From: Dehalococcoidia bacterium
GTDB lineage: Bacteria > Chloroflexota > Dehalococcoidia > Lucifugimonadales > UBA3495
Direction: 5' to 3'
Length of the DNA stretch: 64,000 nucleotides
Assembly (NCBI GenBank): GCA_965232835.1
Contig: OZ247426.1
Coordinates: 229,671 to 293,670, forward strand
Below are positions 1 to 64,000 of this stretch, one piece after another. The notes beneath the pieces are model-generated. The model had not been told where the DNA came from. It did not search any database and saw only the letters and a list, made by a program, of their open reading frames with translations. Position 1 is the stretch's first letter; each line of letters starts with the position of its first letter. The position numbers were made by a program, and so were the translations under genes.

Positions 1-2
1 CG

Positions 3-326
3 ATGTCGGCCGCCTGCAACCCGTACCTGGCCTTTGGAGCCTACCTTTCCGCCGGGCTGGACGGCATCCGGCGCCAACTGGACCCGGGCGAGCCGCACCT
101 CGGCAACCTCTACGACCTGGGCCTGGAAGAGATACGCCGCCGCGGTGTTCGTATGCTCCCCCAGTCGCTGGCGGAATCGCTGGCAGAACTCAAGGCGGAC
201 TCGGTGGTCCGGGACTCCCTGGGCGTGATTTACGACGAGTTTGTGGAGCAGAAAGAGGCGGAGTGGCGGGAGTACCACCGGCAGGTGACACCGTGGGAAA
301 TCGAGCGCTACCTGACCCTGTTTTAG
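3..326 (+). CDS. Glutamine synthetase-family protein, C-terminal fragment (runs off the left edge); possibly gamma-glutamylmethylamide synthetase
   Basis: CNPYLAFGAYLSAGLDGI ... LPQSLAESL ... EWREYHRQVTPWEIERYL is typical of the GlnA-like C-terminus. Lies directly upstream of soxD. Confidence 0.85.
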   Translation: MSAACNPYLAFGAYLSAGLDGIRRQLDPGEPHLGNLYDLGLEEIRRRGVRMLPQSLAESLAELKADSVVRDSLGVIYDEFVEQKEAEWREYHRQVTPWEIERYLTLF

Positions 327-343
327 GGTAAGCCGACGCCGGA

Positions 344-619
344 ATGTCTTTTCTCCTGAACTGCCCCAACTGCGGGGAACGCAGCGTCAACGAGTTCCGC
401 TTCGGCGGGGAGATCGTTTCCCGTCCCTCCCCGGGTGCATCATCGGACGAGTGGAGCAATTACTTCTTTATGCGTCCCAATGTGGCCGGAATCCAGCGGG
501 AATGGTGGAACCACAGGTTCGGGTGTCGTCGCTGGTTCCACGCCCTCAGGGACACCACGAGCAACGCGGTGCAGACGACCTTCTGGCCCGGCGAGCAGCC
601 GCCCGAGATAGCTAGCTGA
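344..619 (+). CDS. soxD: Sarcosine oxidase/N-methylglutamate dehydrogenase delta subunit
   Basis: CPNCGER..EFRFGGE, EWWNH..GC..WF..RDT Zn-binding pattern. Confidence 0.92.
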   Translation: MSFLLNCPNCGERSVNEFRFGGEIVSRPSPGASSDEWSNYFFMRPNVAGIQREWWNHRFGCRRWFHALRDTTSNAVQTTFWPGEQPPEIAS

Positions 620-663
620 CACCCCCACACCGGAACCAGACCCGAGGTTGGGATACACACCCT

Positions 664-3498
664 ATGGAAAACCGCAGCAACTCTCGACTCAAAGCCCAAC
701 CCGGGGAGCAGATTGACCGCTCAACGACACTGGAGTTCGAATTCGACGGGCGCGTCGTCAGTGGGTTCAAGGGCGACACCATAGCATCGGCCCTGTTTGC
801 GAGCGGCCAGAGGGTGTTCAGTCGCAGTTTCAAATACCACCGCCCTCGGGGACTTCTCTGCTGTTCCGGGAACTGCCCCAACTGCCTTGTGACTGTGGGC
901 GACGAACCCAACGTTCGCTCCTGTGCCCGGCAGTTGGAGCCAGGGCTGAAGGTGGAGAGCCAGAACGCCTGGCCCTCATTGCGCTTCGACCTCCTCTCCA
1001 TCCTGGACCGGATGCACTGGTTGATGCCCGTTGGGTTCTACTACAAGGCCATGCACCGGCCCAAGGCCCTGTGGCTCCTGGCCAGGCAGCTCATCAGACG
1101 CGTCGGTGGCCTCGGCAGCATCGACATCAATGCCACCCATGACCACCACTACAGCAGCGTGAACAAACACGCCGACGTGGTCGTGGTCGGAGGCGGGCCC
1201 GCTGGAATGGCGGCCGCCCTGTCAGCCGCAAACGAGGGTGCAAGTGTGGTGCTGATCGACGATCAGCCGGCCCTGGGAGGGCATCTGCGGTACAGCGGGC
1301 AGTTGGTGCATGACACGGTTGACGCTGAACCCAGGCCAGCCGCGGAGGCGGCCCGTTCCGTGGCCGAAGCGATCTCACAGGCTCCGAACGTCGAAGTCCT
1401 GAATGACGCGACCGCATTTGGCCTCTACCAGGACAGGCTGGTGGCCGTTCTGACCAAGGACGGTGTGGTTCGAATAAGAGGCCGGCAGGTCGTGCTGGCC
1501 ACCGGGGTGCAGGAAACTCCGCTTCTGTTCGAGAACAATGACCTTCCAGGTGTCATGCTCAGTTCCGCTGCTCGCAGACTGGTTGCGCTCTACGGGACGC
1601 GTCCGGGGCGCCGAACGGTGATCGCCACCGAGACCGCGGACGGCTATCAGGCCGCCCTGGAGCTACACGACGCTGGTGTGCAGGTGGCCGCCGTTGTCGA
1701 TTCCTCTGACAACGCTCCGGAGGGAAGTGCGGCGGCACTACGCGAGAGAGGAATCACGATCCTGTACGGACACCGGGTAATCAGGGCCATCGGTCGAGGA
1801 CGAATCAAGGCGGCCGTGGTCGCTCCGGTCGATGGAGCGGGCTCGGGATCCGCACAGAGGATTCGCTGCGACTTGCTTTGCATGTCAGGCAGCGCCCAAC
1901 CCGTAGATGCCCTCCTGCACCAGATGGGCGCCACCCAGAGAGGAGTGTCACTGGCAGGACAGGTGAACGGCGCCAGCGCTCTCTCGGAGGTCGTCGATCA
2001 GGGCAACGAGGCCGGACGGAGGGCCGTGTCCACCTCGACAGCTGCATCTGACAGCTTCGCCTTCGGAGAGGAGGACCTGGCGACGTCAATCCGGTTGCCG
2101 GCCGGAGGAGGGGAGCGGACCTACGTCTGCTTCTGCGAGGATGTATCGGCGCATGACGTGGAACAGGCCATCGACGAGGGCTTCGCCGACGTCCAGACTC
2201 TCAAGCGGTACACCACCGTTACCATGGGCCCCTGCCAGGGCAAGATGTGCGGCAGAGCGCTGGCAAGCATGTGCGCGTCCCGAAACGGCTCGTCCGATGG
2301 GGTGCGCGACACTTACACCACCTTCCGCCCGCCTTACCAACCCGTTACCCTGGCAGCCCTGGCGGGACGGGAGTTGATGCCCTTCAAGCGCACTCCCCTG
2401 GACCGGGTCCACCGCGAGCTTGGCGCCAGGATGGTCGAGTCGGGGCCATGGCTTCGGCCCCACAGGTATGGCTCGCCTGCTGACGAGTGTGTTGCGGTGC
2501 GCGAGAGGGTCGGCATCATCGACGTCGGCACGCTGGGCAAGCTGGAGGTCCTGGGCAGCGATGCGGGTCAACTGCTGGACCGCCTGTACACGCACAGGTT
2601 CTCCGACCTCCCCATCGGACGAATACGCTACGGTCTGATGACCTCCGACAACGGCGTCATCATGGATGATGGCACTGTCGCAAGGCTTGGCGAGGAGCGC
2701 TATTTCGTTACCACCACCTCCGGGAACGCCGACGTTATCGAGGAATGGTTCAACTGGTGGAACGCCGGCGCCGGGAACAACGCCCACGTCATCAACGTCA
2801 CGGCCGCATACGGCGCGGTGAACGTGGCTGGCCCTCGATCGCGCGAGACGCTGGCCAAGCTCACTGACATCGATCTATCACCAAGGGCGTTCCGCTACAT
2901 GCGCTCGGCCCAAGGCGAAGTGGCCGGTGTGCCCTGCCTGTTGCTCCGCATCGGTTTCGTGGGCGAGGCGGGGTGGGAGGTCCACTTTCCCGCCGAGTAT
3001 GGCCTGCACATGTGGCACGCGATAATGGATGCGGGCAGGGAGTTCGAAATCTCTCCGTTTGGGCTGGAGGCTCAGCGTATCCTTCGCCTGGAAAAGGGAC
3101 ACGTCATCGTCGGCCAGGACACCGACGCCATCTCCACGCCGATGGACGTGGGGTCAGACTGGGCCGTCCGATTCGACAAGCCCGACTTTATCGGCCGAGG
3201 TGGGCTTGCTGTCGCCGCCGAACGCGGGCTGCAGCAGCGCCTGGTGGGATTCGTCATGCCCGGAACATCCTTTCCGGAGGACGGAACGCCTGTACTGTCC
3301 GGCGCGAGGCCCGTCGGCAGGGTGACCAGCGCGCGCCTCAGCCCGACCCTGGGACTCGGCTTTGGCCTGGCCTTTGTGCCGCCTTACCTGGCTGTGGAGG
3401 GTGAGACCATCCAGGTGCTGGTGGCCGACCATCCAGTGTCCGCCCGGGTGACACTTGAGCCCGTCTACGACCCTGAGGGTCTGAGATTGCGGAGCTGA
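664..3498 (+). CDS. soxA: Sarcosine oxidase alpha-like subunit (2Fe-2S, FAD/NAD-binding, GcvT domains)
   Basis: GDTIASAL, SRSFKYHRPRG, GGGPAGMAAA, C.CEDV...GPCQGKMC, and a GcvT C-terminal half (DVGTLGKLEV, RILRLEKGH). Confidence 0.92.
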   Translation: MENRSNSRLKAQPGEQIDRSTTLEFEFDGRVVSGFKGDTIASALFASGQRVFSRSFKYHRPRGLLCCSGNCPNCLVTVGDEPNVRSCARQLEPGLKVESQNAWPSLRFDLLSILDRMHWLMPVGFYYKAMHRPKALWLLARQLIRRVGGLGSIDINATHDHHYSSVNKHADVVVVGGGPAGMAAALSAANEGASVVLIDDQPALGGHLRYSGQLVHDTVDAEPRPAAEAARSVAEAISQAPNVEVLNDATAFGLYQDRLVAVLTKDGVVRIRGRQVVLATGVQETPLLFENNDLPGVMLSSAARRLVALYGTRPGRRTVIATETADGYQAALELHDAGVQVAAVVDSSDNAPEGSAAALRERGITILYGHRVIRAIGRGRIKAAVVAPVDGAGSGSAQRIRCDLLCMSGSAQPVDALLHQMGATQRGVSLAGQVNGASALSEVVDQGNEAGRRAVSTSTAASDSFAFGEEDLATSIRLPAGGGERTYVCFCEDVSAHDVEQAIDEGFADVQTLKRYTTVTMGPCQGKMCGRALASMCASRNGSSDGVRDTYTTFRPPYQPVTLAALAGRELMPFKRTPLDRVHRELGARMVESGPWLRPHRYGSPADECVAVRERVGIIDVGTLGKLEVLGSDAGQLLDRLYTHRFSDLPIGRIRYGLMTSDNGVIMDDGTVARLGEERYFVTTTSGNADVIEEWFNWWNAGAGNNAHVINVTAAYGAVNVAGPRSRETLAKLTDIDLSPRAFRYMRSAQGEVAGVPCLLLRIGFVGEAGWEVHFPAEYGLHMWHAIMDAGREFEISPFGLEAQRILRLEKGHVIVGQDTDAISTPMDVGSDWAVRFDKPDFIGRGGLAVAAERGLQQRLVGFVMPGTSFPEDGTPVLSGARPVGRVTSARLSPTLGLGFGLAFVPPYLAVEGETIQVLVADHPVSARVTLEPVYDPEGLRLRS

Positions 3499-3506
3499 TT
3501 GCCCTG

Positions 3507-4217
3507 ATGAACACGACCCCTGAGCGTCGAACTGCCATGTACCACTCCCAGCTGGAAATGGGGGCCGTAATGGCCGACGCCGATGGCTGGCAGCTGCCGC
3601 TGCATTACGGGGATGCCGGTCGGGAATTGGTCTGGCTGCGAGAGACCGTGGGGGTCTCGGACGTGAGTCCCATAGGAAAGGTCAGGGTTGTAGGGAAAGA
3701 CGCCGCCTCGGCTGTCGCGTCGCTGGTTGCTGCTGCTACAGAGCAGCAAATTGGTACAGTCGCTGAGGGCGATTCTACCCTGGAGCGGGGTGGCAAATTG
3801 CTTTCGGTCCGGCTGGCGGGTGATGAGTTCCTGGTCCTGACCCCGGCCGGTGTGGGCGCGGCGGCCGCTGGCGCCCTGGGGTCCGTGGACGCTGCCTGCG
3901 CTTACGCCATCGACATAACCTCCGGGCTATGTGGCGTGGCCATCGTGGGGCCGCGCACACGGGAGTTGATGAGCCGCATCACCGATGTGAACACGTCGCC
4001 TGCTGCCCTCCCGGACCTGCACTGCGTCCAATCACGCTTCGCCGATGTGCAGGGCCTGCTGCTGCGCCGAGACGTCAACGGCATTGCCATGTACCAGCTC
4101 TACGCCGGGCGGGAATTCGGCGAATACCTCTGGGAGGCGCCGGTTGAAGTTGCCAGGGAACTCGGCGGGGGCCCTGCAGGCACCCAAGCCCTCCTGGGCC
4201 TTCGGGAAACGGATTAA
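3507..4217 (+). CDS. soxG: Sarcosine oxidase gamma-like / aminomethyltransferase-fold subunit
   Basis: GWQLPLHYG, VSDVSPIGKVRV GcvT-like N-terminal fold; operon position. Confidence 0.75.
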   Translation: MNTTPERRTAMYHSQLEMGAVMADADGWQLPLHYGDAGRELVWLRETVGVSDVSPIGKVRVVGKDAASAVASLVAAATEQQIGTVAEGDSTLERGGKLLSVRLAGDEFLVLTPAGVGAAAAGALGSVDAACAYAIDITSGLCGVAIVGPRTRELMSRITDVNTSPAALPDLHCVQSRFADVQGLLLRRDVNGIAMYQLYAGREFGEYLWEAPVEVARELGGGPAGTQALLGLRETD

Positions 4218-4681
4218 ACGCCGAGAACGCAGAGGGCGCAGAGATTTCTTGGGGTTAAGTCGAATTTGACAAGCCAGGCAAAATTAGACGCAATTTCGCG
4301 TTCGATCATTGGAGCTGCAATCGAAGTCCATAAGGCCTTGGGGCCAGGTCTCTTGGAAGCTGCTTATGAATCGTGTCTGGCGTTTGAGCTAGCCGAGCGA
4401 GGCCATTTTGTGGAAAGACAAAAGGCGGTTCCCGTCGAGTACAAGTCGGTTCGTGTGGAGGCAGGGTTTCGTATTGATCTATTAGTCGATGAGAAGATCA
4501 TAGTCGAACTTAAAGCCGTAGAATCCATTTTGCCGGTGCATAGGGCTCAGCTAATGACCTATCTTAGACTGACCGGATTGAGAGTTGGCCTCCTTTTGAA
4601 CTTCAATGTCAATATACTCAAACAGGGCTTGCAAAGGGTTGTTAACCAATTCTGAAAATCTCGGCGCTCTCGGCGTTTAAT
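4213..4681. mobile_element. Putative small mobile cassette: GxxExxY gene bounded by terminal inverted repeats built from 9-bp units
   Basis: ATTAAACGCCGAGA (4213-4226) is the exact reverse complement of TCTCGGCGTTTAAT (4668-4681). Inner units CGC(C/A)GAGNN occur 3 times on the left and twice, inverted, on the right. Confidence 0.55.
4266..4655 (+). CDS. GxxExxY protein (PD-(D/E)XK nuclease-like fold)
   Basis: LGPGLLEAAY motif, RIDLLVDEKIIVELKAVE, QLMTYLRLTGLRVGLLLNF; visibly AT-richer than the flanking genes; TTG start. Confidence 0.93.
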   Translation: MTSQAKLDAISRSIIGAAIEVHKALGPGLLEAAYESCLAFELAERGHFVERQKAVPVEYKSVRVEAGFRIDLLVDEKIIVELKAVESILPVHRAQLMTYLRLTGLRVGLLLNFNVNILKQGLQRVVNQF

Positions 4682-4698
4682 TCCTTCTGGAGATTGTA

Positions 4699-5916
4699 TT
4701 GTTTCAGATTTTTCGGAAGAACCGCATGTGGCAGTCCCGCCCTCTTAAGGACCACTACCGCGTCGTTATCATTGGCGGCGGGGTGCATGGGCTTTCCACG
4801 GCCTATTACCTGACCAAGCTGGGCGTCAAGGACATCGCAGTCCTCGACAGGGGATACCTTGGCGGCGGGGCCAGCGCACGCACCACGGCCATCATTCGCT
4901 CCAATTACCTCACCCTCGAGGGCATCCCCTTCTTTGACGAAAGCGTGAAGCTCTACGAGGGCCTGGCGAAAGAGCTGAACTTCAACATGCTTTTCAACCA
5001 GATGGGGCGGCTGGACCTAGGCCACACCGATGCCGCCCTGTACGCGCTCCGCATGCGCACCGAATTCAACCGCATACTGGGCGTTGACAGCCGGATGGTC
5101 GGGCCTCAGGAAATCAAGCAGCTTGTCCCGTCCATGAGCCTGCGGGAGGGACTGCCATTCCCCATCCTGGGAGCCCTGTACCATCCTCCCTGCGGCGTGA
5201 TACGGCATGACGCTGTGGTCTGGGGGTTCGGGCGCGCCGCAGACCGTGGTGGCGCTGAGTTGCATCCGTTCACCGAGGTAACCGCCATCGACACTGCCAA
5301 CGGACGGGTCAGCGGCGTGGAGACAAGCAGAGGCTTCGTGGGTGCTGACGTGGTGCTGAGCGCCACCGCCGGCTGGAGCAGCGAAGTGGCCCGGCTCGCC
5401 GGTGTAGAGCTGCCCATAACGACCCACCCGCTGCAGGCCATGGTTACCGAGCCGCTGAAACCATTCCTTGACAAGACGATCTCATCGGCGAACCTGCACG
5501 CCTACGTCTACCAGACCGACCGCGGCGAGGTCGTAATCGGCGGCGGGGTTGACCCATACCCGTCATACAGCATGCGTTCGGCGCTGCTGCCCATGGAGCA
5601 GCTGGCAGGGCACGCCCTGGAGATGTTCCCCTGCCTGTCCCAGGTGAAGGTGTTGCGGCAGTGGGCCGGGCTCTGCGATATGACCCCTGACTACGCGCCG
5701 ATAATGGGCCCGGTGGACGGGCTGGACGGGTTCATAGTCTCCTGCGGCTGGGGCAGTTGGGGATTCAAAGCAGCACCCGCAGCCGGCAAAAACATCGCTC
5801 AGTTGATCGCGACGGGAGAGACCCCCGACCTGATCAAACCCTTCCGGCTGTCCCGGTTCCGTGAGGGCAAGCTGGTCAACGAACGCGCCGCCGCCCCCGC
5901 CGCCGCTATCCACTGA
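4699..5916 (+). CDS. soxB: Sarcosine oxidase beta / N-methylglutamate dehydrogenase FAD subunit
   Basis: IIGGGVHGLSTAYYL, RTTAIIRSNY, GVIRHDAVVWG, QWAGLCDMTPDYAPIMG. Confidence 0.9.
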   Translation: MFQIFRKNRMWQSRPLKDHYRVVIIGGGVHGLSTAYYLTKLGVKDIAVLDRGYLGGGASARTTAIIRSNYLTLEGIPFFDESVKLYEGLAKELNFNMLFNQMGRLDLGHTDAALYALRMRTEFNRILGVDSRMVGPQEIKQLVPSMSLREGLPFPILGALYHPPCGVIRHDAVVWGFGRAADRGGAELHPFTEVTAIDTANGRVSGVETSRGFVGADVVLSATAGWSSEVARLAGVELPITTHPLQAMVTEPLKPFLDKTISSANLHAYVYQTDRGEVVIGGGVDPYPSYSMRSALLPMEQLAGHALEMFPCLSQVKVLRQWAGLCDMTPDYAPIMGPVDGLDGFIVSCGWGSWGFKAAPAAGKNIAQLIATGETPDLIKPFRLSRFREGKLVNERAAAPAAAIH

Positions 5917-5964
5917 AGCGTTGCCTTCAGAGATCAGTGTCCTGTTGAGCCGCTTCACCGAATT

Positions 5965-5993
5965 CCCTCTCCTTTGGGGGAGAGGGTGAGGGT
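5965..5993. repeat. CCCTCTCC-loop-GGAGAGGG hairpin (REP-like or terminator-like)
   Basis: CCCTCTCC tttggg GGAGAGGG tgagggt, in the intergenic space after soxB. Confidence 0.45.
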
Positions 5994-6045
5994 GGAATCA
6001 TAGGGGCGAATTCCCCGTTCCCAAACCCAAGACCGGAGGCCCACC

Positions 6046-7449
6046 ATGACCGAGGAAATCATTTACGCCGATGCTGGCACCCTGGCCCGGCGAATCCGCG
6101 ACCGGGAGCTTTCGCCGGTTGAGGTGGTGCAGGCGCATCTCGACCGAATCGAGACAGTTAACCCACAGCTCAATGCGCTCATCGCCTTTCCCGATGGGGT
6201 TATGGAGCGGGCGCGGGAGGCGGAATCAGCAGCAGCGCGCGGCGAGTTCTGGGGGCCGTTGCATGGAGTCCCATTCACCGTCAAGGACTGCGTGGACACC
6301 GAGGGCGTAGTAACGACGCGGGGGTCGAAGCTGTTCGAGGACCACGTGCCTGAGGCCGATGCCACCGTGGTCAAGCGACTGAAGGACGCGGGCGGAATTT
6401 TCATCGCCAAGTCCAACATGCCGGAGTTCGCCCTCTGGTGGGAGACAGACAACCTCGTCTACGGACGTACCGAGAACCCGTGGATGATCGGGCGCACTCC
6501 CGGCGGTTCCAGTGGCGGAGAGGCGGCCGCCGTCGCGTCTGGAATGTCGCCGCTGGGCATCGGCAGCGACGTGGGCGGATCAATCCGGGAACCCTCCAAC
6601 TATTGCGGCATCGTCGGCCTCAAGGCCACCCACGGGCGCATCCCCCTCACCGGCCACTGGCCCGAGACGTTGCTCCGGTTCATGCACGTCGGCCCCATCG
6701 TGCGCAGCGTGGGAGACGCGGCGTTGGCTCTGAGCCTCATGGCCGGGCCGGATGGCGTGGACCACTACGCATTGCCCGTTCCCATACCCGACGTATCCCA
6801 ATTTGCTTCGCCCGCCAGACTGCGGGTGGCGTGGTGTCCTGAGGGACCATTCGCCCCAGTAGACCGCCAGGTGCAGAACACGGTGGCCTCGGCTGCCACC
6901 GCCCTGGGTGAGCTTGGCTGCTCAGTCGAAGAGGTTGGCCTGGAGGGCTGGGAGAGTTGGCCCGGCCAGCAGATCTCCGCCCGCATATTCGCTGCTGAAG
7001 GCAACGTTTACCTCGACCCGATCATCGAGGGGCGCAAGGATTTGCTGGCTTTGTCGATGCAGCGCCGCCTGAACATTCCCGGCCCCGGTTACGACGAGTA
7101 CCTGGAGGCCATGGAGCATGTGGAGCAGTTGCGGGCCGCCTGCATCAAGTTGTTCCAGGACTACGATGTCCTGCTCCTGCCTTCCGGCCCCGTGGTTGCC
7201 CACCCCCACGACACGCGGCGCCACGAGGTCGGCGGCGACACCGCTCCGGCTCGCCACGCGCTGACCTGCACTGTGCCGTTCGACCTGACCGGGTCTCCGG
7301 CGCTCTCCGTGCCCTTCGGATCCAGCAGCGAGGGCCTGCCCATCGGCGTGCAGATCGTGGGACGCCATTACGAGGAGGCCACGGTCCTGCGTGCCGGAGC
7401 CGCGCTGGAGGAGTTGCACCGCCCCCGCCGCGGCCGTCCGCCGCTGTAA
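6046..7449 (+). CDS. Amidase signature family enzyme
   Basis: GVPFTVKD, PGGSSGGEAAAVA, GSDVGGSIREP (Lys-Ser-Ser triad). Confidence 0.93.
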   Translation: MTEEIIYADAGTLARRIRDRELSPVEVVQAHLDRIETVNPQLNALIAFPDGVMERAREAESAAARGEFWGPLHGVPFTVKDCVDTEGVVTTRGSKLFEDHVPEADATVVKRLKDAGGIFIAKSNMPEFALWWETDNLVYGRTENPWMIGRTPGGSSGGEAAAVASGMSPLGIGSDVGGSIREPSNYCGIVGLKATHGRIPLTGHWPETLLRFMHVGPIVRSVGDAALALSLMAGPDGVDHYALPVPIPDVSQFASPARLRVAWCPEGPFAPVDRQVQNTVASAATALGELGCSVEEVGLEGWESWPGQQISARIFAAEGNVYLDPIIEGRKDLLALSMQRRLNIPGPGYDEYLEAMEHVEQLRAACIKLFQDYDVLLLPSGPVVAHPHDTRRHEVGGDTAPARHALTCTVPFDLTGSPALSVPFGSSSEGLPIGVQIVGRHYEEATVLRAGAALEELHRPRRGRPPL

Positions 7450-7538
7450 CACGGGTTTTGCGAAGTATCCACTGCTGGGCTGTGGTAAACTTCGGCGCAT
7501 CAAATGATACAAATTACGAAATATGTGGAGGAATGGGA

Positions 7539-9218
7539 ATGCCTGAATACGACCTCGTAATCCGTGGCGGCACCGTAATCGACGGCACCGGTATCCCCCG
7601 CGTTCGCGCCGACCTTGCCATCAAGGATGGCCGCGTGGCCATGATCAGTGGACGCATCCACGGCGGCGGAGCAAAAGAACTGGATGCCAGCGGCTGCATC
7701 GTCGCCCCGGGCGCCATTGACCTGCACACCCACTACGACGCCCAGCTCAACTGGGACCCGTATGCGTCGCTGTCCGGCCAGTTCGGCGTAACCTCGCTGA
7801 CCGTTGGCCAGTGCGGCTTTGGATTCGCGCCGACCCGCCCCGAAGACCGCGACCTTAACATGCGGATGATGAATCGCATCGAGGCCATCCCACTGGAATC
7901 CATGCGGCAGGGGATGCGCTGGGACTGGGAGACCTTCCCTCAGTACATGGATAGCCTCGACCGGCAGGGCCTCGGCGTCAACGTGGGCTGCGTGGTTCCA
8001 TTCTCCCCTCTACGCGGCTACGTGCTGGGGATGATCCCGGCCCGCGAGCGCACCTCGGTGACGGAAGCCGAGCTCAACCAGATGAAAACGATCCTCCACG
8101 AAGCCATGGAAGCCGGTGCGTTTGGCCTGTCAGCCGACAAGAATCTCGAGGACAGGCCCGAGGACGGCAGCTGGCTTCCCAGCCATGTGGCGTCCAAGGA
8201 GGAATTCCTGGCCCTCTCGCAGGTTCTGGGGCAGTTTGGCGTTGGTCACTTGGGTTGGACCATCGGGATTTCCGATGACCAAGCCGGACAGCGGGACATG
8301 CTGGCCGAGATGGTCCGGATGAGCGGCCGCCCGCTGCATGTGGCCTTGGGGAGCGACCCAGACAGCTACAATTGGCTGAATGCGATGCGCAACGAGGGGT
8401 TGCCGGTAGTCTCCCAGGAGCTGGCGGTCCCGCTGGTCTCGGAGTTCAAACTGTCTGAGTACAACCTGTTCGACTATATGCCCAGCTGGGTGCAGCCGCT
8501 GGTTGGCACCAAGGAAGAACGGGTGGCCAAGCTGTCTGAAGATGGTGTACGAGTTGGCATGAAGCGCGACGTGATCGAGCGTCCTCACCCGCGTACCGAC
8601 TGGAATCAGGTGCAGGTTGTTGAGGTCGCTCACGAACGCAACCTCAAGTACGAGGGGCTGAGTATTGCTGACATTGCCCAGGCAGAGGGCAAGGACGGTC
8701 TGGATGTATTCCTCGACCTGGCTCTGGACGAAGACCTGGAGACCGAATTCGCCCACCCCGCCGGTGCCACGCCCATGGACCAGATGGGGCAGGCCATCTC
8801 CAACGAATACGCCCACATCTCCGTGTCTGACGGCGGTGCCCACACCCGGTTCCTGGTCAACAGCATCTGGCCGGTCTACTTCCTGGCCCACTGGATCAGG
8901 GAGGAGAACCTGATGAGCCTGGAGCGGGCCCATCAGAAGATGAGCGCGCTCCCCGCCTGGTTCTCCGACATGAAGAATCGCGGCACCCTGCGGGTGGGCG
9001 ACTTCGCCGATGTCATGGTCTACAACATGGATGAGCTGGGCCTGCTCTATGACAAGCCCCAGTTCGCCACTGATTTCCCCGGAGGCGAAAAGCGCCTGGT
9101 CCAGATGCCCACCGGCATCCGCTACATCCTGGTCAACGGCACCGTGACGTTCCAGGAGAACGAATGCACCAACGCCCTGCCCGGCAAGCTGCTGCGCAGC
9201 TACGATCAGGTCGGTTAG
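7539..9218 (+). CDS. N-acyl-D-amino-acid deacylase family amidohydrolase (paralog 1)
   Basis: LVIRGGTVIDGTG, IDLHTHYDAQ, SVSDGGAH; start placed at ATG 7539 after GGAGG (7527-7531). Confidence 0.88.
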   Translation: MPEYDLVIRGGTVIDGTGIPRVRADLAIKDGRVAMISGRIHGGGAKELDASGCIVAPGAIDLHTHYDAQLNWDPYASLSGQFGVTSLTVGQCGFGFAPTRPEDRDLNMRMMNRIEAIPLESMRQGMRWDWETFPQYMDSLDRQGLGVNVGCVVPFSPLRGYVLGMIPARERTSVTEAELNQMKTILHEAMEAGAFGLSADKNLEDRPEDGSWLPSHVASKEEFLALSQVLGQFGVGHLGWTIGISDDQAGQRDMLAEMVRMSGRPLHVALGSDPDSYNWLNAMRNEGLPVVSQELAVPLVSEFKLSEYNLFDYMPSWVQPLVGTKEERVAKLSEDGVRVGMKRDVIERPHPRTDWNQVQVVEVAHERNLKYEGLSIADIAQAEGKDGLDVFLDLALDEDLETEFAHPAGATPMDQMGQAISNEYAHISVSDGGAHTRFLVNSIWPVYFLAHWIREENLMSLERAHQKMSALPAWFSDMKNRGTLRVGDFADVMVYNMDELGLLYDKPQFATDFPGGEKRLVQMPTGIRYILVNGTVTFQENECTNALPGKLLRSYDQVG

Positions 9219-9243
9219 GAGACCGGTAGACAATTGCGATTTC

Positions 9244-9267
9244 AGGGGCGCACCACGGTGCGCCCCT
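9244..9267. repeat. REP-like palindrome AGGGGCGCAC-cacg-GTGCGCCCCT
   Basis: Perfect 10-bp arms; related copies at 13597 and 38931. Confidence 0.6.
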
Positions 9268-9306
9268 TCGCATTTCGTAATGACTCGCCCTGTTCAACGC
9301 CGGAGT

Positions 9307-9335
9307 TTGACACCGGCATGCGGCCAGCCTAAACT
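9307..9335 (+). promoter_or_regulatory. Sigma70-type promoter for paralog 2
   Basis: TTGACA (9307-9312) - N17 - TAAACT (9330-9335). Confidence 0.6.
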
Positions 9336-9392
9336 GCCTTGAACCCCACAGTTTTGCTCAACTTACCTTTATTCATTCTGAAGGAGATTGGC

Positions 9393-11069
9393 ATGCCTGA
9401 ATTCGATCTTGTGATTCGAGGCGGCACTGTAATCGATGGTACCGGAATGCCTCGACTGCGCGCCGACCTTGCCATCAAGGACGGCCGGGTGGCGATGATC
9501 AGTGGGCGCATCAATAGTGGAGGCGCCAAGGAAATTGACGCCAGTGGTTGCATTGTGGCTCCCGGCGCCATCGACCTGCACACTCACTACGATGCCCAGC
9601 TCAACTGGGACCCGTACGCCTCGCTGTCCGGGTGGTTCGGCGTGACCTCCCTAACCGTGGGACAGTGCGGCTTTGGCTTCGCCCCCACCAAACCCGACGA
9701 CCGCGACTTGAACATGCGGATGATGAACCGCATCGAGGCCATTCCGCTCGAGTCCATGCGGCAGGGTATGCGCTGGGACTGGGAGACCTTCCCGGAATAC
9801 ATGGACAGCCTCGATCGCCAGGGCCTGGGCGTCAACGTGGGCTGCCTCGTCCCGTTCTCGCCCCTGCGCGGTTATGTGCTGGGAATGATCCCGGCCCGCG
9901 AGCGCACCTCGGTCACTGATGCCGAGCTGAACCAGATGAAGCAGATCCTCCACGATGCCATGAAGGCCGGGGCCTTCGGCATCTCCGCCGACAAGAACCT
10001 GGAGGACCGCCCCGAGGATGGCAGCTGGCTGCCCAGCCACGTGGCCTCCAGGGAGGAGTTCCTGGCGCTGTCGCAGGTGCTGTCCCAGTTCGGCGTCGGA
10101 CACTTGGGCTGGACTATCGGCATATCCGACGACCGGGCCGGACAGCGCGACATGCTGGCCGAGATGGTGCGGATGAGCGGGCGTCCGCTCCACGTGGTGC
10201 TGGGCGACGACGAGGGATACGACTGGCTGAACCAGGTACAGGCCGAGGGCCTGCCGGTGCTGGCGCAGCTCGGTCCAGTGCCGACGATTTCCGAGTTCAA
10301 ACTCTCGGAGTACAACCTGTTCGACTACATGCCCCACTGGGTGCAGCCGCTGGTGGGTTCCAAAGAGGAACGTATCGCCAAGCTGTCGGAGGACGGCGTG
10401 CGCGAGGGCATGAAACAGGATGCCATTGACCGTCCGCACCCGCGCACCGACTGGAGCAGGCTGCAGGTGGTCGAGGTTGCCCACGAGCGCAACCTGCAGT
10501 ACGAGGGCCTGAGCATTGCTGACATCGCCGAGGCCGAGGGCAAGCATCCGCTGGACGCGTTCCTGGACATCGCCCTCGACGAGGATCTGGAGACTGAATT
10601 CGCTCATCCGTCCAACAACCGTGGTGACGACGTCACGGCGGAGCGGCTGAAGAACCCATACGTACACATCTCCGTGTCCGACGGCGGCGCGCACACGCGC
10701 TTCCTGGTCAACAGCGTCTGGCCGGTCTACTTCCTGGGCTCCTGGGTCCGGGACCGGGGCCTGATGTCGCTGGAGCAGGCGCACTACAAGATGAGCGCCC
10801 TGCCCGCCTGGTTCTCCGACATGAAGAACCGCGGCACCCTGCGCGTGGGTGACTTCGCCGATATCATGATCTACGACTACGACGAGCTGGGCCTGCTCTT
10901 CGACAAGCCCCAGTTTGCCACCGACTTCCCCGGCGGCGAGCGGAGGCTGATCCAGAAGCCGACGGGCATGCGCTACATCCTGGTCAACGGCGCCGTGACC
11001 TTCCAGGACAACGAGTGCACCGGCGCGCTGCCCGGCAAGCTCCTGCGCAGCTACGACCAGGTTGCCTAG
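9393..11069 (+). CDS. N-acyl-D-amino-acid deacylase family amidohydrolase (paralog 2)
   Basis: Same motifs as paralog 1; start at ATG 9393 after AAGGAG. Confidence 0.88.
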   Translation: MPEFDLVIRGGTVIDGTGMPRLRADLAIKDGRVAMISGRINSGGAKEIDASGCIVAPGAIDLHTHYDAQLNWDPYASLSGWFGVTSLTVGQCGFGFAPTKPDDRDLNMRMMNRIEAIPLESMRQGMRWDWETFPEYMDSLDRQGLGVNVGCLVPFSPLRGYVLGMIPARERTSVTDAELNQMKQILHDAMKAGAFGISADKNLEDRPEDGSWLPSHVASREEFLALSQVLSQFGVGHLGWTIGISDDRAGQRDMLAEMVRMSGRPLHVVLGDDEGYDWLNQVQAEGLPVLAQLGPVPTISEFKLSEYNLFDYMPHWVQPLVGSKEERIAKLSEDGVREGMKQDAIDRPHPRTDWSRLQVVEVAHERNLQYEGLSIADIAEAEGKHPLDAFLDIALDEDLETEFAHPSNNRGDDVTAERLKNPYVHISVSDGGAHTRFLVNSVWPVYFLGSWVRDRGLMSLEQAHYKMSALPAWFSDMKNRGTLRVGDFADIMIYDYDELGLLFDKPQFATDFPGGERRLIQKPTGMRYILVNGAVTFQDNECTGALPGKLLRSYDQVA

Positions 11070-11092
11070 CGACTCTAAGGGTATTCGGAAAT

Positions 11093-11126
11093 AAAAAAGG
11101 GGCGGCCAAGCGGCCGCCCCTTTTTT
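11093..11126. terminator. Bidirectional intrinsic terminator
   Basis: AAAAAA-GGGGCGGCC-aagc-GGCCGCCCC-TTTTTT between convergent genes. Confidence 0.88.
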
Positions 11127-11141
11127 AGTTGCGCAGTTGCA

Positions 11142-11360
11142 CTATCGGGCCGTTCTTTCCCAGATGTAGGGCGCCAGTAACTTTGAGGCTCCGTCTAGGG
11201 TTATTCCCACGACTTCGCCGTCACCATCAAGGTCCGCCGTCAGGCCCTCTCCAACCTCGCTACCCTCGCAGGCAGGATGGCCGTTCCATAAAGAAAGAGT
11301 ATCTGTTTCGGAGTCGTAGAAAATCTTGAGTCTATTCGACTCGGTCACGGGCTTTTTCAT
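11142..11360 (-). CDS. DUF2283-domain protein (putative antitoxin)
   Basis: IFYDSETDTLSL ... DLDGDGEVVGITL..AS; its ATG overlaps the upstream stop codon (ATGA). Confidence 0.8.
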   Translation of the reverse strand: MKKPVTESNRLKIFYDSETDTLSLWNGHPACEGSEVGEGLTADLDGDGEVVGITLDGASKLLAPYIWERTAR

Positions 11361-11608
11361 GGCCTTCCCCACCTTCGCATTGCCTGTCGGTCGATGTGTC
11401 TGTTCAGCAACCTACCGTCCTCGGTGAGAATCACCAAAACCCACCTGTCGATTTCCTCGATAAACTTGTACAAGTTTCTCCGAAGCTCGCCATTGACCAT
11501 TCGATTCTCTGAATGATCAGGTTCCTCGACAGTTCGTCGTACCCAGTGATCCTCTACCTCAGGATGCTTGAGTCTCGCTACTTGACTATAATACCAAGTC
11601 TCTTCCAC
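11357..11608 (-). CDS. Small DUF4258-like protein (putative RNase toxin)
   Basis: 83 aa; KHPEV..WVRRTVEEPD ... WVLVIL ... NRHIDR; translationally coupled to DUF2283. Confidence 0.55.
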   Translation of the reverse strand: MEETWYYSQVARLKHPEVEDHWVRRTVEEPDHSENRMVNGELRRNLYKFIEEIDRWVLVILTEDGRLLNRHIDRQAMRRWGRP

Positions 11609-11611
11609 GCC

Positions 11612-11980
11612 CTACTCGTCGGGGACCAGCGCGACCAGTCGGCCCTCCTGCTGGGTTACGAGGAAGACTTTCATCCGCAGTTCCGGGTTGTTGAGACAGC
11701 GGCCGTCGCCCTTCTGGTACTCGTAGCCGTGGGTGTCGCAAACGAATACGTCCTCTCCCACGTCCTCAACCTCGCCGCCCTGGTGCGGGCAGAGGGTGGA
11801 GAGCATGCGGTAGCCCTCACTGCCCTTGACCAGGAAATAGTTGGCTGAGCCCACCTTGACCAGCTTGGGAAGGTCCGTGAATTCGGATTCTTCACCCAGG
11901 TCCACCCGCACCTTCTTGGAGCGGGCCGAACCGCTGATCTGCCGCATGGTAATTCTGTTGACCTGCCTCTCAGTAGCCAT
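11612..11980 (-). CDS. Rieske [2Fe-2S] ferredoxin-type protein
   Basis: CPHQGG and CDTHG ligand motifs; start placed at MATERQ. Confidence 0.82.
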   Translation of the reverse strand: MATERQVNRITMRQISGSARSKKVRVDLGEESEFTDLPKLVKVGSANYFLVKGSEGYRMLSTLCPHQGGEVEDVGEDVFVCDTHGYEYQKGDGRCLNNPELRMKVFLVTQQEGRLVALVPDE

Positions 11981-12128
11981 TCCGCGATGTCCTCGTAGCT
12001 GAATTTTGCCCAGTATAGCAGACAGCATCACACTCGCGGCTCGTCGATAGGTGCTTTGACATAATAGCGGTGATTGATTCACGGGGCGTACCGTGGCAGA
12101 ATGTTCGAACTGGTAACAGGAGGATGGT

Positions 12129-13568
12129 ATGACTACTGAAGCCAACTTTACTGATCGTTACGGACTTCCCCTCACCACAAACTCCCAGACCGCCCTGGGC
12201 CATTATGCCGAGGGTCTGGAACTTGCTCTGTCCCAGAACTTTGGAGCAGAGGAGGCCTTTGGCCTGGCCATAGAGGAAGACGAGGGATTCGCCCTTGCCT
12301 ATGCCGCCCGTGCCTTCCTCGACTTTCTCCGCATAAACGTGCCCGAGGCGCGAGCCAATGCCGAGAAAGCCGTGAAGCTGTCCTCCGGGCTGAGCAGCCG
12401 GGAGCGCGGGTTTGCCGACGTGGTGTCCAAATTCGTCAATGGGCAAAACCACGCCGCCACAGCCGCCGTGCACGAGCATGTCAAGGCATTCCCACGGGAT
12501 GCCATGATGCTGCGCCTGACACAGCGCCTCTACACCCAGGGCTGCGTGGGAATCGGCGCGCCTGACTATCCGCCACGGTTCTACAAGCTGATGAGCGAAG
12601 CGGCGCCGCATTACGGAGAGGACTGGGCTTTCATGGGACAGTACTCCTGGGCCAACCACGAAATTGGCAAGATGGAGGAAGGGATGGACCTGGCCCAGCG
12701 TTCGCTGGACCTGAATCCCGAAAACGGTGTGGCCGCTCACTCTGTGGCTCACGTGTTCTACGAAATGAGCCAGGATGATGAGGGAGCCGCCTTCCTGAGC
12801 GGCTGGCTGGAGGACTATGACCGCCGCTCCACCTACCGGGTGCACCTGTCCTGGCACCAGGCCCTCTTCGAATTGGCGATGGGGCGCTACAACCAGGCGC
12901 TGAGCTGGTACGAACGGGACATCCGCCCCTCGGTGCAGGGACTCAAGTATGCTGCCCTGGCCGACAGCGCATCGCTGGTCTGGCGGATGAAGGTCTACGG
13001 CGATGTTTCCCCACAGGCTCCGTGGAGCGAACTCATAGCGTTGGCGGCTCCGGCAGCCGATCGCCCCGGCCCGTCGTTCCGCGATGCTCACGCCGCGTTG
13101 GCGTTCGCCGCTGCCGGCGATGAGGAGTCCCTTGGCAGGCTGGTGGACGGTCTGCAGGCTATGGCAGATAACGGCGACGCCACGGCCCGCGAGGCCACGT
13201 TGCCTTTGATCAAGGGCATTGGCGCCTTCGGACAGGGCGATTACGCCGAGGCCGTGCGGCTGATGGAGCCGGTCTACCCGCAGCTCACCCGCGTGGGCGG
13301 CAGCCACGCACAGCGGCTGGTGTTCGAGGATACCCTGCTCGAGGCTTATCTGCGGGCCGAAGAGTTTGACAAGGCCACCGACATGCTCCGCGAACGGCTG
13401 TCCCGCCGGGAGTCGCCGCGCGAGCTGTACTGGATGGCGCGCGCCCAGGCGGCCCAGGGTAAGACCGAGGAGGCGCAGGGCAACCTGTCCAGCGTCAAGG
13501 AGCACTGGGCCGAGGCCGACACCAACACCCCCGAATACGCCCGCCTGACGGCGCTGGCCGCTGACTAG
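12129..13568 (+). CDS. Tetratricopeptide-repeat protein (TTC38-like)
   Basis: AAHSVAHVFYE, HLSWHQALFEL, DSASLVWR, RVGGSHAQRLVF. Confidence 0.8.
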   Translation: MTTEANFTDRYGLPLTTNSQTALGHYAEGLELALSQNFGAEEAFGLAIEEDEGFALAYAARAFLDFLRINVPEARANAEKAVKLSSGLSSRERGFADVVSKFVNGQNHAATAAVHEHVKAFPRDAMMLRLTQRLYTQGCVGIGAPDYPPRFYKLMSEAAPHYGEDWAFMGQYSWANHEIGKMEEGMDLAQRSLDLNPENGVAAHSVAHVFYEMSQDDEGAAFLSGWLEDYDRRSTYRVHLSWHQALFELAMGRYNQALSWYERDIRPSVQGLKYAALADSASLVWRMKVYGDVSPQAPWSELIALAAPAADRPGPSFRDAHAALAFAAAGDEESLGRLVDGLQAMADNGDATAREATLPLIKGIGAFGQGDYAEAVRLMEPVYPQLTRVGGSHAQRLVFEDTLLEAYLRAEEFDKATDMLRERLSRRESPRELYWMARAQAAQGKTEEAQGNLSSVKEHWAEADTNTPEYARLTALAAD

Positions 13569-13596
13569 ATTCGGCGAGTTTCCATTTGGTACCGGA

Positions 13597-13622
13597 AGGG
13601 GCGGGTCTGATGACCCGCCCTA
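13597..13622. repeat. REP-like palindrome AGGGGCGGGTC-tgat-GACCCGCCCTA
   Basis: Hairpin between convergent genes; contains the TAG stop of the minus-strand gene. Confidence 0.6.
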
Positions 13623-15170
13623 ACTCTTTCCCCAGACTACCCGACCGTCGACGATGGTCAGGACCGTTTTGATGCTGGGCAAATCCCCGGGGTCCATGGT
13701 CGAGGGATTGCAGTCCACGATCACAAGATCAGCCAGTTTCCCGGTCGTAATTGAGCCCTTATGCCCATAAGTGTCCTCCGCCTCTGCCGATCCCAGCGTG
13801 AACGCTCTCAGCGCCTGTTCCAGAGTCACGGCTTGCGAGTCGTCGTTTGCCAGGGGTTTCCCGTCGGACGCGAGGCGGGTGACAGCGCTGTAAATCGCGG
13901 GCCACGGGTTTGGGTCGATCACCGGCGCGTCGGAACCGAAAGCGGTCCCAACGCCTGCGCGCATCAATCCGCCGGCGGGGTAGAGGTGTGGCAGCAGGCG
14001 GGCCTCCACGTTCTGGCGGTATGACGCGCCGTTGTGATACACAAAGCCGGGCTGGGTAACGACCATTGCACCAGACCGGCTTACCGCCTCAAGGAGTTCA
14101 GGGGTACCCTCCGAGCAGTGCTCTATGCGGTCCCTCAGCCCCGACTGTCTGTTGTCCTCCAGAACCGCTGCCGCCGTGGCGATGGCCTCTTCCTCCACGC
14201 AATGCAGGGCCACCGGAAATCCGCGATGGTGAGCGTGGGCAACCATCGCCGCCAGGTCAGTGAACGCAGGATGCAGCCTGCCAGAGGTCAGGGTCAACAT
14301 GATTTTGGCGTGGCCCAAGCGCAATTTGTGGTCGCCTGAACCAAAGTAAAGTCCGGCGTCTGCAAACTCATCAAGTCGTTCGATGCCAGCGAACATTGTG
14401 ATCCGGACTGGCAACGCCCCGTTCGCCTGCAGCTGCTGGAAAGACCGCCAACGCTCGATGCCGTTTTCCGCTCCCGCGTCCTGCACTGACGTGATGCCGT
14501 ACCCAGTGAGCAGTCTCCCGGCGGCTTGCATCCCGTCGTCAAACTCCTCGGTGCTTCTGATCCTTCCCAGTCGGAGGCGCAGAAAGGACTCGCACTCAAG
14601 CAGAACCCCCGTCGGTTTCCCGGTCTTGTCGTCCCGCTCGATCACTCCACCGGGAGGATCAGGTGTCTCGCGATGGACAGTTGCCAACTCGAGCGCACGG
14701 CTGTTCAGCACGGACGCGTGGCCGCTGCGGTGCTGCAGCCAGACGGGATAATCGGGAGACGCCGCGTCCAGGTCGTGGCGGTCGAGGTGTCTACGGTCTG
14801 TGAGTTGCAGGTCGTCGTATCCGAATCCCCGCACCCAGGCGCCGAATGGGAGATTTTCGGCCCGCCCTCGAATCAGGGTCTGCAAGGCGACAATAGACGG
14901 GGCCTGGAGAGGGGAACAGTCAAGGTCGGTCAATCGTCGTGCCAGGCCGGGAAGGTGGATGTGGGCGTCGTTGAACCCGGGAAGCAGTGTACGTCCCTGG
15001 CAGTCAATGATTTTCGCATCTCGCGCTGCTAGGCGGCGGATGTCAGCGTTGCTGCCAACTGCAACTATGCGATCGCCGGAAATCGCGACGGCCTCAGCTC
15101 GAGGTGAAGCCGATTCCCTGGTCAACACGTTGGCGTTGACGAGGATCAGACCGATGGCTGCTGTGGACAT
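13620..15170 (-). CDS. Amidohydrolase_3 (YtcJ-like) metal-dependent hydrolase
   Basis: LPGFNDAHIH, RDRIEH, FGSDAPV, GSITTGKLADLVI. Confidence 0.88.
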   Translation of the reverse strand: MSTAAIGLILVNANVLTRESASPRAEAVAISGDRIVAVGSNADIRRLAARDAKIIDCQGRTLLPGFNDAHIHLPGLARRLTDLDCSPLQAPSIVALQTLIRGRAENLPFGAWVRGFGYDDLQLTDRRHLDRHDLDAASPDYPVWLQHRSGHASVLNSRALELATVHRETPDPPGGVIERDDKTGKPTGVLLECESFLRLRLGRIRSTEEFDDGMQAAGRLLTGYGITSVQDAGAENGIERWRSFQQLQANGALPVRITMFAGIERLDEFADAGLYFGSGDHKLRLGHAKIMLTLTSGRLHPAFTDLAAMVAHAHHRGFPVALHCVEEEAIATAAAVLEDNRQSGLRDRIEHCSEGTPELLEAVSRSGAMVVTQPGFVYHNGASYRQNVEARLLPHLYPAGGLMRAGVGTAFGSDAPVIDPNPWPAIYSAVTRLASDGKPLANDDSQAVTLEQALRAFTLGSAEAEDTYGHKGSITTGKLADLVIVDCNPSTMDPGDLPSIKTVLTIVDGRVVWGKS

Positions 15171-15230
15171 GCTGGCGGTTTCGCAGGGCAGCAGGATGCC
15201 GGCTGGCGATTGGTGACCCAGACAGGCCAG

Positions 15231-16121
15231 CTAGGGTACGAAGGCCGCGTCGTGCTGCTCGTCGGCGTGGTAGGAGCTGCGCACCAGGGGCCCAGAGGCC
15301 ACGTGCTTGAAGCCCATTTCCAGGCCAGCAACCCGCAGTTCCTCGAACTCGTCGGGATGGTAGAACCGGTCTATGGCGATGTGCTTTGCCGATGGGCGCA
15401 GGTACTGGCCGATGGTCAGCAAGTCGCAGTCCACGCTTCTGAGGTCCCTCATAGTCTCGATAACTTCGTCGGTGGTCTCGCCCATTCCCACGATGATGCC
15501 CGACTTGGTGACCGTTGCCGGGTCGATCTCCTTGGCCTTGGCCAGCAGTTGCAGGGAGAGGTTGTAGTTCCCCTTGGGCCGAACCCTGGGGAAGACCCTG
15601 ACGGTTGACTCGATGTTGTGATTCAGGACAGCAGGCCCTGACTCTATCACCCGCGCTAGGGCGTCCCAATTGCCGGCGAAGTCTGGGATCAGCACCTCCA
15701 CCCGGCACTCCGGTAGCACATCGCGAATACGGTTGATGCAGGCAGCGAAGATGTAAGCGCCGCCGTCGGGCAGGTCGTCGCGGTTCACCGACGTGATGAC
15801 GCAGTAGCGGAGGTTCATGTCCTTGACGGTTTCGGCCAGGCGCTTCGGCTCCATTAGGTCGACGCCCAAGGGCCTGCCGGTGGTGACGGCGCAGTAGTGG
15901 CAGCGCCGGGTGCAGATGTCGCCCAGGATCATGAACGTGGCGGTGCCCCGGGTCCAGCACTCCCCGATGTTGGGGCAATGGGCCTCCTCGCACACGGTGT
16001 GCAGCTCCTGGCTGCGCATCATCTGTTTGAGCTGCATGTAGCGAGGGCTTCCCGGCATCTGCACCTTCAGCCACTCGGGCAGGCGGGGACGCAACTCAAG
16101 GGTGTTCTTCGGTTGGGTCAT
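15231..16121 (-). CDS. lipA: Lipoyl synthase
   Basis: CEEAHCPNIGEC, CTRRCHYC, VRSSYHA. Confidence 0.97.
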   Translation of the reverse strand: MTQPKNTLELRPRLPEWLKVQMPGSPRYMQLKQMMRSQELHTVCEEAHCPNIGECWTRGTATFMILGDICTRRCHYCAVTTGRPLGVDLMEPKRLAETVKDMNLRYCVITSVNRDDLPDGGAYIFAACINRIRDVLPECRVEVLIPDFAGNWDALARVIESGPAVLNHNIESTVRVFPRVRPKGNYNLSLQLLAKAKEIDPATVTKSGIIVGMGETTDEVIETMRDLRSVDCDLLTIGQYLRPSAKHIAIDRFYHPDEFEELRVAGLEMGFKHVASGPLVRSSYHADEQHDAAFVP

Positions 16122-16188
16122 GAGGAACCTCGGGCGCCGGTCGGATGGGTATCCTGAACCATTATAGCAACTGCGTCGTTGGTGGGTG

Positions 16189-16809
16189 TCAGAGCAGCTG
16201 CACCATACGTGGGGTGACGCGGCACTTCTCGGCGGCCACTATGGCGTCTATGTCGGCAGCGGCCTGCTCCAGCTGGCCGTGGGGGTTGATCACTCGGTAG
16301 TCGAAGTTATGGACCTCCGCCAGTTCCTGCTGTGCCGTCTGCAATCGCCTTTCCAGGTCTGAGGAGGTCTCGGTCATCCTTCCCGAAAGCCGCTGCCGGA
16401 GTTCCTCCAGAGACGGCGGCATCAGGAAAATCAGCAGCGCCTCGGGCGCCATGCGTCGGATGGTTGCCGCGCCCTGGACATCGATCTTCAGGAAGACATC
16501 CTTTCCCGTCCGGAAGGCGTCCCTTGCCTGGCCTCTTGGAACACCGTACCAGCGGCCATACACCTCGGCGCACTCGAGAAACTCGTCGCGTTCCTGCATT
16601 CGGGCGAATGTCTCAGGTTCGAGAAAGATATAATCCACGCCGTCCTGTTCGCCAGGTCTCATGGGCCGCGTGGTGGCGGTTACGGCGAAATGCCATGGGC
16701 GATCGTAGTTGCGGAGCTCGGAGAGAACTGCGTCCTTGCCCACTCCGGACGGACCGGACAATACCACCAGCAGGGGCGGCGCGGGACTGGCCTCGGGAAG
16801 TTCCGGCAT
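16189..16809 (-). CDS. gmk: Guanylate kinase
   Basis: GPSGVGKD, TTRPMRPGEQDGVDY, YGRWYG. Confidence 0.97.
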   Translation of the reverse strand: MPELPEASPAPPLLVVLSGPSGVGKDAVLSELRNYDRPWHFAVTATTRPMRPGEQDGVDYIFLEPETFARMQERDEFLECAEVYGRWYGVPRGQARDAFRTGKDVFLKIDVQGAATIRRMAPEALLIFLMPPSLEELRQRLSGRMTETSSDLERRLQTAQQELAEVHNFDYRVINPHGQLEQAAADIDAIVAAEKCRVTPRMVQLL

Positions 16810-16818
16810 CGTTGGCGG

Positions 16819-18138
16819 CTATCCGGCTGCGAGTCCGGGAGCCAGGGCCGCCAGGTCATCCCAGAACCCGGGATACGAAACGGCGGCGTCGCTTGCACCG
16901 TGTACGTCGACGTCTCCGTCAGCCAAGAGGCCGCAAACGGCCAGAGACATCGCCAAACGGTGGTCGCCATGCGACTGGCACGGCGCCCCCGTCAGTCGAC
17001 CGGTGCCCCGTATAACCATTCCGTCGTCGCGTGCCTCGATGTTCGCTCCCAGGCGGGACAGTTCCTCGACGGTGGTCGCAATGCGGTCGGACTCCTTGAC
17101 TCGGAGTTCCGCCGCGTCCCTGATGACCGTTTCCCCGCTGGCAAAGCAGGCCGCAACCGCCAGGATCGGGACCTCGTCCAGGATCCGGGGGATCATGTCG
17201 CCAGCTATCTCTGTGCCGTGCAGCTGGGCCGTGGTTGCCAGTACGTCGGCGACGGGCTCGCCACCCTCGGTGCGTTCGTTCAGCAGCTGCAGGCTGTCTC
17301 CGGCTCCCATGGCCTGCAGGGCGTCGATGATGCCGGTCCGGCTGGGGTTGAGGCCAACCCCCCTAACCAGCACTCGCGAATCGGGATGACATAATCCGGC
17401 TACGATCCAGAATGCCGCCGAGCTGATGTCGCCGGGGACGGCGATATCAACAGCGTTAAGGGGGCCGGGCTTCAGATGAAGGGCCAGTCCGTCCTCCTCC
17501 ACCGTGGCACCCATGGCGGCGATCATTCGCTCGGTGTGGTCGCGTGAGAGCGCAGGTTGGTGGATCACGGTCGGCCCGTCGGCTGACAGGCTGGCCAGCA
17601 TGATGCAGGACTTCACCTGGGCGCTGGCCACTGGGAGCTCGTACTCCACACCCTTGAGGGAGCCACCCTGGATTGCCAGGGGAGCCAGTGAGCCGTTCTG
17701 CCGGCCCATGACCTGGGCTCCCATCATCTGCAGCGGCTCGACGATACGGCGCATGGGGCGCGACCGCAGGGAATCATCACCGGTGATTACGGAGAGGAAC
17801 GGCTGGGCGGCCAGCAAACCCGACAGCAGGCGCATGGAGGTGCCGCTGTTTCCGGCGTCCAGAATGTCTGTGGGTTCCTCGAGAACGGGTCCTCTGCTTT
17901 CAACTGTGTACTCGCCGGGAGTGTTCCCTGGTAAGATTGCCACACCCATCCCGCGCAGGCACGCCATGGTGGACATCACGTCCTCGCCGTCCGACAGCCC
18001 GGTTACCCTGGCCGTGCCGTGGGCCATGGCGTTCAGGATAAGCGAGCGGTGGGAGATTGACTTGTCCCCGGGCACGGTCAACTCTCCACCGAGTTTTGAA
18101 GGACGTCTTACTGTTCGCTCCTGGGATGATGGCTGCAT
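16819..18138 (-). CDS. aroA: 3-phosphoshikimate 1-carboxyvinyltransferase
   Basis: PGDKSISHR, DAGNSGTSMRL, SAQVKS, RDHTER, KESDRI, DHRLAM. Confidence 0.97.
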   Translation of the reverse strand: MQPSSQERTVRRPSKLGGELTVPGDKSISHRSLILNAMAHGTARVTGLSDGEDVMSTMACLRGMGVAILPGNTPGEYTVESRGPVLEEPTDILDAGNSGTSMRLLSGLLAAQPFLSVITGDDSLRSRPMRRIVEPLQMMGAQVMGRQNGSLAPLAIQGGSLKGVEYELPVASAQVKSCIMLASLSADGPTVIHQPALSRDHTERMIAAMGATVEEDGLALHLKPGPLNAVDIAVPGDISSAAFWIVAGLCHPDSRVLVRGVGLNPSRTGIIDALQAMGAGDSLQLLNERTEGGEPVADVLATTAQLHGTEIAGDMIPRILDEVPILAVAACFASGETVIRDAAELRVKESDRIATTVEELSRLGANIEARDDGMVIRGTGRLTGAPCQSHGDHRLAMSLAVCGLLADGDVDVHGASDAAVSYPGFWDDLAALAPGLAAG

Positions 18139-18264
18139 TTCTTACCCTGGGATCAAGTCTTTCGCGGCCTATGGCCTGTGCCCTGCCCTCTGCCCAGTCC
18201 CTCCGACTTTGGAACGGCATTAGCCAGGCGAGGGTTGAATCTGTCTGTGTCCCTAGCGGCGGCG

Positions 18265-19275
18265 CTACTCCCGTTCACCGCCCTTTTCTCCGCCGAACAT
18301 CCGGCGTTGGGCCTCCATCAGTTTGTTGCCCATGAACATCTGGCCCATTGAATCAGTAAACGAGGGAATCTCGGGGGCCTGGCGCTGGGCCCGGCTTCCA
18401 GGTGTGATTGCGCCAGACATCCAACGCGCGCGTTCCTCGTGGGCACTGGAGAATATTTCCTCGACTGCTTTGGGATCGGGGCCCGATTCGTCCTTGAGGA
18501 CGTTTCGGATCTCGTACAGCTCCCGTATGAACGAATCGATCCAGTTCACGATCGGCTCGTTGTTGGTGATCGAAATGTCCCGGTGCATTACCGTGTCTCC
18601 TGAGGCCAGGCGGGACAAATCGCGGAACCCGGACGAGGCCAGCTGCGCGATGTCGTCCCAGTTGGCGCTCTTGGAGACGGTCTGCATCAGGGCGACCGAC
18701 ATCATGAACGGGAGATGACTTGCTGCAGCGACGAAACTGTCGTGTTCATCGGCGCTGAGGAAGAATGGCTTTGCGCCGACGGCTTCGGCCAGAGTGGTAA
18801 CCGTGGATACAGCCTGCTCACGAGCGCGGGCATCGGGGATGATGCAATAGGGCTTGCCGGTGAAAAGATCGGCCGTAGCGTGCCCCGGTCCGGGGGTTTC
18901 CCGCCCCGCCATTGGATGTCCGCCAACGAATTGGGTGTGGTCCGGCAGGGTCTCTGACGCCCATTGGATCACGGCCCTTTTCGAACTGCCAACGTCGGTC
19001 AGGATCGCGCCCTCTGGGAGGTATGGGCCGATGGTCTCCATGAGGTCTCTCATGGCCATCACGGGGGTGGCCAATACCACGACGTCGGCATCTTCAATCG
19101 CTGGGTGCAGGCGGCCCTCGACCTTGTGGAAGGCTTCACGCTTTTTTGCCCCGTTCCGGGCGGTGTTGTCGTAATCCGTTCCCACCACCTCCAGGTTGCG
19201 CAGGTCTGACTCTCGCAGGGCAAGTGCCAGCGAAGTGCCAATCAAGCCAGTGCCGACAATCGTTATCTTGGCCAA
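18265..19275 (-). CDS. tyrA: Prephenate dehydrogenase
   Basis: GTGLIGTS, DVGSSK, GGHPMAG, HDSFVAAASHLP, GFRDLSRLA. Confidence 0.92.
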   Translation of the reverse strand: MAKITIVGTGLIGTSLALALRESDLRNLEVVGTDYDNTARNGAKKREAFHKVEGRLHPAIEDADVVVLATPVMAMRDLMETIGPYLPEGAILTDVGSSKRAVIQWASETLPDHTQFVGGHPMAGRETPGPGHATADLFTGKPYCIIPDARAREQAVSTVTTLAEAVGAKPFFLSADEHDSFVAAASHLPFMMSVALMQTVSKSANWDDIAQLASSGFRDLSRLASGDTVMHRDISITNNEPIVNWIDSFIRELYEIRNVLKDESGPDPKAVEEIFSSAHEERARWMSGAITPGSRAQRQAPEIPSFTDSMGQMFMGNKLMEAQRRMFGGEKGGERE

Positions 19276-19509
19276 GGCGGCCTCCTACTCAGCTTGTCGC
19301 AGGGCCTGTCCCGTGAGTCTGTGGCCCAAGCGGAGTGGCGTTAAAGGGATATTCTACAACATACCGCTGGGCCCAACATCCCGGAATGGTCGAGGAACAA
19401 TGATCACGCTCTGCGGAAAAGGGCTGCCACGCCATTTTGAGCAGGGGCGGGATGACTCCCTGCGAGCCCTGTCCGGGCCATGATTCTGCCAAGGATTCGA
19501 GCTTGATGC

Positions 19510-20442
19510 CTACGCCGCAGCGGCTGCTCTCTCAGCGATGCCGGTGGTCACAATCTTCTCGTAGGGTTGCCGTTCCCGGCACATCCCGGCGGCCAGCAGT
19601 ATGTCATGTAGACTCTCGAACTCCGGTTGTGCCAGGACGGGACTCTCCGGCCACTGCTCCTGCTCCTTGTACCGGGCTATCGAAGCCGACAATACTTCCG
19701 CGGAGGCGTCGGGGAAGAACTCAGACACGGCTTGGGCGACCTCGGACGGGTCGGTCTCGTTCAGCCACCTGAGAGCCCGCGTAAATCCCAGCGTGAACCG
19801 TTCGACGGTGTCGGACCGTTGCTCCAGGAACCGGTGGGTCGCGGCGAACGAACTGTAGGCCAGGTGGCCATTTTCCGGCCCCAGCGCCGTCAGCAGGTGG
19901 CCGGCGCCGTCCGCAACCAGTTGCTGCACCACGGGTTCTGCGACGTGTACGTACTCCGCCTCCCCGCGCCGGAAGGCAGCCTCGGCGTCGGGCAGTGAAA
20001 GCCCGGTTCGGAGGTCCAGGTCGGAGGGCTCAAGACCGTGCCTGCGCAGTGCGTACTGGAATGATGCCCAGGGCATTGGCGAGAATCCGACGGGTATCAC
20101 CCTGGCTCCCCGAAGCGTCTCCCAGTCGAAGCTCTCCTGTGGCTCCCTGCCGAGGATGAAGAACCCGTCCCTGGCGTTGATCTTGGCAAAGTGCAGCGGC
20201 ACGGTTTCCGCCCCCCAGTCGGAGGCAATGATGGAGCGCATGATCCCGCTCTGCACGATGTCAGCGGCGTCGTGGTTCAGTGCGCTCAGGGGATGGGGGA
20301 ATTGCGGCGGACAGGTGCTGAATTCCACGTCCAGCCCCTCCCTGTCCAGAAACCCGCCAGCCACCGAGACATATATGGGAGTGTAAAAAATGGAGCGCCA
20401 CGTCTCCATCAGCCGAAGGGGTTGTCGTCCGCCAGTAGTCAT
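19510..20442 (-). CDS. NMT1/THI5-like ABC substrate-binding protein
   Basis: SIFYTPIYV...GFLDREGLDV, YSSFAAT; start uncertain (MTTGG chosen). Confidence 0.75.
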   Translation of the reverse strand: MTTGGRQPLRLMETWRSIFYTPIYVSVAGGFLDREGLDVEFSTCPPQFPHPLSALNHDAADIVQSGIMRSIIASDWGAETVPLHFAKINARDGFFILGREPQESFDWETLRGARVIPVGFSPMPWASFQYALRRHGLEPSDLDLRTGLSLPDAEAAFRRGEAEYVHVAEPVVQQLVADGAGHLLTALGPENGHLAYSSFAATHRFLEQRSDTVERFTLGFTRALRWLNETDPSEVAQAVSEFFPDASAEVLSASIARYKEQEQWPESPVLAQPEFESLHDILLAAGMCRERQPYEKIVTTGIAERAAAAA

Positions 20443-20446
20443 CGCG

Positions 20447-20800
20447 TCAAGGCTCCTGAACCTTTTCCAGAATTTCAATCAGCCGGTAGCCGTACCTTGA
20501 GGCATCTTGGGGTGGTTCCTCGCTGCCCGGCCAAGCCTCGAATCGTTCCATTCTGATCATGTATCGGTAGCCTGGCTCGTAATCGAATCCTGCAATGGAG
20601 TCGTAGAAGAATTTCCCATCGACGACCAAGCACTTCCTCGGGCCAATCCCCACGCAGTCCACCAACTCCGGCCCCACGGAGACCTCCAGGACTGCCGTTG
20701 TACGGGAGTCGCCGCCGGGTTCGTCAGTCGAAGCGTCTGTGCCTGCGCCCACGCCGCACGAGAGGCCGAGAAAGAGAAGCAGCACCAGCATCAGGGGCAT
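20447..20800 (-). CDS. DUF4377-domain exported/lipoprotein
   Basis: Hydrophobic N-terminus; VDCVGIGPRKCL, IAGFDYEPGY, QDASRYGYRL. Confidence 0.8.
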   Translation of the reverse strand: MPLMLVLLLFLGLSCGVGAGTDASTDEPGGDSRTTAVLEVSVGPELVDCVGIGPRKCLVVDGKFFYDSIAGFDYEPGYRYMIRMERFEAWPGSEEPPQDASRYGYRLIEILEKVQEP

Positions 20801-20856
20801 AGGGAGAGTGGTCCCATAATTGACTGCTGGTGCTGGAATTCAGTTCACACCACCCT

Positions 20857-21657
20857 CTACTCACCGAGGAAGGGCATCAGGGCACCAAGGAAGGCTTCTG
20901 GACCCTCCACCTGCGGTATATGGCCGATGCCCGGCAGGACGACCTTTCGGGCGTTGACGATGTTGTTGTGCAGCAGTTCCTCGCCGTCGCGCAGGCGGTC
21001 AATCTCGCCGTAGAGCACCATGGTCGAGGAGGCCTTGATCAGTGGCAAGCGGGACATGATGTCGTAATGAGCCAAAGACTCCATCAGATTCCTGACCCAC
21101 GGACCGGCCTTGGCACGGCTGTCATTGTTCTTGTCCAGCCACTCCTCCCTGGGCTCGGCGAAGGTTGTGGCGTCCTTGAGGTCCTGCAGGGAGCGAGGTT
21201 TGGGCAGGCCATCAGCGTCGTACTGGGCCATGGTGTCGGCCAGGCGCTCCTTTGCGGTGAAGGCGTTCCAGACCGGCGCGCCCACCAGCGTGAGCTTGTC
21301 CACCCGTTCCGGGAAGCTGGCGGCGGTCTCCGTGGCAAGAACTGCGCCCACTGAGTTCCCCACGATATGGGCGCGGTGGATGTTCAGCACCTGGCAGGCC
21401 TCATCCAGAGCGTGCGCGTAGTCGGGCAAATTGAAATGGCGTTTTGGCTTGTCCGAATCACCGTGCCCCAGCATGTCGAAAGCATAGACCGTGTAGTCCT
21501 GGCTGATGGCGTCCATCACGTATTCCCAGGTCCACACCGATGTGCCCAGAGGATGAAGCAATACTACGGGATACCCAGCGCCCTTTTTCACGAAGTGCAT
21601 ATTGCCCTCGGTGGTGGGGACGCTGTCGGTGAGGTCGCGGCGAACAAACAGTGCCAT
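20857..21657 (-). CDS. Alpha/beta-fold hydrolase
   Basis: DMLGHGDSD, GNSVGA nucleophile elbow, GHIPQVE. Confidence 0.88.
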   Translation of the reverse strand: MALFVRRDLTDSVPTTEGNMHFVKKGAGYPVVLLHPLGTSVWTWEYVMDAISQDYTVYAFDMLGHGDSDKPKRHFNLPDYAHALDEACQVLNIHRAHIVGNSVGAVLATETAASFPERVDKLTLVGAPVWNAFTAKERLADTMAQYDADGLPKPRSLQDLKDATTFAEPREEWLDKNNDSRAKAGPWVRNLMESLAHYDIMSRLPLIKASSTMVLYGEIDRLRDGEELLHNNIVNARKVVLPGIGHIPQVEGPEAFLGALMPFLGE

Positions 21658-21947
21658 GGGGCCTCCTCTCTCAGCCTGCGATTTCTCGTTTATGGCGGCT
21701 CAGCGGCGCCGCCGTCATGATGGCAAATGGTATCATGCCCGCAGCGACACCGCACAAGATCGGTCGCTTGTTCTGGACGACCGCTCGTTGCAGCCCTGAT
21801 TGCACTGGTAGCGTCGGCGATGCGGGCCCTCCGGAATCTTCCGGTTTGACGAGGTACCACGATACGATGGAATTCGTTGCCTAATCGTCCGTTTGACCTC
21901 GTTACCCTTGGTATGCCAGAATTCCACTAAGTGTAAAGGAACCAAAG

Positions 21948-23483
21948 TTGGGCGCGGGGCGACTGAGGACTGAGGTGCGAGAACCTGTTTGGACTAGAGA
22001 CCGTTTGCGCCGGTTGGTGAACAGGGAGGTGGGAGACTACCGGATTGTGGTGGTTTCCAACCGCCAGCCGTATGTCCACGAGTTGGTCGAGGGAGAACTG
22101 CGGGTAACCACACCCGCCGGGGGTGTCACCACCGCCATAGACCCCCTGATGCAGGAGTGCGCCGGTACATGGATTGCTCACGGGGGTGGCGCAGGCGATT
22201 ACCTGGCTGTCGACGAGCGAAACAGCGTCATGGTACCGCCTGAAGACCCGTCCTACACCCTGCGATTGGTGTGGCTGAACGACGAGGAGCAGAGAGGCTA
22301 CTACTACGGGGTTTCCAACGACGGCCTCTGGCCTCTTTGCCACAATGCGTTCATTGAGCCCACATTCAACCAGGCCGACTGGGAAACCTACACCGCCGTC
22401 AACCGAACCTTTGCCAGCCAGGTGCTGGAGGAGATTGACGGGGGGCCCGCAGCCGTCTTCATCCAGGACTACCACTTGGCCCTGCTGCCCCGATTCCTGC
22501 GCGACGCAGACCCGGACGTCGTCACAGCTCAGTTCTGGCATATCCCCTGGCCCAACTACGAGGTTTTCCGCATCTGCCCCTGGCAGGAAGAGCTGATGGA
22601 CGGATTGCTGGGCAATGACATGCTCGGTTTCCACATCGGTGATCACTGCGACAATTTCATGGAGGCAGCACGGAGAATCCTTGGGGCACGGGTCCACGAG
22701 GAGTACAGCCTGGTCTACCACCGGGACGACTCGACCCTGGTGCGGCCCGTTCCCATCAGCGTGGACTTCCACCAGATCGAGGCGGACGCCCAGAGCCCCG
22801 AGGTCGCAGCGGAGATGGAGCGCCTGGTCTCCGAGTGGGATCTCGAGGACAAGATCGTTGGCCTGGGAATAGACCGCATTGATTACACCAAGGGCATCCC
22901 GCACCGGATCCGGGCCATCGGGCGCTTCCTGGAGCAGAACCCGAAGTACATCGGAAAGGTGGTGTTCATCCAGGCGGGAGTGATGAGCCGCACCAACATC
23001 ATTGCCTACCAGGAACTGGCAGACCAGATTGAACGGCTGCTGGACGACGTGAATGGCCGGTTCGGCACGGACGACTGGCAGCCGATTATGTACATGCCCA
23101 CTGACCTGCCAAACCTGACGCTGATGGCCCTGCGTCGACTGGCCCGCTTCTGCGTGGTCAGTTCCCTGCACGACGGAATGAACCTGGTGGCCAAGGAATA
23201 CGTCGCCAGCCGCTTCGATCATGACGGGGTTCTGATCCTCAGCCCCTTCACCGGCGCCGCGATGGAATTGACCGATGCCCTCATCGTGAACCCGTACGAC
23301 GTGGAAAAATTCGGGGACTCCATTCGCCAGGCCGTGGAGATGCCGCGTCTTGATCGCCAGATGAGGATGGCCAACATGAGGGCCGTGGTACAGGAAAACA
23401 ACATCTACAAGTGGGCCGCTCGTTCGCTGGTGGATATGATGCAGGTGGGCCGACGCACGCGCCGTCCTATTCGCAGCGCCTGA
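21948..23483 (+). CDS. otsA: Trehalose-6-phosphate synthase (GT20)
   Basis: VVSNRQPY, LWPLCH, QDYHL, FWHIPWP, DRIDYTKG, DGMNLVAKEY; exact start uncertain. Confidence 0.93.
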   Translation: MGAGRLRTEVREPVWTRDRLRRLVNREVGDYRIVVVSNRQPYVHELVEGELRVTTPAGGVTTAIDPLMQECAGTWIAHGGGAGDYLAVDERNSVMVPPEDPSYTLRLVWLNDEEQRGYYYGVSNDGLWPLCHNAFIEPTFNQADWETYTAVNRTFASQVLEEIDGGPAAVFIQDYHLALLPRFLRDADPDVVTAQFWHIPWPNYEVFRICPWQEELMDGLLGNDMLGFHIGDHCDNFMEAARRILGARVHEEYSLVYHRDDSTLVRPVPISVDFHQIEADAQSPEVAAEMERLVSEWDLEDKIVGLGIDRIDYTKGIPHRIRAIGRFLEQNPKYIGKVVFIQAGVMSRTNIIAYQELADQIERLLDDVNGRFGTDDWQPIMYMPTDLPNLTLMALRRLARFCVVSSLHDGMNLVAKEYVASRFDHDGVLILSPFTGAAMELTDALIVNPYDVEKFGDSIRQAVEMPRLDRQMRMANMRAVVQENNIYKWAARSLVDMMQVGRRTRRPIRSA

Positions 23484-23540
23484 GCCGGTCCTGCTGCAAC
23501 TTTCTCAGGGCTTCGGCCCGGATGGGAGCGGTAATTCCCA

Positions 23541-24329
23541 ATGGCGCATCTCCTCAATATCTGGCCCTCGGTCAGTGCGCGCCTTCATCGGGCTGACAGG
23601 GCACTGTTGTTGTTCGATTACGACGGCACCCTGACGCCCATCGTCAGGAGACCTGAGGATGCGGTACTTTCCGGCGAAGTTCGCAGGCTGCTACATTCGG
23701 TGGCAGCTCATCCCCGGTACGTCGCCGGAATAGTGAGCGGACGCAGCCTGGACGACCTGTCCATCCTCGCTGACGTCCCCGGTCTCATCCACGCCGGCAA
23801 TCACGGGATGGAGATTCGCGGGCAGGGGATGGATTTCGTTCACCCGGGGGCGGTTGCCGCTCGGGGCATCCTGGACGAAGTCGCGAGAGACCTGGTGAGT
23901 TCGGTGGGAGACATTCCGGGCGCAATCGTGGAACACAAGGGACTGACCCTCACGGTTCACTACCGGGCCGCCGCCGAGGAAAACGCCTCAGCTATCGAGT
24001 CGGGCGTTGCTGCCGTTGCCGCCCCTCACGTGCAGAGCGGCGAAATTCGCCTGACCCAGGGAAAGATGGTGATTGAGGTTCGCCCGGCCATCTCGTGGGA
24101 CAAGGGCAGGGCAATCGACCGAATCTGGCGGGAATGCGGAGACGAGCCCGTACCGGTCTACTTCGGCGACGACAGGACGGATGAGGACGGCTTTCGGGTG
24201 GTGCAGGCCAAGGACGGTATCGCCGTGTTCGTAGGCGAACCCCGCGAGGGCACGGTGGCCCTGCACCAACTGGAATCGCCGAGGGAGGTCGAGGAGACAC
24301 TGCGGTTGCTGTTGGAGGACGGGGCCTAA
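23541..24329 (+). CDS. otsB: Trehalose-6-phosphate phosphatase
   Basis: FDYDGTL, VSGR, GNHG, DKG, GDDRTDED. Confidence 0.93.
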   Translation: MAHLLNIWPSVSARLHRADRALLLFDYDGTLTPIVRRPEDAVLSGEVRRLLHSVAAHPRYVAGIVSGRSLDDLSILADVPGLIHAGNHGMEIRGQGMDFVHPGAVAARGILDEVARDLVSSVGDIPGAIVEHKGLTLTVHYRAAAEENASAIESGVAAVAAPHVQSGEIRLTQGKMVIEVRPAISWDKGRAIDRIWRECGDEPVPVYFGDDRTDEDGFRVVQAKDGIAVFVGEPREGTVALHQLESPREVEETLRLLLEDGA

Positions 24330-24372
24330 GTGTTCCCACTGCTTTCGGGCGGCTTCTGGTCTTGCGCTTGAG

Positions 24373-24822
24373 TTAACCGCCCCGCTCTATTTCGCCTACC
24401 TTGTCGACTCGCCGGAGGAAGCGGTCCTCGGGACTGAAACTGGCGCCCACGAATGCGGAGATTACCTCTTTCGCGGTCTCAATTCCGATCACTCGACCGC
24501 CGATGCACAGGACGTTCATGTCGTTGTGCTCCACGCCCTGCCTGGCGGTGTAGGTGTCGTGGCAGAGGGCCGCACGTATTCCGCTGACCTTGTTGGATGC
24601 AATGGTGGCACCCACGCCGCTGCCACAGATCATAACTCCGCGCTCGGCCGCACCGCCGTTTACCCTGTGGCCCACCGCTGCTGCGAAGTCAGGGAAATCG
24701 TCGGATGGATCAAGGGAGTGAGCTCCCACGTCCACAACATCGTGCCCCGCTTGCTGCAGCCAGGGGATGATCTGGGATTTCAGGTCCAGTCCCGCGTGGT
24801 CGGCGCCAATGGCGAGCTTCAT
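24373..24822 (-). CDS. rpiB: Ribose-5-phosphate isomerase B
   Basis: ADHAG, CGSGVG, NKVSGIRAA, HNDMNVL. Confidence 0.95.
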   Translation of the reverse strand: MKLAIGADHAGLDLKSQIIPWLQQAGHDVVDVGAHSLDPSDDFPDFAAAVGHRVNGGAAERGVMICGSGVGATIASNKVSGIRAALCHDTYTARQGVEHNDMNVLCIGGRVIGIETAKEVISAFVGASFSPEDRFLRRVDKVGEIERGG

Positions 24823-25050
24823 GTGCTTCGTGTCCCTTATTGTTCAGGTGATGAGGCAACCAGCCCTAGTCAAGAATAATTATCCGGTACTTTGCTGCCA
24901 ATGCCTAGCCTTCCGATGCACTCCAATTGCGGTCGCATACGGAGAGGTGGTCACTAGTCTCGAAACGTATTCCCTGAAGTCATTTCACCTTCATATCTGG
25001 CCACTCCCGGTATGAATTTGTCAGGACGATTGCAAGGGCATTGTCTGAAT

Positions 25051-25113
25051 CAGGATTATCAAGATTCCGGGATTTTCAGAATGTTCTCCAATCCTGTCGA
25101 TCCTTGAATCCTG
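25051..25113. repeat. Imperfect hairpin with 9-bp-periodic arms (CAGGATT-type units)
   Basis: Left arm caggatt-at-caagatt-cc-gggatt (25051-25074); right arm aatcctg-tc-gatcct-tg-aatcctg (25090-25113). Confidence 0.5.
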
Positions 25114-25253
25114 CAGACCGTGAATCGGACAGAATTGGCGGGACCTGACTCTGAAGTCGTTCAGCGGATGTGTTCCACGCAGTCGCACCAAGTGTATACG
25201 CGTGTTAGACTTGCGTTTTCCTTGGGCGGTAATTTTCGTGTCTGGTCTATTGA

Positions 25254-25973
25254 ATGATCAAGGTAATCACGTTCGACTTTTATAATACCCTCGTCAAATT
25301 CTGGCCGCCCCTGGAGGAAATCCAAACGGCCGCCTGTTTCGCCAAAGGGCTGAACGCGTCCCGCGAGGATATCAGGCGCGGTTACGCCAAGGCCGACATC
25401 CTTTTTAATCGAGCCAACGAGGAGGAGCCGCTCTCCCTCAGATCGCCGGAGCGGCGCCTTGAATTCTTCTCGGAGTACGAGCAACTCATCCTGGAAACTG
25501 CCGGAATTCCGGTAACGAGGCCCCTGGCACGCGAGATATGGGAATTGGCCATCGCCGTGCCCAAGCAGTTCACTCCATTTGAAGACACGCTCCCCGCGTT
25601 GACCTCCCTTCAGGAACTATCCTACCGGCTGGGAATCATCACCAACCTGCGCGCCGACCTGGCCCCGCTGGTCAGACAGGCCGGTCTCGAACAGTGCATG
25701 GATTTTTGCGTGAATTCCACGCTGGTCGGTTCAGAAAAGCCGCACCCACCCATATTTGAGGAGGCCCTTCGGCGGGCAGGAGTTGACCCGGGCGAAGTGC
25801 TCCATATTGGTGACCAGGTGCGGTCCGACGTGGGCGGAGCACGCGCCATGGGGATGCACGCCGCTCTGCTGGACCGCGGAGGCTGGCACGAGCCGGTGGA
25901 CGGGTGTCCAAAAATATCGACCCTAGATGAAATAGCCGGTCTCCTGGAATCGGAAGACCGCTACTTCGCCTGA
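25254..25973 (+). CDS. HAD-superfamily hydrolase
   Basis: FDFYNTL, ITN, EKPHP, HIGDQVRSDV. Confidence 0.88.
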   Translation: MIKVITFDFYNTLVKFWPPLEEIQTAACFAKGLNASREDIRRGYAKADILFNRANEEEPLSLRSPERRLEFFSEYEQLILETAGIPVTRPLAREIWELAIAVPKQFTPFEDTLPALTSLQELSYRLGIITNLRADLAPLVRQAGLEQCMDFCVNSTLVGSEKPHPPIFEEALRRAGVDPGEVLHIGDQVRSDVGGARAMGMHAALLDRGGWHEPVDGCPKISTLDEIAGLLESEDRYFA

Positions 25974-26020
25974 TCTGACGGCAGGACAAGAAGACTCAAA
26001 CTACCTACAGGAGGGCCACA

Positions 26021-26659
26021 ATGGCACAAGAGTCTCACAATGGGGATCACGATCACTCGGGAGTGCGGGTGGCCGTCTGGTACGACTACATTTGACCCTG
26101 GTGCTATATCGGCCTGGAGCGGGTCGACAAGCTGGCCAAGGAGTTTGACTTCGAGGTGGAGGGCCGCGCCTATCTCCTGCGTCCTGACACGCCCAGGGAG
26201 GGCTCTGAACGGCCGCAGCGGGCGGGCGAGTCCGAGGACGAACTCTCGGAGCCACTGCGCGGGCAGGCTCGGGAGTCCGGCCTCATCATGAAGCCGCCGC
26301 CCTATACACCCAATACGCTCTACTCGCTGGAAGCCACGGAATATGCCCAGCAGCAGGGCAAGTTCATGGAGTTTCACCACTCCGCCTACAAGGCCTTCTG
26401 GGAAGACCGGAGGGACATCGGCCAGATCGAGACGCTGATCGAGATCGGTAAAGAGGTTGGGCTGGACGGCGACGATATGGCCCGCAGCCTGGAGCAGGGC
26501 GAGCACTCGCAGACGGTTATCGCCCAGTATCGGGAGGCCCTGCAGTATGGGATCAACGGGATCCCCACCTTCCTGGTGGGCAACCTGCTGTTCACCGGGG
26601 CGCATCCCTATCCCATCTTCAAACAGGCAATGGAACGCTACCTGCAAAGCCAGGAGTAG
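26021..26659 (+). CDS. DsbA/FrnE-family thiol-disulfide oxidoreductase, probable selenoprotein (U-P-W-C)
   Basis: ATG 26021 after GGAGG; frame reads VWYDYI-TGA(26093-26095)-PWCYIG and continues in frame into the tracked ORF at 26156; GIPTF cis-Pro motif. Confidence 0.85.
26111..26137 (+). promoter_or_regulatory. Candidate bacterial SECIS hairpin
   Basis: GGCC-tgg-AGC-gggtcgacaa-GCT-GGCC; the loop starts with G, 25 nt after the UGA. Folded by eye only. Confidence 0.4.
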
Positions 26660-26795
26660 CCGTTCGTTGAAAATTGGAGGCGATCGAAGCAGGCCGCTTT
26701 CGATTGCACCCCAACCCGGCTTAACAATAGCGCCCGGCGTAATTCACCGGGCGCTTTCGTGCTTCAATGACGAAGATCGGGACGACTGGTGGGGA

Positions 26796-27767
26796 TCAGG
26801 CAGTCGCGGGTGCGCCAGTGAGGGGCACCTCTTCTCGATGGGTGGCGCGCACCAGCAGTACCGGTCCCCCGGACTGGCGCACGACCCGTTCCGCGACGCT
26901 GCCCAGGATCATTCGCCCCACTCCCGAGCGGCCGTGTGTCGTCATTGCCACAAGGCTGTTGGGATATGAGGTCGCCAGGTCGACGATGCAATCTGCCGGT
27001 GCGCCCTGGAGCAGGCGTGCCTCGACGCTGGCGACGCCCTGCTGCTGCAACCGCCTCCTGACGTTCGAAATGTAGTCGCTGGCCTCTCCTTCCACCCTGT
27101 CGGAGAAGGACTTGAAGGACGGCAGAGACGGCGGCAGGACCCTCAGGCCCATGGACATGGCCTGGTAATACTCTGCCTCCGAAATGGTGACCTGCACCAA
27201 CTCCACGGGAATGTCCATCCGGGAAGCCAGGTTGGCCACATGAGGGAGTACATCCTCGGCCTCGGCGGAGCCATCAACAGGTACGATAAGGCGTTCCGGG
27301 GTCCTTTCGCCCTGCACTCCTTGCCGATTCTGCGAACGTACCAGCAGGAGCGGATTTTCAGCGGTGTGCAGCACCTTGTCGGCCACACTGCCCATCCACC
27401 AACGGGCGAACCCGGAACGGCCATGGCTGGACATGGCGATCAGCGTATCGGGGTCCGTGGCCGCTTCATCAACTATGGAACGCGCCGGTTCGCCGCGAGG
27501 CACCATTGTTGTTGCGGCGACCCCGGCGTCACGCATCTGCGCCGCGACCGACGACAGGTAGTTCTCAGCGTGTCCGGCGCGATGGGATTCCAGTTCGTGG
27601 GAGTGCAACTCCGGGTTGAGCGCCTGACCGATGGTGGGATGGTCCGGTTCAATGGCCATCAGCAGAGTCATGGGCAGGGAAAGCCGGGAAGCAATCGCCC
27701 TGGAGTAAGGAAGGACCTGTTCGGAAATGTCCGAACCGTCAAGAGGCGTCAGTATTCTTGTGTACAT
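26796..27767 (-). CDS. Tandem universal stress protein
   Basis: Two USP domains: RILTPLDGS ... SSHGRSG..GSVADKV; LIVPVDGS ... TTHGRSG..GSVAERV. Confidence 0.92.
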   Translation of the reverse strand: MYTRILTPLDGSDISEQVLPYSRAIASRLSLPMTLLMAIEPDHPTIGQALNPELHSHELESHRAGHAENYLSSVAAQMRDAGVAATTMVPRGEPARSIVDEAATDPDTLIAMSSHGRSGFARWWMGSVADKVLHTAENPLLLVRSQNRQGVQGERTPERLIVPVDGSAEAEDVLPHVANLASRMDIPVELVQVTISEAEYYQAMSMGLRVLPPSLPSFKSFSDRVEGEASDYISNVRRRLQQQGVASVEARLLQGAPADCIVDLATSYPNSLVAMTTHGRSGVGRMILGSVAERVVRQSGGPVLLVRATHREEVPLTGAPATA

Positions 27768-27821
27768 TGCTGGATGTCTCACCTCTCAGAAGCTTGCGCC
27801 CCTGCCGTGTCTGAGGGGCGA

Positions 27822-29765
27822 TCAGTCGTCGGCCGGCACCGGGGCAAATCCCCTGCCAGGCAGCACCTCGCTGCTCTCGTCGCTGTCTCCGTTGGTGCCG
27901 ATGGGTTCGGAGATCAATCCGTAATTCACGGCGTACAACCGCTCGTAAACCCCGCCCAGGGCCAGTAGCTCCTCGTGAGTTCCCATCTCTACCAGGCGGC
28001 CACGGTTCAGGACGATGATCTTGTCGGCGTTTCGCACCGTCGACAGCCGGTGAGCGATCACGATGGACGTGCGGCCCTCAAGGACTCGCAACAGGGCCCG
28101 CTGGATCAGCAATTCTGTCTGCGTGTCAATGTTGGCCGTCGCCTCGTCCAGGATGATGATCCTCGGATTGCCGATGATGGCCCGGGCAAAGCTGAGCAAC
28201 TGACGCTGCCCCACGCTCAGGTTGACTCCCCGTTCGGCGAGGACGGAGTCGTAACCGTTTTCCAGCCCGATGATGAAGTCGTGGGCGCCAACCGTTCTGG
28301 CTGCGTCCATCACTTCCTGTATCGTGGCTTCCTCCTGATTGTAGCGTATATTGTCGGCCACAGTGCCGGAGAACAGGTAGGGTTCCTGAAGCACCATGCT
28401 CATCTGCCCAGCCAGCGAACCCCGGGTCACATGCCGTATGTCATGGCCGTCCACCAGGATGCGCCCCTGGGTGACGTCGGCGAACCTTGCGATCAGCGTC
28501 ACCAGTGTGCTCTTGCCGGCCCCGGTGGAGCCGACGATGGCCACGTTTTCGCCCGGGCGGATGTGAAGATTGATTTCTTCCAGCACATCGACTCCGGGAG
28601 TGTAGTGGAAGCGAACGTCCTGGAACTCTATCTCGCCTCGGACTTCCGGCAGGTCAGGAGCGTCCGGGTCGTCCTGCACCTCGGGCTTCAGGTCCAGCAC
28701 CTCAAAAATGCGGACACCGGCGGCCATGGCCCGCTGGAGCATGCTGTATTGCATGGTCAGGTGCCGTATCGGCTCGAAGAACCTCTGGATGTACAGCGCG
28801 AAGGCAACCAGCACGCCCGGCTCCAGTTCGCCGCGACCGGCCATCAGCCCTCCGGCCAGGACCACGCCGAATCCCATGGCCACCCCGATGAGCAGCTCAA
28901 CCAACGGCTGCAGCCCACCGGAAAACTTGCTGGCCTCCAGGTTGGCGTTGAGGTGCTCACTGTTCAGATCGTCGAAGTGGGCCATATTGGCGTCTTGACG
29001 ATTGAGGCTCTGCACCACCCGGACGCCGGTAATGTTCTGGTTGTACTCGCCGTTGACCATGGCGATGGCACGGCGGATGCGCATGAATGAATGGCGCGCG
29101 AACTTTTGCCAGTAGGCCAGTACGAAGAATAGCGGGGGAACGATGGCCAGGCAGATCAGGGCCAGTTGCCAGTCGATGATGAGCATCATCGTGATGATGC
29201 CGAACAGGGTCAGAATGTCGGAGAAGCTCTGTACGATAAGCTCAAATGCCTCCTGCAGCTGGAGGACATCGCTCTGGCTTCGCGACATAATGCGACCCAC
29301 CGGTGTGCGGTGGTAAAAGGAGGGCGACATCTCCTGCAGGTGGTTGAACATCTTGGTGCGCAACGAATACAGGATGCCCTGTCCCACCCTGGGCATAAAG
29401 ACGAACTGGAAATAGTTCGAAATGAAATGGACCACTGCCACCAGCAGGAAGGCGCCGCCGACCCAGTGGAGCAGGGTTAGGTTGTTGCCCTTGACTGCAT
29501 CGTCCATACCCACCTTGACGAGGAATGGGATACAGACGTTGGCGGCCGTGTACATGATGACGGCCAGGATGGCCAGAATGGCGTAGCGCTTGTAGGGCGC
29601 GATGTACGTCATGAGGCGCATCACGACCCTGTGGTCGTATGCTGCGCCGACGATTGATTCGTCGCTGAGATTGTCGGCAGTTGCGGCGCGGTCACCGGCG
29701 GCGTTCAGGCCGCGCATGCCGCCCATCATCCCGCCGAAGCCGCCTCCCGGGCCGGCCATTCGCAT
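27822..29765 (-). CDS. ABC exporter, fused TMD-NBD subunit
   Basis: GSTGAGKS, LSVGQRQ (degenerate signature), ILDEAT. Confidence 0.92.
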   Translation of the reverse strand: MRMAGPGGGFGGMMGGMRGLNAAGDRAATADNLSDESIVGAAYDHRVVMRLMTYIAPYKRYAILAILAVIMYTAANVCIPFLVKVGMDDAVKGNNLTLLHWVGGAFLLVAVVHFISNYFQFVFMPRVGQGILYSLRTKMFNHLQEMSPSFYHRTPVGRIMSRSQSDVLQLQEAFELIVQSFSDILTLFGIITMMLIIDWQLALICLAIVPPLFFVLAYWQKFARHSFMRIRRAIAMVNGEYNQNITGVRVVQSLNRQDANMAHFDDLNSEHLNANLEASKFSGGLQPLVELLIGVAMGFGVVLAGGLMAGRGELEPGVLVAFALYIQRFFEPIRHLTMQYSMLQRAMAAGVRIFEVLDLKPEVQDDPDAPDLPEVRGEIEFQDVRFHYTPGVDVLEEINLHIRPGENVAIVGSTGAGKSTLVTLIARFADVTQGRILVDGHDIRHVTRGSLAGQMSMVLQEPYLFSGTVADNIRYNQEEATIQEVMDAARTVGAHDFIIGLENGYDSVLAERGVNLSVGQRQLLSFARAIIGNPRIIILDEATANIDTQTELLIQRALLRVLEGRTSIVIAHRLSTVRNADKIIVLNRGRLVEMGTHEELLALGGVYERLYAVNYGLISEPIGTNGDSDESSEVLPGRGFAPVPADD

Positions 29766-29766
29766 A

Positions 29767-31578
29767 CTAGGCCCGTCCTGCCGCGGTCTCAGGAGTCAGT
29801 GCGACGTCCAGCATCATCTCCTCCTGGGGGCGGAGCTGGAGCTCCAGTATCTCGTGGTAGATGCCTCCAATGGCATCCAGTTGCTCGTGGGAGCCCTGCT
29901 CCACGATACTTCCGCGGTCCAGCACGATGATGTGGTCGGCGTTCTGCACCGTGCTCAGGCGATGGGCGATGACGAAGGTGGTGCGCCCCTGCATAACGGC
30001 CACCATGGCGGCGTGTATCAGCCTTTCCGTTTCCACGTCGACGCTGGAGGTGGAATCGTCGAGGATGAGAATTGGCGGGTCGATCAAGACGCTGCGAGCG
30101 ATGGAAAGCCGCTGCCTCTGTCCCCCTGAGAGGGTGGTGCCACGCTCCCCCACCCATGTGTCATACCCGTTGGGCAAGCCCGTGATGTGGTCATGGAGCT
30201 GCGCCACCTTGGCCGCCCTGATGACGTCCTCCTCTGTTGCGCCCTGGGCGCCGTAGGCGATGTTGTCGCGAATCGTGGCGCTGAAGAGAAACACGTCCTG
30301 CTGAACGATGCCCACGTTGCGGCGCAGGGACTCCAGGGTAAAGTCGCGGACGTCTCTGCCGTCGATTGTGATCCTGCCGTCGCTCACCTCGTAGAAACGG
30401 GGTAGCAGGTTGACGATGGTGCTCTTGCCGCTTCCCGGCGCGCCAAGAATCGCGACTACCTGGTTCCTCTGGGCAGTGATGTCGACGTTACGCAGCGTTG
30501 GCGCCTGTTGATCGTAGCTGAACGAAACGTTGTCAAAGCGAACTGTTCCCTCGGCGCGTCCCAGTTCAACTGCGTCTTCCCTTTCCACCACAGGCGAAGG
30601 TGCGTCGAGCACATCGAACAGCCGCCGTCCGGAGGAAATGGCCCGGGAGAAGCTGTTGATAATGAATCCGGCCATCCGCACTGGGAAAGTCAACTGGTTC
30701 AGGAACAGCATGAACATGGCCAGTTCGCCGAAGGTAAGGTCGTGCCGCAGCACTTCCCAACCGCCGTACCAGAGGATCAACCCCAGGGCCAGGGTGAAGT
30801 AGAACGACATCCAGGCGCTGTTGGTGCCCTGCGTCCTCTCGGACAGGAAATATTCTCCTCGCAGTTGCCTTGCTTTGCGATCGTACTTTCGCTTCTCGAA
30901 CTCCTCCGAGGCGAAGGCCTTGACCACGTTCATTCCCACCAGGTTTTCCTGAAGGACGGTCACCGTTTCGCCCATGGTGATCTGGACCTGGGTCCACATG
31001 GTGCGGAGGCGGCTCATCACCCGCACGGAACGCACCAGGATGAACGGGATGAAGGCGAGGCTGATCAGTGCCAGTTCCCAGTTGATGAATACCAGAATTA
31101 TGGGAAGCACTGTAGCCCGCAGCCCGGCTTCAATGGAGCGGATCAGGCCCATGTTGACGTAACGGCGAATGGCCTCCACGTCCGCCGTGGCCTTGGACAT
31201 CAGGTCCCCGGTATGCTCACGGTCGTGGTAGGCGAAGCTCATGTGCTGCAGCTTGTTGTAGAAGCGGTTGCGCAGCACATACGAGACTTTTTGCGAAAGA
31301 GAGTCTGTAGTGTAGGTCCGGGCGAAATCGAACGCTCCCCGGCACAGGCTGGCTGCCAGGAGACCCACGGCGAACCACACCAGGGTTTCGGTGGAGGGAT
31401 TCAGCCAGATAAATGGCCCCTCCTCGCCATCGCGTCCGACCATGCTGTCGATGGCACTGCCGAACAGGGTCGGTATGAGCAGCGAGAATCCCACGGAAGC
31501 GGCGACCGTCACGTACGCCAGGATGAGGCGAGTACGGAACTGCCAGGTGATCTGATTTATGCGTAAAAGGATATCCAT
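29767..31578 (-). CDS. ABC exporter, fused TMD-NBD subunit
   Basis: GAPGSGKS, LSGGQRQ, ILDDST. Confidence 0.92.
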   Translation of the reverse strand: MDILLRINQITWQFRTRLILAYVTVAASVGFSLLIPTLFGSAIDSMVGRDGEEGPFIWLNPSTETLVWFAVGLLAASLCRGAFDFARTYTTDSLSQKVSYVLRNRFYNKLQHMSFAYHDREHTGDLMSKATADVEAIRRYVNMGLIRSIEAGLRATVLPIILVFINWELALISLAFIPFILVRSVRVMSRLRTMWTQVQITMGETVTVLQENLVGMNVVKAFASEEFEKRKYDRKARQLRGEYFLSERTQGTNSAWMSFYFTLALGLILWYGGWEVLRHDLTFGELAMFMLFLNQLTFPVRMAGFIINSFSRAISSGRRLFDVLDAPSPVVEREDAVELGRAEGTVRFDNVSFSYDQQAPTLRNVDITAQRNQVVAILGAPGSGKSTIVNLLPRFYEVSDGRITIDGRDVRDFTLESLRRNVGIVQQDVFLFSATIRDNIAYGAQGATEEDVIRAAKVAQLHDHITGLPNGYDTWVGERGTTLSGGQRQRLSIARSVLIDPPILILDDSTSSVDVETERLIHAAMVAVMQGRTTFVIAHRLSTVQNADHIIVLDRGSIVEQGSHEQLDAIGGIYHEILELQLRPQEEMMLDVALTPETAAGRA

Positions 31579-31645
31579 CTATCCCGCTGATTCGCACCGT
31601 CTTATCCGGACGATGCGGTTAATTTGTGATGGATTTGAGATGGCT

Positions 31646-33343
31646 TCACATCCGCTCGGGCGCATTCATGCCCATGAGTTCCAGTGAACGACGGAAAACA
31701 ATCTGGGCTGATTCCACCAGCTTCAGACGGGCGAGGGTTATGTCCGCGTCCTCTGAATTGGCAGAAATCACCCTGCAGTTTTCGTAGAAGCCGTGGAACG
31801 CCGTCGCCAGCTCCATGGTGAAATGGGGCAGGTGATGAGGCTCCAGGCTCTGCGCCATCTGCTGCACCAGTTCAGGCAGCCGCAGCATATGGCGAATCAG
31901 GCCCAGCTCGCTGGGATGCGTCAGGAGAGAAACGTCACCCCTGCTCCAGTCCATGTTGCGTTCCCGGGCCAGGCCCAGGATGCCTGCATTCCTGGCGTGG
32001 GCATACTGGACGTAATAGACTGGGTTCTCCGACGATTCCCTCTTCGCCAATTCCAGGTCGAATTCCATCTGGGTAGAGGGCGTGCGCGACAGGAAGAAAA
32101 ACCTGCAGGCGTCGCCACCCACCTCATCGGCCAGCTCTCGCAGCGTGATGAACTCCCCGGTCCGCTTAGAGGCCCGCACGACTTCGTCGCCCCTCTTCAG
32201 CGTTACCATTTGGGCGATCAGAATGGTGAGGCGGTCAGGATTGATGCCGAGGCCCTCGACGGCAGCCTTGACCCGGGGCACGTGCCCCTGGTGGTCGGCG
32301 CCCCAGATGTTCACCACCGAGTCGTAGCTGCGTCCCACGAACTTGTTGTGGTGATAGGCGATGTCTGACGCGAAGTAGGTGGGCTCACCGGTAGTACGGA
32401 CCACCACGTTGTCTTTCTCGTCGCCCAGCATGGTCGAGTTGAACCACAGGGCGTCCTCTCGCTTCGACAGGTAGCCCTGTTCACGCAACTGGCCCAGCGA
32501 TTCCTCGTACTCGCTCTGTCCTGAGCCGGTCGAAGGATCGAAAAGGGTCCGCTCGCTGAACCAGTTGTCGAACTCCACACCTATCTTGCTGAGGTCATCA
32601 CGGATGAGGCCGACCATTCTTTCGCGGGCCAGATCGCCGATTTCTCGAATGGCTTGTTCTTCCGGCAGTTCCAGGAACCTGTCCCCCACGGATTCAGCGA
32701 TCTCCTCGGCGAGTTCGAGGATGTACTCGCCCACGTAGCCGTTGGAAGGCATCTCTGCTTCCTGTCCGTAGTGCTGCCTGTAACGGGTCAGCACCGACCG
32801 GTAGAAGGCCTCCATCTGGCTGCCGGCGTCGTTGACGTAGTATTCCCGGGTGACCTGGTAGCCTGCCGCCTCGAGCACGTTGGCCAGCGCGCTGCCCAGC
32901 ACTGCGCCGCGGGTGTGGCCGACATGGACCGGGCCGGTGGGATTGACGCTGACGAATTCCACCATCACCTTGCGGCCCTGGCCGCCGGCCACGTTGCCGA
33001 AAGATGCGCCGGCGCTGCGTACCTCGTCCACCTGCTGCTGCAGCCATGCGTCTTTCAGGCGAAAGTTGATGAACCCTGGAGCCGCTGCTTCCACCTGGCC
33101 GATGGAAGCGCTCTCGGGGGTACGCGCTACCAACGCCTGGGCAAGCTCCAGGGGATTGATCCGGGTGGCACGGGCCAGCCGGAGGGGAAGGTTGGTGGCG
33201 AAGTCTCCATGCTCGGGATTTCCGGGGTGTTCCACCTGGATGTCCGGCATGGTCTCCAGACGGACGACTCCGTCATTTCGAGCGGTTTCAACGGCTTGGG
33301 CAACCAGGTGTCGTACGCTCTCAATCACCGGGGTAGTCGACAT
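31646..33343 (-). CDS. argS: Arginyl-tRNA synthetase
   Basis: VEFVSVNPTGPVHVGH, YVNDAG, GADHQG, NPVYYVQYAHAR; start placed at MSTTP. Confidence 0.97.
   Translation of the reverse strand: MSTTPVIESVRHLVAQAVETARNDGVVRLETMPDIQVEHPGNPEHGDFATNLPLRLARATRINPLELAQALVARTPESASIGQVEAAAPGFINFRLKDAWLQQQVDEVRSAGASFGNVAGGQGRKVMVEFVSVNPTGPVHVGHTRGAVLGSALANVLEAAGYQVTREYYVNDAGSQMEAFYRSVLTRYRQHYGQEAEMPSNGYVGEYILELAEEIAESVGDRFLELPEEQAIREIGDLARERMVGLIRDDLSKIGVEFDNWFSERTLFDPSTGSGQSEYEESLGQLREQGYLSKREDALWFNSTMLGDEKDNVVVRTTGEPTYFASDIAYHHNKFVGRSYDSVVNIWGADHQGHVPRVKAAVEGLGINPDRLTILIAQMVTLKRGDEVVRASKRTGEFITLRELADEVGGDACRFFFLSRTPSTQMEFDLELAKRESSENPVYYVQYAHARNAGILGLARERNMDWSRGDVSLLTHPSELGLIRHMLRLPELVQQMAQSLEPHHLPHFTMELATAFHGFYENCRVISANSEDADITLARLKLVESAQIVFRRSLELMGMNAPERM
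32517..32536 (-). repeat. CCTTCGACCGGCTCAGGACA mini-repeat inserted in frame in argS (encodes PSTGSGQ)
   Basis: Same motif as the insertion in istB at 53484-53501. Confidence 0.65.
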
Positions 33344-33711
33344 AACCTTGGAATCCTCGTGCGCGTCGGCGTCGCCGTGAGTGTTTGCAGAAGGCGGAAA
33401 TACTGCCATGTCATGCTCATTCCGCAGGGAAAAGGTAATTCTATCACATTGGTCTCATTCAAAAGGGCTCTCGGAGAACCCGCGAATGCCGGGTTTGTGC
33501 GGGAAAAGCATCAGATGCACTTCTCGATGCAGCAAACTACGGATTCTGACGCCGGTCACGGGTGGCCAACTGCTCGATATAGCGCCCTGCGGCAGTTCAA
33601 TCGGCGCGGCTGAGAGTATAAAGTTTCATGTATAAAGCCTCGGCATCGGGAATTGCCGGCTCCTCCCGGCTTCCGGGCAAGTTGCCGAAATCGACCTGAC
33701 ACAGGGGGAAC

Positions 33712-35130
33712 GTGTCGGAAAAGTTTGTCGAAACAGAAGGACAGGCTCCTCCCGAGACCCTTCAGGTCGAACAGGGAGATACCCAACCGGGACAGACGGC
33801 ATTTGAGCGCGCTCGGCTGCTCGAACAAATGATGGAGGACGACCAGCCCGAGGCCGTGTCCGACCTCTTCCTCCAGTTGCATCCCTTCGATCGCGCTGAG
33901 GTGGTGACCGAGCTGCGGGGTGGCCTGCGGCGATACCTGGCCCGCGAAATGGCAACTGAAACCGTCGCCGGCCTGCTCGAATATATGGAGCCACGCCTGA
34001 CCGCGCGGATGCTCCGCAATCACAGCCCCCGGGAATTGGCAGCGGTTCTGGACCTCGCGGACCCGGCCTCCGCCGCGGAGGTGCTGGAACTCCTTCAGGG
34101 CGAAAGACGGCTCGAAACTATAGAAGCCATGTCTGCCTCGGTTCCTGTGGAGACCCTGCTGCGCTACGAGGACGGTACGGCCGGAAGGCTGATAGACCCT
34201 GCGATACCCGCATTCCGCGAAAACACGACCGTTCCCATCGCCCTGGACCGCCTGCGACTGATGGGAGATGCCGCCGAGGAGGTCCACTCACTGCCAGTGA
34301 TTAACGGGGAGGGAGTCCTGATCGGGACGGTCAAGCCAGTGAGGCTGGCCCTGGCCCGGCCTAACTCAACGGTGGCCGACATAATGGACCGGGACCTGAC
34401 GGCGGTTTCGGCCTCTGCCGACGAGGAACTGGCGATCCAGCTGATCGGGCGCTTCAAGGTCAGCGATCTGCCGGTGGTGGAGGATGATGGCCGGCTGGCT
34501 GGCTTGATCCATGCCGAAGACGCCGTGGAGGTGGTGCAGGAGAACGCAACCGAGGACATGTTCCGCATGGCCAGCATCGGCGAGGAACGGATCACGGGCC
34601 CGTTGACGGACTCGGTACGCAGCCGGTTTCCCTGGCTTGCAGTGAACCTGGTTACCGTATTCTGTGCGGCAATAGTCATCGGAATGTTCGAGTCCACCAT
34701 CGCCAGGGTGGTGGCACTGGCAGCATTCCTCCCCATAGTGGCTGGCCAGGGAGGTATCGGTGGCACACAGACCGTTACGCTGGTGGTGCGCAGCCTGGCC
34801 ACCGGCGAACTCCCCCGGCAGATGGGACTGCGGCTGCTGCGGCGGGAGATTGTCCTGGGACTGATCCACGGGGTTGTGCTGGGAGTAATCATAGGGGGTA
34901 TCGGCTGGCTCTGGAAGGGCAATCCCATGCTGGGGCTGGTCCTTGCCCTGGCGATGACTGGCAACATGGTGGTTGCCTCGGTGGCAGGCGCCGGGGTCCC
35001 GCTGCTGCTGCGACGCCTGCGGATGGATCCCGCGGTATCGGCAGCGGTGTTCGTCACCACGTTTACCGACGTAATTGGATTTGCACTTTTCCTCGGCCTT
35101 GCCGCCGTTTTCATCGAATTCCTGGTGTAG
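33712..35130 (+). CDS. mgtE: Magnesium transporter MgtE
   Basis: N-domain, CBS pair, RFPWL, GGIGGTQ, DPAVSAAVFVTTFTDVIG. Confidence 0.92.
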   Translation: MSEKFVETEGQAPPETLQVEQGDTQPGQTAFERARLLEQMMEDDQPEAVSDLFLQLHPFDRAEVVTELRGGLRRYLAREMATETVAGLLEYMEPRLTARMLRNHSPRELAAVLDLADPASAAEVLELLQGERRLETIEAMSASVPVETLLRYEDGTAGRLIDPAIPAFRENTTVPIALDRLRLMGDAAEEVHSLPVINGEGVLIGTVKPVRLALARPNSTVADIMDRDLTAVSASADEELAIQLIGRFKVSDLPVVEDDGRLAGLIHAEDAVEVVQENATEDMFRMASIGEERITGPLTDSVRSRFPWLAVNLVTVFCAAIVIGMFESTIARVVALAAFLPIVAGQGGIGGTQTVTLVVRSLATGELPRQMGLRLLRREIVLGLIHGVVLGVIIGGIGWLWKGNPMLGLVLALAMTGNMVVASVAGAGVPLLLRRLRMDPAVSAAVFVTTFTDVIGFALFLGLAAVFIEFLV

Positions 35131-35171
35131 GATAGACCTCTGCAAAATAACAATCTGGAGCGAGGGCACCG

Positions 35172-35888
35172 ATGCCAGGTACGATTGCACTGGTTGGGGG
35201 GGACGAATTCCGAATAGGGTGCGAAGGAATGGACCGGGAAGTGATGCGCGCTTCCGGCAAGGATCCTGTCAGCGTGGTTATCATTCCTACCGCGGCAGTG
35301 ACCGGCCCCGCCAAGGCCGCCAACGACGGCGTCACTCACTTCTCGGCCCTGGGGGGCAACGCCAGCCAGTTGATGGTGCTGGAGAGAAAGGACGCCAACA
35401 ATCTGAAGATGATTGCGGCGGCGCGCGATGCGGACGTTGTGTATTTCACTGGCGGGAATCCCGAACACCTGCTGTCCGCCCTGCGCAACTCGGCGCTTCT
35501 CTGGCTGCTGAAGGAGGAGATGGAACGAGGGTTGGTATTGGGAGGCTCGTCGGCAGGGGCAATGGTGATGGGATCGGTTATGCGGCGCCCCCCGCTGGAC
35601 TCGAATCCCGGCGGCGGCGACGGAAGGGACCGATGGGTGGAGGGCCTCGGCATTGCGGGCAATGTCTGCGTGCTGCCCCACCACGAACGGCGTAATCCCG
35701 CCGAGGTGTACTCGGAGTTGCGGTGGTCTGCTCCGGAGGGAATCGTCTACCTGGGCATTGATGCGAGGACCGGCGTGGTGGGCCATCCGGGCAACTGGCG
35801 GGTGAGCGGATTCGGGAATGTCGTGGTTTACCGGGGCAGCGACTACGAGGTCTTTACTACGGGGGACCGGCTCCCATCGGGGTTCTGA
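35172..35888 (+). CDS. Peptidase S51 / cyanophycinase-like protein
   Basis: IIPTAA, YFTGGN, GGSSAGA, LPHH, GIDART. Confidence 0.8.
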   Translation: MPGTIALVGGDEFRIGCEGMDREVMRASGKDPVSVVIIPTAAVTGPAKAANDGVTHFSALGGNASQLMVLERKDANNLKMIAAARDADVVYFTGGNPEHLLSALRNSALLWLLKEEMERGLVLGGSSAGAMVMGSVMRRPPLDSNPGGGDGRDRWVEGLGIAGNVCVLPHHERRNPAEVYSELRWSAPEGIVYLGIDARTGVVGHPGNWRVSGFGNVVVYRGSDYEVFTTGDRLPSGF

Positions 35889-36040
35889 ATGCCGGGTTTG
35901 CTAGACCGGTCTCACTGTCCCGGAGCGAGCTTGATATTTGACTACAAACTCTGACTTTCAAGATGACGCTCAATTCATTAGAAGCGCCCTCGGCCCTTCT
36001 CCCGGAAGGTGAGGGCGTCGTAATGCTTCGCCGAAAGGCT

Positions 36041-36661
36041 CTAGCGGCGCCGCCCGCGTAGTTCCTCCCATACCTGCTCCGGCTTGACCCCCGATGCTGC
36101 CATCAGCACCATTGTGTGGTACATCAGGTCGGCGATTTCCGATGGCAGGTGCTCAGTGTCGCCCTGGGCGGCGGCCAGGGCCGTTTCACCAGCTTCTTCG
36201 ATCACCTTCTGGGCTATCCGGCCAACACCTTCCTGCAGCAGCTTCACGGTGTAGCTACCCTCGGGCATCTCCCGCTGCCGGTCCTGTACCATCGCGTACA
36301 ACTCGCCCAGAACTCCCGGGCCCCTGTCGGTGTCCTCGTACTCCTCCGGGAGGCCATCCATCGGCGTGAAAAAACACGATGTGTTGCCGGTGTGACAGGT
36401 GGGCCCATCCGGGTCTACCTTAAGGAGTATGGTGTCGCCGTCGCAATCCAGCCAGGCCTCCCGCAGGTTGAGATAGTTGCCCGACACCTCGCCCTTGTGC
36501 CAGAGGTCTTCCTGGCTGCGACTGTAGAACCAGACCTGGATGCCCTCGACTGTGCGCTTGATGGATCCCGGATTCATGTAGCCCAGCATCAGCACGTTGC
36601 CGGTGTTGACATCCTGCGCAATGGCCGGAACCAGGCCCTGTTCATTTAGTTTTACCTTCAT
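36041..36661 (-). CDS. hisIE: Bifunctional phosphoribosyl-AMP cyclohydrolase / phosphoribosyl-ATP pyrophosphatase
   Basis: GLVPAIAQD, DCDGDT, CHTGNTSCF, SYT, KVIEEAGE; true start is MKVKLN, and the tracked ORF's upstream extension is spurious. Confidence 0.95.
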   Translation of the reverse strand: MKVKLNEQGLVPAIAQDVNTGNVLMLGYMNPGSIKRTVEGIQVWFYSRSQEDLWHKGEVSGNYLNLREAWLDCDGDTILLKVDPDGPTCHTGNTSCFFTPMDGLPEEYEDTDRGPGVLGELYAMVQDRQREMPEGSYTVKLLQEGVGRIAQKVIEEAGETALAAAQGDTEHLPSEIADLMYHTMVLMAASGVKPEQVWEELRGRRR

Positions 36662-36717
36662 ACCAACACTTATCCGTTCTAGAAATCTGGAGTCTCCGGT
36701 AGTAATTTTCCGGGGAT

Positions 36718-37440
36718 TCAGCGCGAAGAAATGGTACCGGAACGAATTCCATCGAGGATTGGCGGTAGCTCCGCCAGGCTGGTGACCGCGTGGCTCGGCG
36801 CGGGCAGGTCGTCGCGCAAACCCCGGTCTCCACGGTCCATCCACACGGCGTACATACCGACTCCTCGGGCTCCGTGGACGTCCTCGTAGTGGCGGTCGCC
36901 CACGTAGACCGCTTCCACGGGCTGCAACTTCAGCTGGGCCAGCATTTCGCGAAACAATTCCGGCTGGGGCTTGTAGCTGCGCGCCATTTCCGACGACAAG
37001 ACGACATCGAATTCCAGGTCCAGCAGTTCGAGATTGGGCAAAAGAAAGCCATCGTCCGCGTTGGAGAGAACGGCGGTGCGATAGTTCTCCTGGATTTCTC
37101 TCACCACAGACACGGTCTCTGGAAACGGCTCGCGCCGGGACAGATCGCCGAAAAATCGCCTGGTGGCGGTGTCTGCATCGCCCGGAACTCCCAAGGCCTG
37201 GAAGGCTAACTCGAAACCGCCTGCCCATGCGTCGAAATAGGTCTGGAATGGCAGGGATGGATCGGTACGACGGTCGCGGAATCGCTCCTCAGACTCGTGC
37301 CAGCCCTCCCAGAGCTGCTCAGCGGTGATGGGCAGCTCCTGGTCCTCGATTATGCTGCTGAAGCTTCGATGCCATTGTCCCCTGGGGTCCTGGACCAGGG
37401 TCTGGTACATGTCGAAAATGACTGCCTTGATTTCTGACAC
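36718..37440 (-). CDS. HAD-superfamily hydrolase
   Basis: FDMYQTL, LSN, YKP, YVGD..EDV. Confidence 0.88.
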   Translation of the reverse strand: MSEIKAVIFDMYQTLVQDPRGQWHRSFSSIIEDQELPITAEQLWEGWHESEERFRDRRTDPSLPFQTYFDAWAGGFELAFQALGVPGDADTATRRFFGDLSRREPFPETVSVVREIQENYRTAVLSNADDGFLLPNLELLDLEFDVVLSSEMARSYKPQPELFREMLAQLKLQPVEAVYVGDRHYEDVHGARGVGMYAVWMDRGDRGLRDDLPAPSHAVTSLAELPPILDGIRSGTISSR

Positions 37441-37508
37441 TCAACACCCTCTATGCGACTTGGTTGTATTTGTCCACCTCAACCGGGCTGGGGCGCCTTG
37501 CCTGCGAA

Positions 37509-38336
<828 letters not shown>

Positions 38337-38503
38337 AGCCGAGCCACAACTCCTTCGAGGAATGCTGGGAGACTGCTACGAAATCCGGTGAAAGTATATC
38401 ACTGCCCGACGCGTCGATGGCGGCGGTTGGCTAGTCATGTTGCTTGGGCTAAAATGGCCTTGGTCACGCAGAAATAGAAAAGCGACGAGAGAGGAGATTT
38501 GCT

Positions 38504-38899
38504 ATGGCACTGACATTGGCCGAGGCTAACAGAGTGGTGGAGGGCGCGGTAGCGGCTGCCACGGAAATGGGGATCAAGATCAACGTTGCGGTGGTTGATG
38601 CCGGGGGCCGCCTGTTGGCCTTCAACCGCATGGACGGCGCGATCTGGGGAGGGGCTTATGGCTCCCAGGGCAAGGCAGTGGCCAGCGCGGCATTCGGTCG
38701 CTCCAGCGGCGAGCTGCAGGAGCGGGCAAGCACTCCAATAATTTCAGGCATCCTTGCCGCGGAAGGTGGGCACGGCATTCCCAGCCAGGGCGGCTTGCCC
38801 ATAATCCGCAACGGCGCAGTAGATGGAGCCGTCGGCGTTGGCGGTGGCACCAGCCAGCAAGACGAGGATTGCTCAGCGGCCGGTATTGCCAAGCTGTAA
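38504..38899 (+). CDS. GlcG/HbpS-family heme-binding protein
   Basis: VAVVDAGG, RMDGA, KAVASA, GGLPI, GAVGVGG, QDEDC. Confidence 0.88.
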   Translation: MALTLAEANRVVEGAVAAATEMGIKINVAVVDAGGRLLAFNRMDGAIWGGAYGSQGKAVASAAFGRSSGELQERASTPIISGILAAEGGHGIPSQGGLPIIRNGAVDGAVGVGGGTSQQDEDCSAAGIAKL

Positions 38900-38930
38900 G
38901 GTGCAGGGAATATCCGTCCAGGCTTGTTCC

Positions 38931-38954
38931 AGGGGCGCACGACCGTGCGCCCTA
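38931..38954. repeat. REP-like palindrome AGGGGCGCAC-gacc-GTGCGCCCTA
   Basis: Nearly identical to the 9244 copy; contains the TAG stop of the cyclase gene. Confidence 0.6.
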
Positions 38955-39713
38955 ATTGTTTGCCAGAGGGCCAAACGCGGTTACGGCGGCTGGACTGCCA
39001 CTGCCGCCCACCAGCCGAAGCAACCCGATTACCACTACAGCCCCAGTGGCAGGCAACTGGCCCAGGTTGGTGAGGTTCTCCAGCACTATCCTTGGCTGAG
39101 CCAGGACGAGCCTGCTGACTGACAATTCGGTGTCAGCTCCAGGCTCGATTCCCGCCGTGTCTGTTCCGAGGCCAGCGACGCCTCTTTCGCTGACCAGAAG
39201 TGCTGCTGCTTCATACCCAAATCCCGGAAAGTGCAGGCCGCCGTTGCGGTCCGGGCCTAGGTATTTCCCTGAGTCCGGCCATCGTTCCGACCAGCCCGTG
39301 CGCAGAAAGACCAATGTCCCAGGCGGTACCCTCGTGTGTCGCTCCTCCCAGGCCAACAGGGCATCGACGGTCAGGGTGTAGTCCGGGTCGCCGCCACAAT
39401 GTTCAACGACGTCGATAACCACGACGGGATACACAAGCTCGTCTGCGCTGTACTGGTCCACGGTTCTGCCGCCGCTGTAATAGCTGGCGGGAGCGGTGAG
39501 GTGGGTCCCTGAGTGTTCGCCCAAAGTGAACCGGCGTAGAGAGTAGCCTGCCCTGCCTAAATCGGACCACGTCTCGAATTGCGTCGGAGGGTCACCGGGC
39601 CAGTGGGGCATGTCCGGAGACATGGGGTGGCTGAGGCTGATCACCCTGCACTGAGAAAGGGCCCCGAGAGAATCGAGACCCTTTCCGTCTGATGCCCCTG
39701 ACGACACTCCCAT
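38952..39713 (-). CDS. Cyclase-family (kynurenine formamidase-like) metallohydrolase
   Basis: GEHSGTHLTAP, LRTGW, GTDT, LENL, GSGSPA. Confidence 0.88.
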   Translation of the reverse strand: MGVSSGASDGKGLDSLGALSQCRVISLSHPMSPDMPHWPGDPPTQFETWSDLGRAGYSLRRFTLGEHSGTHLTAPASYYSGGRTVDQYSADELVYPVVVIDVVEHCGGDPDYTLTVDALLAWEERHTRVPPGTLVFLRTGWSERWPDSGKYLGPDRNGGLHFPGFGYEAAALLVSERGVAGLGTDTAGIEPGADTELSVSRLVLAQPRIVLENLTNLGQLPATGAVVVIGLLRLVGGSGSPAAVTAFGPLANN

Positions 39714-39776
39714 CTCCTCACTTCAGTTCGGGACGACCGTGCAGTGGATTTGGTGTCTGCGGGCCGCTCTACGCAG

Positions 39777-39980
39777 CTACGCGGACCTGAGCCCTGCCGA
39801 CAGCCATCCGGCCTCCGACACCCTCTGCCTCACGACGTCGTGATCGACCCAGCGCATCGCGGAGCGGGGATTGTTCTCGAAGGCCACCGCCGTGCGCCCC
39901 GGCAGCCTCCCCTCCACAGTGCAGCCGGCATTGGGAGATTCCACCTTGCTGATGACGTAACCCCGGTAAAAGATTTTCAT
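39777..39980 (-). CDS. Hypothetical 67-aa protein
   Basis: ATG start with upstream GAGG; lies in otherwise intergenic space; no family recognised. Confidence 0.35.
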   Translation of the reverse strand: MKIFYRGYVISKVESPNAGCTVEGRLPGRTAVAFENNPRSAMRWVDHDVVRQRVSEAGWLSAGLRSA

Positions 39981-40099
39981 GACGAGCCTCGAAAATTAGA
40001 AATATTGCAGCCCCGGGACCGTCCCGGACGACGGTAACACCGTCGCGTGAATGACGCATATATGTTCTAATCAATTGGCTGCCCCGGTCAACTGCCTTC

Positions 40100-40262
40100 T
40101 GTCATCAAATTTCCGACCCAAATAACCGCCGGGAAACCAGCTGTACTTGAATGCCAAGTTCCTTGGTTGCGGAAGGCCTCAGCGGGGGCTGGAGTCCTCG
40201 ATTCGGCACGTCCGCCGCCGCATTAAACGATGGGGCAAGGAACGGCTTCAGCGGACCGACAG
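40100..40262 (-). ncRNA. ssrS: Probable 6S RNA
   Basis: Ends pair into a rod (5' CTGTC..TCCG..CTGAAGCCG with CGGT..TTTGG..CGGA..GACAG 3'). The 3' half AACCAAGG..TTCAAG.TACAGC..GGCGG resembles 6S RNAs. Lies just downstream of hisS. Boundaries approximate. Confidence 0.55.
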
Positions 40263-40270
40263 GCTCTTGC

Positions 40271-41527
40271 TTATGCCCTAGCCACGCTCTCAAGGAAGTC
40301 GTCGAGGGGGCGCGAATCTTGGGTTGAAGCGGCCATGTCCCTTATCACCACCTCGCCTCGGGAGATCTCGTCGTCTCCCAGAACGAGCACGTAGGGTATG
40401 TCAAGCGCATTGGCCTGGCGCATCTGGCCGCGCAGGCCCCTCGACCCGCTGCTGAGGATGGCCCCCACCCCGGCGCGCCGCAGCCGCACGGCCAGCTCCA
40501 GGGCAGCGGTGCGAGCGTTGTCGCCGACATTGGCCACCAGGTACTGCGGCGATGGCTCATCGGGGACCGGGACATCCCCGCGCTTGAGATTCAGGGTCAG
40601 GCGCTCGATGCCGGTGGCGAAGCCGATGCCGGGGGTTGGCCGCCCGCCCAGCTCGGTTATCAGGCCATCGTAGCGCCCTCCGCCGACGATGGTGGATTGT
40701 CCCCCAACGTCCAGCGGCTGAATCTCGAAGACCGTCCGGGTGTAGTAGTCCAGCCCGCGGACCAGACGGTGATCGACGATATACGGCAGTGCCATGGCAT
40801 TGAGGTAAGTTGACAGCCTTTCCCAGTGATCCCTGCATTCGTCGCACAGGTAGTCGGTCGACTGAGGCGCCTCGTCTCCCAGCGCGTGGCAAGTCTCCAC
40901 CTTGCAATCCAGCAGGCGCAGCGGGTTGCGGTCCAGTCGGTCCTCGCAGTCGTTGCAGAGGCGGTCGTGGTGTCCTGCGTAGTAGTCGCGCAGCCGTTCA
41001 ATGTACACCGGGCGGCAGTTGCTGTCTCCGATGCTGTTGACCAGCAGCTGAACATCGCGGAGGCCCAGGCTGCCCATCAGTTCCCAGGCCACCTCGATGA
41101 CCTCGGCGTCCACGGAAGGGTCAGCGTCTCCCAGCGCTTCTACACCGAACTGGTGGTGCTGCCGGAACCGGCCGGCCTGGGGTCGCTCGTATCGGAATAC
41201 AGGGCAGAAGTAGTACATGCGCACCGGCTGGGGCAAGTTGTGCATACCGTGCTCCAGGTAGGCGCGGCAGACCGGCGCAGTGCCCTCGGGACGCAGGGTG
41301 ACGCTGTCGCCGCCCCGGTCCTCGAAGGTGTACATCTCCTTTTCGACGATGTCCGTGCCTTCCCCGACCGAGCGGATGAACAGGTTGGAGTCTTCGAAGG
41401 CTGGAGTGTCGATGCGCCCATAGCCGAACCGGTTGGCCATCTCCACTGCTTTGGACTCGATGTAACGCCAGTATTTCTGCTCTGCGGGCAGGTGGTCAGC
41501 GGTTCCTCGGGGCGCTCGAAAGACCAA
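40271..41527 (-). CDS. hisS: Histidyl-tRNA synthetase
   Basis: RGTAD, KEMY, LRPEGTA, RYERPQAGR, VRGLDYY, GGGRYD. Confidence 0.97.
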   Translation of the reverse strand: MVFRAPRGTADHLPAEQKYWRYIESKAVEMANRFGYGRIDTPAFEDSNLFIRSVGEGTDIVEKEMYTFEDRGGDSVTLRPEGTAPVCRAYLEHGMHNLPQPVRMYYFCPVFRYERPQAGRFRQHHQFGVEALGDADPSVDAEVIEVAWELMGSLGLRDVQLLVNSIGDSNCRPVYIERLRDYYAGHHDRLCNDCEDRLDRNPLRLLDCKVETCHALGDEAPQSTDYLCDECRDHWERLSTYLNAMALPYIVDHRLVRGLDYYTRTVFEIQPLDVGGQSTIVGGGRYDGLITELGGRPTPGIGFATGIERLTLNLKRGDVPVPDEPSPQYLVANVGDNARTAALELAVRLRRAGVGAILSSGSRGLRGQMRQANALDIPYVLVLGDDEISRGEVVIRDMAASTQDSRPLDDFLESVARA

Positions 41528-41561
41528 GATGTCACTCCGTTGACAAGAATAGCTCCCTCAA

Positions 41562-41590
41562 ATTATAGGTTGGTGTCGCCCCGAATGTAA
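41562..41590 (-). promoter_or_regulatory. Sigma70-type promoter of hisS
   Basis: Minus strand TTACAT - N17 - TATAAT. Confidence 0.55.
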
Positions 41591-41594
41591 CCAG

Positions 41595-42512
41595 TTACGA
41601 ACTCGTACCGTCCTTTAGTGGGGCAAGAACGGCATAGATGAATTGATTCACGGGGGTGGGCACCCCCTCTTCCACGCCCATCCGCACCACCGCTCCGTTC
41701 AGGGCCTCCAGCTCTGTGGGCCGGCCGGCCTCGAAGTCCGCGTGCATCGAGTTTTGGAAATCTGGATAGCCTTTGATGAACTCCACTGATTGTTCCACCA
41801 GCCCCTGAGGCAGGTTGACGCCCCTCTTTCGTCCCAAGGCATCAATTTCCCGCATCGCCGCCGTGAAGAGATCGAGGCCGCGTGGTTCCCCGATGAATTC
41901 CCCGATGCGGGTTAGGGCCGCGCTGGTGATTCCTGCGATGGAGCACAGGACGACAAACTTGTTCCAGATGACCTGCAGAGGGTCGGGAGACAACTCTGCG
42001 TTGATGTCGGCGTTCTGAAAGACGTCCCGTATGGCTCCGGCGCGTTCGGTGATTCCGCCGCCTTCCTCTCCGAAGGATAGGCTGGGCGATTCTGCGACGC
42101 AGGCGACCACACCTGGAGACTCGACACTGGAGGCCGACCAGTAGGCTCCTGGCAGCACGTGTCCCGCCCCCAGGAATCCAGCGAGCTGCAGATGCGATTC
42201 CACACCGTTCTGCAGAGTGAGCACGGCGGTATCCGGCCCGACCAGCGGACGGAGGACAGGGATTGCCTGGTCGTTGTGGTAGGTCTTCACCGTGAACAGG
42301 ACGAGATCCACTGGGCCGACTGCTCCTGGATCGTCGGTGGCGGACGGGTGGACAACGATTTCGTCGCCGCCCCGCCTCAACCGGAGTCCATCGGCTCTTA
42401 TTGCATCGAGATGCGCTCCACGGGCTATGAGGGAGACGTCGTTCCCCGCCCGCGTCAGCAACGCACCAAGGCAGCCGCCGACGCCACCCGCGCCCATCAC
42501 CGCGATGCGCAT
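41595..42512 (-). CDS. panE: Ketopantoate reductase (PanE/ApbA family)
   Basis: GAGGVG, VKTY, QNGVE, WNKF, SMHAD, ELEALNG. Confidence 0.85.
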   Translation of the reverse strand: MRIAVMGAGGVGGCLGALLTRAGNDVSLIARGAHLDAIRADGLRLRRGGDEIVVHPSATDDPGAVGPVDLVLFTVKTYHNDQAIPVLRPLVGPDTAVLTLQNGVESHLQLAGFLGAGHVLPGAYWSASSVESPGVVACVAESPSLSFGEEGGGITERAGAIRDVFQNADINAELSPDPLQVIWNKFVVLCSIAGITSAALTRIGEFIGEPRGLDLFTAAMREIDALGRKRGVNLPQGLVEQSVEFIKGYPDFQNSMHADFEAGRPTELEALNGAVVRMGVEEGVPTPVNQFIYAVLAPLKDGTSS

Positions 42513-42832
42513 TACGGCTTGCCTGCGATCAAGACCACGTGATCCCGCTCTATCTCAGAACGAAATTGGTCGGGCAGCGTTGACCAGTCGTGCACATCTA
42601 CCAGGAAAGGGATGTTGGATTCTCTGAACGCCTCCGCTATGTCTCGCATTCTGTCTGGAGACAAAGCGTGGGATTCGGTGCCTCGCAGCACCAAATCCAA
42701 GTCGCTGCCAGCGTGGCTGCGCCCGTTCACCCTGCTGCCGTAAGCCCAAACCTCGAGGCCCGGAACGTGCTCATGCAGCAAGGCCTCGACCATCGTTCGA
42801 TGCTTCTCGGTAATAGCCAATCGATCAATCAT
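42512..42832 (-). CDS. Minimal nucleotidyltransferase (MNT) domain protein
   Basis: YGSRVNG....SDLDL, IPFLVDV; its stop overlaps the panE start (TAATG). Confidence 0.85.
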   Translation of the reverse strand: MIDRLAITEKHRTMVEALLHEHVPGLEVWAYGSRVNGRSHAGSDLDLVLRGTESHALSPDRMRDIAEAFRESNIPFLVDVHDWSTLPDQFRSEIERDHVVLIAGKP

Positions 42833-42956
42833 TGCAGTCGCCTTGATTTGCACTTGCGACTATTAAGGCCAGGCTCTTGGCATAATTAATAAGGTAAGGC
42901 AAAAGACGTACAAGATGGCTGGTGTCAATCATGTCTGCGTTACGGCCGCTGCTGCG

Positions 42957-44195
42957 CTAGACCTTGCCCTCAGCGGCCAGATCGGCCAGTTCTCCCTCGG
43001 ATAGACCGCCAATGGTGCTGAGGATCTCGCAGTTGTGCTCTCCCAGCAGCGGTGGCTGGCGATTGGGGGTGCCCGGAGTGCCCGCCAGACGTATGGGCGT
43101 GTTCACGGTGCGGAATATCCCACCCATATCGTTGCCGCCGTCGATGAACATGCCCCGAGCATCCAGGTGGGGGCAAGAGTCGAGATCGGACTGGTCCTGC
43201 ACCATGCCCATCGAGTAGCCGATCTCGATCAGGCGCTGCGTGACCTCGGCCTTGGGGCGGATTGCTGTCCATTCCTCGATGGCGGGAACAAAATTGCTCA
43301 TGTAGAACTCGCCGCTTATTCCCTCTCCGAGGTAGCGCGGGTCTTCAATCAAGTCCTCTCGGTCGATCAGCCTCCAGAGGTCCTTCCACTTCTCCGGCCC
43401 GCCGGCGCCGGCCAGGACGACATATCCATCACTGGCCCGGAGGGCGAGCTGAGCGCTGAGCATATTGCCGCGCTCCCGGCCTGCCACCTGCCCTGTGGCC
43501 TGGTAGAAGGGCATGGTGCTGGTCATGTGCGCCACCATGCAGTCATACATGGCCATATCGATGTACTGGCCGAGTCCGGTGCGGTGACGGCTCTCCAGTG
43601 CAAACATGATGGCCAGTGCGGTCCATACGCCCGGGACGGAGTCGCCAATGTTGTCGCCCACCATCTGAGGACCGCCTTCCGGGCTGCCCGTCACCGCCAT
43701 CCAGCCGCCCATGCCCTGGACGCAGGGGTTGTTGGCGGGCCAGTGAGAATACGGCCCCGGCGCCGGTCCCTCGGGGTCGCCGTAGCCCGTGAGACTGGCG
43801 TAGATCAGGCGCGGATTCAGCTCCGAGAGGCGGTCGTATCCCAGTCCCAATCGTCGCAGCGCACCGGGTCCCCAATTGTCCAGCAGGATGTCCGACTCGA
43901 CCACCATCCGCTCGAAGGCCTGTTTGCAGCGCTGGTCGCGCAGGTCGATGGATACGCTTTTCTTGTTGCGGTTGAGACCCAGGTAACGGGAACTGACGCG
44001 CTGTCCCTCGGGGCCGTCGATGAACGGACCGTTGCTGCGGCCCCGCTCCCCGACGCCCGGTCGCTCGATCTTGATGACCTCGGCGCCCATGTCAGCGAGG
44101 ATCATGGAGCAGAATGGCCCGGCAACTATGTGGGTCACATCCAGCACACGGAGGCCGTCGAGAGGCAGAGGAATGGTTGCAGGCTCGTTGGTCAT
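42957..44195 (-). CDS. Family III CoA transferase (CaiB/BaiF)
   Basis: AGPFCSMILADMGAEVIKIE, NRNKKS, IGDSVPG. Confidence 0.92.
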   Translation of the reverse strand: MTNEPATIPLPLDGLRVLDVTHIVAGPFCSMILADMGAEVIKIERPGVGERGRSNGPFIDGPEGQRVSSRYLGLNRNKKSVSIDLRDQRCKQAFERMVVESDILLDNWGPGALRRLGLGYDRLSELNPRLIYASLTGYGDPEGPAPGPYSHWPANNPCVQGMGGWMAVTGSPEGGPQMVGDNIGDSVPGVWTALAIMFALESRHRTGLGQYIDMAMYDCMVAHMTSTMPFYQATGQVAGRERGNMLSAQLALRASDGYVVLAGAGGPEKWKDLWRLIDREDLIEDPRYLGEGISGEFYMSNFVPAIEEWTAIRPKAEVTQRLIEIGYSMGMVQDQSDLDSCPHLDARGMFIDGGNDMGGIFRTVNTPIRLAGTPGTPNRQPPLLGEHNCEILSTIGGLSEGELADLAAEGKV

Positions 44196-44197
44196 GG

Positions 44198-44746
44198 CTA
44201 TCCCTCTGGGCTGTCGGGAGTGGCGGGAATCTGAAGGCCGAGGCCATTGTCGATGAAGCGCTTGGCGTTACGTACGTAATTGGCCGTGGGGTCCTGCAGT
44301 CGCGCTTCCTGCGCCGGGCTGAGGGGTCGGATCTGACCCGGGACCCCGATGACCAGTGAGTGTGGCGGCACATGGCCTCGGACGATGGCGCCAGCGCCGA
44401 TGAATACGTAATCGCCGACGTCGGCATTCTCCAGCAGAACGGCATTGACGCCGATCAGGACGTTGCTGCCCACCTTGCCTCCGTGGATCACGGCGCCGTG
44501 GGTCAGCAGCACGTTGTCGCCCAACTCCAGGTGGTCGTCGGTGTGCAGAACGCAGTTGTCCTGCAGGGAGCAGTTTTTCCCCACGATGATGTCGCCGTAG
44601 TCGGCCCGGATGGTTGCGTTGGGCCACACGCTGGAGCCCTCTCCGATGGTGACGTCGCCCACGATATAGGCGGCCTCACTGACGAATACCGAAGGATGAA
44701 TACTCGGGAATTTCCCGTCCAGTCCGCGAATCAATGGGTCCTCCAT
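44198..44746 (-). CDS. Gamma-carbonic-anhydrase-family hexapeptide protein
   Basis: SSVWPNATIRAD, LQDNCVLH, HGAVIHG. Confidence 0.88.
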   Translation of the reverse strand: MEDPLIRGLDGKFPSIHPSVFVSEAAYIVGDVTIGEGSSVWPNATIRADYGDIIVGKNCSLQDNCVLHTDDHLELGDNVLLTHGAVIHGGKVGSNVLIGVNAVLLENADVGDYVFIGAGAIVRGHVPPHSLVIGVPGQIRPLSPAQEARLQDPTANYVRNAKRFIDNGLGLQIPATPDSPEG

Positions 44747-44879
44747 GGCCCGGTGAGTACCGGGTATCCTTTATCTGGAACGGGTTAAAGGATACAGGGC
44801 AAGAGGCCTCGGTGCCACCATTGCAGCGGGTTTCCCGCAGTCTGGGAACCGGGTGGCTGCGCCGCGAACAAGCCTACGA

Positions 44880-45512
44880 TCAGACTCCGAAAACGCCCTT
44901 GAGTCCCTGCAGGCTGTAGTGACAGGCATAGGCGATGATGAAGAACTTGACCAGCTTTCCCAACCCAACGAATACCAAGTAACGCCAGAGCGGATATCGC
45001 AGGGCGCCAGCGGCGATGCCCGCGATATCGAACAGCGGATTCGGGACAGCTGATATCAGGAACAGAATGAGCCAGCCGCGCTTGCGCATCCAGCCCTCGA
45101 TCCGGTGATAAAAACGGCGGCGTTCGAGAACGCCGCTGCCGCTGTAGCCCAGGAAATATCCGGTGAGCTCCCCCAGTGTTCCCGCCAGACCGGCGATGAT
45201 CGCAACGGCGGCGGGATTCAGGAACGTGGATGTGGTGCAGGTGATGGCCAGGGCCGGGACCGGTATAACCAGCCCTCCGCTGGCCAGCAGCACCGATCCG
45301 GCCACCGCCGGGTAACTGAATGTGGTCCAACTGATGTAGTCGTTCAGCAGGTAGGCCGTCGCCGAAATGACGATGACGACACCCAGGATGGCGAGGCGCC
45401 CCCGCCACGTGGAAGCGAGGCCTTCGAGGAACGTGGAAACCCCAACAGCCCAGGAGTGAGGACTGGGAGTGACGGAGGCCAAGTGTTCGACGGATTCAAA
45501 TCCATCGGGCAC
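44880..45512 (-). CDS. DedA/VTT (SNARE-associated) membrane protein
   Basis: GELTGYFLG, LISAVPNPLFDIAGIAAG, GKLVK; start uncertain. Confidence 0.75.
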   Translation of the reverse strand: MPDGFESVEHLASVTPSPHSWAVGVSTFLEGLASTWRGRLAILGVVIVISATAYLLNDYISWTTFSYPAVAGSVLLASGGLVIPVPALAITCTTSTFLNPAAVAIIAGLAGTLGELTGYFLGYSGSGVLERRRFYHRIEGWMRKRGWLILFLISAVPNPLFDIAGIAAGALRYPLWRYLVFVGLGKLVKFFIIAYACHYSLQGLKGVFGV

Positions 45513-45571
45513 TGCGGGACCTTCGACGCCGGTTCCGCCATCCGGCGGGACGTCAATTGGCTGTACGATAT

Positions 45572-46483
45572 TCAGGAGCCTTGGGCGCTCCGGCAGGAAA
45601 CGGGACCGGCCGGTGCGGAATCGGGCGATGACCGCCCCGACAGGAAACTGGTGAGGATTTCGTTGAATTCCTCCGGTTTCTCCATGTGTGGCCAGTGCCC
45701 GCACTCCGGCATTACATGCACCGTACTCGCAGGCGCCACCCTGTGGACGTCCTCTACACTTATCGGCGGGATGACCAGGTCCTCTTCTCCCCAGACAGCC
45801 AGGAGCCGGTCATTCAGTTGTCCCAGCCTGTTCAGGATCTGGTGCTCAGGTCTCAATCCCAGCAGATTAATGCCTGACCGTACCGATTGGAGCATGACGT
45901 GCGGTCCGTGAGGAAGGCAACGCACTCGTACCATTTCCGGAATAATTTCTTCGAGGAACTCCGGTGGGCGGTGGAAGATCCGCTTAATCAGGGCATCCTT
46001 GCCAATCATCTGGGGCTTGTAGACCAGTTCTCCAACCACCGGAATTGAGATCAGCCGGAGGGGCCATGACACTCTCTTGCCCAATCCGGCTGATCCAACC
46101 AGGGCTACATTCTCTACCCGGTCGGAGTATTCCAGGGCCGTTACTCCGGCTACCAGCCCTCCCGCCGAGTTGCCGACCACGGAAAACCGGTCGAACCCCA
46201 TTTCGTCGGCAAATTCAACCAGAAAATCCGCGGCGCTCTCCGGAGAGTAGCCGCGATCCCCTGCTACCTCCGACCCACCATAACCGGGAAGATCGATTGC
46301 AATGGCCTGGAATCCGGCGCTGGCCAGCGCGTCAATGTTCCGGCACCAGGTGATCATTGAGGTGGCAAGACCGTGCACCATGAGCACGGGCGGCCCCTCC
46401 CCGGCAGTCGCGTAGCGGACTCTTATACCGTCCACGATAATATCGTCGATTCGTGCCTGCTTCATCAACGCCGTTGCTGTCAT
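45572..46483 (-). CDS. Alpha/beta-fold hydrolase
   Basis: HGL, DLPGYG, GNSAGG, WGEED, CGHWPHMEKP. Confidence 0.88.
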   Translation of the reverse strand: MTATALMKQARIDDIIVDGIRVRYATAGEGPPVLMVHGLATSMITWCRNIDALASAGFQAIAIDLPGYGGSEVAGDRGYSPESAADFLVEFADEMGFDRFSVVGNSAGGLVAGVTALEYSDRVENVALVGSAGLGKRVSWPLRLISIPVVGELVYKPQMIGKDALIKRIFHRPPEFLEEIIPEMVRVRCLPHGPHVMLQSVRSGINLLGLRPEHQILNRLGQLNDRLLAVWGEEDLVIPPISVEDVHRVAPASTVHVMPECGHWPHMEKPEEFNEILTSFLSGRSSPDSAPAGPVSCRSAQGS

Positions 46484-46570
46484 TCGTCGATGCCTGTGAT
46501 CCTCAAGTGGCCCGGACTGAGATTCACCCTCCGGGCCACGACAGTTTACACCAGCTATGATTTTACTTGG

Positions 46571-49045
46571 TCAGGCCAGTGCCGCTTCGAGACGCTCGTC
46601 TTCCCTGGCGCCAGGTGGCTCCTGCCGGGTCAGGGACAGGCCTTCAGGTCCTGAGTCCACAATAACGTGGGATCCCGGCTCCACTTCTCCAGATAGCACC
46701 ATCCTGGCCAAAGGGTTCTCCAGTTGTCGCTGTATTGCCCTCCGAAGAGGGCGGGCGCCGTACACTGGGTCGAACCCCTCTCTCGCCAGCCACACCTCCG
46801 CCGCCTGGGTGAGCTCAAACGCGATCTCCCGCTCGGCGATACGGTCTTGCACATCCCGGACCATCAGCCCCACTATCTGGATAATCTGGTCCTGGTTCAG
46901 CGGGTGGAAGATGATAGTGTCGTCGATGCGGTTCAGGAACTCCGGGCGGAACGCCCGCTTAAGAGCGGTATCGACCGAACTCCTGAGTTCGCGCATTTCG
47001 TCCTGCTCGTCCTTGCCGTCGGCACGGAATCCGAAGGGCTGGCGCCGCAGTCCCTCCGTCCCCAGATTGCTGGTCATTATAATGACGGTGTTCCGGAAAT
47101 CAACGGTACGTCCTTGCCCATCCGTGAGACGGCCGTCCTCCAGGATCTGCAGCAGGATATTGAACACGTCCGGGTGGGCCTTTTCGATTTCGTCGAACAG
47201 CAGCACCCGGTAGGGCCGGCGCCGGACTGTCTCGGTCAGCTGGCCTCCCTCGTCGTAGCCGATGTACCCCGGAGGAGCACCCACCAGCCTTGAAACCGTG
47301 TGGCGTTCCATGTATTCGGACATGTCGATCCGGACCATGTTCGTCTCGTCGTCGAAGAGAAACTGCGCCAGCGCCTTGGCCAGCTCCGTTTTCCCCACGC
47401 CCGTCGGCCCGAGGAAAATGAAGCTACCGATGGGACGGCGGGGATCACTCAGACCGGAGCGAGAGCGCCTGATGGCCTCGGAAACGGTAACCACGGCCTC
47501 GTTCTGCCCGACAATTCTCTGGTGAAGGTCTGCCTCCATGTGGACCATCCGCTCTGCTTCGCCCTCCAACAGGCGGCCGACGGGTATGCCGGTCCACTCG
47601 GAAACCAGTTGCGCGATGTGCATTTCATTCACCTCGCGTTCGGTTTCCTGCCCATTGGCCTGATTCTGGCGTTCGGCGTTGTACTCCTGCTGCAAGCGCA
47701 GCCGCTCCGAACGGAACTCCGCGGCACGCTCATATTCGGAGCGCTCAGCCGCCGCGACCTCCTCGTCTGAGAGGTAGCGGATACGCTCCTCCCTGGCCTT
47801 GAGGTCGGGAGGCAGGATCTGTTCGTCGATGCGCAGCTTGCTGGCGGCCTCGTCGATGAAGTCGACCGCCTTGTCGGGCAGCTGCCTGCCGGTGATGTAG
47901 CGATCGCTGAGCTTTGCGGCGGCCACCAGGGCGGCGTCGTTGATGTCCACCTTGTGATGGGCCTCGTACCTCGGCCGCAGCACCTTCAATATTTCGACGG
48001 TGTCCTCGACCGACGGCTCATCGAGGAAAATGGGCTGGAAGCGACGTTCCAGAGCCGAGTCCTTCTCGATGTATTTGCGATATTCGTCGAGGGTCGTCGC
48101 GCCGATGCACTGCATCTCCCCCCTGGACAGGGCGGGTTTGAGCATGTTGCTGGCGTCCACCCCGCCCTCGCTGCCGCCGGCGCCGACCATGGTGTGCAGC
48201 TCATCCAGAAACAGGATGACCTCGCCGCCGGCCTCCTTGACTTCGTCGATGACCGACTTGAGCCTTTCCTCGAATTCACCGCGGAACTTGGAGCCAGCCA
48301 CCATGGCAGGCAGGTCCAGGGCCATCACGCGGCGGTTATCCAGCGAATCGGGGACATCGCCGTTTGCGATGCGCTGGGCCAGGCCTTCCGCTATGGCGGT
48401 CTTGCCCACGCCGGCCTCGCCGATGATGACGGGGTTGTTCTTGCGCCGCCGGGTAAGCGTCTGCATCACCTGCCTGATTTCCAGATCACGCCCCACGACG
48501 GGGTCAAGCTTCCCTTGCCTCGCCATTGCGGTCAAATCGATGCTGAACTTCTCCAGCGAACCGTACCGGCTTTCCGCATCGGGGTCGTCGACCCTGTGGC
48601 TGCCTCGCACCTGGGTCAAGGCCCGGTACACCCGCTCGCGGTCGATACCATGGGCCCGCAGGATCGCAGCGGACACGCCCTGGGGTTCCGATACGGCAGC
48701 GACAAAAAGGTGCTCGGCGCCGATGAACTCGTCGTTCAGGCGGCCCGCCTCCTCACGGGCGGTGTCCATCAGCCGCTGCGCCCGAGGCGTGGGGTAAATC
48801 TGGTTGGCCTCATGCACCAGCCTGGGAGCCGATTCCAATGCCCGGTACAGTTCCGCGCGTATGCTGTCCGATGGCGCGTTCAACTCTTCCAGGATGCGAG
48901 ACGGGACTCCGTTCTCCAGCTCCAGGAGTGCCAGGAGAATGTGCTCCACGTCCCACTGGTTGTGGCGGTGGCGGCGCACCAGCTCCTGTGAGTTTTGCAG
49001 CACCTGTCGTGCCTGGTTAGTGAAGTCCTTATTCTGCGAAGTCAT
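46571..49045 (-). CDS. clpC: Hsp100/Clp ATPase with two AAA+ domains (ClpB position, ClpC-like features)
   Basis: Clp-N repeats, [16 protein letters not shown], short UVR-like middle domain, PFGF loop; clpB vs clpC assignment uncertain. Confidence 0.75.
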
Positions 49046-49087
49046 ATTCGTCCCTCCTTACAAGGGATTGGGAATACAAATGCGGCG

Positions 49088-49432
49088 TCAGGAGCCTCGA
49101 ACTCCCTGCCGCCTACCGTTCTGCCTGAGAACCGCAATGTTCTCCTGAAGTTCCGCCACCTCTCGCTCCAGTTCCTCGACCCTTTCCATCAGCTTGAGGG
49201 CGATCTCTGCGCCCGCCAGGTTGACGCCCATGTCCTCGGTCAAAGTCCTTACCCGCCTGATGCGCTCGATGTCCGCCATAGAATACATGCGCTGTCGTCC
49301 CGAGGTGCGGGAGGGCCAGATCAACCCCTGCCGTTCGTAGTGTCTCAGCGTCTGGGCGTGTACACCCACGATGCGGGCTGCCACGCTGATGACGAAGCAG
49401 GGCTCCTCTCGCAGCCGTCCGTCTCCAGTCAT
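49088..49432 (-). CDS. hspR: HspR-like MerR-family heat-shock regulator
   Basis: ISVAARIVGVHAQTLRHYERQGL..PSRT...RMYS, GVNLAG. Confidence 0.9.
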   Translation of the reverse strand: MTGDGRLREEPCFVISVAARIVGVHAQTLRHYERQGLIWPSRTSGRQRMYSMADIERIRRVRTLTEDMGVNLAGAEIALKLMERVEELEREVAELQENIAVLRQNGRRQGVRGS

Positions 49433-49490
49433 CTCTTCGCTCCTTTGCGTACGTCGATGGACCGCACTCCAGTCCAGCTATGGGTTAAGA

Positions 49491-50387
49491 CTAATGCGTC
49501 TCGCTGGCCACAGGGCGGTCATTCCGCAGTTCCCGTATCTTCTGAAACAACTCCACTTCCTCATCCGATAGGTTAGTGGGCAGGCGCAACTTCGCCGTAA
49601 CGAAGAGGTCGCCTCGGCCACCACCGCCCGAAAGAGACGGCATGCCCAGCCCGGACAGCCGGAAGCGGCGTTCGTTGGGCGTGAGCGGCGGCACAGTCAG
49701 CGCGACCTGGCCGGTCAGGGTCGGTGCTCGGATCTCGGCACCCAATACTGCGTCGTCCACCGGCAGGTCAACGTCCACGAACAGGTCCCGTCCCTCCCGC
49801 CGGAATATCGCGTGTTCGGCCACCGAGACCACCAGGTAGTAGTCCGTGCCCTGGGGGCCATCGGGGGCTATATGCACCCGTGAGCCGTTATCCACTCCGG
49901 AGGGGATTTTCACCTCGAGGTTGCGGCCGTCCTGAGCTCGGAGAGTGCGTGTCGTCCCGCGAAAGGCTTCCTCCAGCGAAATCTCGGCGTGGTACTCGGC
50001 AGGCGGAGGCCGCCAGGACCGGGCACCGGCCGCGCGGGCGCCAAAGAGATTGCCGAATATGTCCTGCATCCCTGGACCGCCAAAATCTGAGAACCCGCCA
50101 TCACCGTTGGAATATGTCCAGCGCACACCACCCCCCGGCGAGGGCCCGGCCTGCTCGTACTGGTCGGCGTGCTTCCAGTTGTCTCCGTAGCGGTCGTACT
50201 TCTTTCTATCCTCCTCGTCGGAGAGGACACTGTAGGCTTCGTTGATCTCCTTGAATTTTTCTTCGGCGGCAGCGTCGTTCTTGTTGACGTCGGGGTGATA
50301 CTGCCGAGCCAGGCGTCGATACGCTTGCTTGATATCCTTTTCGGAGGCGTCCTTGCCGACGCCGAGCACGTCATAGAAGTTACTCAT
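49491..50387 (-). CDS. cbpA: DnaJ-class (CbpA-like) co-chaperone without Zn finger
   Basis: J domain with HPD, YDRYG, KIPSGV, GRGDL. Confidence 0.88.
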   Translation of the reverse strand: MSNFYDVLGVGKDASEKDIKQAYRRLARQYHPDVNKNDAAAEEKFKEINEAYSVLSDEEDRKKYDRYGDNWKHADQYEQAGPSPGGGVRWTYSNGDGGFSDFGGPGMQDIFGNLFGARAAGARSWRPPPAEYHAEISLEEAFRGTTRTLRAQDGRNLEVKIPSGVDNGSRVHIAPDGPQGTDYYLVVSVAEHAIFRREGRDLFVDVDLPVDDAVLGAEIRAPTLTGQVALTVPPLTPNERRFRLSGLGMPSLSGGGGRGDLFVTAKLRLPTNLSDEEVELFQKIRELRNDRPVASETH

Positions 50388-50492
50388 GGCAACACCACCA
50401 AGCACACAGAGTCATGAGGACAAACAAGTTGGGCACAGGATGCAATCGCTAGAATTGATGCTCTTAGCATTGTGTAATTGTAAAGTAATCCC

Positions 50493-50522
50493 ATTATAAA
50501 ACTTGATAGTAATACTATCAAT
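50493..50522 (-). promoter_or_regulatory. Sigma70 promoter of cbpA-hspR-clp overlapped by a HAIR-like palindrome
   Basis: Minus strand TTGATA-N17-TATAAT; perfect IR TTGATAGTA-A-TACTATCAA (50503-50521). Confidence 0.75.
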
Positions 50523-50820
50523 ATCTGGGATCCCTTCCCATTGATACAGCATTAAAAATGCAACGGTATTGCAGGGCGATTCACTGCTGGAATTGACCCT
50601 CCACTCTTGGGGTATGCCACTTCCTTCGTCGCTGTGGACCCACGGTCTCGTCGAGGTCGCGCGAGGCCGCTGGCTCTCGTGGTTCCATCCCGGTAGGGCC
50701 ACTAGAAACGGATCAACGGGACCGCCGGACCGAGGAGGGAAAAGTCGCGGTTGAGCAACCCTGCTGCAGGTGATACAATTAAATTCTACAAAGTCGGTCG
50801 TGCGATTCGGCCGCGAACGA

Positions 50821-50895
50821 TCCCCGATAGCTCAGCGGTAGAGCGGGCGGCTGTTAACCGCTAGGTCGTAGGTTCGAATCCTACTCGGGGAGCCA
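50821..50895 (+). tRNA. tRNA-Asn (GTT)
   Basis: TCCCCGA/TCGGGGA acceptor stem, GTT anticodon, GGTTCGAATCC T-loop, encoded CCA. Confidence 0.97.
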
Positions 50896-50933
50896 CAGCT
50901 ACAAAATGGGCGTCCAGAGTCGGCAAACTATGG

Positions 50934-51503
50934 ATGGATGACCTAGCGGTTACTCAGGGTCGCAAAGCTGAGTCAGCTTTGGGCATGACCCAGCGGTTAC
51001 AAAAAGTACTTCAAGACTACCTCCGGTATCATCGCATCGAGGGCAGCACAGAGGCGACCGTCAAGTTCTATGCCAAGGAACTGCGGCTGTTTCTCCAGGA
51101 TCTTGAAAAGATTGATCCCGACTGCCAGACGCTGACCGACCTCTCCTCTCTCCACGTTCTTCAGCACCTCGGCTCAATGCGTGAGCGAGGATTGAAGCCC
51201 CGTTCAATCCGCACCCGGTGGCAAGCAATCACCACCTGGCTGAATTGGTGTGTTGATTGGGGCCTCATCGACTACTCGCCTGCAGCACGAATCAAAGCCC
51301 CCAAGGTACCCAAGACACGAAAGCCTTTTTTGACAGAGGAGCAGTTCGCTTCTCTGCTAGAGCTTTGCCCCCTGAACACCTTCGCAAGCGCTCGCAGGCA
51401 ATCTAAGCAGTGGATGATGGCGACCACTGGTGTCAGAAGAAACGAGATGTGGATGTTGAAAAAGGGGGACCTGGACTGGGATGCATCTGTGATTCGTCTG
51501 ATT
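50934..51503 (+). pseudogene. Tyrosine integrase truncated by IS21
   Basis: SAM-like N-domain (EATVKFYAKEL, ITTWLNW) and first catalytic box TGVRRNE; the HxxR and Tyr boxes are missing. Confidence 0.8.
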
Positions 51504-51624
51504 TGTAAGCGGCGGAGGTAAATTGTGCCATGTGGGCGGGTAATCGCTGACAAACGGCGGTTGAAAACAGTACCGCCCGCCATCTTCCATAGGGTTGTAG
51601 CCGACCCCATGGATGGTGCGACGG

Positions 51625-53124
51625 ATGTACAAGGTGGACGTATATCTGCGGGTTCGCCGGGCGGTGATGGTGGAGGGGATGAGCGTGCGGGAAGCGGCGA
51701 GGACCTTCGGCCTGCACAGGGACACGGTGCGCAAGATGCTGGAGTATGCAGTGCCTCCGGGCTATCGTCGACAAGTGCCGCCGCGGCGTCCCAAGGTCTC
51801 ACCCTACACCGGCGTCATTGACCGCATTGTAGAGGACGACCATCAGGTCCCCAAGAAGCAGCGCCACACCGCCAAGTGCATCTACGAGCGGCTCAGAGAC
51901 GAATACGGCTACGACGGTGGATACACCATCGTCAAGGACGACGTTCGGGAGCACCCTCGCCAGACTCGGGAGATGTTTGTTCCGCTGTCCCACCCACCGG
52001 GGCAGGCCCAGTGCGACTTTGGGGAAGCCGTGGCGGTAATCGGCGGCGTACAGCAGAAGGCACACTGCTTCGTATTGGACCTGCCTCACAGCGACGGCTG
52101 CTACGTCAAGGCCTATCCCGCCGAGACCACCGAGGCGTTCCTGGACGGGCACGTAGCAGCGTTCGCCTTTCTGGGCGGAGTGCCCCAGAGCATCCTCTAC
52201 GACAATACCAGGCTAGCTGTTGCCCGGATCCTGGGCGACGGCCGACGCCAGCGCACGAGAGCATTCACCGAGTTGCAGTCCCACTACCTGTTCGAGGACC
52301 GTTTCGGCCGCCCCGGGAAGGGCAACGACAAAGGCAAGGTGGAGGGCCTTGTGGGGTACGTGCGCCGCAACTTTCTGGTGCCCGTGCCGTCCTTCGAAAG
52401 CTTCGATGCGCTGAATGCCCACCTGGAACAACGCTGCCTGGAGCGGATGGACGCCCAGCTCAGGGGACATGCGGAGACCATCGCTCAGAGGATGGAGCGG
52501 GACCTGGACGCCCTGTTGCCGTTGCCGCCGGTGGCCTATGATGCCTGCGACAAGCAGGCTGGCCGGGTGAGTTCGCTGTCCTTGGTCAGGTACAGGACCA
52601 ACGACTACTCGGTGCCGGTGGCCTACGGGCACCGCGACGTACTGGTGAGGGGCTACGTCGACGCAGTGGTGATCAGCTGCGGAACCGAGATCATCGCCAG
52701 GCATCCCGGATCATACGAGCGCGACGACTTCGTCTACGACCCCATCCACTACCTGCCGCTCTTGGAGCGTAAGCCGGGCGCCCTGGACCAGGCCGCACCG
52801 CTGCAGGGCTGGGGACTCCCCGATGAGTTCGGCACGCTGCGGCGTCTGCTGGAGTCCCGAATGGGACGGCGGGGTAAGCGGGAGTACGTGCAGGTGCTCA
52901 GGCTGCTGGAGACCTTCTCCCAGCAGGAGGTGCACGCAGCGGTGAAAGATGCCATCCACCTGGGGGCGCTCAGCTTCGATGCGGTGAGGCACCTGGTCTT
53001 GTGCCGGCTGGAGGGACGGCCCCCCAGGCTGGACTTGGAGCTCTATCCCTACCTGCCCCGGGTCCGGGTCAGCACCACGGCCGCCGGGGACTATATGACC
53101 CTGCTGTCTGGGAGAGCGGCATGA
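51625..53124 (+). CDS. istA: IS21 transposase
   Basis: QAQCDFG, LYDNT, GNDKGKVEG; open reading frame intact. Confidence 0.93.
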   Translation: MYKVDVYLRVRRAVMVEGMSVREAARTFGLHRDTVRKMLEYAVPPGYRRQVPPRRPKVSPYTGVIDRIVEDDHQVPKKQRHTAKCIYERLRDEYGYDGGYTIVKDDVREHPRQTREMFVPLSHPPGQAQCDFGEAVAVIGGVQQKAHCFVLDLPHSDGCYVKAYPAETTEAFLDGHVAAFAFLGGVPQSILYDNTRLAVARILGDGRRQRTRAFTELQSHYLFEDRFGRPGKGNDKGKVEGLVGYVRRNFLVPVPSFESFDALNAHLEQRCLERMDAQLRGHAETIAQRMERDLDALLPLPPVAYDACDKQAGRVSSLSLVRYRTNDYSVPVAYGHRDVLVRGYVDAVVISCGTEIIARHPGSYERDDFVYDPIHYLPLLERKPGALDQAAPLQGWGLPDEFGTLRRLLESRMGRRGKREYVQVLRLLETFSQQEVHAAVKDAIHLGALSFDAVRHLVLCRLEGRPPRLDLELYPYLPRVRVSTTAAGDYMTLLSGRAA

Positions 53125-53919
53125 ACGACCGGTCGACGCTGCTGTTGGAACACCACCTGAAGGAGCTGAGGCTGCCCAGCTTCCTGAGAGAGTACGGGAA
53201 GCTGGCGGCCCAGTGCGCCGCCGAGGGTGTGGACCATCCCCAGTACCTGCTCAGGCTGGCTGAGATGGAACTCATCGACCGCCACCAGCGTATGGTGGAG
53301 CGGCGGATCCGCGCCGCCCGATTCCCCGCAGTGAAGAGTCTGGACACCCTCGACTTCCCGGCCATCCCCTCGGTGAACAAGGCCCTGGTGATGGAACTGG
53401 CACGCTGTGAATACATCCAGCGCCGGGAGAACGTCATCGCTGTCGGCAACAGCGGCACCGGCAAGACCCACGTGGCCCTGGGCCCTTCGGCAAGCTCAGG
53501 AGGGGCTGGCCGCCTGCCAGCGGGGCATGTCCGTGGGTTTCACCACCGCCGCCGGTCTGGTGCATGAGATGATGGAGGCCAGGGACGAGAGGCGGCTGCT
53601 CAATCTCCAGCCGCAACTGTCGCAGCTGAACCTCCTGATTATCGACGAACTGGGCTTTGTACCCCTCTCTCCCACCGGGGCGGAACTGCTCTTCGAGGTC
53701 TTTAGCCAGAGCTACGAGCGGGGCTCTATCCTGGTGACCACCAACCTGCCTTTCGACGAGTGGACCGAGGTCTTCGGCTCGGAACGCCTCACCGGAGCGC
53801 TGCTGGACCGGCTCACCCACCACGTCCACATCCTGGAAATGAACGGCGAGAGCTACCGGCTAAAGCGCAGCCGGGATAACTCCCCGGGTCAAGCTCTGGA
53901 CGATCGCGAGGAAGAATAG
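53121..53919 (+). pseudogene. istB: IS21 helper ATPase, frameshifted
   Basis: GNSGTGKTH in one frame, then IIDELGF and LLDRL in the +1 frame; net +16-nt insertion at about 53485. Confidence 0.88.
53484..53501 (+). repeat. CCTTCGGCAAGCTCAGGA mini-repeat inserted into istB
   Basis: Interrupts the expected ..ALG-LGLAACQ.. coding sequence. Confidence 0.65.
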
Positions 53920-54049
53920 CTCACCCTGACGCTGTCTCCTCTCGCCTCCAGAACCGTGGCTACTCCACTTGCCTACGGCCCTCGGTCATCCGGCAGGTGG
54001 TACACGATTCCGGCGCCCCAGTGGCCCAATTTCTCGGCGCCATTGACAA

Positions 54050-55042
54050 GTGAGCAGAAAGCAAATCGGTCTCGCCAAGAGGGTATTGGAGAGTGACAGC
54101 CCCGTTGTGGAAGCCCTCGGTGAGGTTCTGAGTCAGGGGAAAGCGACCGTCAACGACTGCCTCGAGTTTGTGGTGCAATCTGCTGATGTGCAGATTCCCG
54201 CGGTGGAAATGCTACGCAGCGGCAATGCCAAGACATTGGCTAAGGCGACGGTACGGATCATCGAGGAGATGAGGCAGAGTTCGGCAGGCCCAGATCTCGT
54301 CCAGCGCCCATGGGAGACGATCGATAATCACATCACCATTATCCATTCAACGATGCCCAATCTGGTTTCTGCGGTGGATGAGGACAGCGTGGATGTCATC
54401 ATCACCAGTCCATCCGCAGTTCCCAGCCAGTTGAACAGACTCGACAAACTGCACGACTTCTCGATCTACGCACTGGCCCCGACCGGCCTTGTCGCTGTGA
54501 TCGTCGACCCGATGATCTCAGCACTCGTGATAGTAAACATGTAGCAACCAGGGCTTCAGTTTGTCGCCGAGATGGCCGTCGTTAGTGATTGTCCACAGGG
54601 AAGGAGTCACCGGCCTCACTCGATGACCCATTATCACAGACCGGTTCTAATATTCAGGAAGGGGGATAGCCGGAAGGAGTGGGGAGGCAGTGTGCTGCGC
54701 GTCCCGTCTCAAGAGGGAGGGCAACCTTAAGGTGTGGATAGGTTGCTGGGACTGGCAACAGAGCTTGTGATGGAAAGAGTCGCGAAACCAGGGCAACGAG
54801 TTTGCGACCCCAATATGCTGGACTGCCCTCATTCGGCGAGGGCGGCTTTGAAGAATGGGTGTACCTTTGTCGGGGCTTCGCACGACCCGGGCCGCGTTGA
54901 CCGGATCAGGGAAGCGCTCTACCAAGACGGGCCACAGGACGTGATGACCGAAGTTGAGAAAAATTTTACTGACAACACGCAGGCACTGACATCGCCCCCG
55001 TCTTATGGTCAGCAAGGCCACCTTGATTTGGATGGTCGATAG
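54050..55042 (+). pseudogene. N4/N6 DNA methyltransferase-like pseudogene
   Basis: One frame with stops TAG 54542 and TAA 54728; SVDVIITSPS (motif IV-like), HRPVLIFRKG, KPGQRVCDP (motif I-like), AALKNGCTFVG. Confidence 0.6.
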
Positions 55043-55117
55043 CAACTGGCATCCATTTGGGCAGCCGGAGAACCTGAGCCGGCGTCCTTAACGACAATTT
55101 CGGTAAACGATCATAGG

Positions 55118-56712
55118 TGTCAACGCCGACGAAGATTTGAGCGAAAACGCCTATGGTGATCTGCCCCACCAGGTTCTTGTTCTCCCTGATCGTCAGTTTC
55201 GAATTGACCCACCTTCGGTCTGCTTGCAATATCGCCGAACTGGAATTGACTCACCTTGTCGCTGCTCCCCGGACGTTCCGGCAGTTGCAGGCGCGCAGAT
55301 ACTTCGTCAGTCGTTGTAGTTGTTGTTCACCGCACCGACGCCCAGCAGGTGACGTGCAGCTGAGGAGGTCGGTGTGGGGTTTCTCCCGGAGCCGGTGCTC
55401 TCACCGCGGATGTTCAGCACGTGGCTGTGGTGAAGCAGCCGGTCCAGGATGGCCGAGGCGATGACGGTGTCGCCTAGAATCTCGCCCCACTAGCCGAAGC
55501 CCTTGTTCGACGTCAGGATGATGCTGCCTCGTTCGTACCGGGCCGATACCAAAGTGAAAAAGGCGGTGGCGTCCTCTCGGTCGTAGGGCCAGATGCCGAG
55601 CTCATCCACCACCAGCACCTTGGGAGCGAGGTAGACCTGCAGCCTACGGTCCAAACTGTGCTCCGCCCTGGCCTTCCTGAGGTCCTCCATCAGATCGTAG
55701 GGCCTCCAGGTCCCGCTCCATCCGCTGCCCAATGGTCTCTGTATGGTCGCGGAGCCTGGCGTCCATCCGCTCCAGGCAGCGCCGCTCCAAGTAGGCGTTG
55801 AGCGCGTAAAAGCTCTCGAAAGAGGGCACGGGCACCAGGAAATTGCGCCGCGCGTAGCCCACCAGTACCTCCACCTTTCCTTTGTCGTTGCCCTTGCCGG
55901 GACGCCCGAACCGGTCGTCGAACAGGTAGTGGGACTGGAGCTCGGCGAAGGCGCGGGTGCGCTGGCGACGGCCGTCTCCCAGGATCTTGGCCACCGCCTA
56001 CTTGGTATTGTCATACAGGATGCCCTGGGGCACTCCGCCCAGGAAGGCTAAGGCTGAGACATGTCAGTCCAAGAACGCCTTGGTGGTCTCGGCGGGATAG
56101 GCCTTTACGAAACACCCGTCGCTGTGGGGCAGGTCCAATACGAAGCAGTGGGCCTTCTGCTGTACGCCGCCGATTACCACCACGGCTTACCCAAAGTCGC
56201 ACTGGGCCTGCCCCGGTGGGTGGGACAGCGGAACAAACATCTCCCTGGTCTGACGGCGATGCTCTCTTACATAGTCCTTGACCGTGGTGTATCCGCCGTC
56301 GTAGCCGTACTCGTCCCGGAGGCGCTCGAAGATGCGCCTGGCGGTGTGGCGCTGCTTCCTGGGGACCTGATGGTCGTCCTCTACAATGCGGTCAATGACG
56401 CCGGTGTAGGGTGAGACCTTGGGACGCCGCGGCGGCACTTGTCGACGATAGCCCGGAGGCACTGCATACTCCAGCATCTTGCGCACCGTGTCCCCGTGCA
56501 GGCCGAAGGTCCTCGCCGCTTCCCGCACGCTCATCCCCTCCACCATCACCGCCCGGCGAACCCGCAGATATACGTCCACTTGTACATCCGTCGCACCATC
56601 CATGGGGTCGGCTACAACCCTTATGGATGGCAGTGGGCGGTCCAATTTTCAACCGCCAAATGTCAGTCGGTCAATCCGCCTACCCGGTACACTTTATCTC
56701 CGCCGACGGCCA
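55118..56712 (-). mobile_element. Chimeric degenerate IS21 remnant (istA 5' part fused to a different istB 3' part)
   Basis: Right end GGCGTTGACA at 55118 with repeated GTCAATT boxes; istB fragment VDELGIWPY..RYERGSIILTSN; istA fragment near-identical to 51625 but with a frameshift and stops; junction at about 55700; left end approximate. Confidence 0.8.
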
Positions 56713-56723
56713 GCAGTGTATTC

Positions 56724-57554
56724 TCAATTGCTCTTTGGGCGGGGGTCGAACATCTCGACCCGTACCTCCATCGCTTTGGGATAAAGGGCCGGGCCAAACT
56801 GGTTGAATATTGCCACGTCAGCCGCATCCCGCCCATAAGCAACGGCAACTCTCCCTCCACGTGGAGCTGCCTGCGTTGCATCGAAGGTGTACCAACGGCC
56901 ACCAACATACGCCTCGAACCAAGCGTGAAAATCCATCGGCATAAGTTTGTGCAGATAGCCCACAACGATACGCGCCGGGATGCAGAGACTGCGGGACAAC
57001 GCGATGCCCAAATGAGCGAGCTCACGGCATACGCCCTCCCCTTGCCGGTTAACCTCGACTGCCGACATCTGAAAATTGCTGGAATCTGGATTAAAGCGCA
57101 CGGAGCTGCGGATCCACTCTACAATTCTGGCCACCTGATCGTAGCCGGGCTCGACACCGTCCACCAGGTCCCAGCCGAGGTCCGTAAACTGGTCTGATTC
57201 GCAATAGCGGCTGGGAAGAAGATAGGTCAAAACCTCTTCCGGTAGATTTTGCACCTGGTGAAATGGCGCGCCGGGCGACACGTCAATACCGCCTGGGGTT
57301 GAAACGTCCGCAGATCTACTGAAAGTGAACTCACCTGGGGGTGCAACCAATCGCTCGCACAGGTTACCGTAACCGTCAACAAAGCCCGTGATTGGTACGC
57401 TTGGCGTCAACGTACAGTCTTCATTAGCCACCCACTGATTTGCTCCACTACGCGGACGGAGCATTAGGATAAATGGCGTGGGGACGCTCACATCAAAGGT
57501 AATTTCACAACTTGTACGAAGCCACACTGCGATTCCGTTCCTTGTCATGACCAC
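56724..57554 (-). CDS. Transglutaminase-like domain protein
   Basis: YLLPSRYCESD, GVCRELAH, DFHAWFE, FDAT, GRDAADV. Confidence 0.88.
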   Translation of the reverse strand: MVMTRNGIAVWLRTSCEITFDVSVPTPFILMLRPRSGANQWVANEDCTLTPSVPITGFVDGYGNLCERLVAPPGEFTFSRSADVSTPGGIDVSPGAPFHQVQNLPEEVLTYLLPSRYCESDQFTDLGWDLVDGVEPGYDQVARIVEWIRSSVRFNPDSSNFQMSAVEVNRQGEGVCRELAHLGIALSRSLCIPARIVVGYLHKLMPMDFHAWFEAYVGGRWYTFDATQAAPRGGRVAVAYGRDAADVAIFNQFGPALYPKAMEVRVEMFDPRPKSN

Positions 57555-57646
57555 GTTATCAACCGGTCATAGGCCAGTGTAACAGGGTGCCTAGAAATCT
57601 AGCCGGACAGTGGCGGGTCGATTCCGGTAGAGGGCAGGATCGTACG

Positions 57647-57900
57647 CTAAGGGGAATGACGCCGGTTGAGTTTGTGATAGACGGTTGGCCTTGAGACTGA
57701 GAAGAGCTTGGCGAGATCGCTGATGGAATACACGCCCGTGGCATGCATGCGGCAGAGTTCCCGCTGCTGTCCGTCGGACAGTTTGGACTGCTTGCCGTGC
57801 AATTTCTCCCCGGCGAGGGCATCTGGGCCTAACTTTGCCAGCCGGTCGAGTCTTGGGACGACCAGCGTGTCCCCTACGCGCACGGGTGCGAGGGCCAGCA
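57647..57900 (-). pseudogene. tnpR: Serine resolvase remnant
   Basis: GDTLVVPRLDRLA fused directly to the HTH part SISDLAKLFSVSRPTVY; 5' boundary approximate. Confidence 0.7.
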
Positions 57901-57949
57901 CTACCGCAGCCGGGCCAACCTGTTCGCTGGCATCGTCATCCATCGGAAT

Positions 57950-58089
57950 CCGTTCATCTCTGCGAGGCGGTCAGGCAACGGAAACTCGCCGGGCTGACCG
58001 TAGGGCCCGAGCTCATTACCCACATCTCGCCCTTTGGGTGGGGCTGCACCCTGCTCACCGGCGAATACCGGCGGCCCAAGCGCCAATAG
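57950..58089 (+). pseudogene. tnpA: Tn3 transposase C-terminal remnant
   Basis: ELITHISPFGWGCTLLTGEY resembles the conserved HLSPLGWEHINLTGDY; 5' boundary approximate. Confidence 0.65.
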
Positions 58090-58279
58090 CAGCCTCACCG
58101 TATGAGTCTTCCCCCTACCGTAGTCGACCCGTAGAAGGGCGCCCTTTGCTTAGCGCCCATTCAAAGGCGCGAGCAAAAACCGCCTGACGCTGAAGTCGGA
58201 CGGGACCCTGATTAACGAAGTTTATCCTGCCGGTTGGGGCGACTATTTCTGCCGGCACCGCAAGTGCTATCCTGCACCA

Positions 58280-58770
58280 CCCGTCTACCTGCTGGATGGT
58301 CCAGCGGCTGACCTCCAGGCGTTTGGCCAGTTCCCGCTGGCTCACTCCCCTCGACCGCTCTTCCCGTATATACTCCCGTTGCTGCTCGGTCAGGCTGGGC
58401 CGCTGGCCGGGGAACCGGCCCTCAGTCCGTGCCTTGGCTTGGCCGGAGACCGAGCGCTCCCTGATCGAATTCCGCCACCACTCGCTGAAGGCGAGTACCA
58501 TCTGTAGTTGGAGCTTCCCGTTGGCCGTTGCCGTTTCGAAGTCCTCCGTCAGGGACCGGAACTCCACCCCGGCGTAGTGCAGGCCCTCGATCACCTGCAG
58601 CCCGAAGGTCAGGCCCCGGGAGAGCCGGTCGATGTGGGTGACGACCAAAGCGTCGCCCGCGACCACCAGGTCCAGCAGTTCCAGGAGTCCTCCGCGGTCG
58701 TCCTTGGCCCCGCTGGCCTCCTCGGCCCGGATGTTGCCAATGGCGCAGCCGGCGCGGACGAGGCGCTCCA
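58280..58770 (-). pseudogene. 5'-truncated serine recombinase/invertase
   Basis: EEASG, GDALVVTHIDRLSR, FRSLTE, GKLQLQMVLAFSE, HTH; lacks the catalytic YARVS motif; boundaries approximate. Confidence 0.75.
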
Positions 58771-58908
58771 ACTCCGGGAGAGCAACAGCATGGCGTACCA
58801 GCGCTCCCGCTCCCGGGGCGTGGGCGTCAGAATCATCCGGCGCTGCAAGTCTTTCACATCCAACTCCCACCGCTCCAGCGACCGCTCTATTTCCCTGACT
58901 CCCATCAT
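58770..58908 (-). pseudogene. IS630-like transposase N-terminal fragment
   Basis: LQRRMILTPTPRERERWYAMLLLSRSWSA; fused to the resolvase remnant. Confidence 0.45.
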
Positions 58909-59381
58909 CCCCCATCACAATAGGATTATCTGACCCGCCTCTTGCCCTCCACTTTACCCTGACTGTCTGTGCATCTCACCTCGGCATAGGTTTAGTACTT
59001 ATCGAAAATTGGTTGAAACTGGGAAAATACATAGTGCGGCGAAAGGAAGGTTGGGGGATGGACTGTAAACCCGGGCGCCGAGGTGCACATGAGTGGGATG
59101 AGTGATGACTTACGAATTGAGCGCTTCTCAGTGGGACCGGGCCTGGGGACTGGACGCAGTCGTGGGCGTTAAGGAACATTTTTGACGCCGTCTCCCCAAA
59201 CCCAACGGATAGATGAGCTGGCCTCTCCAAACATAGGAACTTGCCTACCCGCTGCAACAGCGGGCGAATTGAGCAGTCTCCCGAGTTCGCCAAAACTTTG
59301 AACAGCATCGGGGACTACGCATTTGCCTCGGTAAACAGTTGCCGGAACCGCCAGCACACCGGGATAGACCAAGCCTCAGAC

Positions 59382-60619
<1,238 letters not shown>

Positions 60620-60956
60620 GCAGCCTGTCCGAGAAACAGTGTCCTAAACGAAATTCGTCTTCAATTCAATCATTCTTTCCGATTTAATCTTAATCAAGGC
60701 CCATTGAGCCATAATAAGTTTAGCCAGTGGCGCTTTTAGTCTCCAATATCTAATCCTCGGACAGGCTGCGAGCAGCCAAAATTTCAGGGTATGACCAATA
60801 TTTCTCAAAAGCACCCAGAATATTGGTACAAGTACACTATTGCGCGAATCTTTAACTTCAACTAATATCGGTGCTCCATGCAATACATGGACAATGGTAT
60901 AAGTGTTTGATGTAATGAGTGCCCAGCTACAAAAATGATTGGACTGGAGTAAGAAG

Positions 60957-61265
60957 ATGGCAGCATACGTAATTGCGCATTTGGAAGTGACGGACGGTGG
61001 TGCCTATGGCGAATACCGTCAGCGCGTACAGGGAATGATAGAGGAATTTGGCGGCAGAATGCTGGGCCGCGGCGACATCATCGAGGTGATAGGCGGAGAG
61101 ACCCCCTCCGGCCACCACCGGATAATCGTTATGGAATTCCCGACTGTTGAACAGGCCCGTGGATGGCACACCTTGCCGGAGAGTTCCCCGCAACACGCCG
61201 AGCTGCGGGAACTGCGCAACAAGTCCGCCAATGCCGTCCTGACCATCGTTAGCGGAGACGCATAA
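60957..61265 (+). CDS. DUF1330-domain protein
   Basis: AYVIAHLEVTD...YGEY, FGGRML, IVMEFPTVEQARGW. Confidence 0.85.
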   Translation: MAAYVIAHLEVTDGGAYGEYRQRVQGMIEEFGGRMLGRGDIIEVIGGETPSGHHRIIVMEFPTVEQARGWHTLPESSPQHAELRELRNKSANAVLTIVSGDA

Positions 61266-61289
61266 TTAAAACCGCTACCAGGCCGGGCC

Positions 61290-62975
61290 ATGCGGCTTCG
61301 TAGAGGACTGAGTTTCGCCGTTCCGCGCAGGATCAACTACGGGTGGAGCGACCTGCGAGGAGATGTCTTTGGCGGCTTGACTGCCGGGGGTATCGTGCTG
61401 TCGGTCGCCATCGGCTTGGGCATAGTATCCGGTCTCGGTGCGGCTGCGGGACTCCACGGCGCATTGGTGGTGTGCCTGTTCGTTGCGATATTCGGCGGTA
61501 TAAGAGGGATGCTGGGCGGCCCCAATATCACGGTTACCGTAGTTATGGCTGTGGTGGTCGCCGACTATGCGGACAGTCTCGCCCAAGCGGCCACCATAGG
61601 AATTCTGGCCGGCCTGATCCAGATCGCATTCAGCCTGTTGAGATTGGGTCGTTACGCCTCATTTGTCCCCGCCTCACTGCTCTCCGGATTCCTGGCTGCC
61701 ATTGGTATCCTGGTCATCTTGAAGCAAAGCCTGCCGATCTTGGGAGGCGCCCCGGCAAAGGGCGGCATCATTGACAATATCGCGTTGTGGCCGGAGGCAG
61801 TGAACAACGTAAACTTCGAGGCTTTGGCACTAGCCGCCATCTGCTTGGCCATGGCGGTACTGTGGCGCGGACGACTCGCGAGGCTGGCTCCCTCTTTCTT
61901 TGTCGCTCTTGCGGTGGGGATTCTGGTCGGCATGCTACTGTTCACTGGAGCTCCGACCGTGGGGGAGGTTCCGTCGGGTCTGCCCTCCCTCCAGTTGTCG
62001 GCCATTTCCCTGGAATTTTTCCTGAGGACGCTGCAACCGGCATTCATCATGGCCCTTCTTGGCTCGATTGCCACATTGCTGTTAGCCCTTCGACTGGACA
62101 CGATCACCGGGTCCCAACACAAGCCGAACCAGGAAATGCTGGCGCAGGGGATGGGAAACATTGCGGCCGGATTGGTGGGAGGGATGCCGGGGGCTATGGC
62201 CCAGGGCAGTCTTCTCAACACATTAGCGGGTGGCAGGTCCCCAGTTTCCGGCCTCATCGTAGTCGCATTGATACTCGCGACGCTCCTGTTTCTGGGCCCC
62301 GTTGTCGAACGGATCCCGCACGCCGTCCTTGCTGCCATTCTGATAATTGTTGGCTGGAACCTCATCGACTGGCGGTTAATCACCCGCATACACCGAATTC
62401 CCCGCAATTATGCCGTGGTGCTGGTGATGACTTGTGTGCTAGTCCTGTTTGTGGACATGTTCCTGGCTTTCCTGATTGGGCTGGTATTGGCCGTTCTTCT
62501 GGGCTATCGAAAGCAGGAGGGGCTGGAGGTGTCCGAGCTTGTCTCAGTGCCGCTGCTGGACAGAGCCGTGCTCGACGACAACGATCTGGGTGAAGACACA
62601 GACCCCTTCCAGGCCCGTAGCGGATTGGTTGTATTTCCCGACCGGGTGACCGTGGCGTCAGCCAGGCAACTCAGTCGCATCCTCCGCCCCGACATAAGGC
62701 AGCAGCAATTTTCTATTTTCGACTTTTCGCGTACGGTGTATATAGATGATACGGCTTCAGTAATTATCAGTGAGCTGATTGGTGTAGCGGTGGCAGCGCA
62801 GTCTCGGACAATCGTCATTGCCGGCTTGCGTCAAGACTTGGCAGAAGCTCTGCATTCCATGAGACTGCTGGACCGGGTACCTGCAGGCAATTTCGCGTCC
62901 GACTTGGAGGAGGCAAAGCAGGTCTTAATGCCAATGCTGCGGCAAGGCTTTCCAGGTCAGCCGCAAGCAGGTTAA
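61290..62975 (+). CDS. SulP/SLC26-family anion transporter with STAS domain
   Basis: GDVFGGLTAG, QEMLAQGMGN, RIPHAVLAAIL, DFSRTVYIDDTA. Confidence 0.9.
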   Translation: MRLRRGLSFAVPRRINYGWSDLRGDVFGGLTAGGIVLSVAIGLGIVSGLGAAAGLHGALVVCLFVAIFGGIRGMLGGPNITVTVVMAVVVADYADSLAQAATIGILAGLIQIAFSLLRLGRYASFVPASLLSGFLAAIGILVILKQSLPILGGAPAKGGIIDNIALWPEAVNNVNFEALALAAICLAMAVLWRGRLARLAPSFFVALAVGILVGMLLFTGAPTVGEVPSGLPSLQLSAISLEFFLRTLQPAFIMALLGSIATLLLALRLDTITGSQHKPNQEMLAQGMGNIAAGLVGGMPGAMAQGSLLNTLAGGRSPVSGLIVVALILATLLFLGPVVERIPHAVLAAILIIVGWNLIDWRLITRIHRIPRNYAVVLVMTCVLVLFVDMFLAFLIGLVLAVLLGYRKQEGLEVSELVSVPLLDRAVLDDNDLGEDTDPFQARSGLVVFPDRVTVASARQLSRILRPDIRQQQFSIFDFSRTVYIDDTASVIISELIGVAVAAQSRTIVIAGLRQDLAEALHSMRLLDRVPAGNFASDLEEAKQVLMPMLRQGFPGQPQAG

Positions 62976-63364
62976 GGAACATCGTGCGCTTTCTTTCCGC
63001 TATTGCCCTGAAAATATCCCATCGCCTACCCGTTACTTCTCCCGGAGGGAGATGGTTGAGATGAGGGCGTTCCCCTGTTTTCATAGCCATACGTGGTTCC
63101 AAGGCCATCGGCAATACCGGCAAGAGTCGGAATCCAGTGACCGGAGTCGGCAAAGCTTTCAGGAATTCAAGCACACTATAAACCTTGGACTTCCCCGTTG
63201 AAAAACGGGGCCAGCGCAGGATTGACGAGGATGGGATATTATATGCGCCAGCGTTGTCGGGCCTGGTTCACTATTGAACTTCCGGCTCAAACGTAGTCCA
63301 AGTGGTCGCTGCTGTAGACCGTTATGGAGGACTCAATTCCAATAAATGAGACATAGGAGGGAAC

Positions 63365-63560
63365 ATTGCGACACAGGTGATCCTTTACACCATGGAGGTT
63401 ATTGATGAGGAGCTCCATGCGGAGTTCCGCGCTGCTTAGCCGTCATGGAATTTCCGACCATAGAACAGGCCCGCGTGTGGATAGGGCCGCAATCTGATCG
63501 GAACGTGAAGCAGTTAGGGAAACCCGTGACCGGGCATCCAACTCTATTTCATTGGCCGTG
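63365..63560 (+). pseudogene. DUF1330 remnant with internal deletion/frameshift
   Basis: ATQVILYTMEVIDEELHAEFR, then in another frame LAVMEFPTIEQARVW; AGGAGG upstream of an ATT codon. Confidence 0.55.
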
Positions 63561-63617
63561 GAAGAAACCTAACCACTGCAGAACCGCATTCCGGTTTAAA
63601 CCGAAAAGGAGAAAACA

Positions 63618-63929
63618 ATGGCAGCATACGTGTTCGTGGAAGTTGAAATAACCGACAATACCGCTCAGGCCGAGTACCGGGAGCGCTCCGTGAGTGTAAT
63701 AGAGGCCTATGGAGGCAGGATAATGGCGCGTGGTGACGTCGTTGAGTCCTCCGCTGGAGAACTGGCGACCCGCCGCCGTATGTTGGCTCTGGAATTCCCC
63801 GATCTCGAACAGGCCAGGGCTTGGCGCGATCTGCGTCAAGCTTCCGCGGAGCAAACGGAAGTCCGGAACATTCGAAACAGAATGGGTAATGTTGTCAGCA
63901 TAAGCATCGTGGAGGGAGAGAACAGCTAA
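63618..63929 (+). CDS. DUF1330-domain protein
   Basis: AYVFVEVEITD...EYR, YGGRIM, LEFPDLEQARAW. Confidence 0.85.
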   Translation: MAAYVFVEVEITDNTAQAEYRERSVSVIEAYGGRIMARGDVVESSAGELATRRRMLALEFPDLEQARAWRDLRQASAEQTEVRNIRNRMGNVVSISIVEGENS

Positions 63930-64000
63930 CGAGGCTTTTCTCTCACATAATGTGGGAGCGCTGCAAAGGGCTGACCGCCAGTGTACCGCGCCGAATTGAC

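Follow-up and report, generated by a model that had tools for sequence, protein, structure and literature searches.

What is a small nuclease gene doing inside a catabolic operon, and how did it get there? The window, a 64,000-nucleotide stretch of a Dehalococcoidia genome (contig OZ247426.1), carries genes resembling soxD, soxA and soxG, followed by soxB, and between the last two lies a gene of the GxxExxY family (PF13366/TIGR04256). This is a very large family distributed over many phyla, and the papers naming it that our literature search found list it as unknown. By homology, the flanking genes belong to the sarcosine-oxidase family, although their substrate is not certain because their scores fall under the NCBIfam equivalog cut-offs.

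A nuclease gene enclosed by mirrored arms

An earlier note on this DNA had described a single AT-richer GxxExxY gene between soxG and soxB, enclosed by a 14-bp inverted repeat with three 9-bp units on the left and two on the right, with the soxG TAA inside the left repeat and TTAA at both ends. Each of these elements is present in the sequence (Table 1), and the GC content is 47.5% in the cassette against 65% in soxG and 63% in soxB. Together they form a discrete cassette of 469 bases (positions 4213-4681) made up of a left arm, the GxxExxY gene and a right arm, the latter starting directly after the TGA stop of the gene. The only open reading frame inside it is that of the 129-aa nuclease. 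A perfect inverted repeat of at least 14 nt at the same spacing was obtained in 2 of 2000 shuffles; far stronger evidence is that 14 further congeneric genomes show the same architecture at the soxG-soxB junction. The orientation of the cassette is always that of the sox operon. Scans of window positions 4000-4900 for Rfam families, promoters and terminators returned nothing relevant. A further match to the unit pattern at window position 52119 was discarded as a chance match within a coding region.

Table 1. Features of the soxG-soxB junction in the window (positions relative to the window)
Feature	Position	Strand	Evidence or description
soxG-like gene (gamma subunit, GCV_T fold)	3507..4217	+	PF01571 4e-28, PF04268 3e-6, TIGR01375 6e-12 (below cut-off)
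Stop codon of soxG-like gene	4215..4217		TAA, within the left terminus of the cassette
Left arm	4213..4247	+	terminal ATTAAAC, then three 9-bp units CGCCGAG-AA, CGCAGAG-GG, CGCAGAG-AT
Left units	4220..4246		CGCCGAGAA, CGCAGAGGG, CGCAGAGAT
14-nt inverted repeat, left	4213..4226		ATTAAACGCCGAGA
14-nt inverted repeat, right	4668..4681		TCTCGGCGTTTAAT, exact complement of the left copy
TTAA at cassette ends	4214..4217; 4677..4680
Extended arms (repeat search)	4208..4247; 4656..4686		85-86% complementarity
GxxExxY / PDDEXK_3 gene	4266..4655	+	129 aa, TTG start
Right arm	4656..4681	+	AAAT, two inverted units (CTCGGCG x2), terminal GTTTAAT
Inverted right units	4660..4666; 4669..4675		CTCGGCG
Native soxG-soxB spacer with soxB Shine-Dalgarno	4682..4698	+	TCCTTCTGGAGATTGTA; homologous to empty-site spacers of 9-21 nt
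soxB (beta subunit)	4699..5916	+	TIGR01373 2.5e-130

The protein matched both family models far above their cut-offs (PF13366, 2e-43, 147.8 bits, cut-off 22; TIGR04256, 2e-44, 150.5 bits, cut-off 35). Its Pfam matches were PDDEXK_3 and a weak one to Cas4 only, with no GIY-YIG domain (cd10448) among them. The GLLEAAY motif occupies residues 28-34, and E31, D71, E81 and K83 are predicted to be catalytic. Of these four, E81 shows at least 90% conservation among 58 homologues, and the other three do not vary. A search of PDB sequences returned no match; the AlphaFold2 model (pLDDT 94) had Cas4 SSO0001 and lambda exonuclease as its top structural matches, both of which work on single-stranded DNA or on DNA ends. 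The dN/dS ratios of the cassette gene (0.04-0.12) indicate that it is under purifying selection and that the protein is kept functional.

Gain, loss and replacement at one site

The soxG-soxB junction was compared among 30 genomes of the same genus, with soxB as the host marker throughout (orthologues with 85-98% amino acid identity). It is filled in 15 of them and empty in 13 (0-21 nt), while two more hold remnants (L018 and L019) in which the cassette has decayed in place. Empty junctions had been anticipated by the earlier note, and they also occur in 12 of 13 outgroup families. Since both the outgroups and many congeneric genomes are empty, the filled junction is derived. Insertion took place right after the soxG stop codon and thus left the reading frames of the operon intact. 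That stop codon is TAA in 13 of the 15 filled sites and a mixture of TAG, TAA and TGA in the empty ones. As for soxG itself, it evolves fast (55-91% amino acid identity).

In the window, a cassette-free junction would join GGATTAA to TTCCTTCTGG; the empty-site spacer of L017 reads ACGCTGAGGATTGTA. The sole element common to empty-site spacers is a GCCGAGGA-like Shine-Dalgarno sequence. Some of these spacers resemble one cassette unit (GCCGAGGA), the same sequence being the ribosome-binding site of soxB. No target-site duplication was found at the cassette. A piggyBac-like reading of the terminal TTAA as a target duplication was rejected: a variant terminus changes symmetrically (TTCAAC...GTTGAA), which makes TTAA a part of the terminal inverted repeat, and the empty sites lack it.

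Filled and empty junctions are interspersed across the host tree, which was built from one locus (soxB plus 1.5 kb); its well-supported branches require at least six changes, and in four sister pairs the two members have different states. The closest relative of the window, its sister G004, has flanks that are about 91-93% identical to those of the window, while its cassette shares only about 60% of nucleotides and 62% of amino acids. Next to the cassette, identity of 94-98% runs to GGATTAAAC and resumes from GTTTAAT, placing the break points exactly at the outer ends of the arms. Synonymous divergence between the two is 0.16 in soxG and 0.31 in soxB, whereas synonymous sites of the cassette are saturated and its protein is 38% different. 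Cassettes of the donor type have flanks that differ right up to the TAA. Two metagenome contigs, L034 and L035, carry a cassette gene 97% identical to that of the window between flanks of 83-91% identity, although both contigs end at the cassette arms and might be assembly chimeras. Between the window and L035, dS is 0.059 in the cassette and 0.75 in soxB, with identical third positions at 117/121 and 264/405, respectively; between the window and L034, dS is 0.044 in the cassette and 0.21 in soxG.

AU tests rejected host-congruent cassette clades (p = 3e-73 and 1e-36), and third-position divergence of soxB and cassette is uncorrelated (Spearman rho -0.03, 91 pairs). The base composition of the gene is foreign as well, with all 14 cassette genes at 46-54% GC in hosts of 62-65%. 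These comparisons show that cassette and flanks have had decoupled histories. The cassette, as a single unit, has been acquired, lost and exchanged arm-to-arm, both among lineages and at this one site. To this extent the picture drawn in the earlier note holds: the cassette behaves as a discrete, horizontally exchanged unit, and the operon stays intact. The cassettes of the genus at the sox site form one protein group, weakly supported (SH-aLRT 84), and it is at the sox site, too, that all the closest database relatives of their proteins (86-95% identical) are located, a pattern better explained by exchange between cognate sites than by free transposition.

Arms as arrays of cognate units

The arms are mirror-image arrays of a 7-nt core, CRCNGAG, with a period of 9 nt and with ends TTAAAC...GTTTAA. 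Among 14 orthologous cassettes, cores match between the arms at 258/287 positions (90%) and the spacers at 18/52 (35%; Fisher p = 8e-17). Pairing itself is not the conserved trait, as the spacers between cores are not complementary, and this pattern shows the arms to be arrays of putative recognition units rather than a stem.

Inverted arrays of short phased units likewise bracket every other GxxExxY copy that we examined. The expectation that other copies would share this arrangement thus holds, but the unit sequence differs by subfamily: five unit types were found for five protein groups within the genus, and in other Chloroflexota the same CACAGAG arms also flank relatives that lie at unrelated loci. 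By this evidence, every GxxExxY subfamily moves together with a unit sequence of its own.

Arrays without a gene lie dispersed over the genome and are far more numerous than GxxExxY genes. The window's genome has about 67 CRCNGAG clusters and about 67 CAGGAT clusters, where chance would give about 7 and 0.4 matches, and reverse-pattern controls gave 0-8. The median number of tandem CRCNGAG units is 115 in the 18 genomes that have the cognate gene and 33 in the 19 that lack it (p = 5e-7), and four sister pairs that differ in the presence of the gene have 98/33, 147/13, 81/17 and 252/55 units (present/absent). For CAGGAT units the medians are 50 and 9 (p = 0.003). Gene-less arrays are therefore about three times commoner where the cognate gene has been kept. 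The link is not absolute, as G007 has 76 tandem CAGGAT units and no GxxExxY gene. Nor do the arrays of the whole genome clearly follow the subtype of unit that the resident cassette carries; in G000, 65% of units are of the CAC type despite its own CGC-type cassette.

Gene-less arrays are themselves subject to turnover. Between G000 and G004 they have been replaced at the same sites by other unit types with sharp edges, have formed chimeras, and have gained or lost whole units. Comparison of these two genomes for clean presence or absence of gene-less arrays yielded no target consensus because most variable sites hold a different element instead of an empty site. The intergenic spacers in these genomes are hypervariable and hold several unrelated repeat families and MITEs; classical MITEs seen in the same comparison are flanked by an 8-bp target duplication.

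Proposed mechanism and alternatives

Based on these findings, we postulate a horizontally exchanged cassette of nuclease plus repeat, linked by a partnership of the kind known from RAYT-REP and Ssn-NTS but with another fold and another repeat design. We put the probability of this reading at slightly better than even (about 0.55). The nuclease would bind the phased units by their sequence rather than as a base-paired stem, and would cut at or beside the arrays, probably in single-stranded or branched DNA, in the manner of enzymes of the Cas4/lambda-exonuclease type. Repair of such cuts from another copy, be it DNA arriving from a relative or a second array of the same genome, would replace whatever stands between the termini. 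The outcome would be a homing-like spread of the cassette to cognate sites, with gene-less arrays seeded or maintained along the way. Mobilisation of the cassette by its own nuclease, as the earlier note supposed, is what we infer. No recombinase or transposase (DDE, HUH, serine or tyrosine) was found in the cassette. As PD-(D/E)XK nucleases are not known to rejoin DNA unaided, host repair has to be invoked.

A more far-reaching proposal, which we advance tentatively and consider rather less than an even bet, is that GxxExxY cassettes represent a previously undescribed class of minimal mobile elements. Their sole encoded protein, a Cas4/RecB-like nuclease of about 125 aa, would read the phased 7-nt units, cut at array termini, recruit host repair for a homing-like, arm-to-arm replacement at cognate sites and seed the hundreds of gene-less arrays in the intergenic spacers of these genomes. 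If true, one of the largest nuclease families still lacking a function would gain one. The findings at this locus also supply a concrete hypothesis for an uncharacterised nuclease, namely that its substrate is its own 7-nt units and that it cleaves at array termini. The 30 close relatives, in which the cassette of the same operon is present, absent, decayed or replaced, constitute a natural experiment.

The same observations might reflect a domesticated, Ssn-like host nuclease that cuts single-stranded DNA (transforming DNA, for example) beside unit arrays and thereby shapes recombination. The cassette would then not be selfish and the gene-less arrays would be control sites maintained by the host. 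We regard this as unlikely, although several observations speak for it: the architecture matches the published SsnA-NTS arrangement, the fold resembles that of enzymes acting on single-stranded DNA or DNA ends, selection on the gene is strongly purifying, and the nearest relatives of the cassette are always at the same locus. High-identity and low-identity tracts alike terminate at or within the arms, and an arm-limited history would follow because cuts at the arrays would make the arms break points of recombination. On the other hand, a dispensable gene, missing from 12 of 37 genomes of the genus, is not what a host function predicts, nor is a cassette of foreign GC (47% vs 64%) that has been repeatedly inserted, lost and replaced within an unrelated catabolic operon. 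Recombination within the cassette, moreover, cannot yield a swap of types that are only about 60% identical.

It is improbable, in our view, that the gene is a mere passenger, for instance a toxin-like or defence gene captured as cargo by REP/MITE-like arrays that are moved by another enzyme or by replication slippage. The excess of gene-less arrays over genes, their persistence in a genome that has no GxxExxY gene at all (G007), and the hypervariable spacers with their other repeat families and MITEs would be expected of such arrays. A passenger would not, however, account for a unit sequence specific to each protein subfamily across unrelated loci and taxa, nor for an array abundance that tracks the cognate gene in a type-specific manner in four of four sister pairs. 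The Y1/RAYT transposase (PF01797) is absent from all 37 genomes of the genus, with positive controls matching in 6 of 14 control genomes, and PADLOC returned weak Cas4 matches only, with no defence-system context.

An element acting at the RNA level, whose arms would pair in the polycistronic sox mRNA as a processing or stabilising stem similar to rRNA intervening sequences, is very improbable and was rejected. Co-orientation with the operon, the absence of a promoter and terminator of its own and the overall arm complementarity of about 81% would suit it, yet the spacers between cores are non-complementary, G.U-compatible mismatches on the sense strand are in no excess over A.C (26 G.T vs 24 A.C), Rfam gave no match, and both the co-variation of protein and unit and the horizontal turnover would be left unexplained. 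Scarcely credible, finally, is a single ancient insertion inherited vertically with fast evolution, many losses and no horizontal movement, for although the genus cassettes form one weak protein group at the site and soxG evolves fast too, this reading is already contradicted by the AU tests, by the dS contrast between the window and G004 and by the lack of correlation with host divergence, and strong purifying selection on the cassette gene excludes fast neutral decay.

Comparison with known systems

The cassette resembles insertion sequences and MITEs in its terminal inverted repeats, in the several internal units reminiscent of binding sites and in its shorter gene-less derivatives, but it is only 469 bp long and has neither a transposase nor a target-site duplication. 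With free-standing homing endonuclease genes it shares several features: a fixed site in a conserved locus with presence-absence polymorphism and empty alleles, a history decoupled from the flanks, cycles of gain, decay and loss, and a foreign base composition. Unlike these, it lies outside any intron or intein, has long repeat-array ends that also occur without a gene at about 100 other sites, and can be replaced at an occupied site by a cassette of a different type.

In REP/REPIN-RAYT systems (REPtrons; PMC3733652; bioRxiv 10.1101/2022.05.22.493013), a gene likewise lies between inverted copies of its associated repeat, many non-autonomous gene-less doublets occur, the repeats are intergenic and follow stop codons, and no target site is duplicated. 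Most RAYTs are present in one copy and passed on vertically, whereas the cassette is horizontally exchanged and often absent, its repeat is built of unit arrays, and the Y1/HUH transposase is missing from all 37 genomes of the genus.

The Ssn-NTS/SRM systems consist of GIY-YIG single-stranded DNA nucleases flanked by cognate hairpin repeats, with hundreds of gene-less repeats; 81% of repeat-rich genomes carry the gene (Chenal et al. 2025, PMC11893778). The likeness extends to a small single-domain nuclease gene with its own repeat on both sides, to tens to hundreds of gene-less repeats whose abundance is linked to the presence of the gene, and to the co-evolution of nuclease and repeat, each homologue having its own variant. 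Meanwhile, the fold predicted for the cassette nuclease is PD-(D/E)XK of the Cas4/RecB type instead of GIY-YIG, and mirrored arrays of 2-4 phased 7-nt units with non-complementary spacers take the place of one 20-50-nt hairpin. The cassette also differs in that its gene and arms are acquired, lost and exchanged together within an operon. Cleavage of single-stranded DNA beside the repeat is a feature of Ssn and, for the cassette, a prediction. If GxxExxY enzymes are sequence-programmable in the way of the Ssn nucleases, their many natural pairs of protein and unit might represent a new source of site-specific nucleases.

Structure and setting of the cassette

The end of a glnA-like (glutamine-synthetase-like) gene, soxD, soxA, a soxG-like gene, the cassette and soxB follow one another at positions 1-5916 of the window, and an amidase gene and an amidohydrolase gene come next. 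Every sox gene scores below its NCBIfam equivalog cut-off, so that the oxidase may act on a substrate other than sarcosine. The 14-nt inverted repeat, the three left and two right units and the enclosed GxxExxY gene described in the earlier note were all present. A repeat search extended the arms to 4208-4247 and 4656-4686, with 85-86% complementarity, and a perfect repeat of equal length and spacing arose in 2 of 2000 shuffles. The GC content of the cassette is 47.5%, that of soxG 65% and that of soxB 63%. It is a discrete cassette, inserted behind a stop codon.

Features of the cassette, of the other GxxExxY copies in the source genome and of relatives in other bacteria
Feature	Position	Description
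Left terminus ATTAAACGCCGAGA	4213-4226	left half of perfect 14-nt inverted repeat
soxG stop TAA	4215-4217	inside left terminus
Left units CGCCGAGAA, CGCAGAGGG, CGCAGAGAT		three 9-bp units after left terminus
GxxExxY/PDDEXK_3 ORF	4266-4655	PF13366 2e-43, TIGR04256 2e-44
Right units CTCGGCG (two)		inverted, before right terminus
Right terminus TCTCGGCGTTTAAT	4668-4681	right half of perfect 14-nt inverted repeat
GxxExxY copy	source genome, 3418127	arms GTCTGAATCAGGATTT...AAATCCTGATTCAGAC
Second GxxExxY copy (locus L002)	source genome, C1:4167765-4168103, outside window	a complete ACAGGAT-unit hairpin on either side
Type iii relative, locus 1		between DNA glycosylase gene and short-chain dehydrogenase gene
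Type iii relative, locus 2		upstream of methylmalonyl-CoA mutase gene

The soxG-soxB junction in relatives

Orthologues of soxB with 85-98% amino acid identity were sampled from 30 genomes of the same genus. The junction is filled in 15 of them, with all cassettes co-oriented with the operon in spacers of 397-501 nt, and empty in 13, where 0-21 nt contain only the soxB ribosome-binding site. The remaining two hold decayed remnants, namely a relic coding for LINFN (locus L018) and a left arm (L019). In the order's other families, 12 of 13 genomes have an empty junction and one a filled junction (genome G040, with CCACAGAG arms), which indicates that insertion is the derived state and has affected this site in at least two families. 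The empty site that the earlier note expected of a mobile cassette thus exists both within and beyond the genus. Filled and empty states lie scattered over a host tree of a single locus (soxB and the DNA downstream of it). At least six changes are required by its well-supported branches, and four well-supported sister pairs of loci differ in state (L009/L012, L027/L023, L006/L007 and L021/L014).

At two other loci, L063 (G017:C21:323-3664) and L060 (G003:C2:414842-418183), the left flank of one cassette holds a fragment from the 5' end of a second GxxExxY gene, and the right flank of the other holds a duplicated 3' gene fragment and a second right arm. These fragments resemble what would be left of cassettes that occupied the respective locus before.

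Exchange of the cassette as a unit

On either side of the stretch between ...GGATTAAAC and GTTT(A/T)A, the sox locus (L005) of the closest relative, genome G004, is 94-98% identical to the window. Within that stretch identity is about 60% for nucleotides and 62% for protein, and the G004 cassette is of a different type, with CACAGAG units. Synonymous divergence is 0.16 in soxG and 0.31 in soxB, and saturated in the cassette. Since genomes with the G004 cassette type have flanks that differ right up to the TAA (L038), the exchange, as read from these alignments, is arm-to-arm and not ordinary recombination in the flanks.

The nearest relatives of the window cassette lie on two metagenome contigs, L034 and L035 (ctg19053l and scaffold_1907). 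Their cassette genes are 97.5% and 97.0% identical to that of the window and their flanks 91.3% and 82.9% (Fisher p = 1.5e-5 and 1e-15), with dS of 0.044 vs 0.21 and 0.059 vs 0.75 for cassette and flank. Window and L035 share 117 of 121 third codon positions of the cassette gene, against 264 of 405 for soxB. The high-identity tract ends in the arms. Both contigs also stop at the arms or only a few bases away, so that this contrast may stem from assembly chimeras; the same ends suggest that the arms break metagenome assemblies, via repeats or strain polymorphism.

For groups chosen post hoc, after the data had been seen, an AU test rejects host-congruent groupings (loci L004+L005, p = 3e-73; L004+L005+L021, p = 1e-36). 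Over the 91 pairs of all genus cassettes, divergence at third positions of the cassette shows no correlation with that of soxB (rho = -0.03), and all 14 cassette genes have 46-54% GC in hosts of 62-65%. For each cassette type, the closest sequences in the databases (76-95% amino acid identity) mostly occupy the sox site. Type iii relatives in other bacteria, 74-76% identical, occupy unrelated loci and likewise have CACAGAG arms. A tree of 130 proteins groups the sox-site cassettes of the genus with weak support. Taken as comparative evidence, these patterns show a cassette that has been repeatedly gained, lost and swapped arm-to-arm, with a history independent of its host locus.

Arms and gene-less arrays

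The left arms of 14 cassettes were aligned to the reverse complements of their own right arms. Agreement is 90% in the 7-nt cores (258 of 287 positions) and 35% in the 2-4-nt spacers (18 of 52; Fisher p = 8e-17), and there is no wobble bias toward an RNA stem among sense-strand transition mismatches (26 G.T vs 24 A.C). An RNA stem was rejected on these figures; the conserved feature is a mirror-oriented phased motif array, resembling binding sites, rather than a helix. Within the genus, each of five protein subgroups has its own unit (CRCNGAG, ACAGGATG hairpins, GTCTGAATCAGGATT, GTCTGAACTGTGATT and GACGCAAAG), and the motif repeated in the arrays at the cassette ends is thus specific to the subfamily. 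The inverted repeat includes the termini, which read TTAAAC...GTTTAA or GTCTGAA...TTCAGAC. Terminal TTAA was rejected as a target duplication because a variant changes symmetrically (TTCAAC...GTTGAA) and empty sites lack TTAA.

The source genome (a single contig of 4.74 Mb, 61.5% GC, with the window at C1:229671-293670) has three GxxExxY genes, each between inverted repeats of short phased units. Inverted repeats around the other copies, for which the earlier note proposed to look, are thus present, with a unit sequence that differs per copy. The L002 copy has an in-frame TAA (VSN*LG) and is therefore probably a pseudogene. Its intact orthologues in three relatives are flanked by two complete ACAGGAT-unit hairpins rather than lying inside one.

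Many intergenic spacers of this genome are filled with hairpins that belong to these unit families but enclose no gene. With strict patterns, CRCNGAG gives 118 tandem pairs that fall into 67 clusters (about 7 by chance) and CAGGAT 81 pairs, likewise in 67 clusters (about 0.4 by chance). The sole other match in the window, CGCCGAGACCACCGAG near 52119 (52040-52280), was dismissed as a chance match within apparent coding sequence.

Genomes with the gene are richer in gene-less arrays. Across 37 genus genomes, again counted with strict patterns, the median number of CRCNGAG tandem units is 115 with a CRCNGAG-armed gene (n=18) and 33 without (n=19; Mann-Whitney p = 5e-7), and the four filled/empty sister pairs have 98/33, 147/13, 81/17 and 252/55. 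For CAGGAT units, the nine genomes with cognate genes have a median of 50 and the other 28 a median of 9 (p = 0.003). Exceptions are genome G007, which lacks a GxxExxY gene and has 76 CAGGAT tandem units, and the source genome, where 65% of arrays are CAC-type and the window cassette is CGC-type. A Y1/RAYT transposase is absent from all 37.

Array turnover was followed in a 280-kb syntenic block of about 94% identity (source genome C1:4117195-4395719 vs G004:C6; loci L069-L089). Some arrays are conserved, one of these with the gain or loss of one 9-nt unit. Others gave way, in place and with sharp edges, to arrays of another unit type (CGCCGAG vs CACAGAG at 4132355; CAGGAT vs TGTGAT at 4129178 and 4209418), have chimeric arms (4362746 and 4249579) or a tandemly triplicated left arm (4206536). 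Classical MITEs in this block have clear target duplications (e.g. TIR CAGGGTCATTCGATT with the 8-bp duplication TGGCTGGG at 4225106 of the source genome), so the comparison would have revealed target duplications at the arrays had any existed. Intergenic spacers are hypervariable between the two genomes and hold a further palindromic repeat family, CCCTCTCCC...GGGAGAGGGTTAGGGTGAGGG.

The encoded protein and a model of cassette spread

Within one cassette type dN/dS is 0.04-0.12, and 58 homologues share E31, D71 and K83 without exception and E81 almost without exception. The AlphaFold2 model (pLDDT 94, pTM 0.88) best matches Cas4 SSO0001 (TM 0.56), lambda exonuclease, LHK-Exo and the AddAB nuclease domain; PADLOC returned weak Cas4 matches only, and no sequence homologue was found in the PDB. 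By these substitution patterns, the putative nuclease has been kept functional by selection.

We propose that the nuclease would recognise the units and cut at array termini, and that host repair from another copy would replace the segment between them. The outcome would be homing-like spread to cognate sites, and gene-less arrays would be seeded or maintained in the process. The chief alternative is a host system like Ssn-NTS, in which cuts at arrays would merely turn the arms into recombination break points; its central biochemical prediction is the same as that of homing-like spread. The soxG-soxB locus supplies evolutionary evidence of cassette movement.

No published description of such an arrangement for PF13366 was found in the literature. 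The closest analogues are Ssn-NTS, GIY-YIG single-stranded DNA nucleases with cognate repeats (PMC11893778), and REP-RAYT; the cassette lacks the defining GIY-YIG domain of the former and the defining Y1 transposase of the latter. Unlike IS elements and MITEs, it has neither their transposase nor their target duplication. A free-standing homing endonuclease gene behaves similarly, but the cassette differs from it by its long repeat-array ends, which also exist alone.

Follow-up and report, generated by a model that had tools for sequence, protein, structure and literature searches.

A candidate FrnE-branch DsbA selenoprotein in a Dehalococcoidia genome, with an in-frame TGA predicted to encode selenocysteine

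The locus and its reading frames

The window analyzed here is a stretch of 64,000 nucleotides of a Dehalococcoidia MAG related to SAR202, whose genome consists of a single contig of 4.74 Mb (GenBank assembly GCA_965232835.1, contig OZ247426.1). Within it lies a frame of 212 codons that is interrupted once by TGA; the coordinates of this frame and of the features in and around it are collected in Table 1. An original prediction, made from the letters of this DNA, had proposed that the frame starts at ATG 26021 behind a GGAGG ribosome-binding site, reads YDYI-TGA-PWCYIG and stays open to 26659, and each of these elements was found in place. The frame ends at a TAG codon (26657-26659), and the TGA at 26093-26095 is the sole in-frame stop before it. 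The N-terminal translation is M-A-Q-E-S-H-N-G-D-H-D-H-S-G-V-R-V-A-V-W-Y-D-Y-I, followed by the TGA and then by P-W-C-Y-I-G-L-E-R-V-D. With the TGA taken as selenocysteine (Sec, U), the product has 212 residues and a U25-P-W-C28 motif in which Cys28 is, U25 aside, the only cysteine of the protein. Standard ORF calling under table 11 returns a single shortened ORF of 167 aa from a GTG start, in which strand beta1 and the U-x-x-C site are missing, along with the greater part of helix alpha1.

Table 1. Positions of the predicted gene, its sequence features and its neighbors within the window (position 1 is the first nucleotide of the window).
Feature	Position	Strand	Basis or remark
HAD-family hydrolase gene	25254..25973	+	Pfam PF00702, 9.2e-24
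Shine-Dalgarno-like GGAGG	26010..26014	+	read from sequence; 6-nt spacer before ATG 26021
Predicted FrnE/DsbA-like selenoprotein CDS	26021..26659	+	212 aa with U25; open if TGA = U
In-frame TGA, predicted Sec codon (codon 25, U25 of U-P-W-C)	26093..26095	+	
TGC = Cys28, resolving residue of U-x-x-C	26102..26104	+	translation; invariant in alignment A2
Predicted bacterial SECIS hairpin	26109..26127	+	arms 26109-26116 / 26120-26127; apical loop GAG 26117-26119
Shortened 167-aa ORF, GTG start	26156..26659	+	standard (table 11) ORF calling
CCC = Pro182 of G-I-P motif	26564..26566	+	invariant in alignment A2
Tandem universal stress protein gene, convergent, downstream	26796..27782	-	Pfam PF00582, 1.5e-45, two stretches

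The gene immediately upstream encodes a hydrolase of the HAD family on the same strand, and its TGA stop lies 47 nt ahead of ATG 26021. This arrangement recurs in all 30 of the genus loci compared, and the HAD gene is probably co-transcribed with the selenoprotein gene; the tandem universal stress protein gene follows in 28 of the 30. The neighborhood as a whole is suggestive of an operon that includes the HAD gene but offers no clear hint as to function, and a scan of positions 25100-26900 for promoters and terminators returned nothing above shuffle expectation. A crude scan of the window for further redox motifs interrupted by TGA was very noisy, and the TGA at 26093 was the only one to stand out.

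Family assignment and conservation of the TGA codon

A profile search (HMMER) of the 212-aa product, run with U25 entered as C, matched the Pfam family DSBA (PF01323) at 1.6e-30 with 106.8 bits against a cut-off of 25.6, residues 17-204 covering profile positions 2-190 of 191; among the NCBIfam models, none reached its own cut-off with this protein. The best PDB match by sequence is FrnE of Deinococcus radiodurans (5cnw, 2.9e-16), and Streptomyces SCO1869 is also among the best solved relatives. An AlphaFold2 model built from an alignment of 17 full-length orthologues has a mean pLDDT of 80.6 and places U25 between a strand (residues 16-21) and a helix (residues 26-42), with the U-P-W-C motif at the N-terminus of helix alpha1, which is the canonical active-site place of the thioredoxin fold. 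When the model was used as a Foldseek query, the five top matches were all FrnE entries (TM 0.79-0.81). Membership of the DsbA/FrnE family, as first proposed from the letters of the frame, is thus borne out by the profile and by FrnE leading in both sequence and fold.

Conservation within the protein is concentrated around this site: residues 15-45 rank among its most conserved in alignment A2, where V15, V17, W20-Y23, U25-Y29 and G31-R34 are invariant. Pro182, which lies in a G-I-P motif, we take to belong to the cis-proline loop, which in proteins of the thioredoxin fold is opposed to the active site. The N-terminus (MAQESHNGDHDHSG) is hydrophilic, and by eye neither a signal peptide nor any hydrophobic segment precedes strand beta1, for which reason the protein is probably cytoplasmic.

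The TGA itself is conserved far beyond this genome. Of 58 related genomes searched in six frames, 44 have a homologue. Each orthologue contains exactly one TGA, both in all 34 genomes of the genus and, at identities as low as 35%, in 10 further families of the order. A second paralogue family with the motif U-P-F-C, about 41% identical and present once per genome, likewise has one TGA. With the addition of 48 loci from GTDB species representatives (titled as Dehalococcoidia, SAR202 cluster or Chloroflexota MAGs) to those from the related genomes, the codon at the U-x-x-C column was read in 95 loci of the order and is TGA in 95 of 95; neither TGC nor TGT was found there in any of these close relatives. 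One of the loci, L111, is a 623-nt match that does not comprise whole codons and holds two stops under TGA = U, and it was omitted from the protein alignment, although its TGA and hairpin are both intact. In an evenly chosen sample of 401 Chloroflexota genomes, homologues at E <= 1e-20 occur in 77, and in 66 of the 77 the TGA is present. Twenty of these distant loci were fetched, of which 16 had an active site that a motif search could locate: TGA takes the first position of U-x-x-C in 14, and Cys in two.

Cysteine forms also exist. U25 aligns onto the first Cys of CPWC in FrnE 5cnw, and the Cys homologues P0122 (43% identity) and P0140 (54% identity) also read CPWC, so that the proposed position of the TGA, at the first Cys of CPWC, is upheld and an interchange of Cys and TGA is seen at exactly this codon; P0130 and P0132 likewise have Cys in the column of U25. 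Among the 150 nearest representatives at 50% identity, about 70 are full-length with CPWC, CPFC or CPYC, about 38 are N-terminally shortened, and four read W-P-x-C. Some long multi-domain matches (for example P0125) consist of tandem repeats of ordinary CxxC DsbA domains, which are irrelevant to the Sec question.

A single in-frame stop in one genome resembles a nonsense mutation, and the genome in question is a MAG, estimated as 93% complete and 3.6% contaminated. The locus might accordingly be read as a pseudogene, or as a CPWC gene spoiled by a sequencing or assembly error, but the same TGA recurs at the counts given above throughout the order and in most of the Chloroflexota genomes with a homologue, TGC or TGT appears in no close relative, and the protein sequence is under purifying selection on both sides of the TGA. 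We consider this explanation so improbable as to be nearly negligible. The original prediction had named an absence of Sec machinery, together with TGC or TGT in all close homologues, as the outcome that would point to such a mutation or error; what was found is a genome with the machinery (see below) and close homologues that all have TGA.

The region upstream of the TGA also behaves as coding sequence. Across residues 15-24 the amino acids are kept while the codons vary (four codons for V15, five for R16 and four for A18), and because of this pattern we conclude from the alignment that translation covers the ten codons ahead of the TGA. It might still be supposed that the real product is the 167-aa ORF from GTG 26156, with the 24 upstream codons forming a separate leader peptide that ends at the UGA, and the 167-aa form is indeed what gene callers put out everywhere. 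Such a protein, however, would be deprived of its redox motif, of strand beta1 and of the greater part of helix alpha1, although residues 15-45 are among the most conserved and many of them are invariant, and an informal look revealed no conserved ribosome-binding feature near the GTG start. We therefore regard a 167-aa product with a leader peptide as very improbable, and retain the 212-aa frame as the coding unit.

The shortening is widespread in public data. All of the 120 best matches to the 212-aa protein in a database of 5.8 billion clustered proteins are N-terminally shortened, with lengths of 123-184 aa covering 58-84% of the protein, and those homologues of 158-184 aa start at the position of the GTG ORF. 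The public versions are short because gene finders take the predicted Sec UGA for a stop; the expectation that standard gene calling truncates this gene holds for 120 of 120 matches as well as for table 11 at the locus itself.

Selenocysteine machinery and the predicted SECIS hairpin

The Sec genes that the original prediction had proposed to look for are all present in the genome. Matches above the NCBIfam cut-offs were found for selA (TIGR00474, 540 bits), selB (TIGR00475, 317.5 bits, or 342 when joined with its neighbors/C-terminal part) and selD (TIGR00476, 379.7 bits), the encoded SelB includes the C-terminal extension, and a tRNA-Sec(UCA) was found by ARAGORN and scored 69.8 bits against a cut-off of 47 with Rfam RF01852. 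The selD gene itself also has one in-frame TGA (HCAG-U-AAK). As for TGA in its ordinary role, it closes 699 of the 1708 (41%) open frames of at least 400 codons, and the HAD gene ends in TGA, so that TGA terminates normally at this locus. Global reassignment of TGA, as in code 4 or 25, is ruled out by these two observations.

Sequence alone does not decide which residue enters at the UGA, and it might be read through with Trp, Cys or Arg by a near-cognate tRNA or other recoding, the hairpin only slowing termination. A tryptophan does stand at this codon in some public predictions, since P0127 reads WPWC and the four W-P-x-C representatives mentioned above have the codon already translated as W. 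The likeliest source of this W, however, is gene calling under code 4 or 25. Moreover, the genome retains a full set of dedicated Sec genes (selA, selB, selD and tRNA-Sec), the codon falls on the column of the catalytic Cys, where Trp or Arg would abolish activity, and 41% of the long frames end at TGA in the normal way. Reading-through with an ordinary residue thus appears improbable, and Sec remains the residue that we infer for codon 25.

Downstream of the UGA, the mRNA can form a short hairpin, U-C-G-G-C-C-U-G / G-A-G / C-G-G-G-U-C-G-A, with a minimum free energy of -10.3 kcal/mol and a stem that begins 13 nt past the UGA. A hairpin with a G-initiated loop 25 nt on had been anticipated, and the first G of the loop is indeed base 25 counted from the T of the TGA. 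The 68 nt that follow the UGA fold no more stably than shuffled sequences (z = -0.03); energy was therefore dropped as evidence and comparative tests were used, such that the support for the predicted hairpin is comparative and not thermodynamic. The apical loop is very small (3 nt), and in one orthologue (L047) it is UCU, without G. RNAalifold, applied from -30 to +66 around the UGA, returned no structure beyond the short hairpin, and a permissive Rfam scan of positions 25900-26800 returned no SECIS family and three chance-level sRNA/lncRNA matches near the 3' end.

Two independent kinds of comparative evidence support the hairpin. The first is a suppression of synonymous variation: over the conserved degenerate codons of the 34 genus orthologues, codon entropy is 0.13 bits at codons 30-36 (ATC-GGC-CTG-GAG-CGG-GTC-GAC) against 1.1-1.24 bits downstream, which makes these codons the lowest 7-codon window in the gene, with none of 20000 shuffles as low, although the conserved peptide I-G-L-E-R-V-D accounts for part of the nucleotide conservation in the hairpin. 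The second is covariation. Compensatory changes occur at pairs 21-31, 22-30 and 23-29; a change of the Val codon from GTC to CTC or ATC is matched by G or T at the silent third position of Gly GGC, and the pair is restored. At the same register, distant Chloroflexota have the stems UCGGCAAG/CUUGUCGA and GGCCGAGG/CCUUGGCC. In a phylum-wide alignment of 23 sequences, 90.1% of the cells pair, against at most 52% with the partners slid, and 13 cells have changed on both sides of the stem; the stem covariation score of 0.237 exceeds the 0.068 +/- 0.021 of the shuffles (0 of 500 as high) and lies above every slid control. The UGA of selD is also trailed by a like hairpin, with a 7-bp stem and the loop CGUGC, in which G takes the second position.

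Taking these lines together, we are highly confident that 26021-26659 is one gene for a thiol-disulfide oxidoreductase of 212 residues, probably cytoplasmic, that belongs to the FrnE branch of the DsbA family, with the UGA at codon 25 recoded to Sec. The claim that the organism makes selenoproteins, this one among them, draws support from the Sec machinery, the conservation of the TGA and the covarying hairpin, while the insertion of Sec itself is deduced from sequence. Under the proposed mechanism, a ribosome arriving at UGA 26093 would be met by SelB-GTP recruited to the intragenic hairpin at 26109-26127 and carrying Sec-tRNA(Sec), which would be made by SelA with selenophosphate from SelD; Sec would be inserted at codon 25, and translation would run on to TAG 26657. 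In the finished enzyme, the selenolate of U25 would be the attacking nucleophile and would cycle with C28 via an intramolecular selenenylsulfide, through which the U25/C28 pair would reduce, form or shuffle disulfides in cytoplasmic substrates.

Significance and comparison with known systems

The main value of this result lies in annotation: a 212-aa enzyme is missing, with its catalytic center, from public protein sets. As a result, accounts of redox metabolism in SAR202 and other Dehalococcoidia are incomplete, and the extent to which these abundant marine and sponge-associated bacteria depend on selenium is under-counted. The locus also offers an unusually clean comparative case of a minimal bacterial SECIS hairpin, in which synonymous-site suppression and compensatory changes narrow the predicted element to 19 nt, and which could help to train selenoprotein finders for Chloroflexota. 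What is known of Sec decoding and of the DsbA family is unchanged by this gene; the details of modest note are the dominance of the Sec form in Chloroflexota, the lack of Cys reversion in the 95 order loci, and the presence of two Sec paralogues per genome.

A wider reading, which we offer tentatively and consider rather doubtful as a whole, would hold that in Chloroflexota the Sec form of the FrnE-like protein is ancestral and near-obligatory, that the minimal hairpin is a lineage-wide SECIS, and that the pair of HAD and Sec-FrnE genes marks a selenium-dependent cytoplasmic redox pathway. Its first part is proposed because the TGA form occurs in 66 of the 77 genomes with a homologue, without Cys reversion in the order and with two Sec paralogues in the genus; for the second, the hairpin of 7-8 bp keeps a constant distance of 13 nt from the UGA.

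Among solved proteins, the closest counterpart is FrnE of D. radiodurans (DR_0659; 5cnw, 5co3, 5coh, 5xwh), which belongs to the DsbA family and acts in the cytoplasm as a disulfide oxidoreductase/isomerase. It is also the best match by fold (TM 0.80) and has the same x-P-W-C motif after a W-x-D strand at about 24% identity, but with Cys in the first motif position where the 212-aa protein is predicted to have Sec. FrnE is not known to have a signal peptide. Its chains have 260 residues, and the alignment of the 212-aa protein stops near FrnE residue 200. The C-terminal tail of FrnE bears a second Cys pair, in line with the PDB entry of a C239S mutant. The 212-aa protein is without this type of tail and its second Cys pair, and we do not file it as a strict FrnE orthologue.

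Two other families were considered and rejected. Periplasmic DsbA of the E. coli type does not fit a protein with no signal peptide by eye and with the motif UPWC in place of CPHC. NF041057, the Rcas_1661 thioredoxin-like (seleno)lipoprotein family, is also a Chloroflexota-associated thioredoxin fold with Sec-containing members, but the match reaches 48.5 bits against a cut-off of 190, the similarity is weak and confined to residues 97-206 in the C-terminal half (7.9e-13), and the 212-aa protein has no lipoprotein signal. As regards the RNA, the SECIS of E. coli fdhF likewise lies inside the coding sequence a few nucleotides past the UGA and has an apical loop with G; compared with it, the hairpin here, to which SelB binding is predicted, is shorter (7-8 bp with a loop of 3-5 nt) and has no bulged U in this orthologue group, though that of the paralogue family can be drawn with one.

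The nearest precedents are selenoproteins. In 2005, Zhang, Fomenko and Gladyshev described UxxC "DsbA-like" selenoproteins (COG2761/PF01323, COG2761 being the COG of FrnE) from the Sargasso Sea metagenome; there were nine sequences, and in every one the TGA was followed by a stem-loop (PMC1088965). A survey of 2006 reported DsbA-like selenoproteins in four genomes; Anaeromyxobacter, Desulfovibrio and Desulfotomaculum were named there as selenoprotein-rich genera with DsbA-like selenoproteins, and DsbA-like was not named among the three Chloroflexi selenoproteins counted (PMC1794560). Against that survey, the Sec form is here the dominant one across Chloroflexota, with two paralogues per genome in the source genus. 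The entry "DsbA-like protein (form 1), PF01323, UxxC" is listed in reviews of 2022 and 2026 (PMC9312934, PMC13188914), and BSepDB (2026) ranks Dehalococcoidia MAGs, at 46-49 selenoproteins each, among the bacteria richest in such proteins (PMC13326102). The gene described here thus joins an established family of selenoproteins, in a clade whose richness in selenoproteins is itself on record, and its novelty is low because DsbA-like selenoproteins had already been described, as was correctly noted at the outset (PMC1088965, PMC13188914). By domain and motif, the 212-aa protein is likened to form 1, with which it has in common PF01323, UxxC and Sec for the first Cys, and in both the UGA is closely followed by a hairpin whose small apical loop contains G, such that all the testable features of DsbA-like selenoproteins are found here. 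Form 1 was first found in the Sargasso Sea, and the nearest named relatives of the 212-aa protein, from the SAR202 cluster, are also marine.

Codon usage and gene order around the in-frame UGA

The codon directly 5' of the UGA in Sec-FrnE, the FrnE/DsbA-like selenoprotein gene (212 aa; active site U25-P-W-C28), is ATT in 34/34 genus orthologues and in 79 of the 95 homologous loci of the order-level set. At a genomic GC content of 61% ATC would be the isoleucine codon expected, yet ATT is found at this position, and synonymous variation is also lowered in the four codons preceding it. The conserved ATT and the quiet codons upstream of it may reflect a context effect on UGA decoding.

Gene order is kept throughout the genus, running from a HAD hydrolase gene through Sec-FrnE to a convergent tandem USP gene; the hydrolase is present at 30/30 loci and the tandem USP at 28/30. 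The selenoprotein is better conserved than its HAD neighbor, with identities of 76-98% versus 59-98%. Between Sec-FrnE and the convergent USP gene lies a perfect, GC-rich 8-bp inverted repeat (GCGCCCGG ... CCGGGCGC) that is probably a terminator common to both; a terminator consensus scan left it unflagged because its T-run is short.

Features in the window, elsewhere in the genome and in related genomes
Feature	Location	Strand
HAD hydrolase	window 25254-25973	+
Sec-FrnE	window 26021-26659	+
Codon 5' of UGA	window 26090-26092	+
Inverted repeat	window 26729-26755	
Tandem USP	window 26796-27782	-
selD (L001)	genome C1:444331-445251, outside window	-
DsbA/FrnE-like selenoprotein paralogue (L056)	genome C1:2228687-2229217, outside window	-
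Distant homologue, same order (L055)	G045:C5:866128-866697	
Homologue copies at contig ends (G100)	C1:974-1555 and C1:4397946-4398527	
Homologue with apparently disrupted frame (L111)	1001-1623	

Further selenoprotein genes in the genome

The selD gene is itself a selenoprotein gene, with Sec in the context HCAG-U-AAK and, about 20 nt 3' of the UGA, a hairpin of a 7-bp stem and a CGUGC loop. Besides Sec-FrnE, the genome has another selenoprotein gene of the DsbA/FrnE-like kind, at about 41% identity, which carries the motif U-P-F-C and its own hairpin 3' of the TGA (GGGCCU/GGGC/AGGCUC); this paralogue family is found in every genome of the genus, as a single copy and always with TGA.

Atypical homologues and database entries

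The distant homologue L055 has S-P-F-A where the U/C-x-x-C motif otherwise stands, as well as an additional N-terminal domain; this DsbA-like protein would be redox-inactive and may belong to the HCCA-isomerase type. The related single-contig genome G100 carries two identical homologue copies, one at each end, which look like the untrimmed overlap of a circular assembly and not a duplication. In L111 both the TGA and the hairpin are intact; since the match region of 623 nt is not a multiple of three and contains two stops when TGA is read as U, a frameshift or an assembly error in the copy of this metagenome-assembled genome is suggested.

Some database entries (P0127 and three further representatives) show W at the Sec position, as WPWC or WPYC, the contigs behind them evidently having been translated with TGA as Trp. 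This is a second type of mis-annotation in the Sec-FrnE family, besides truncation.
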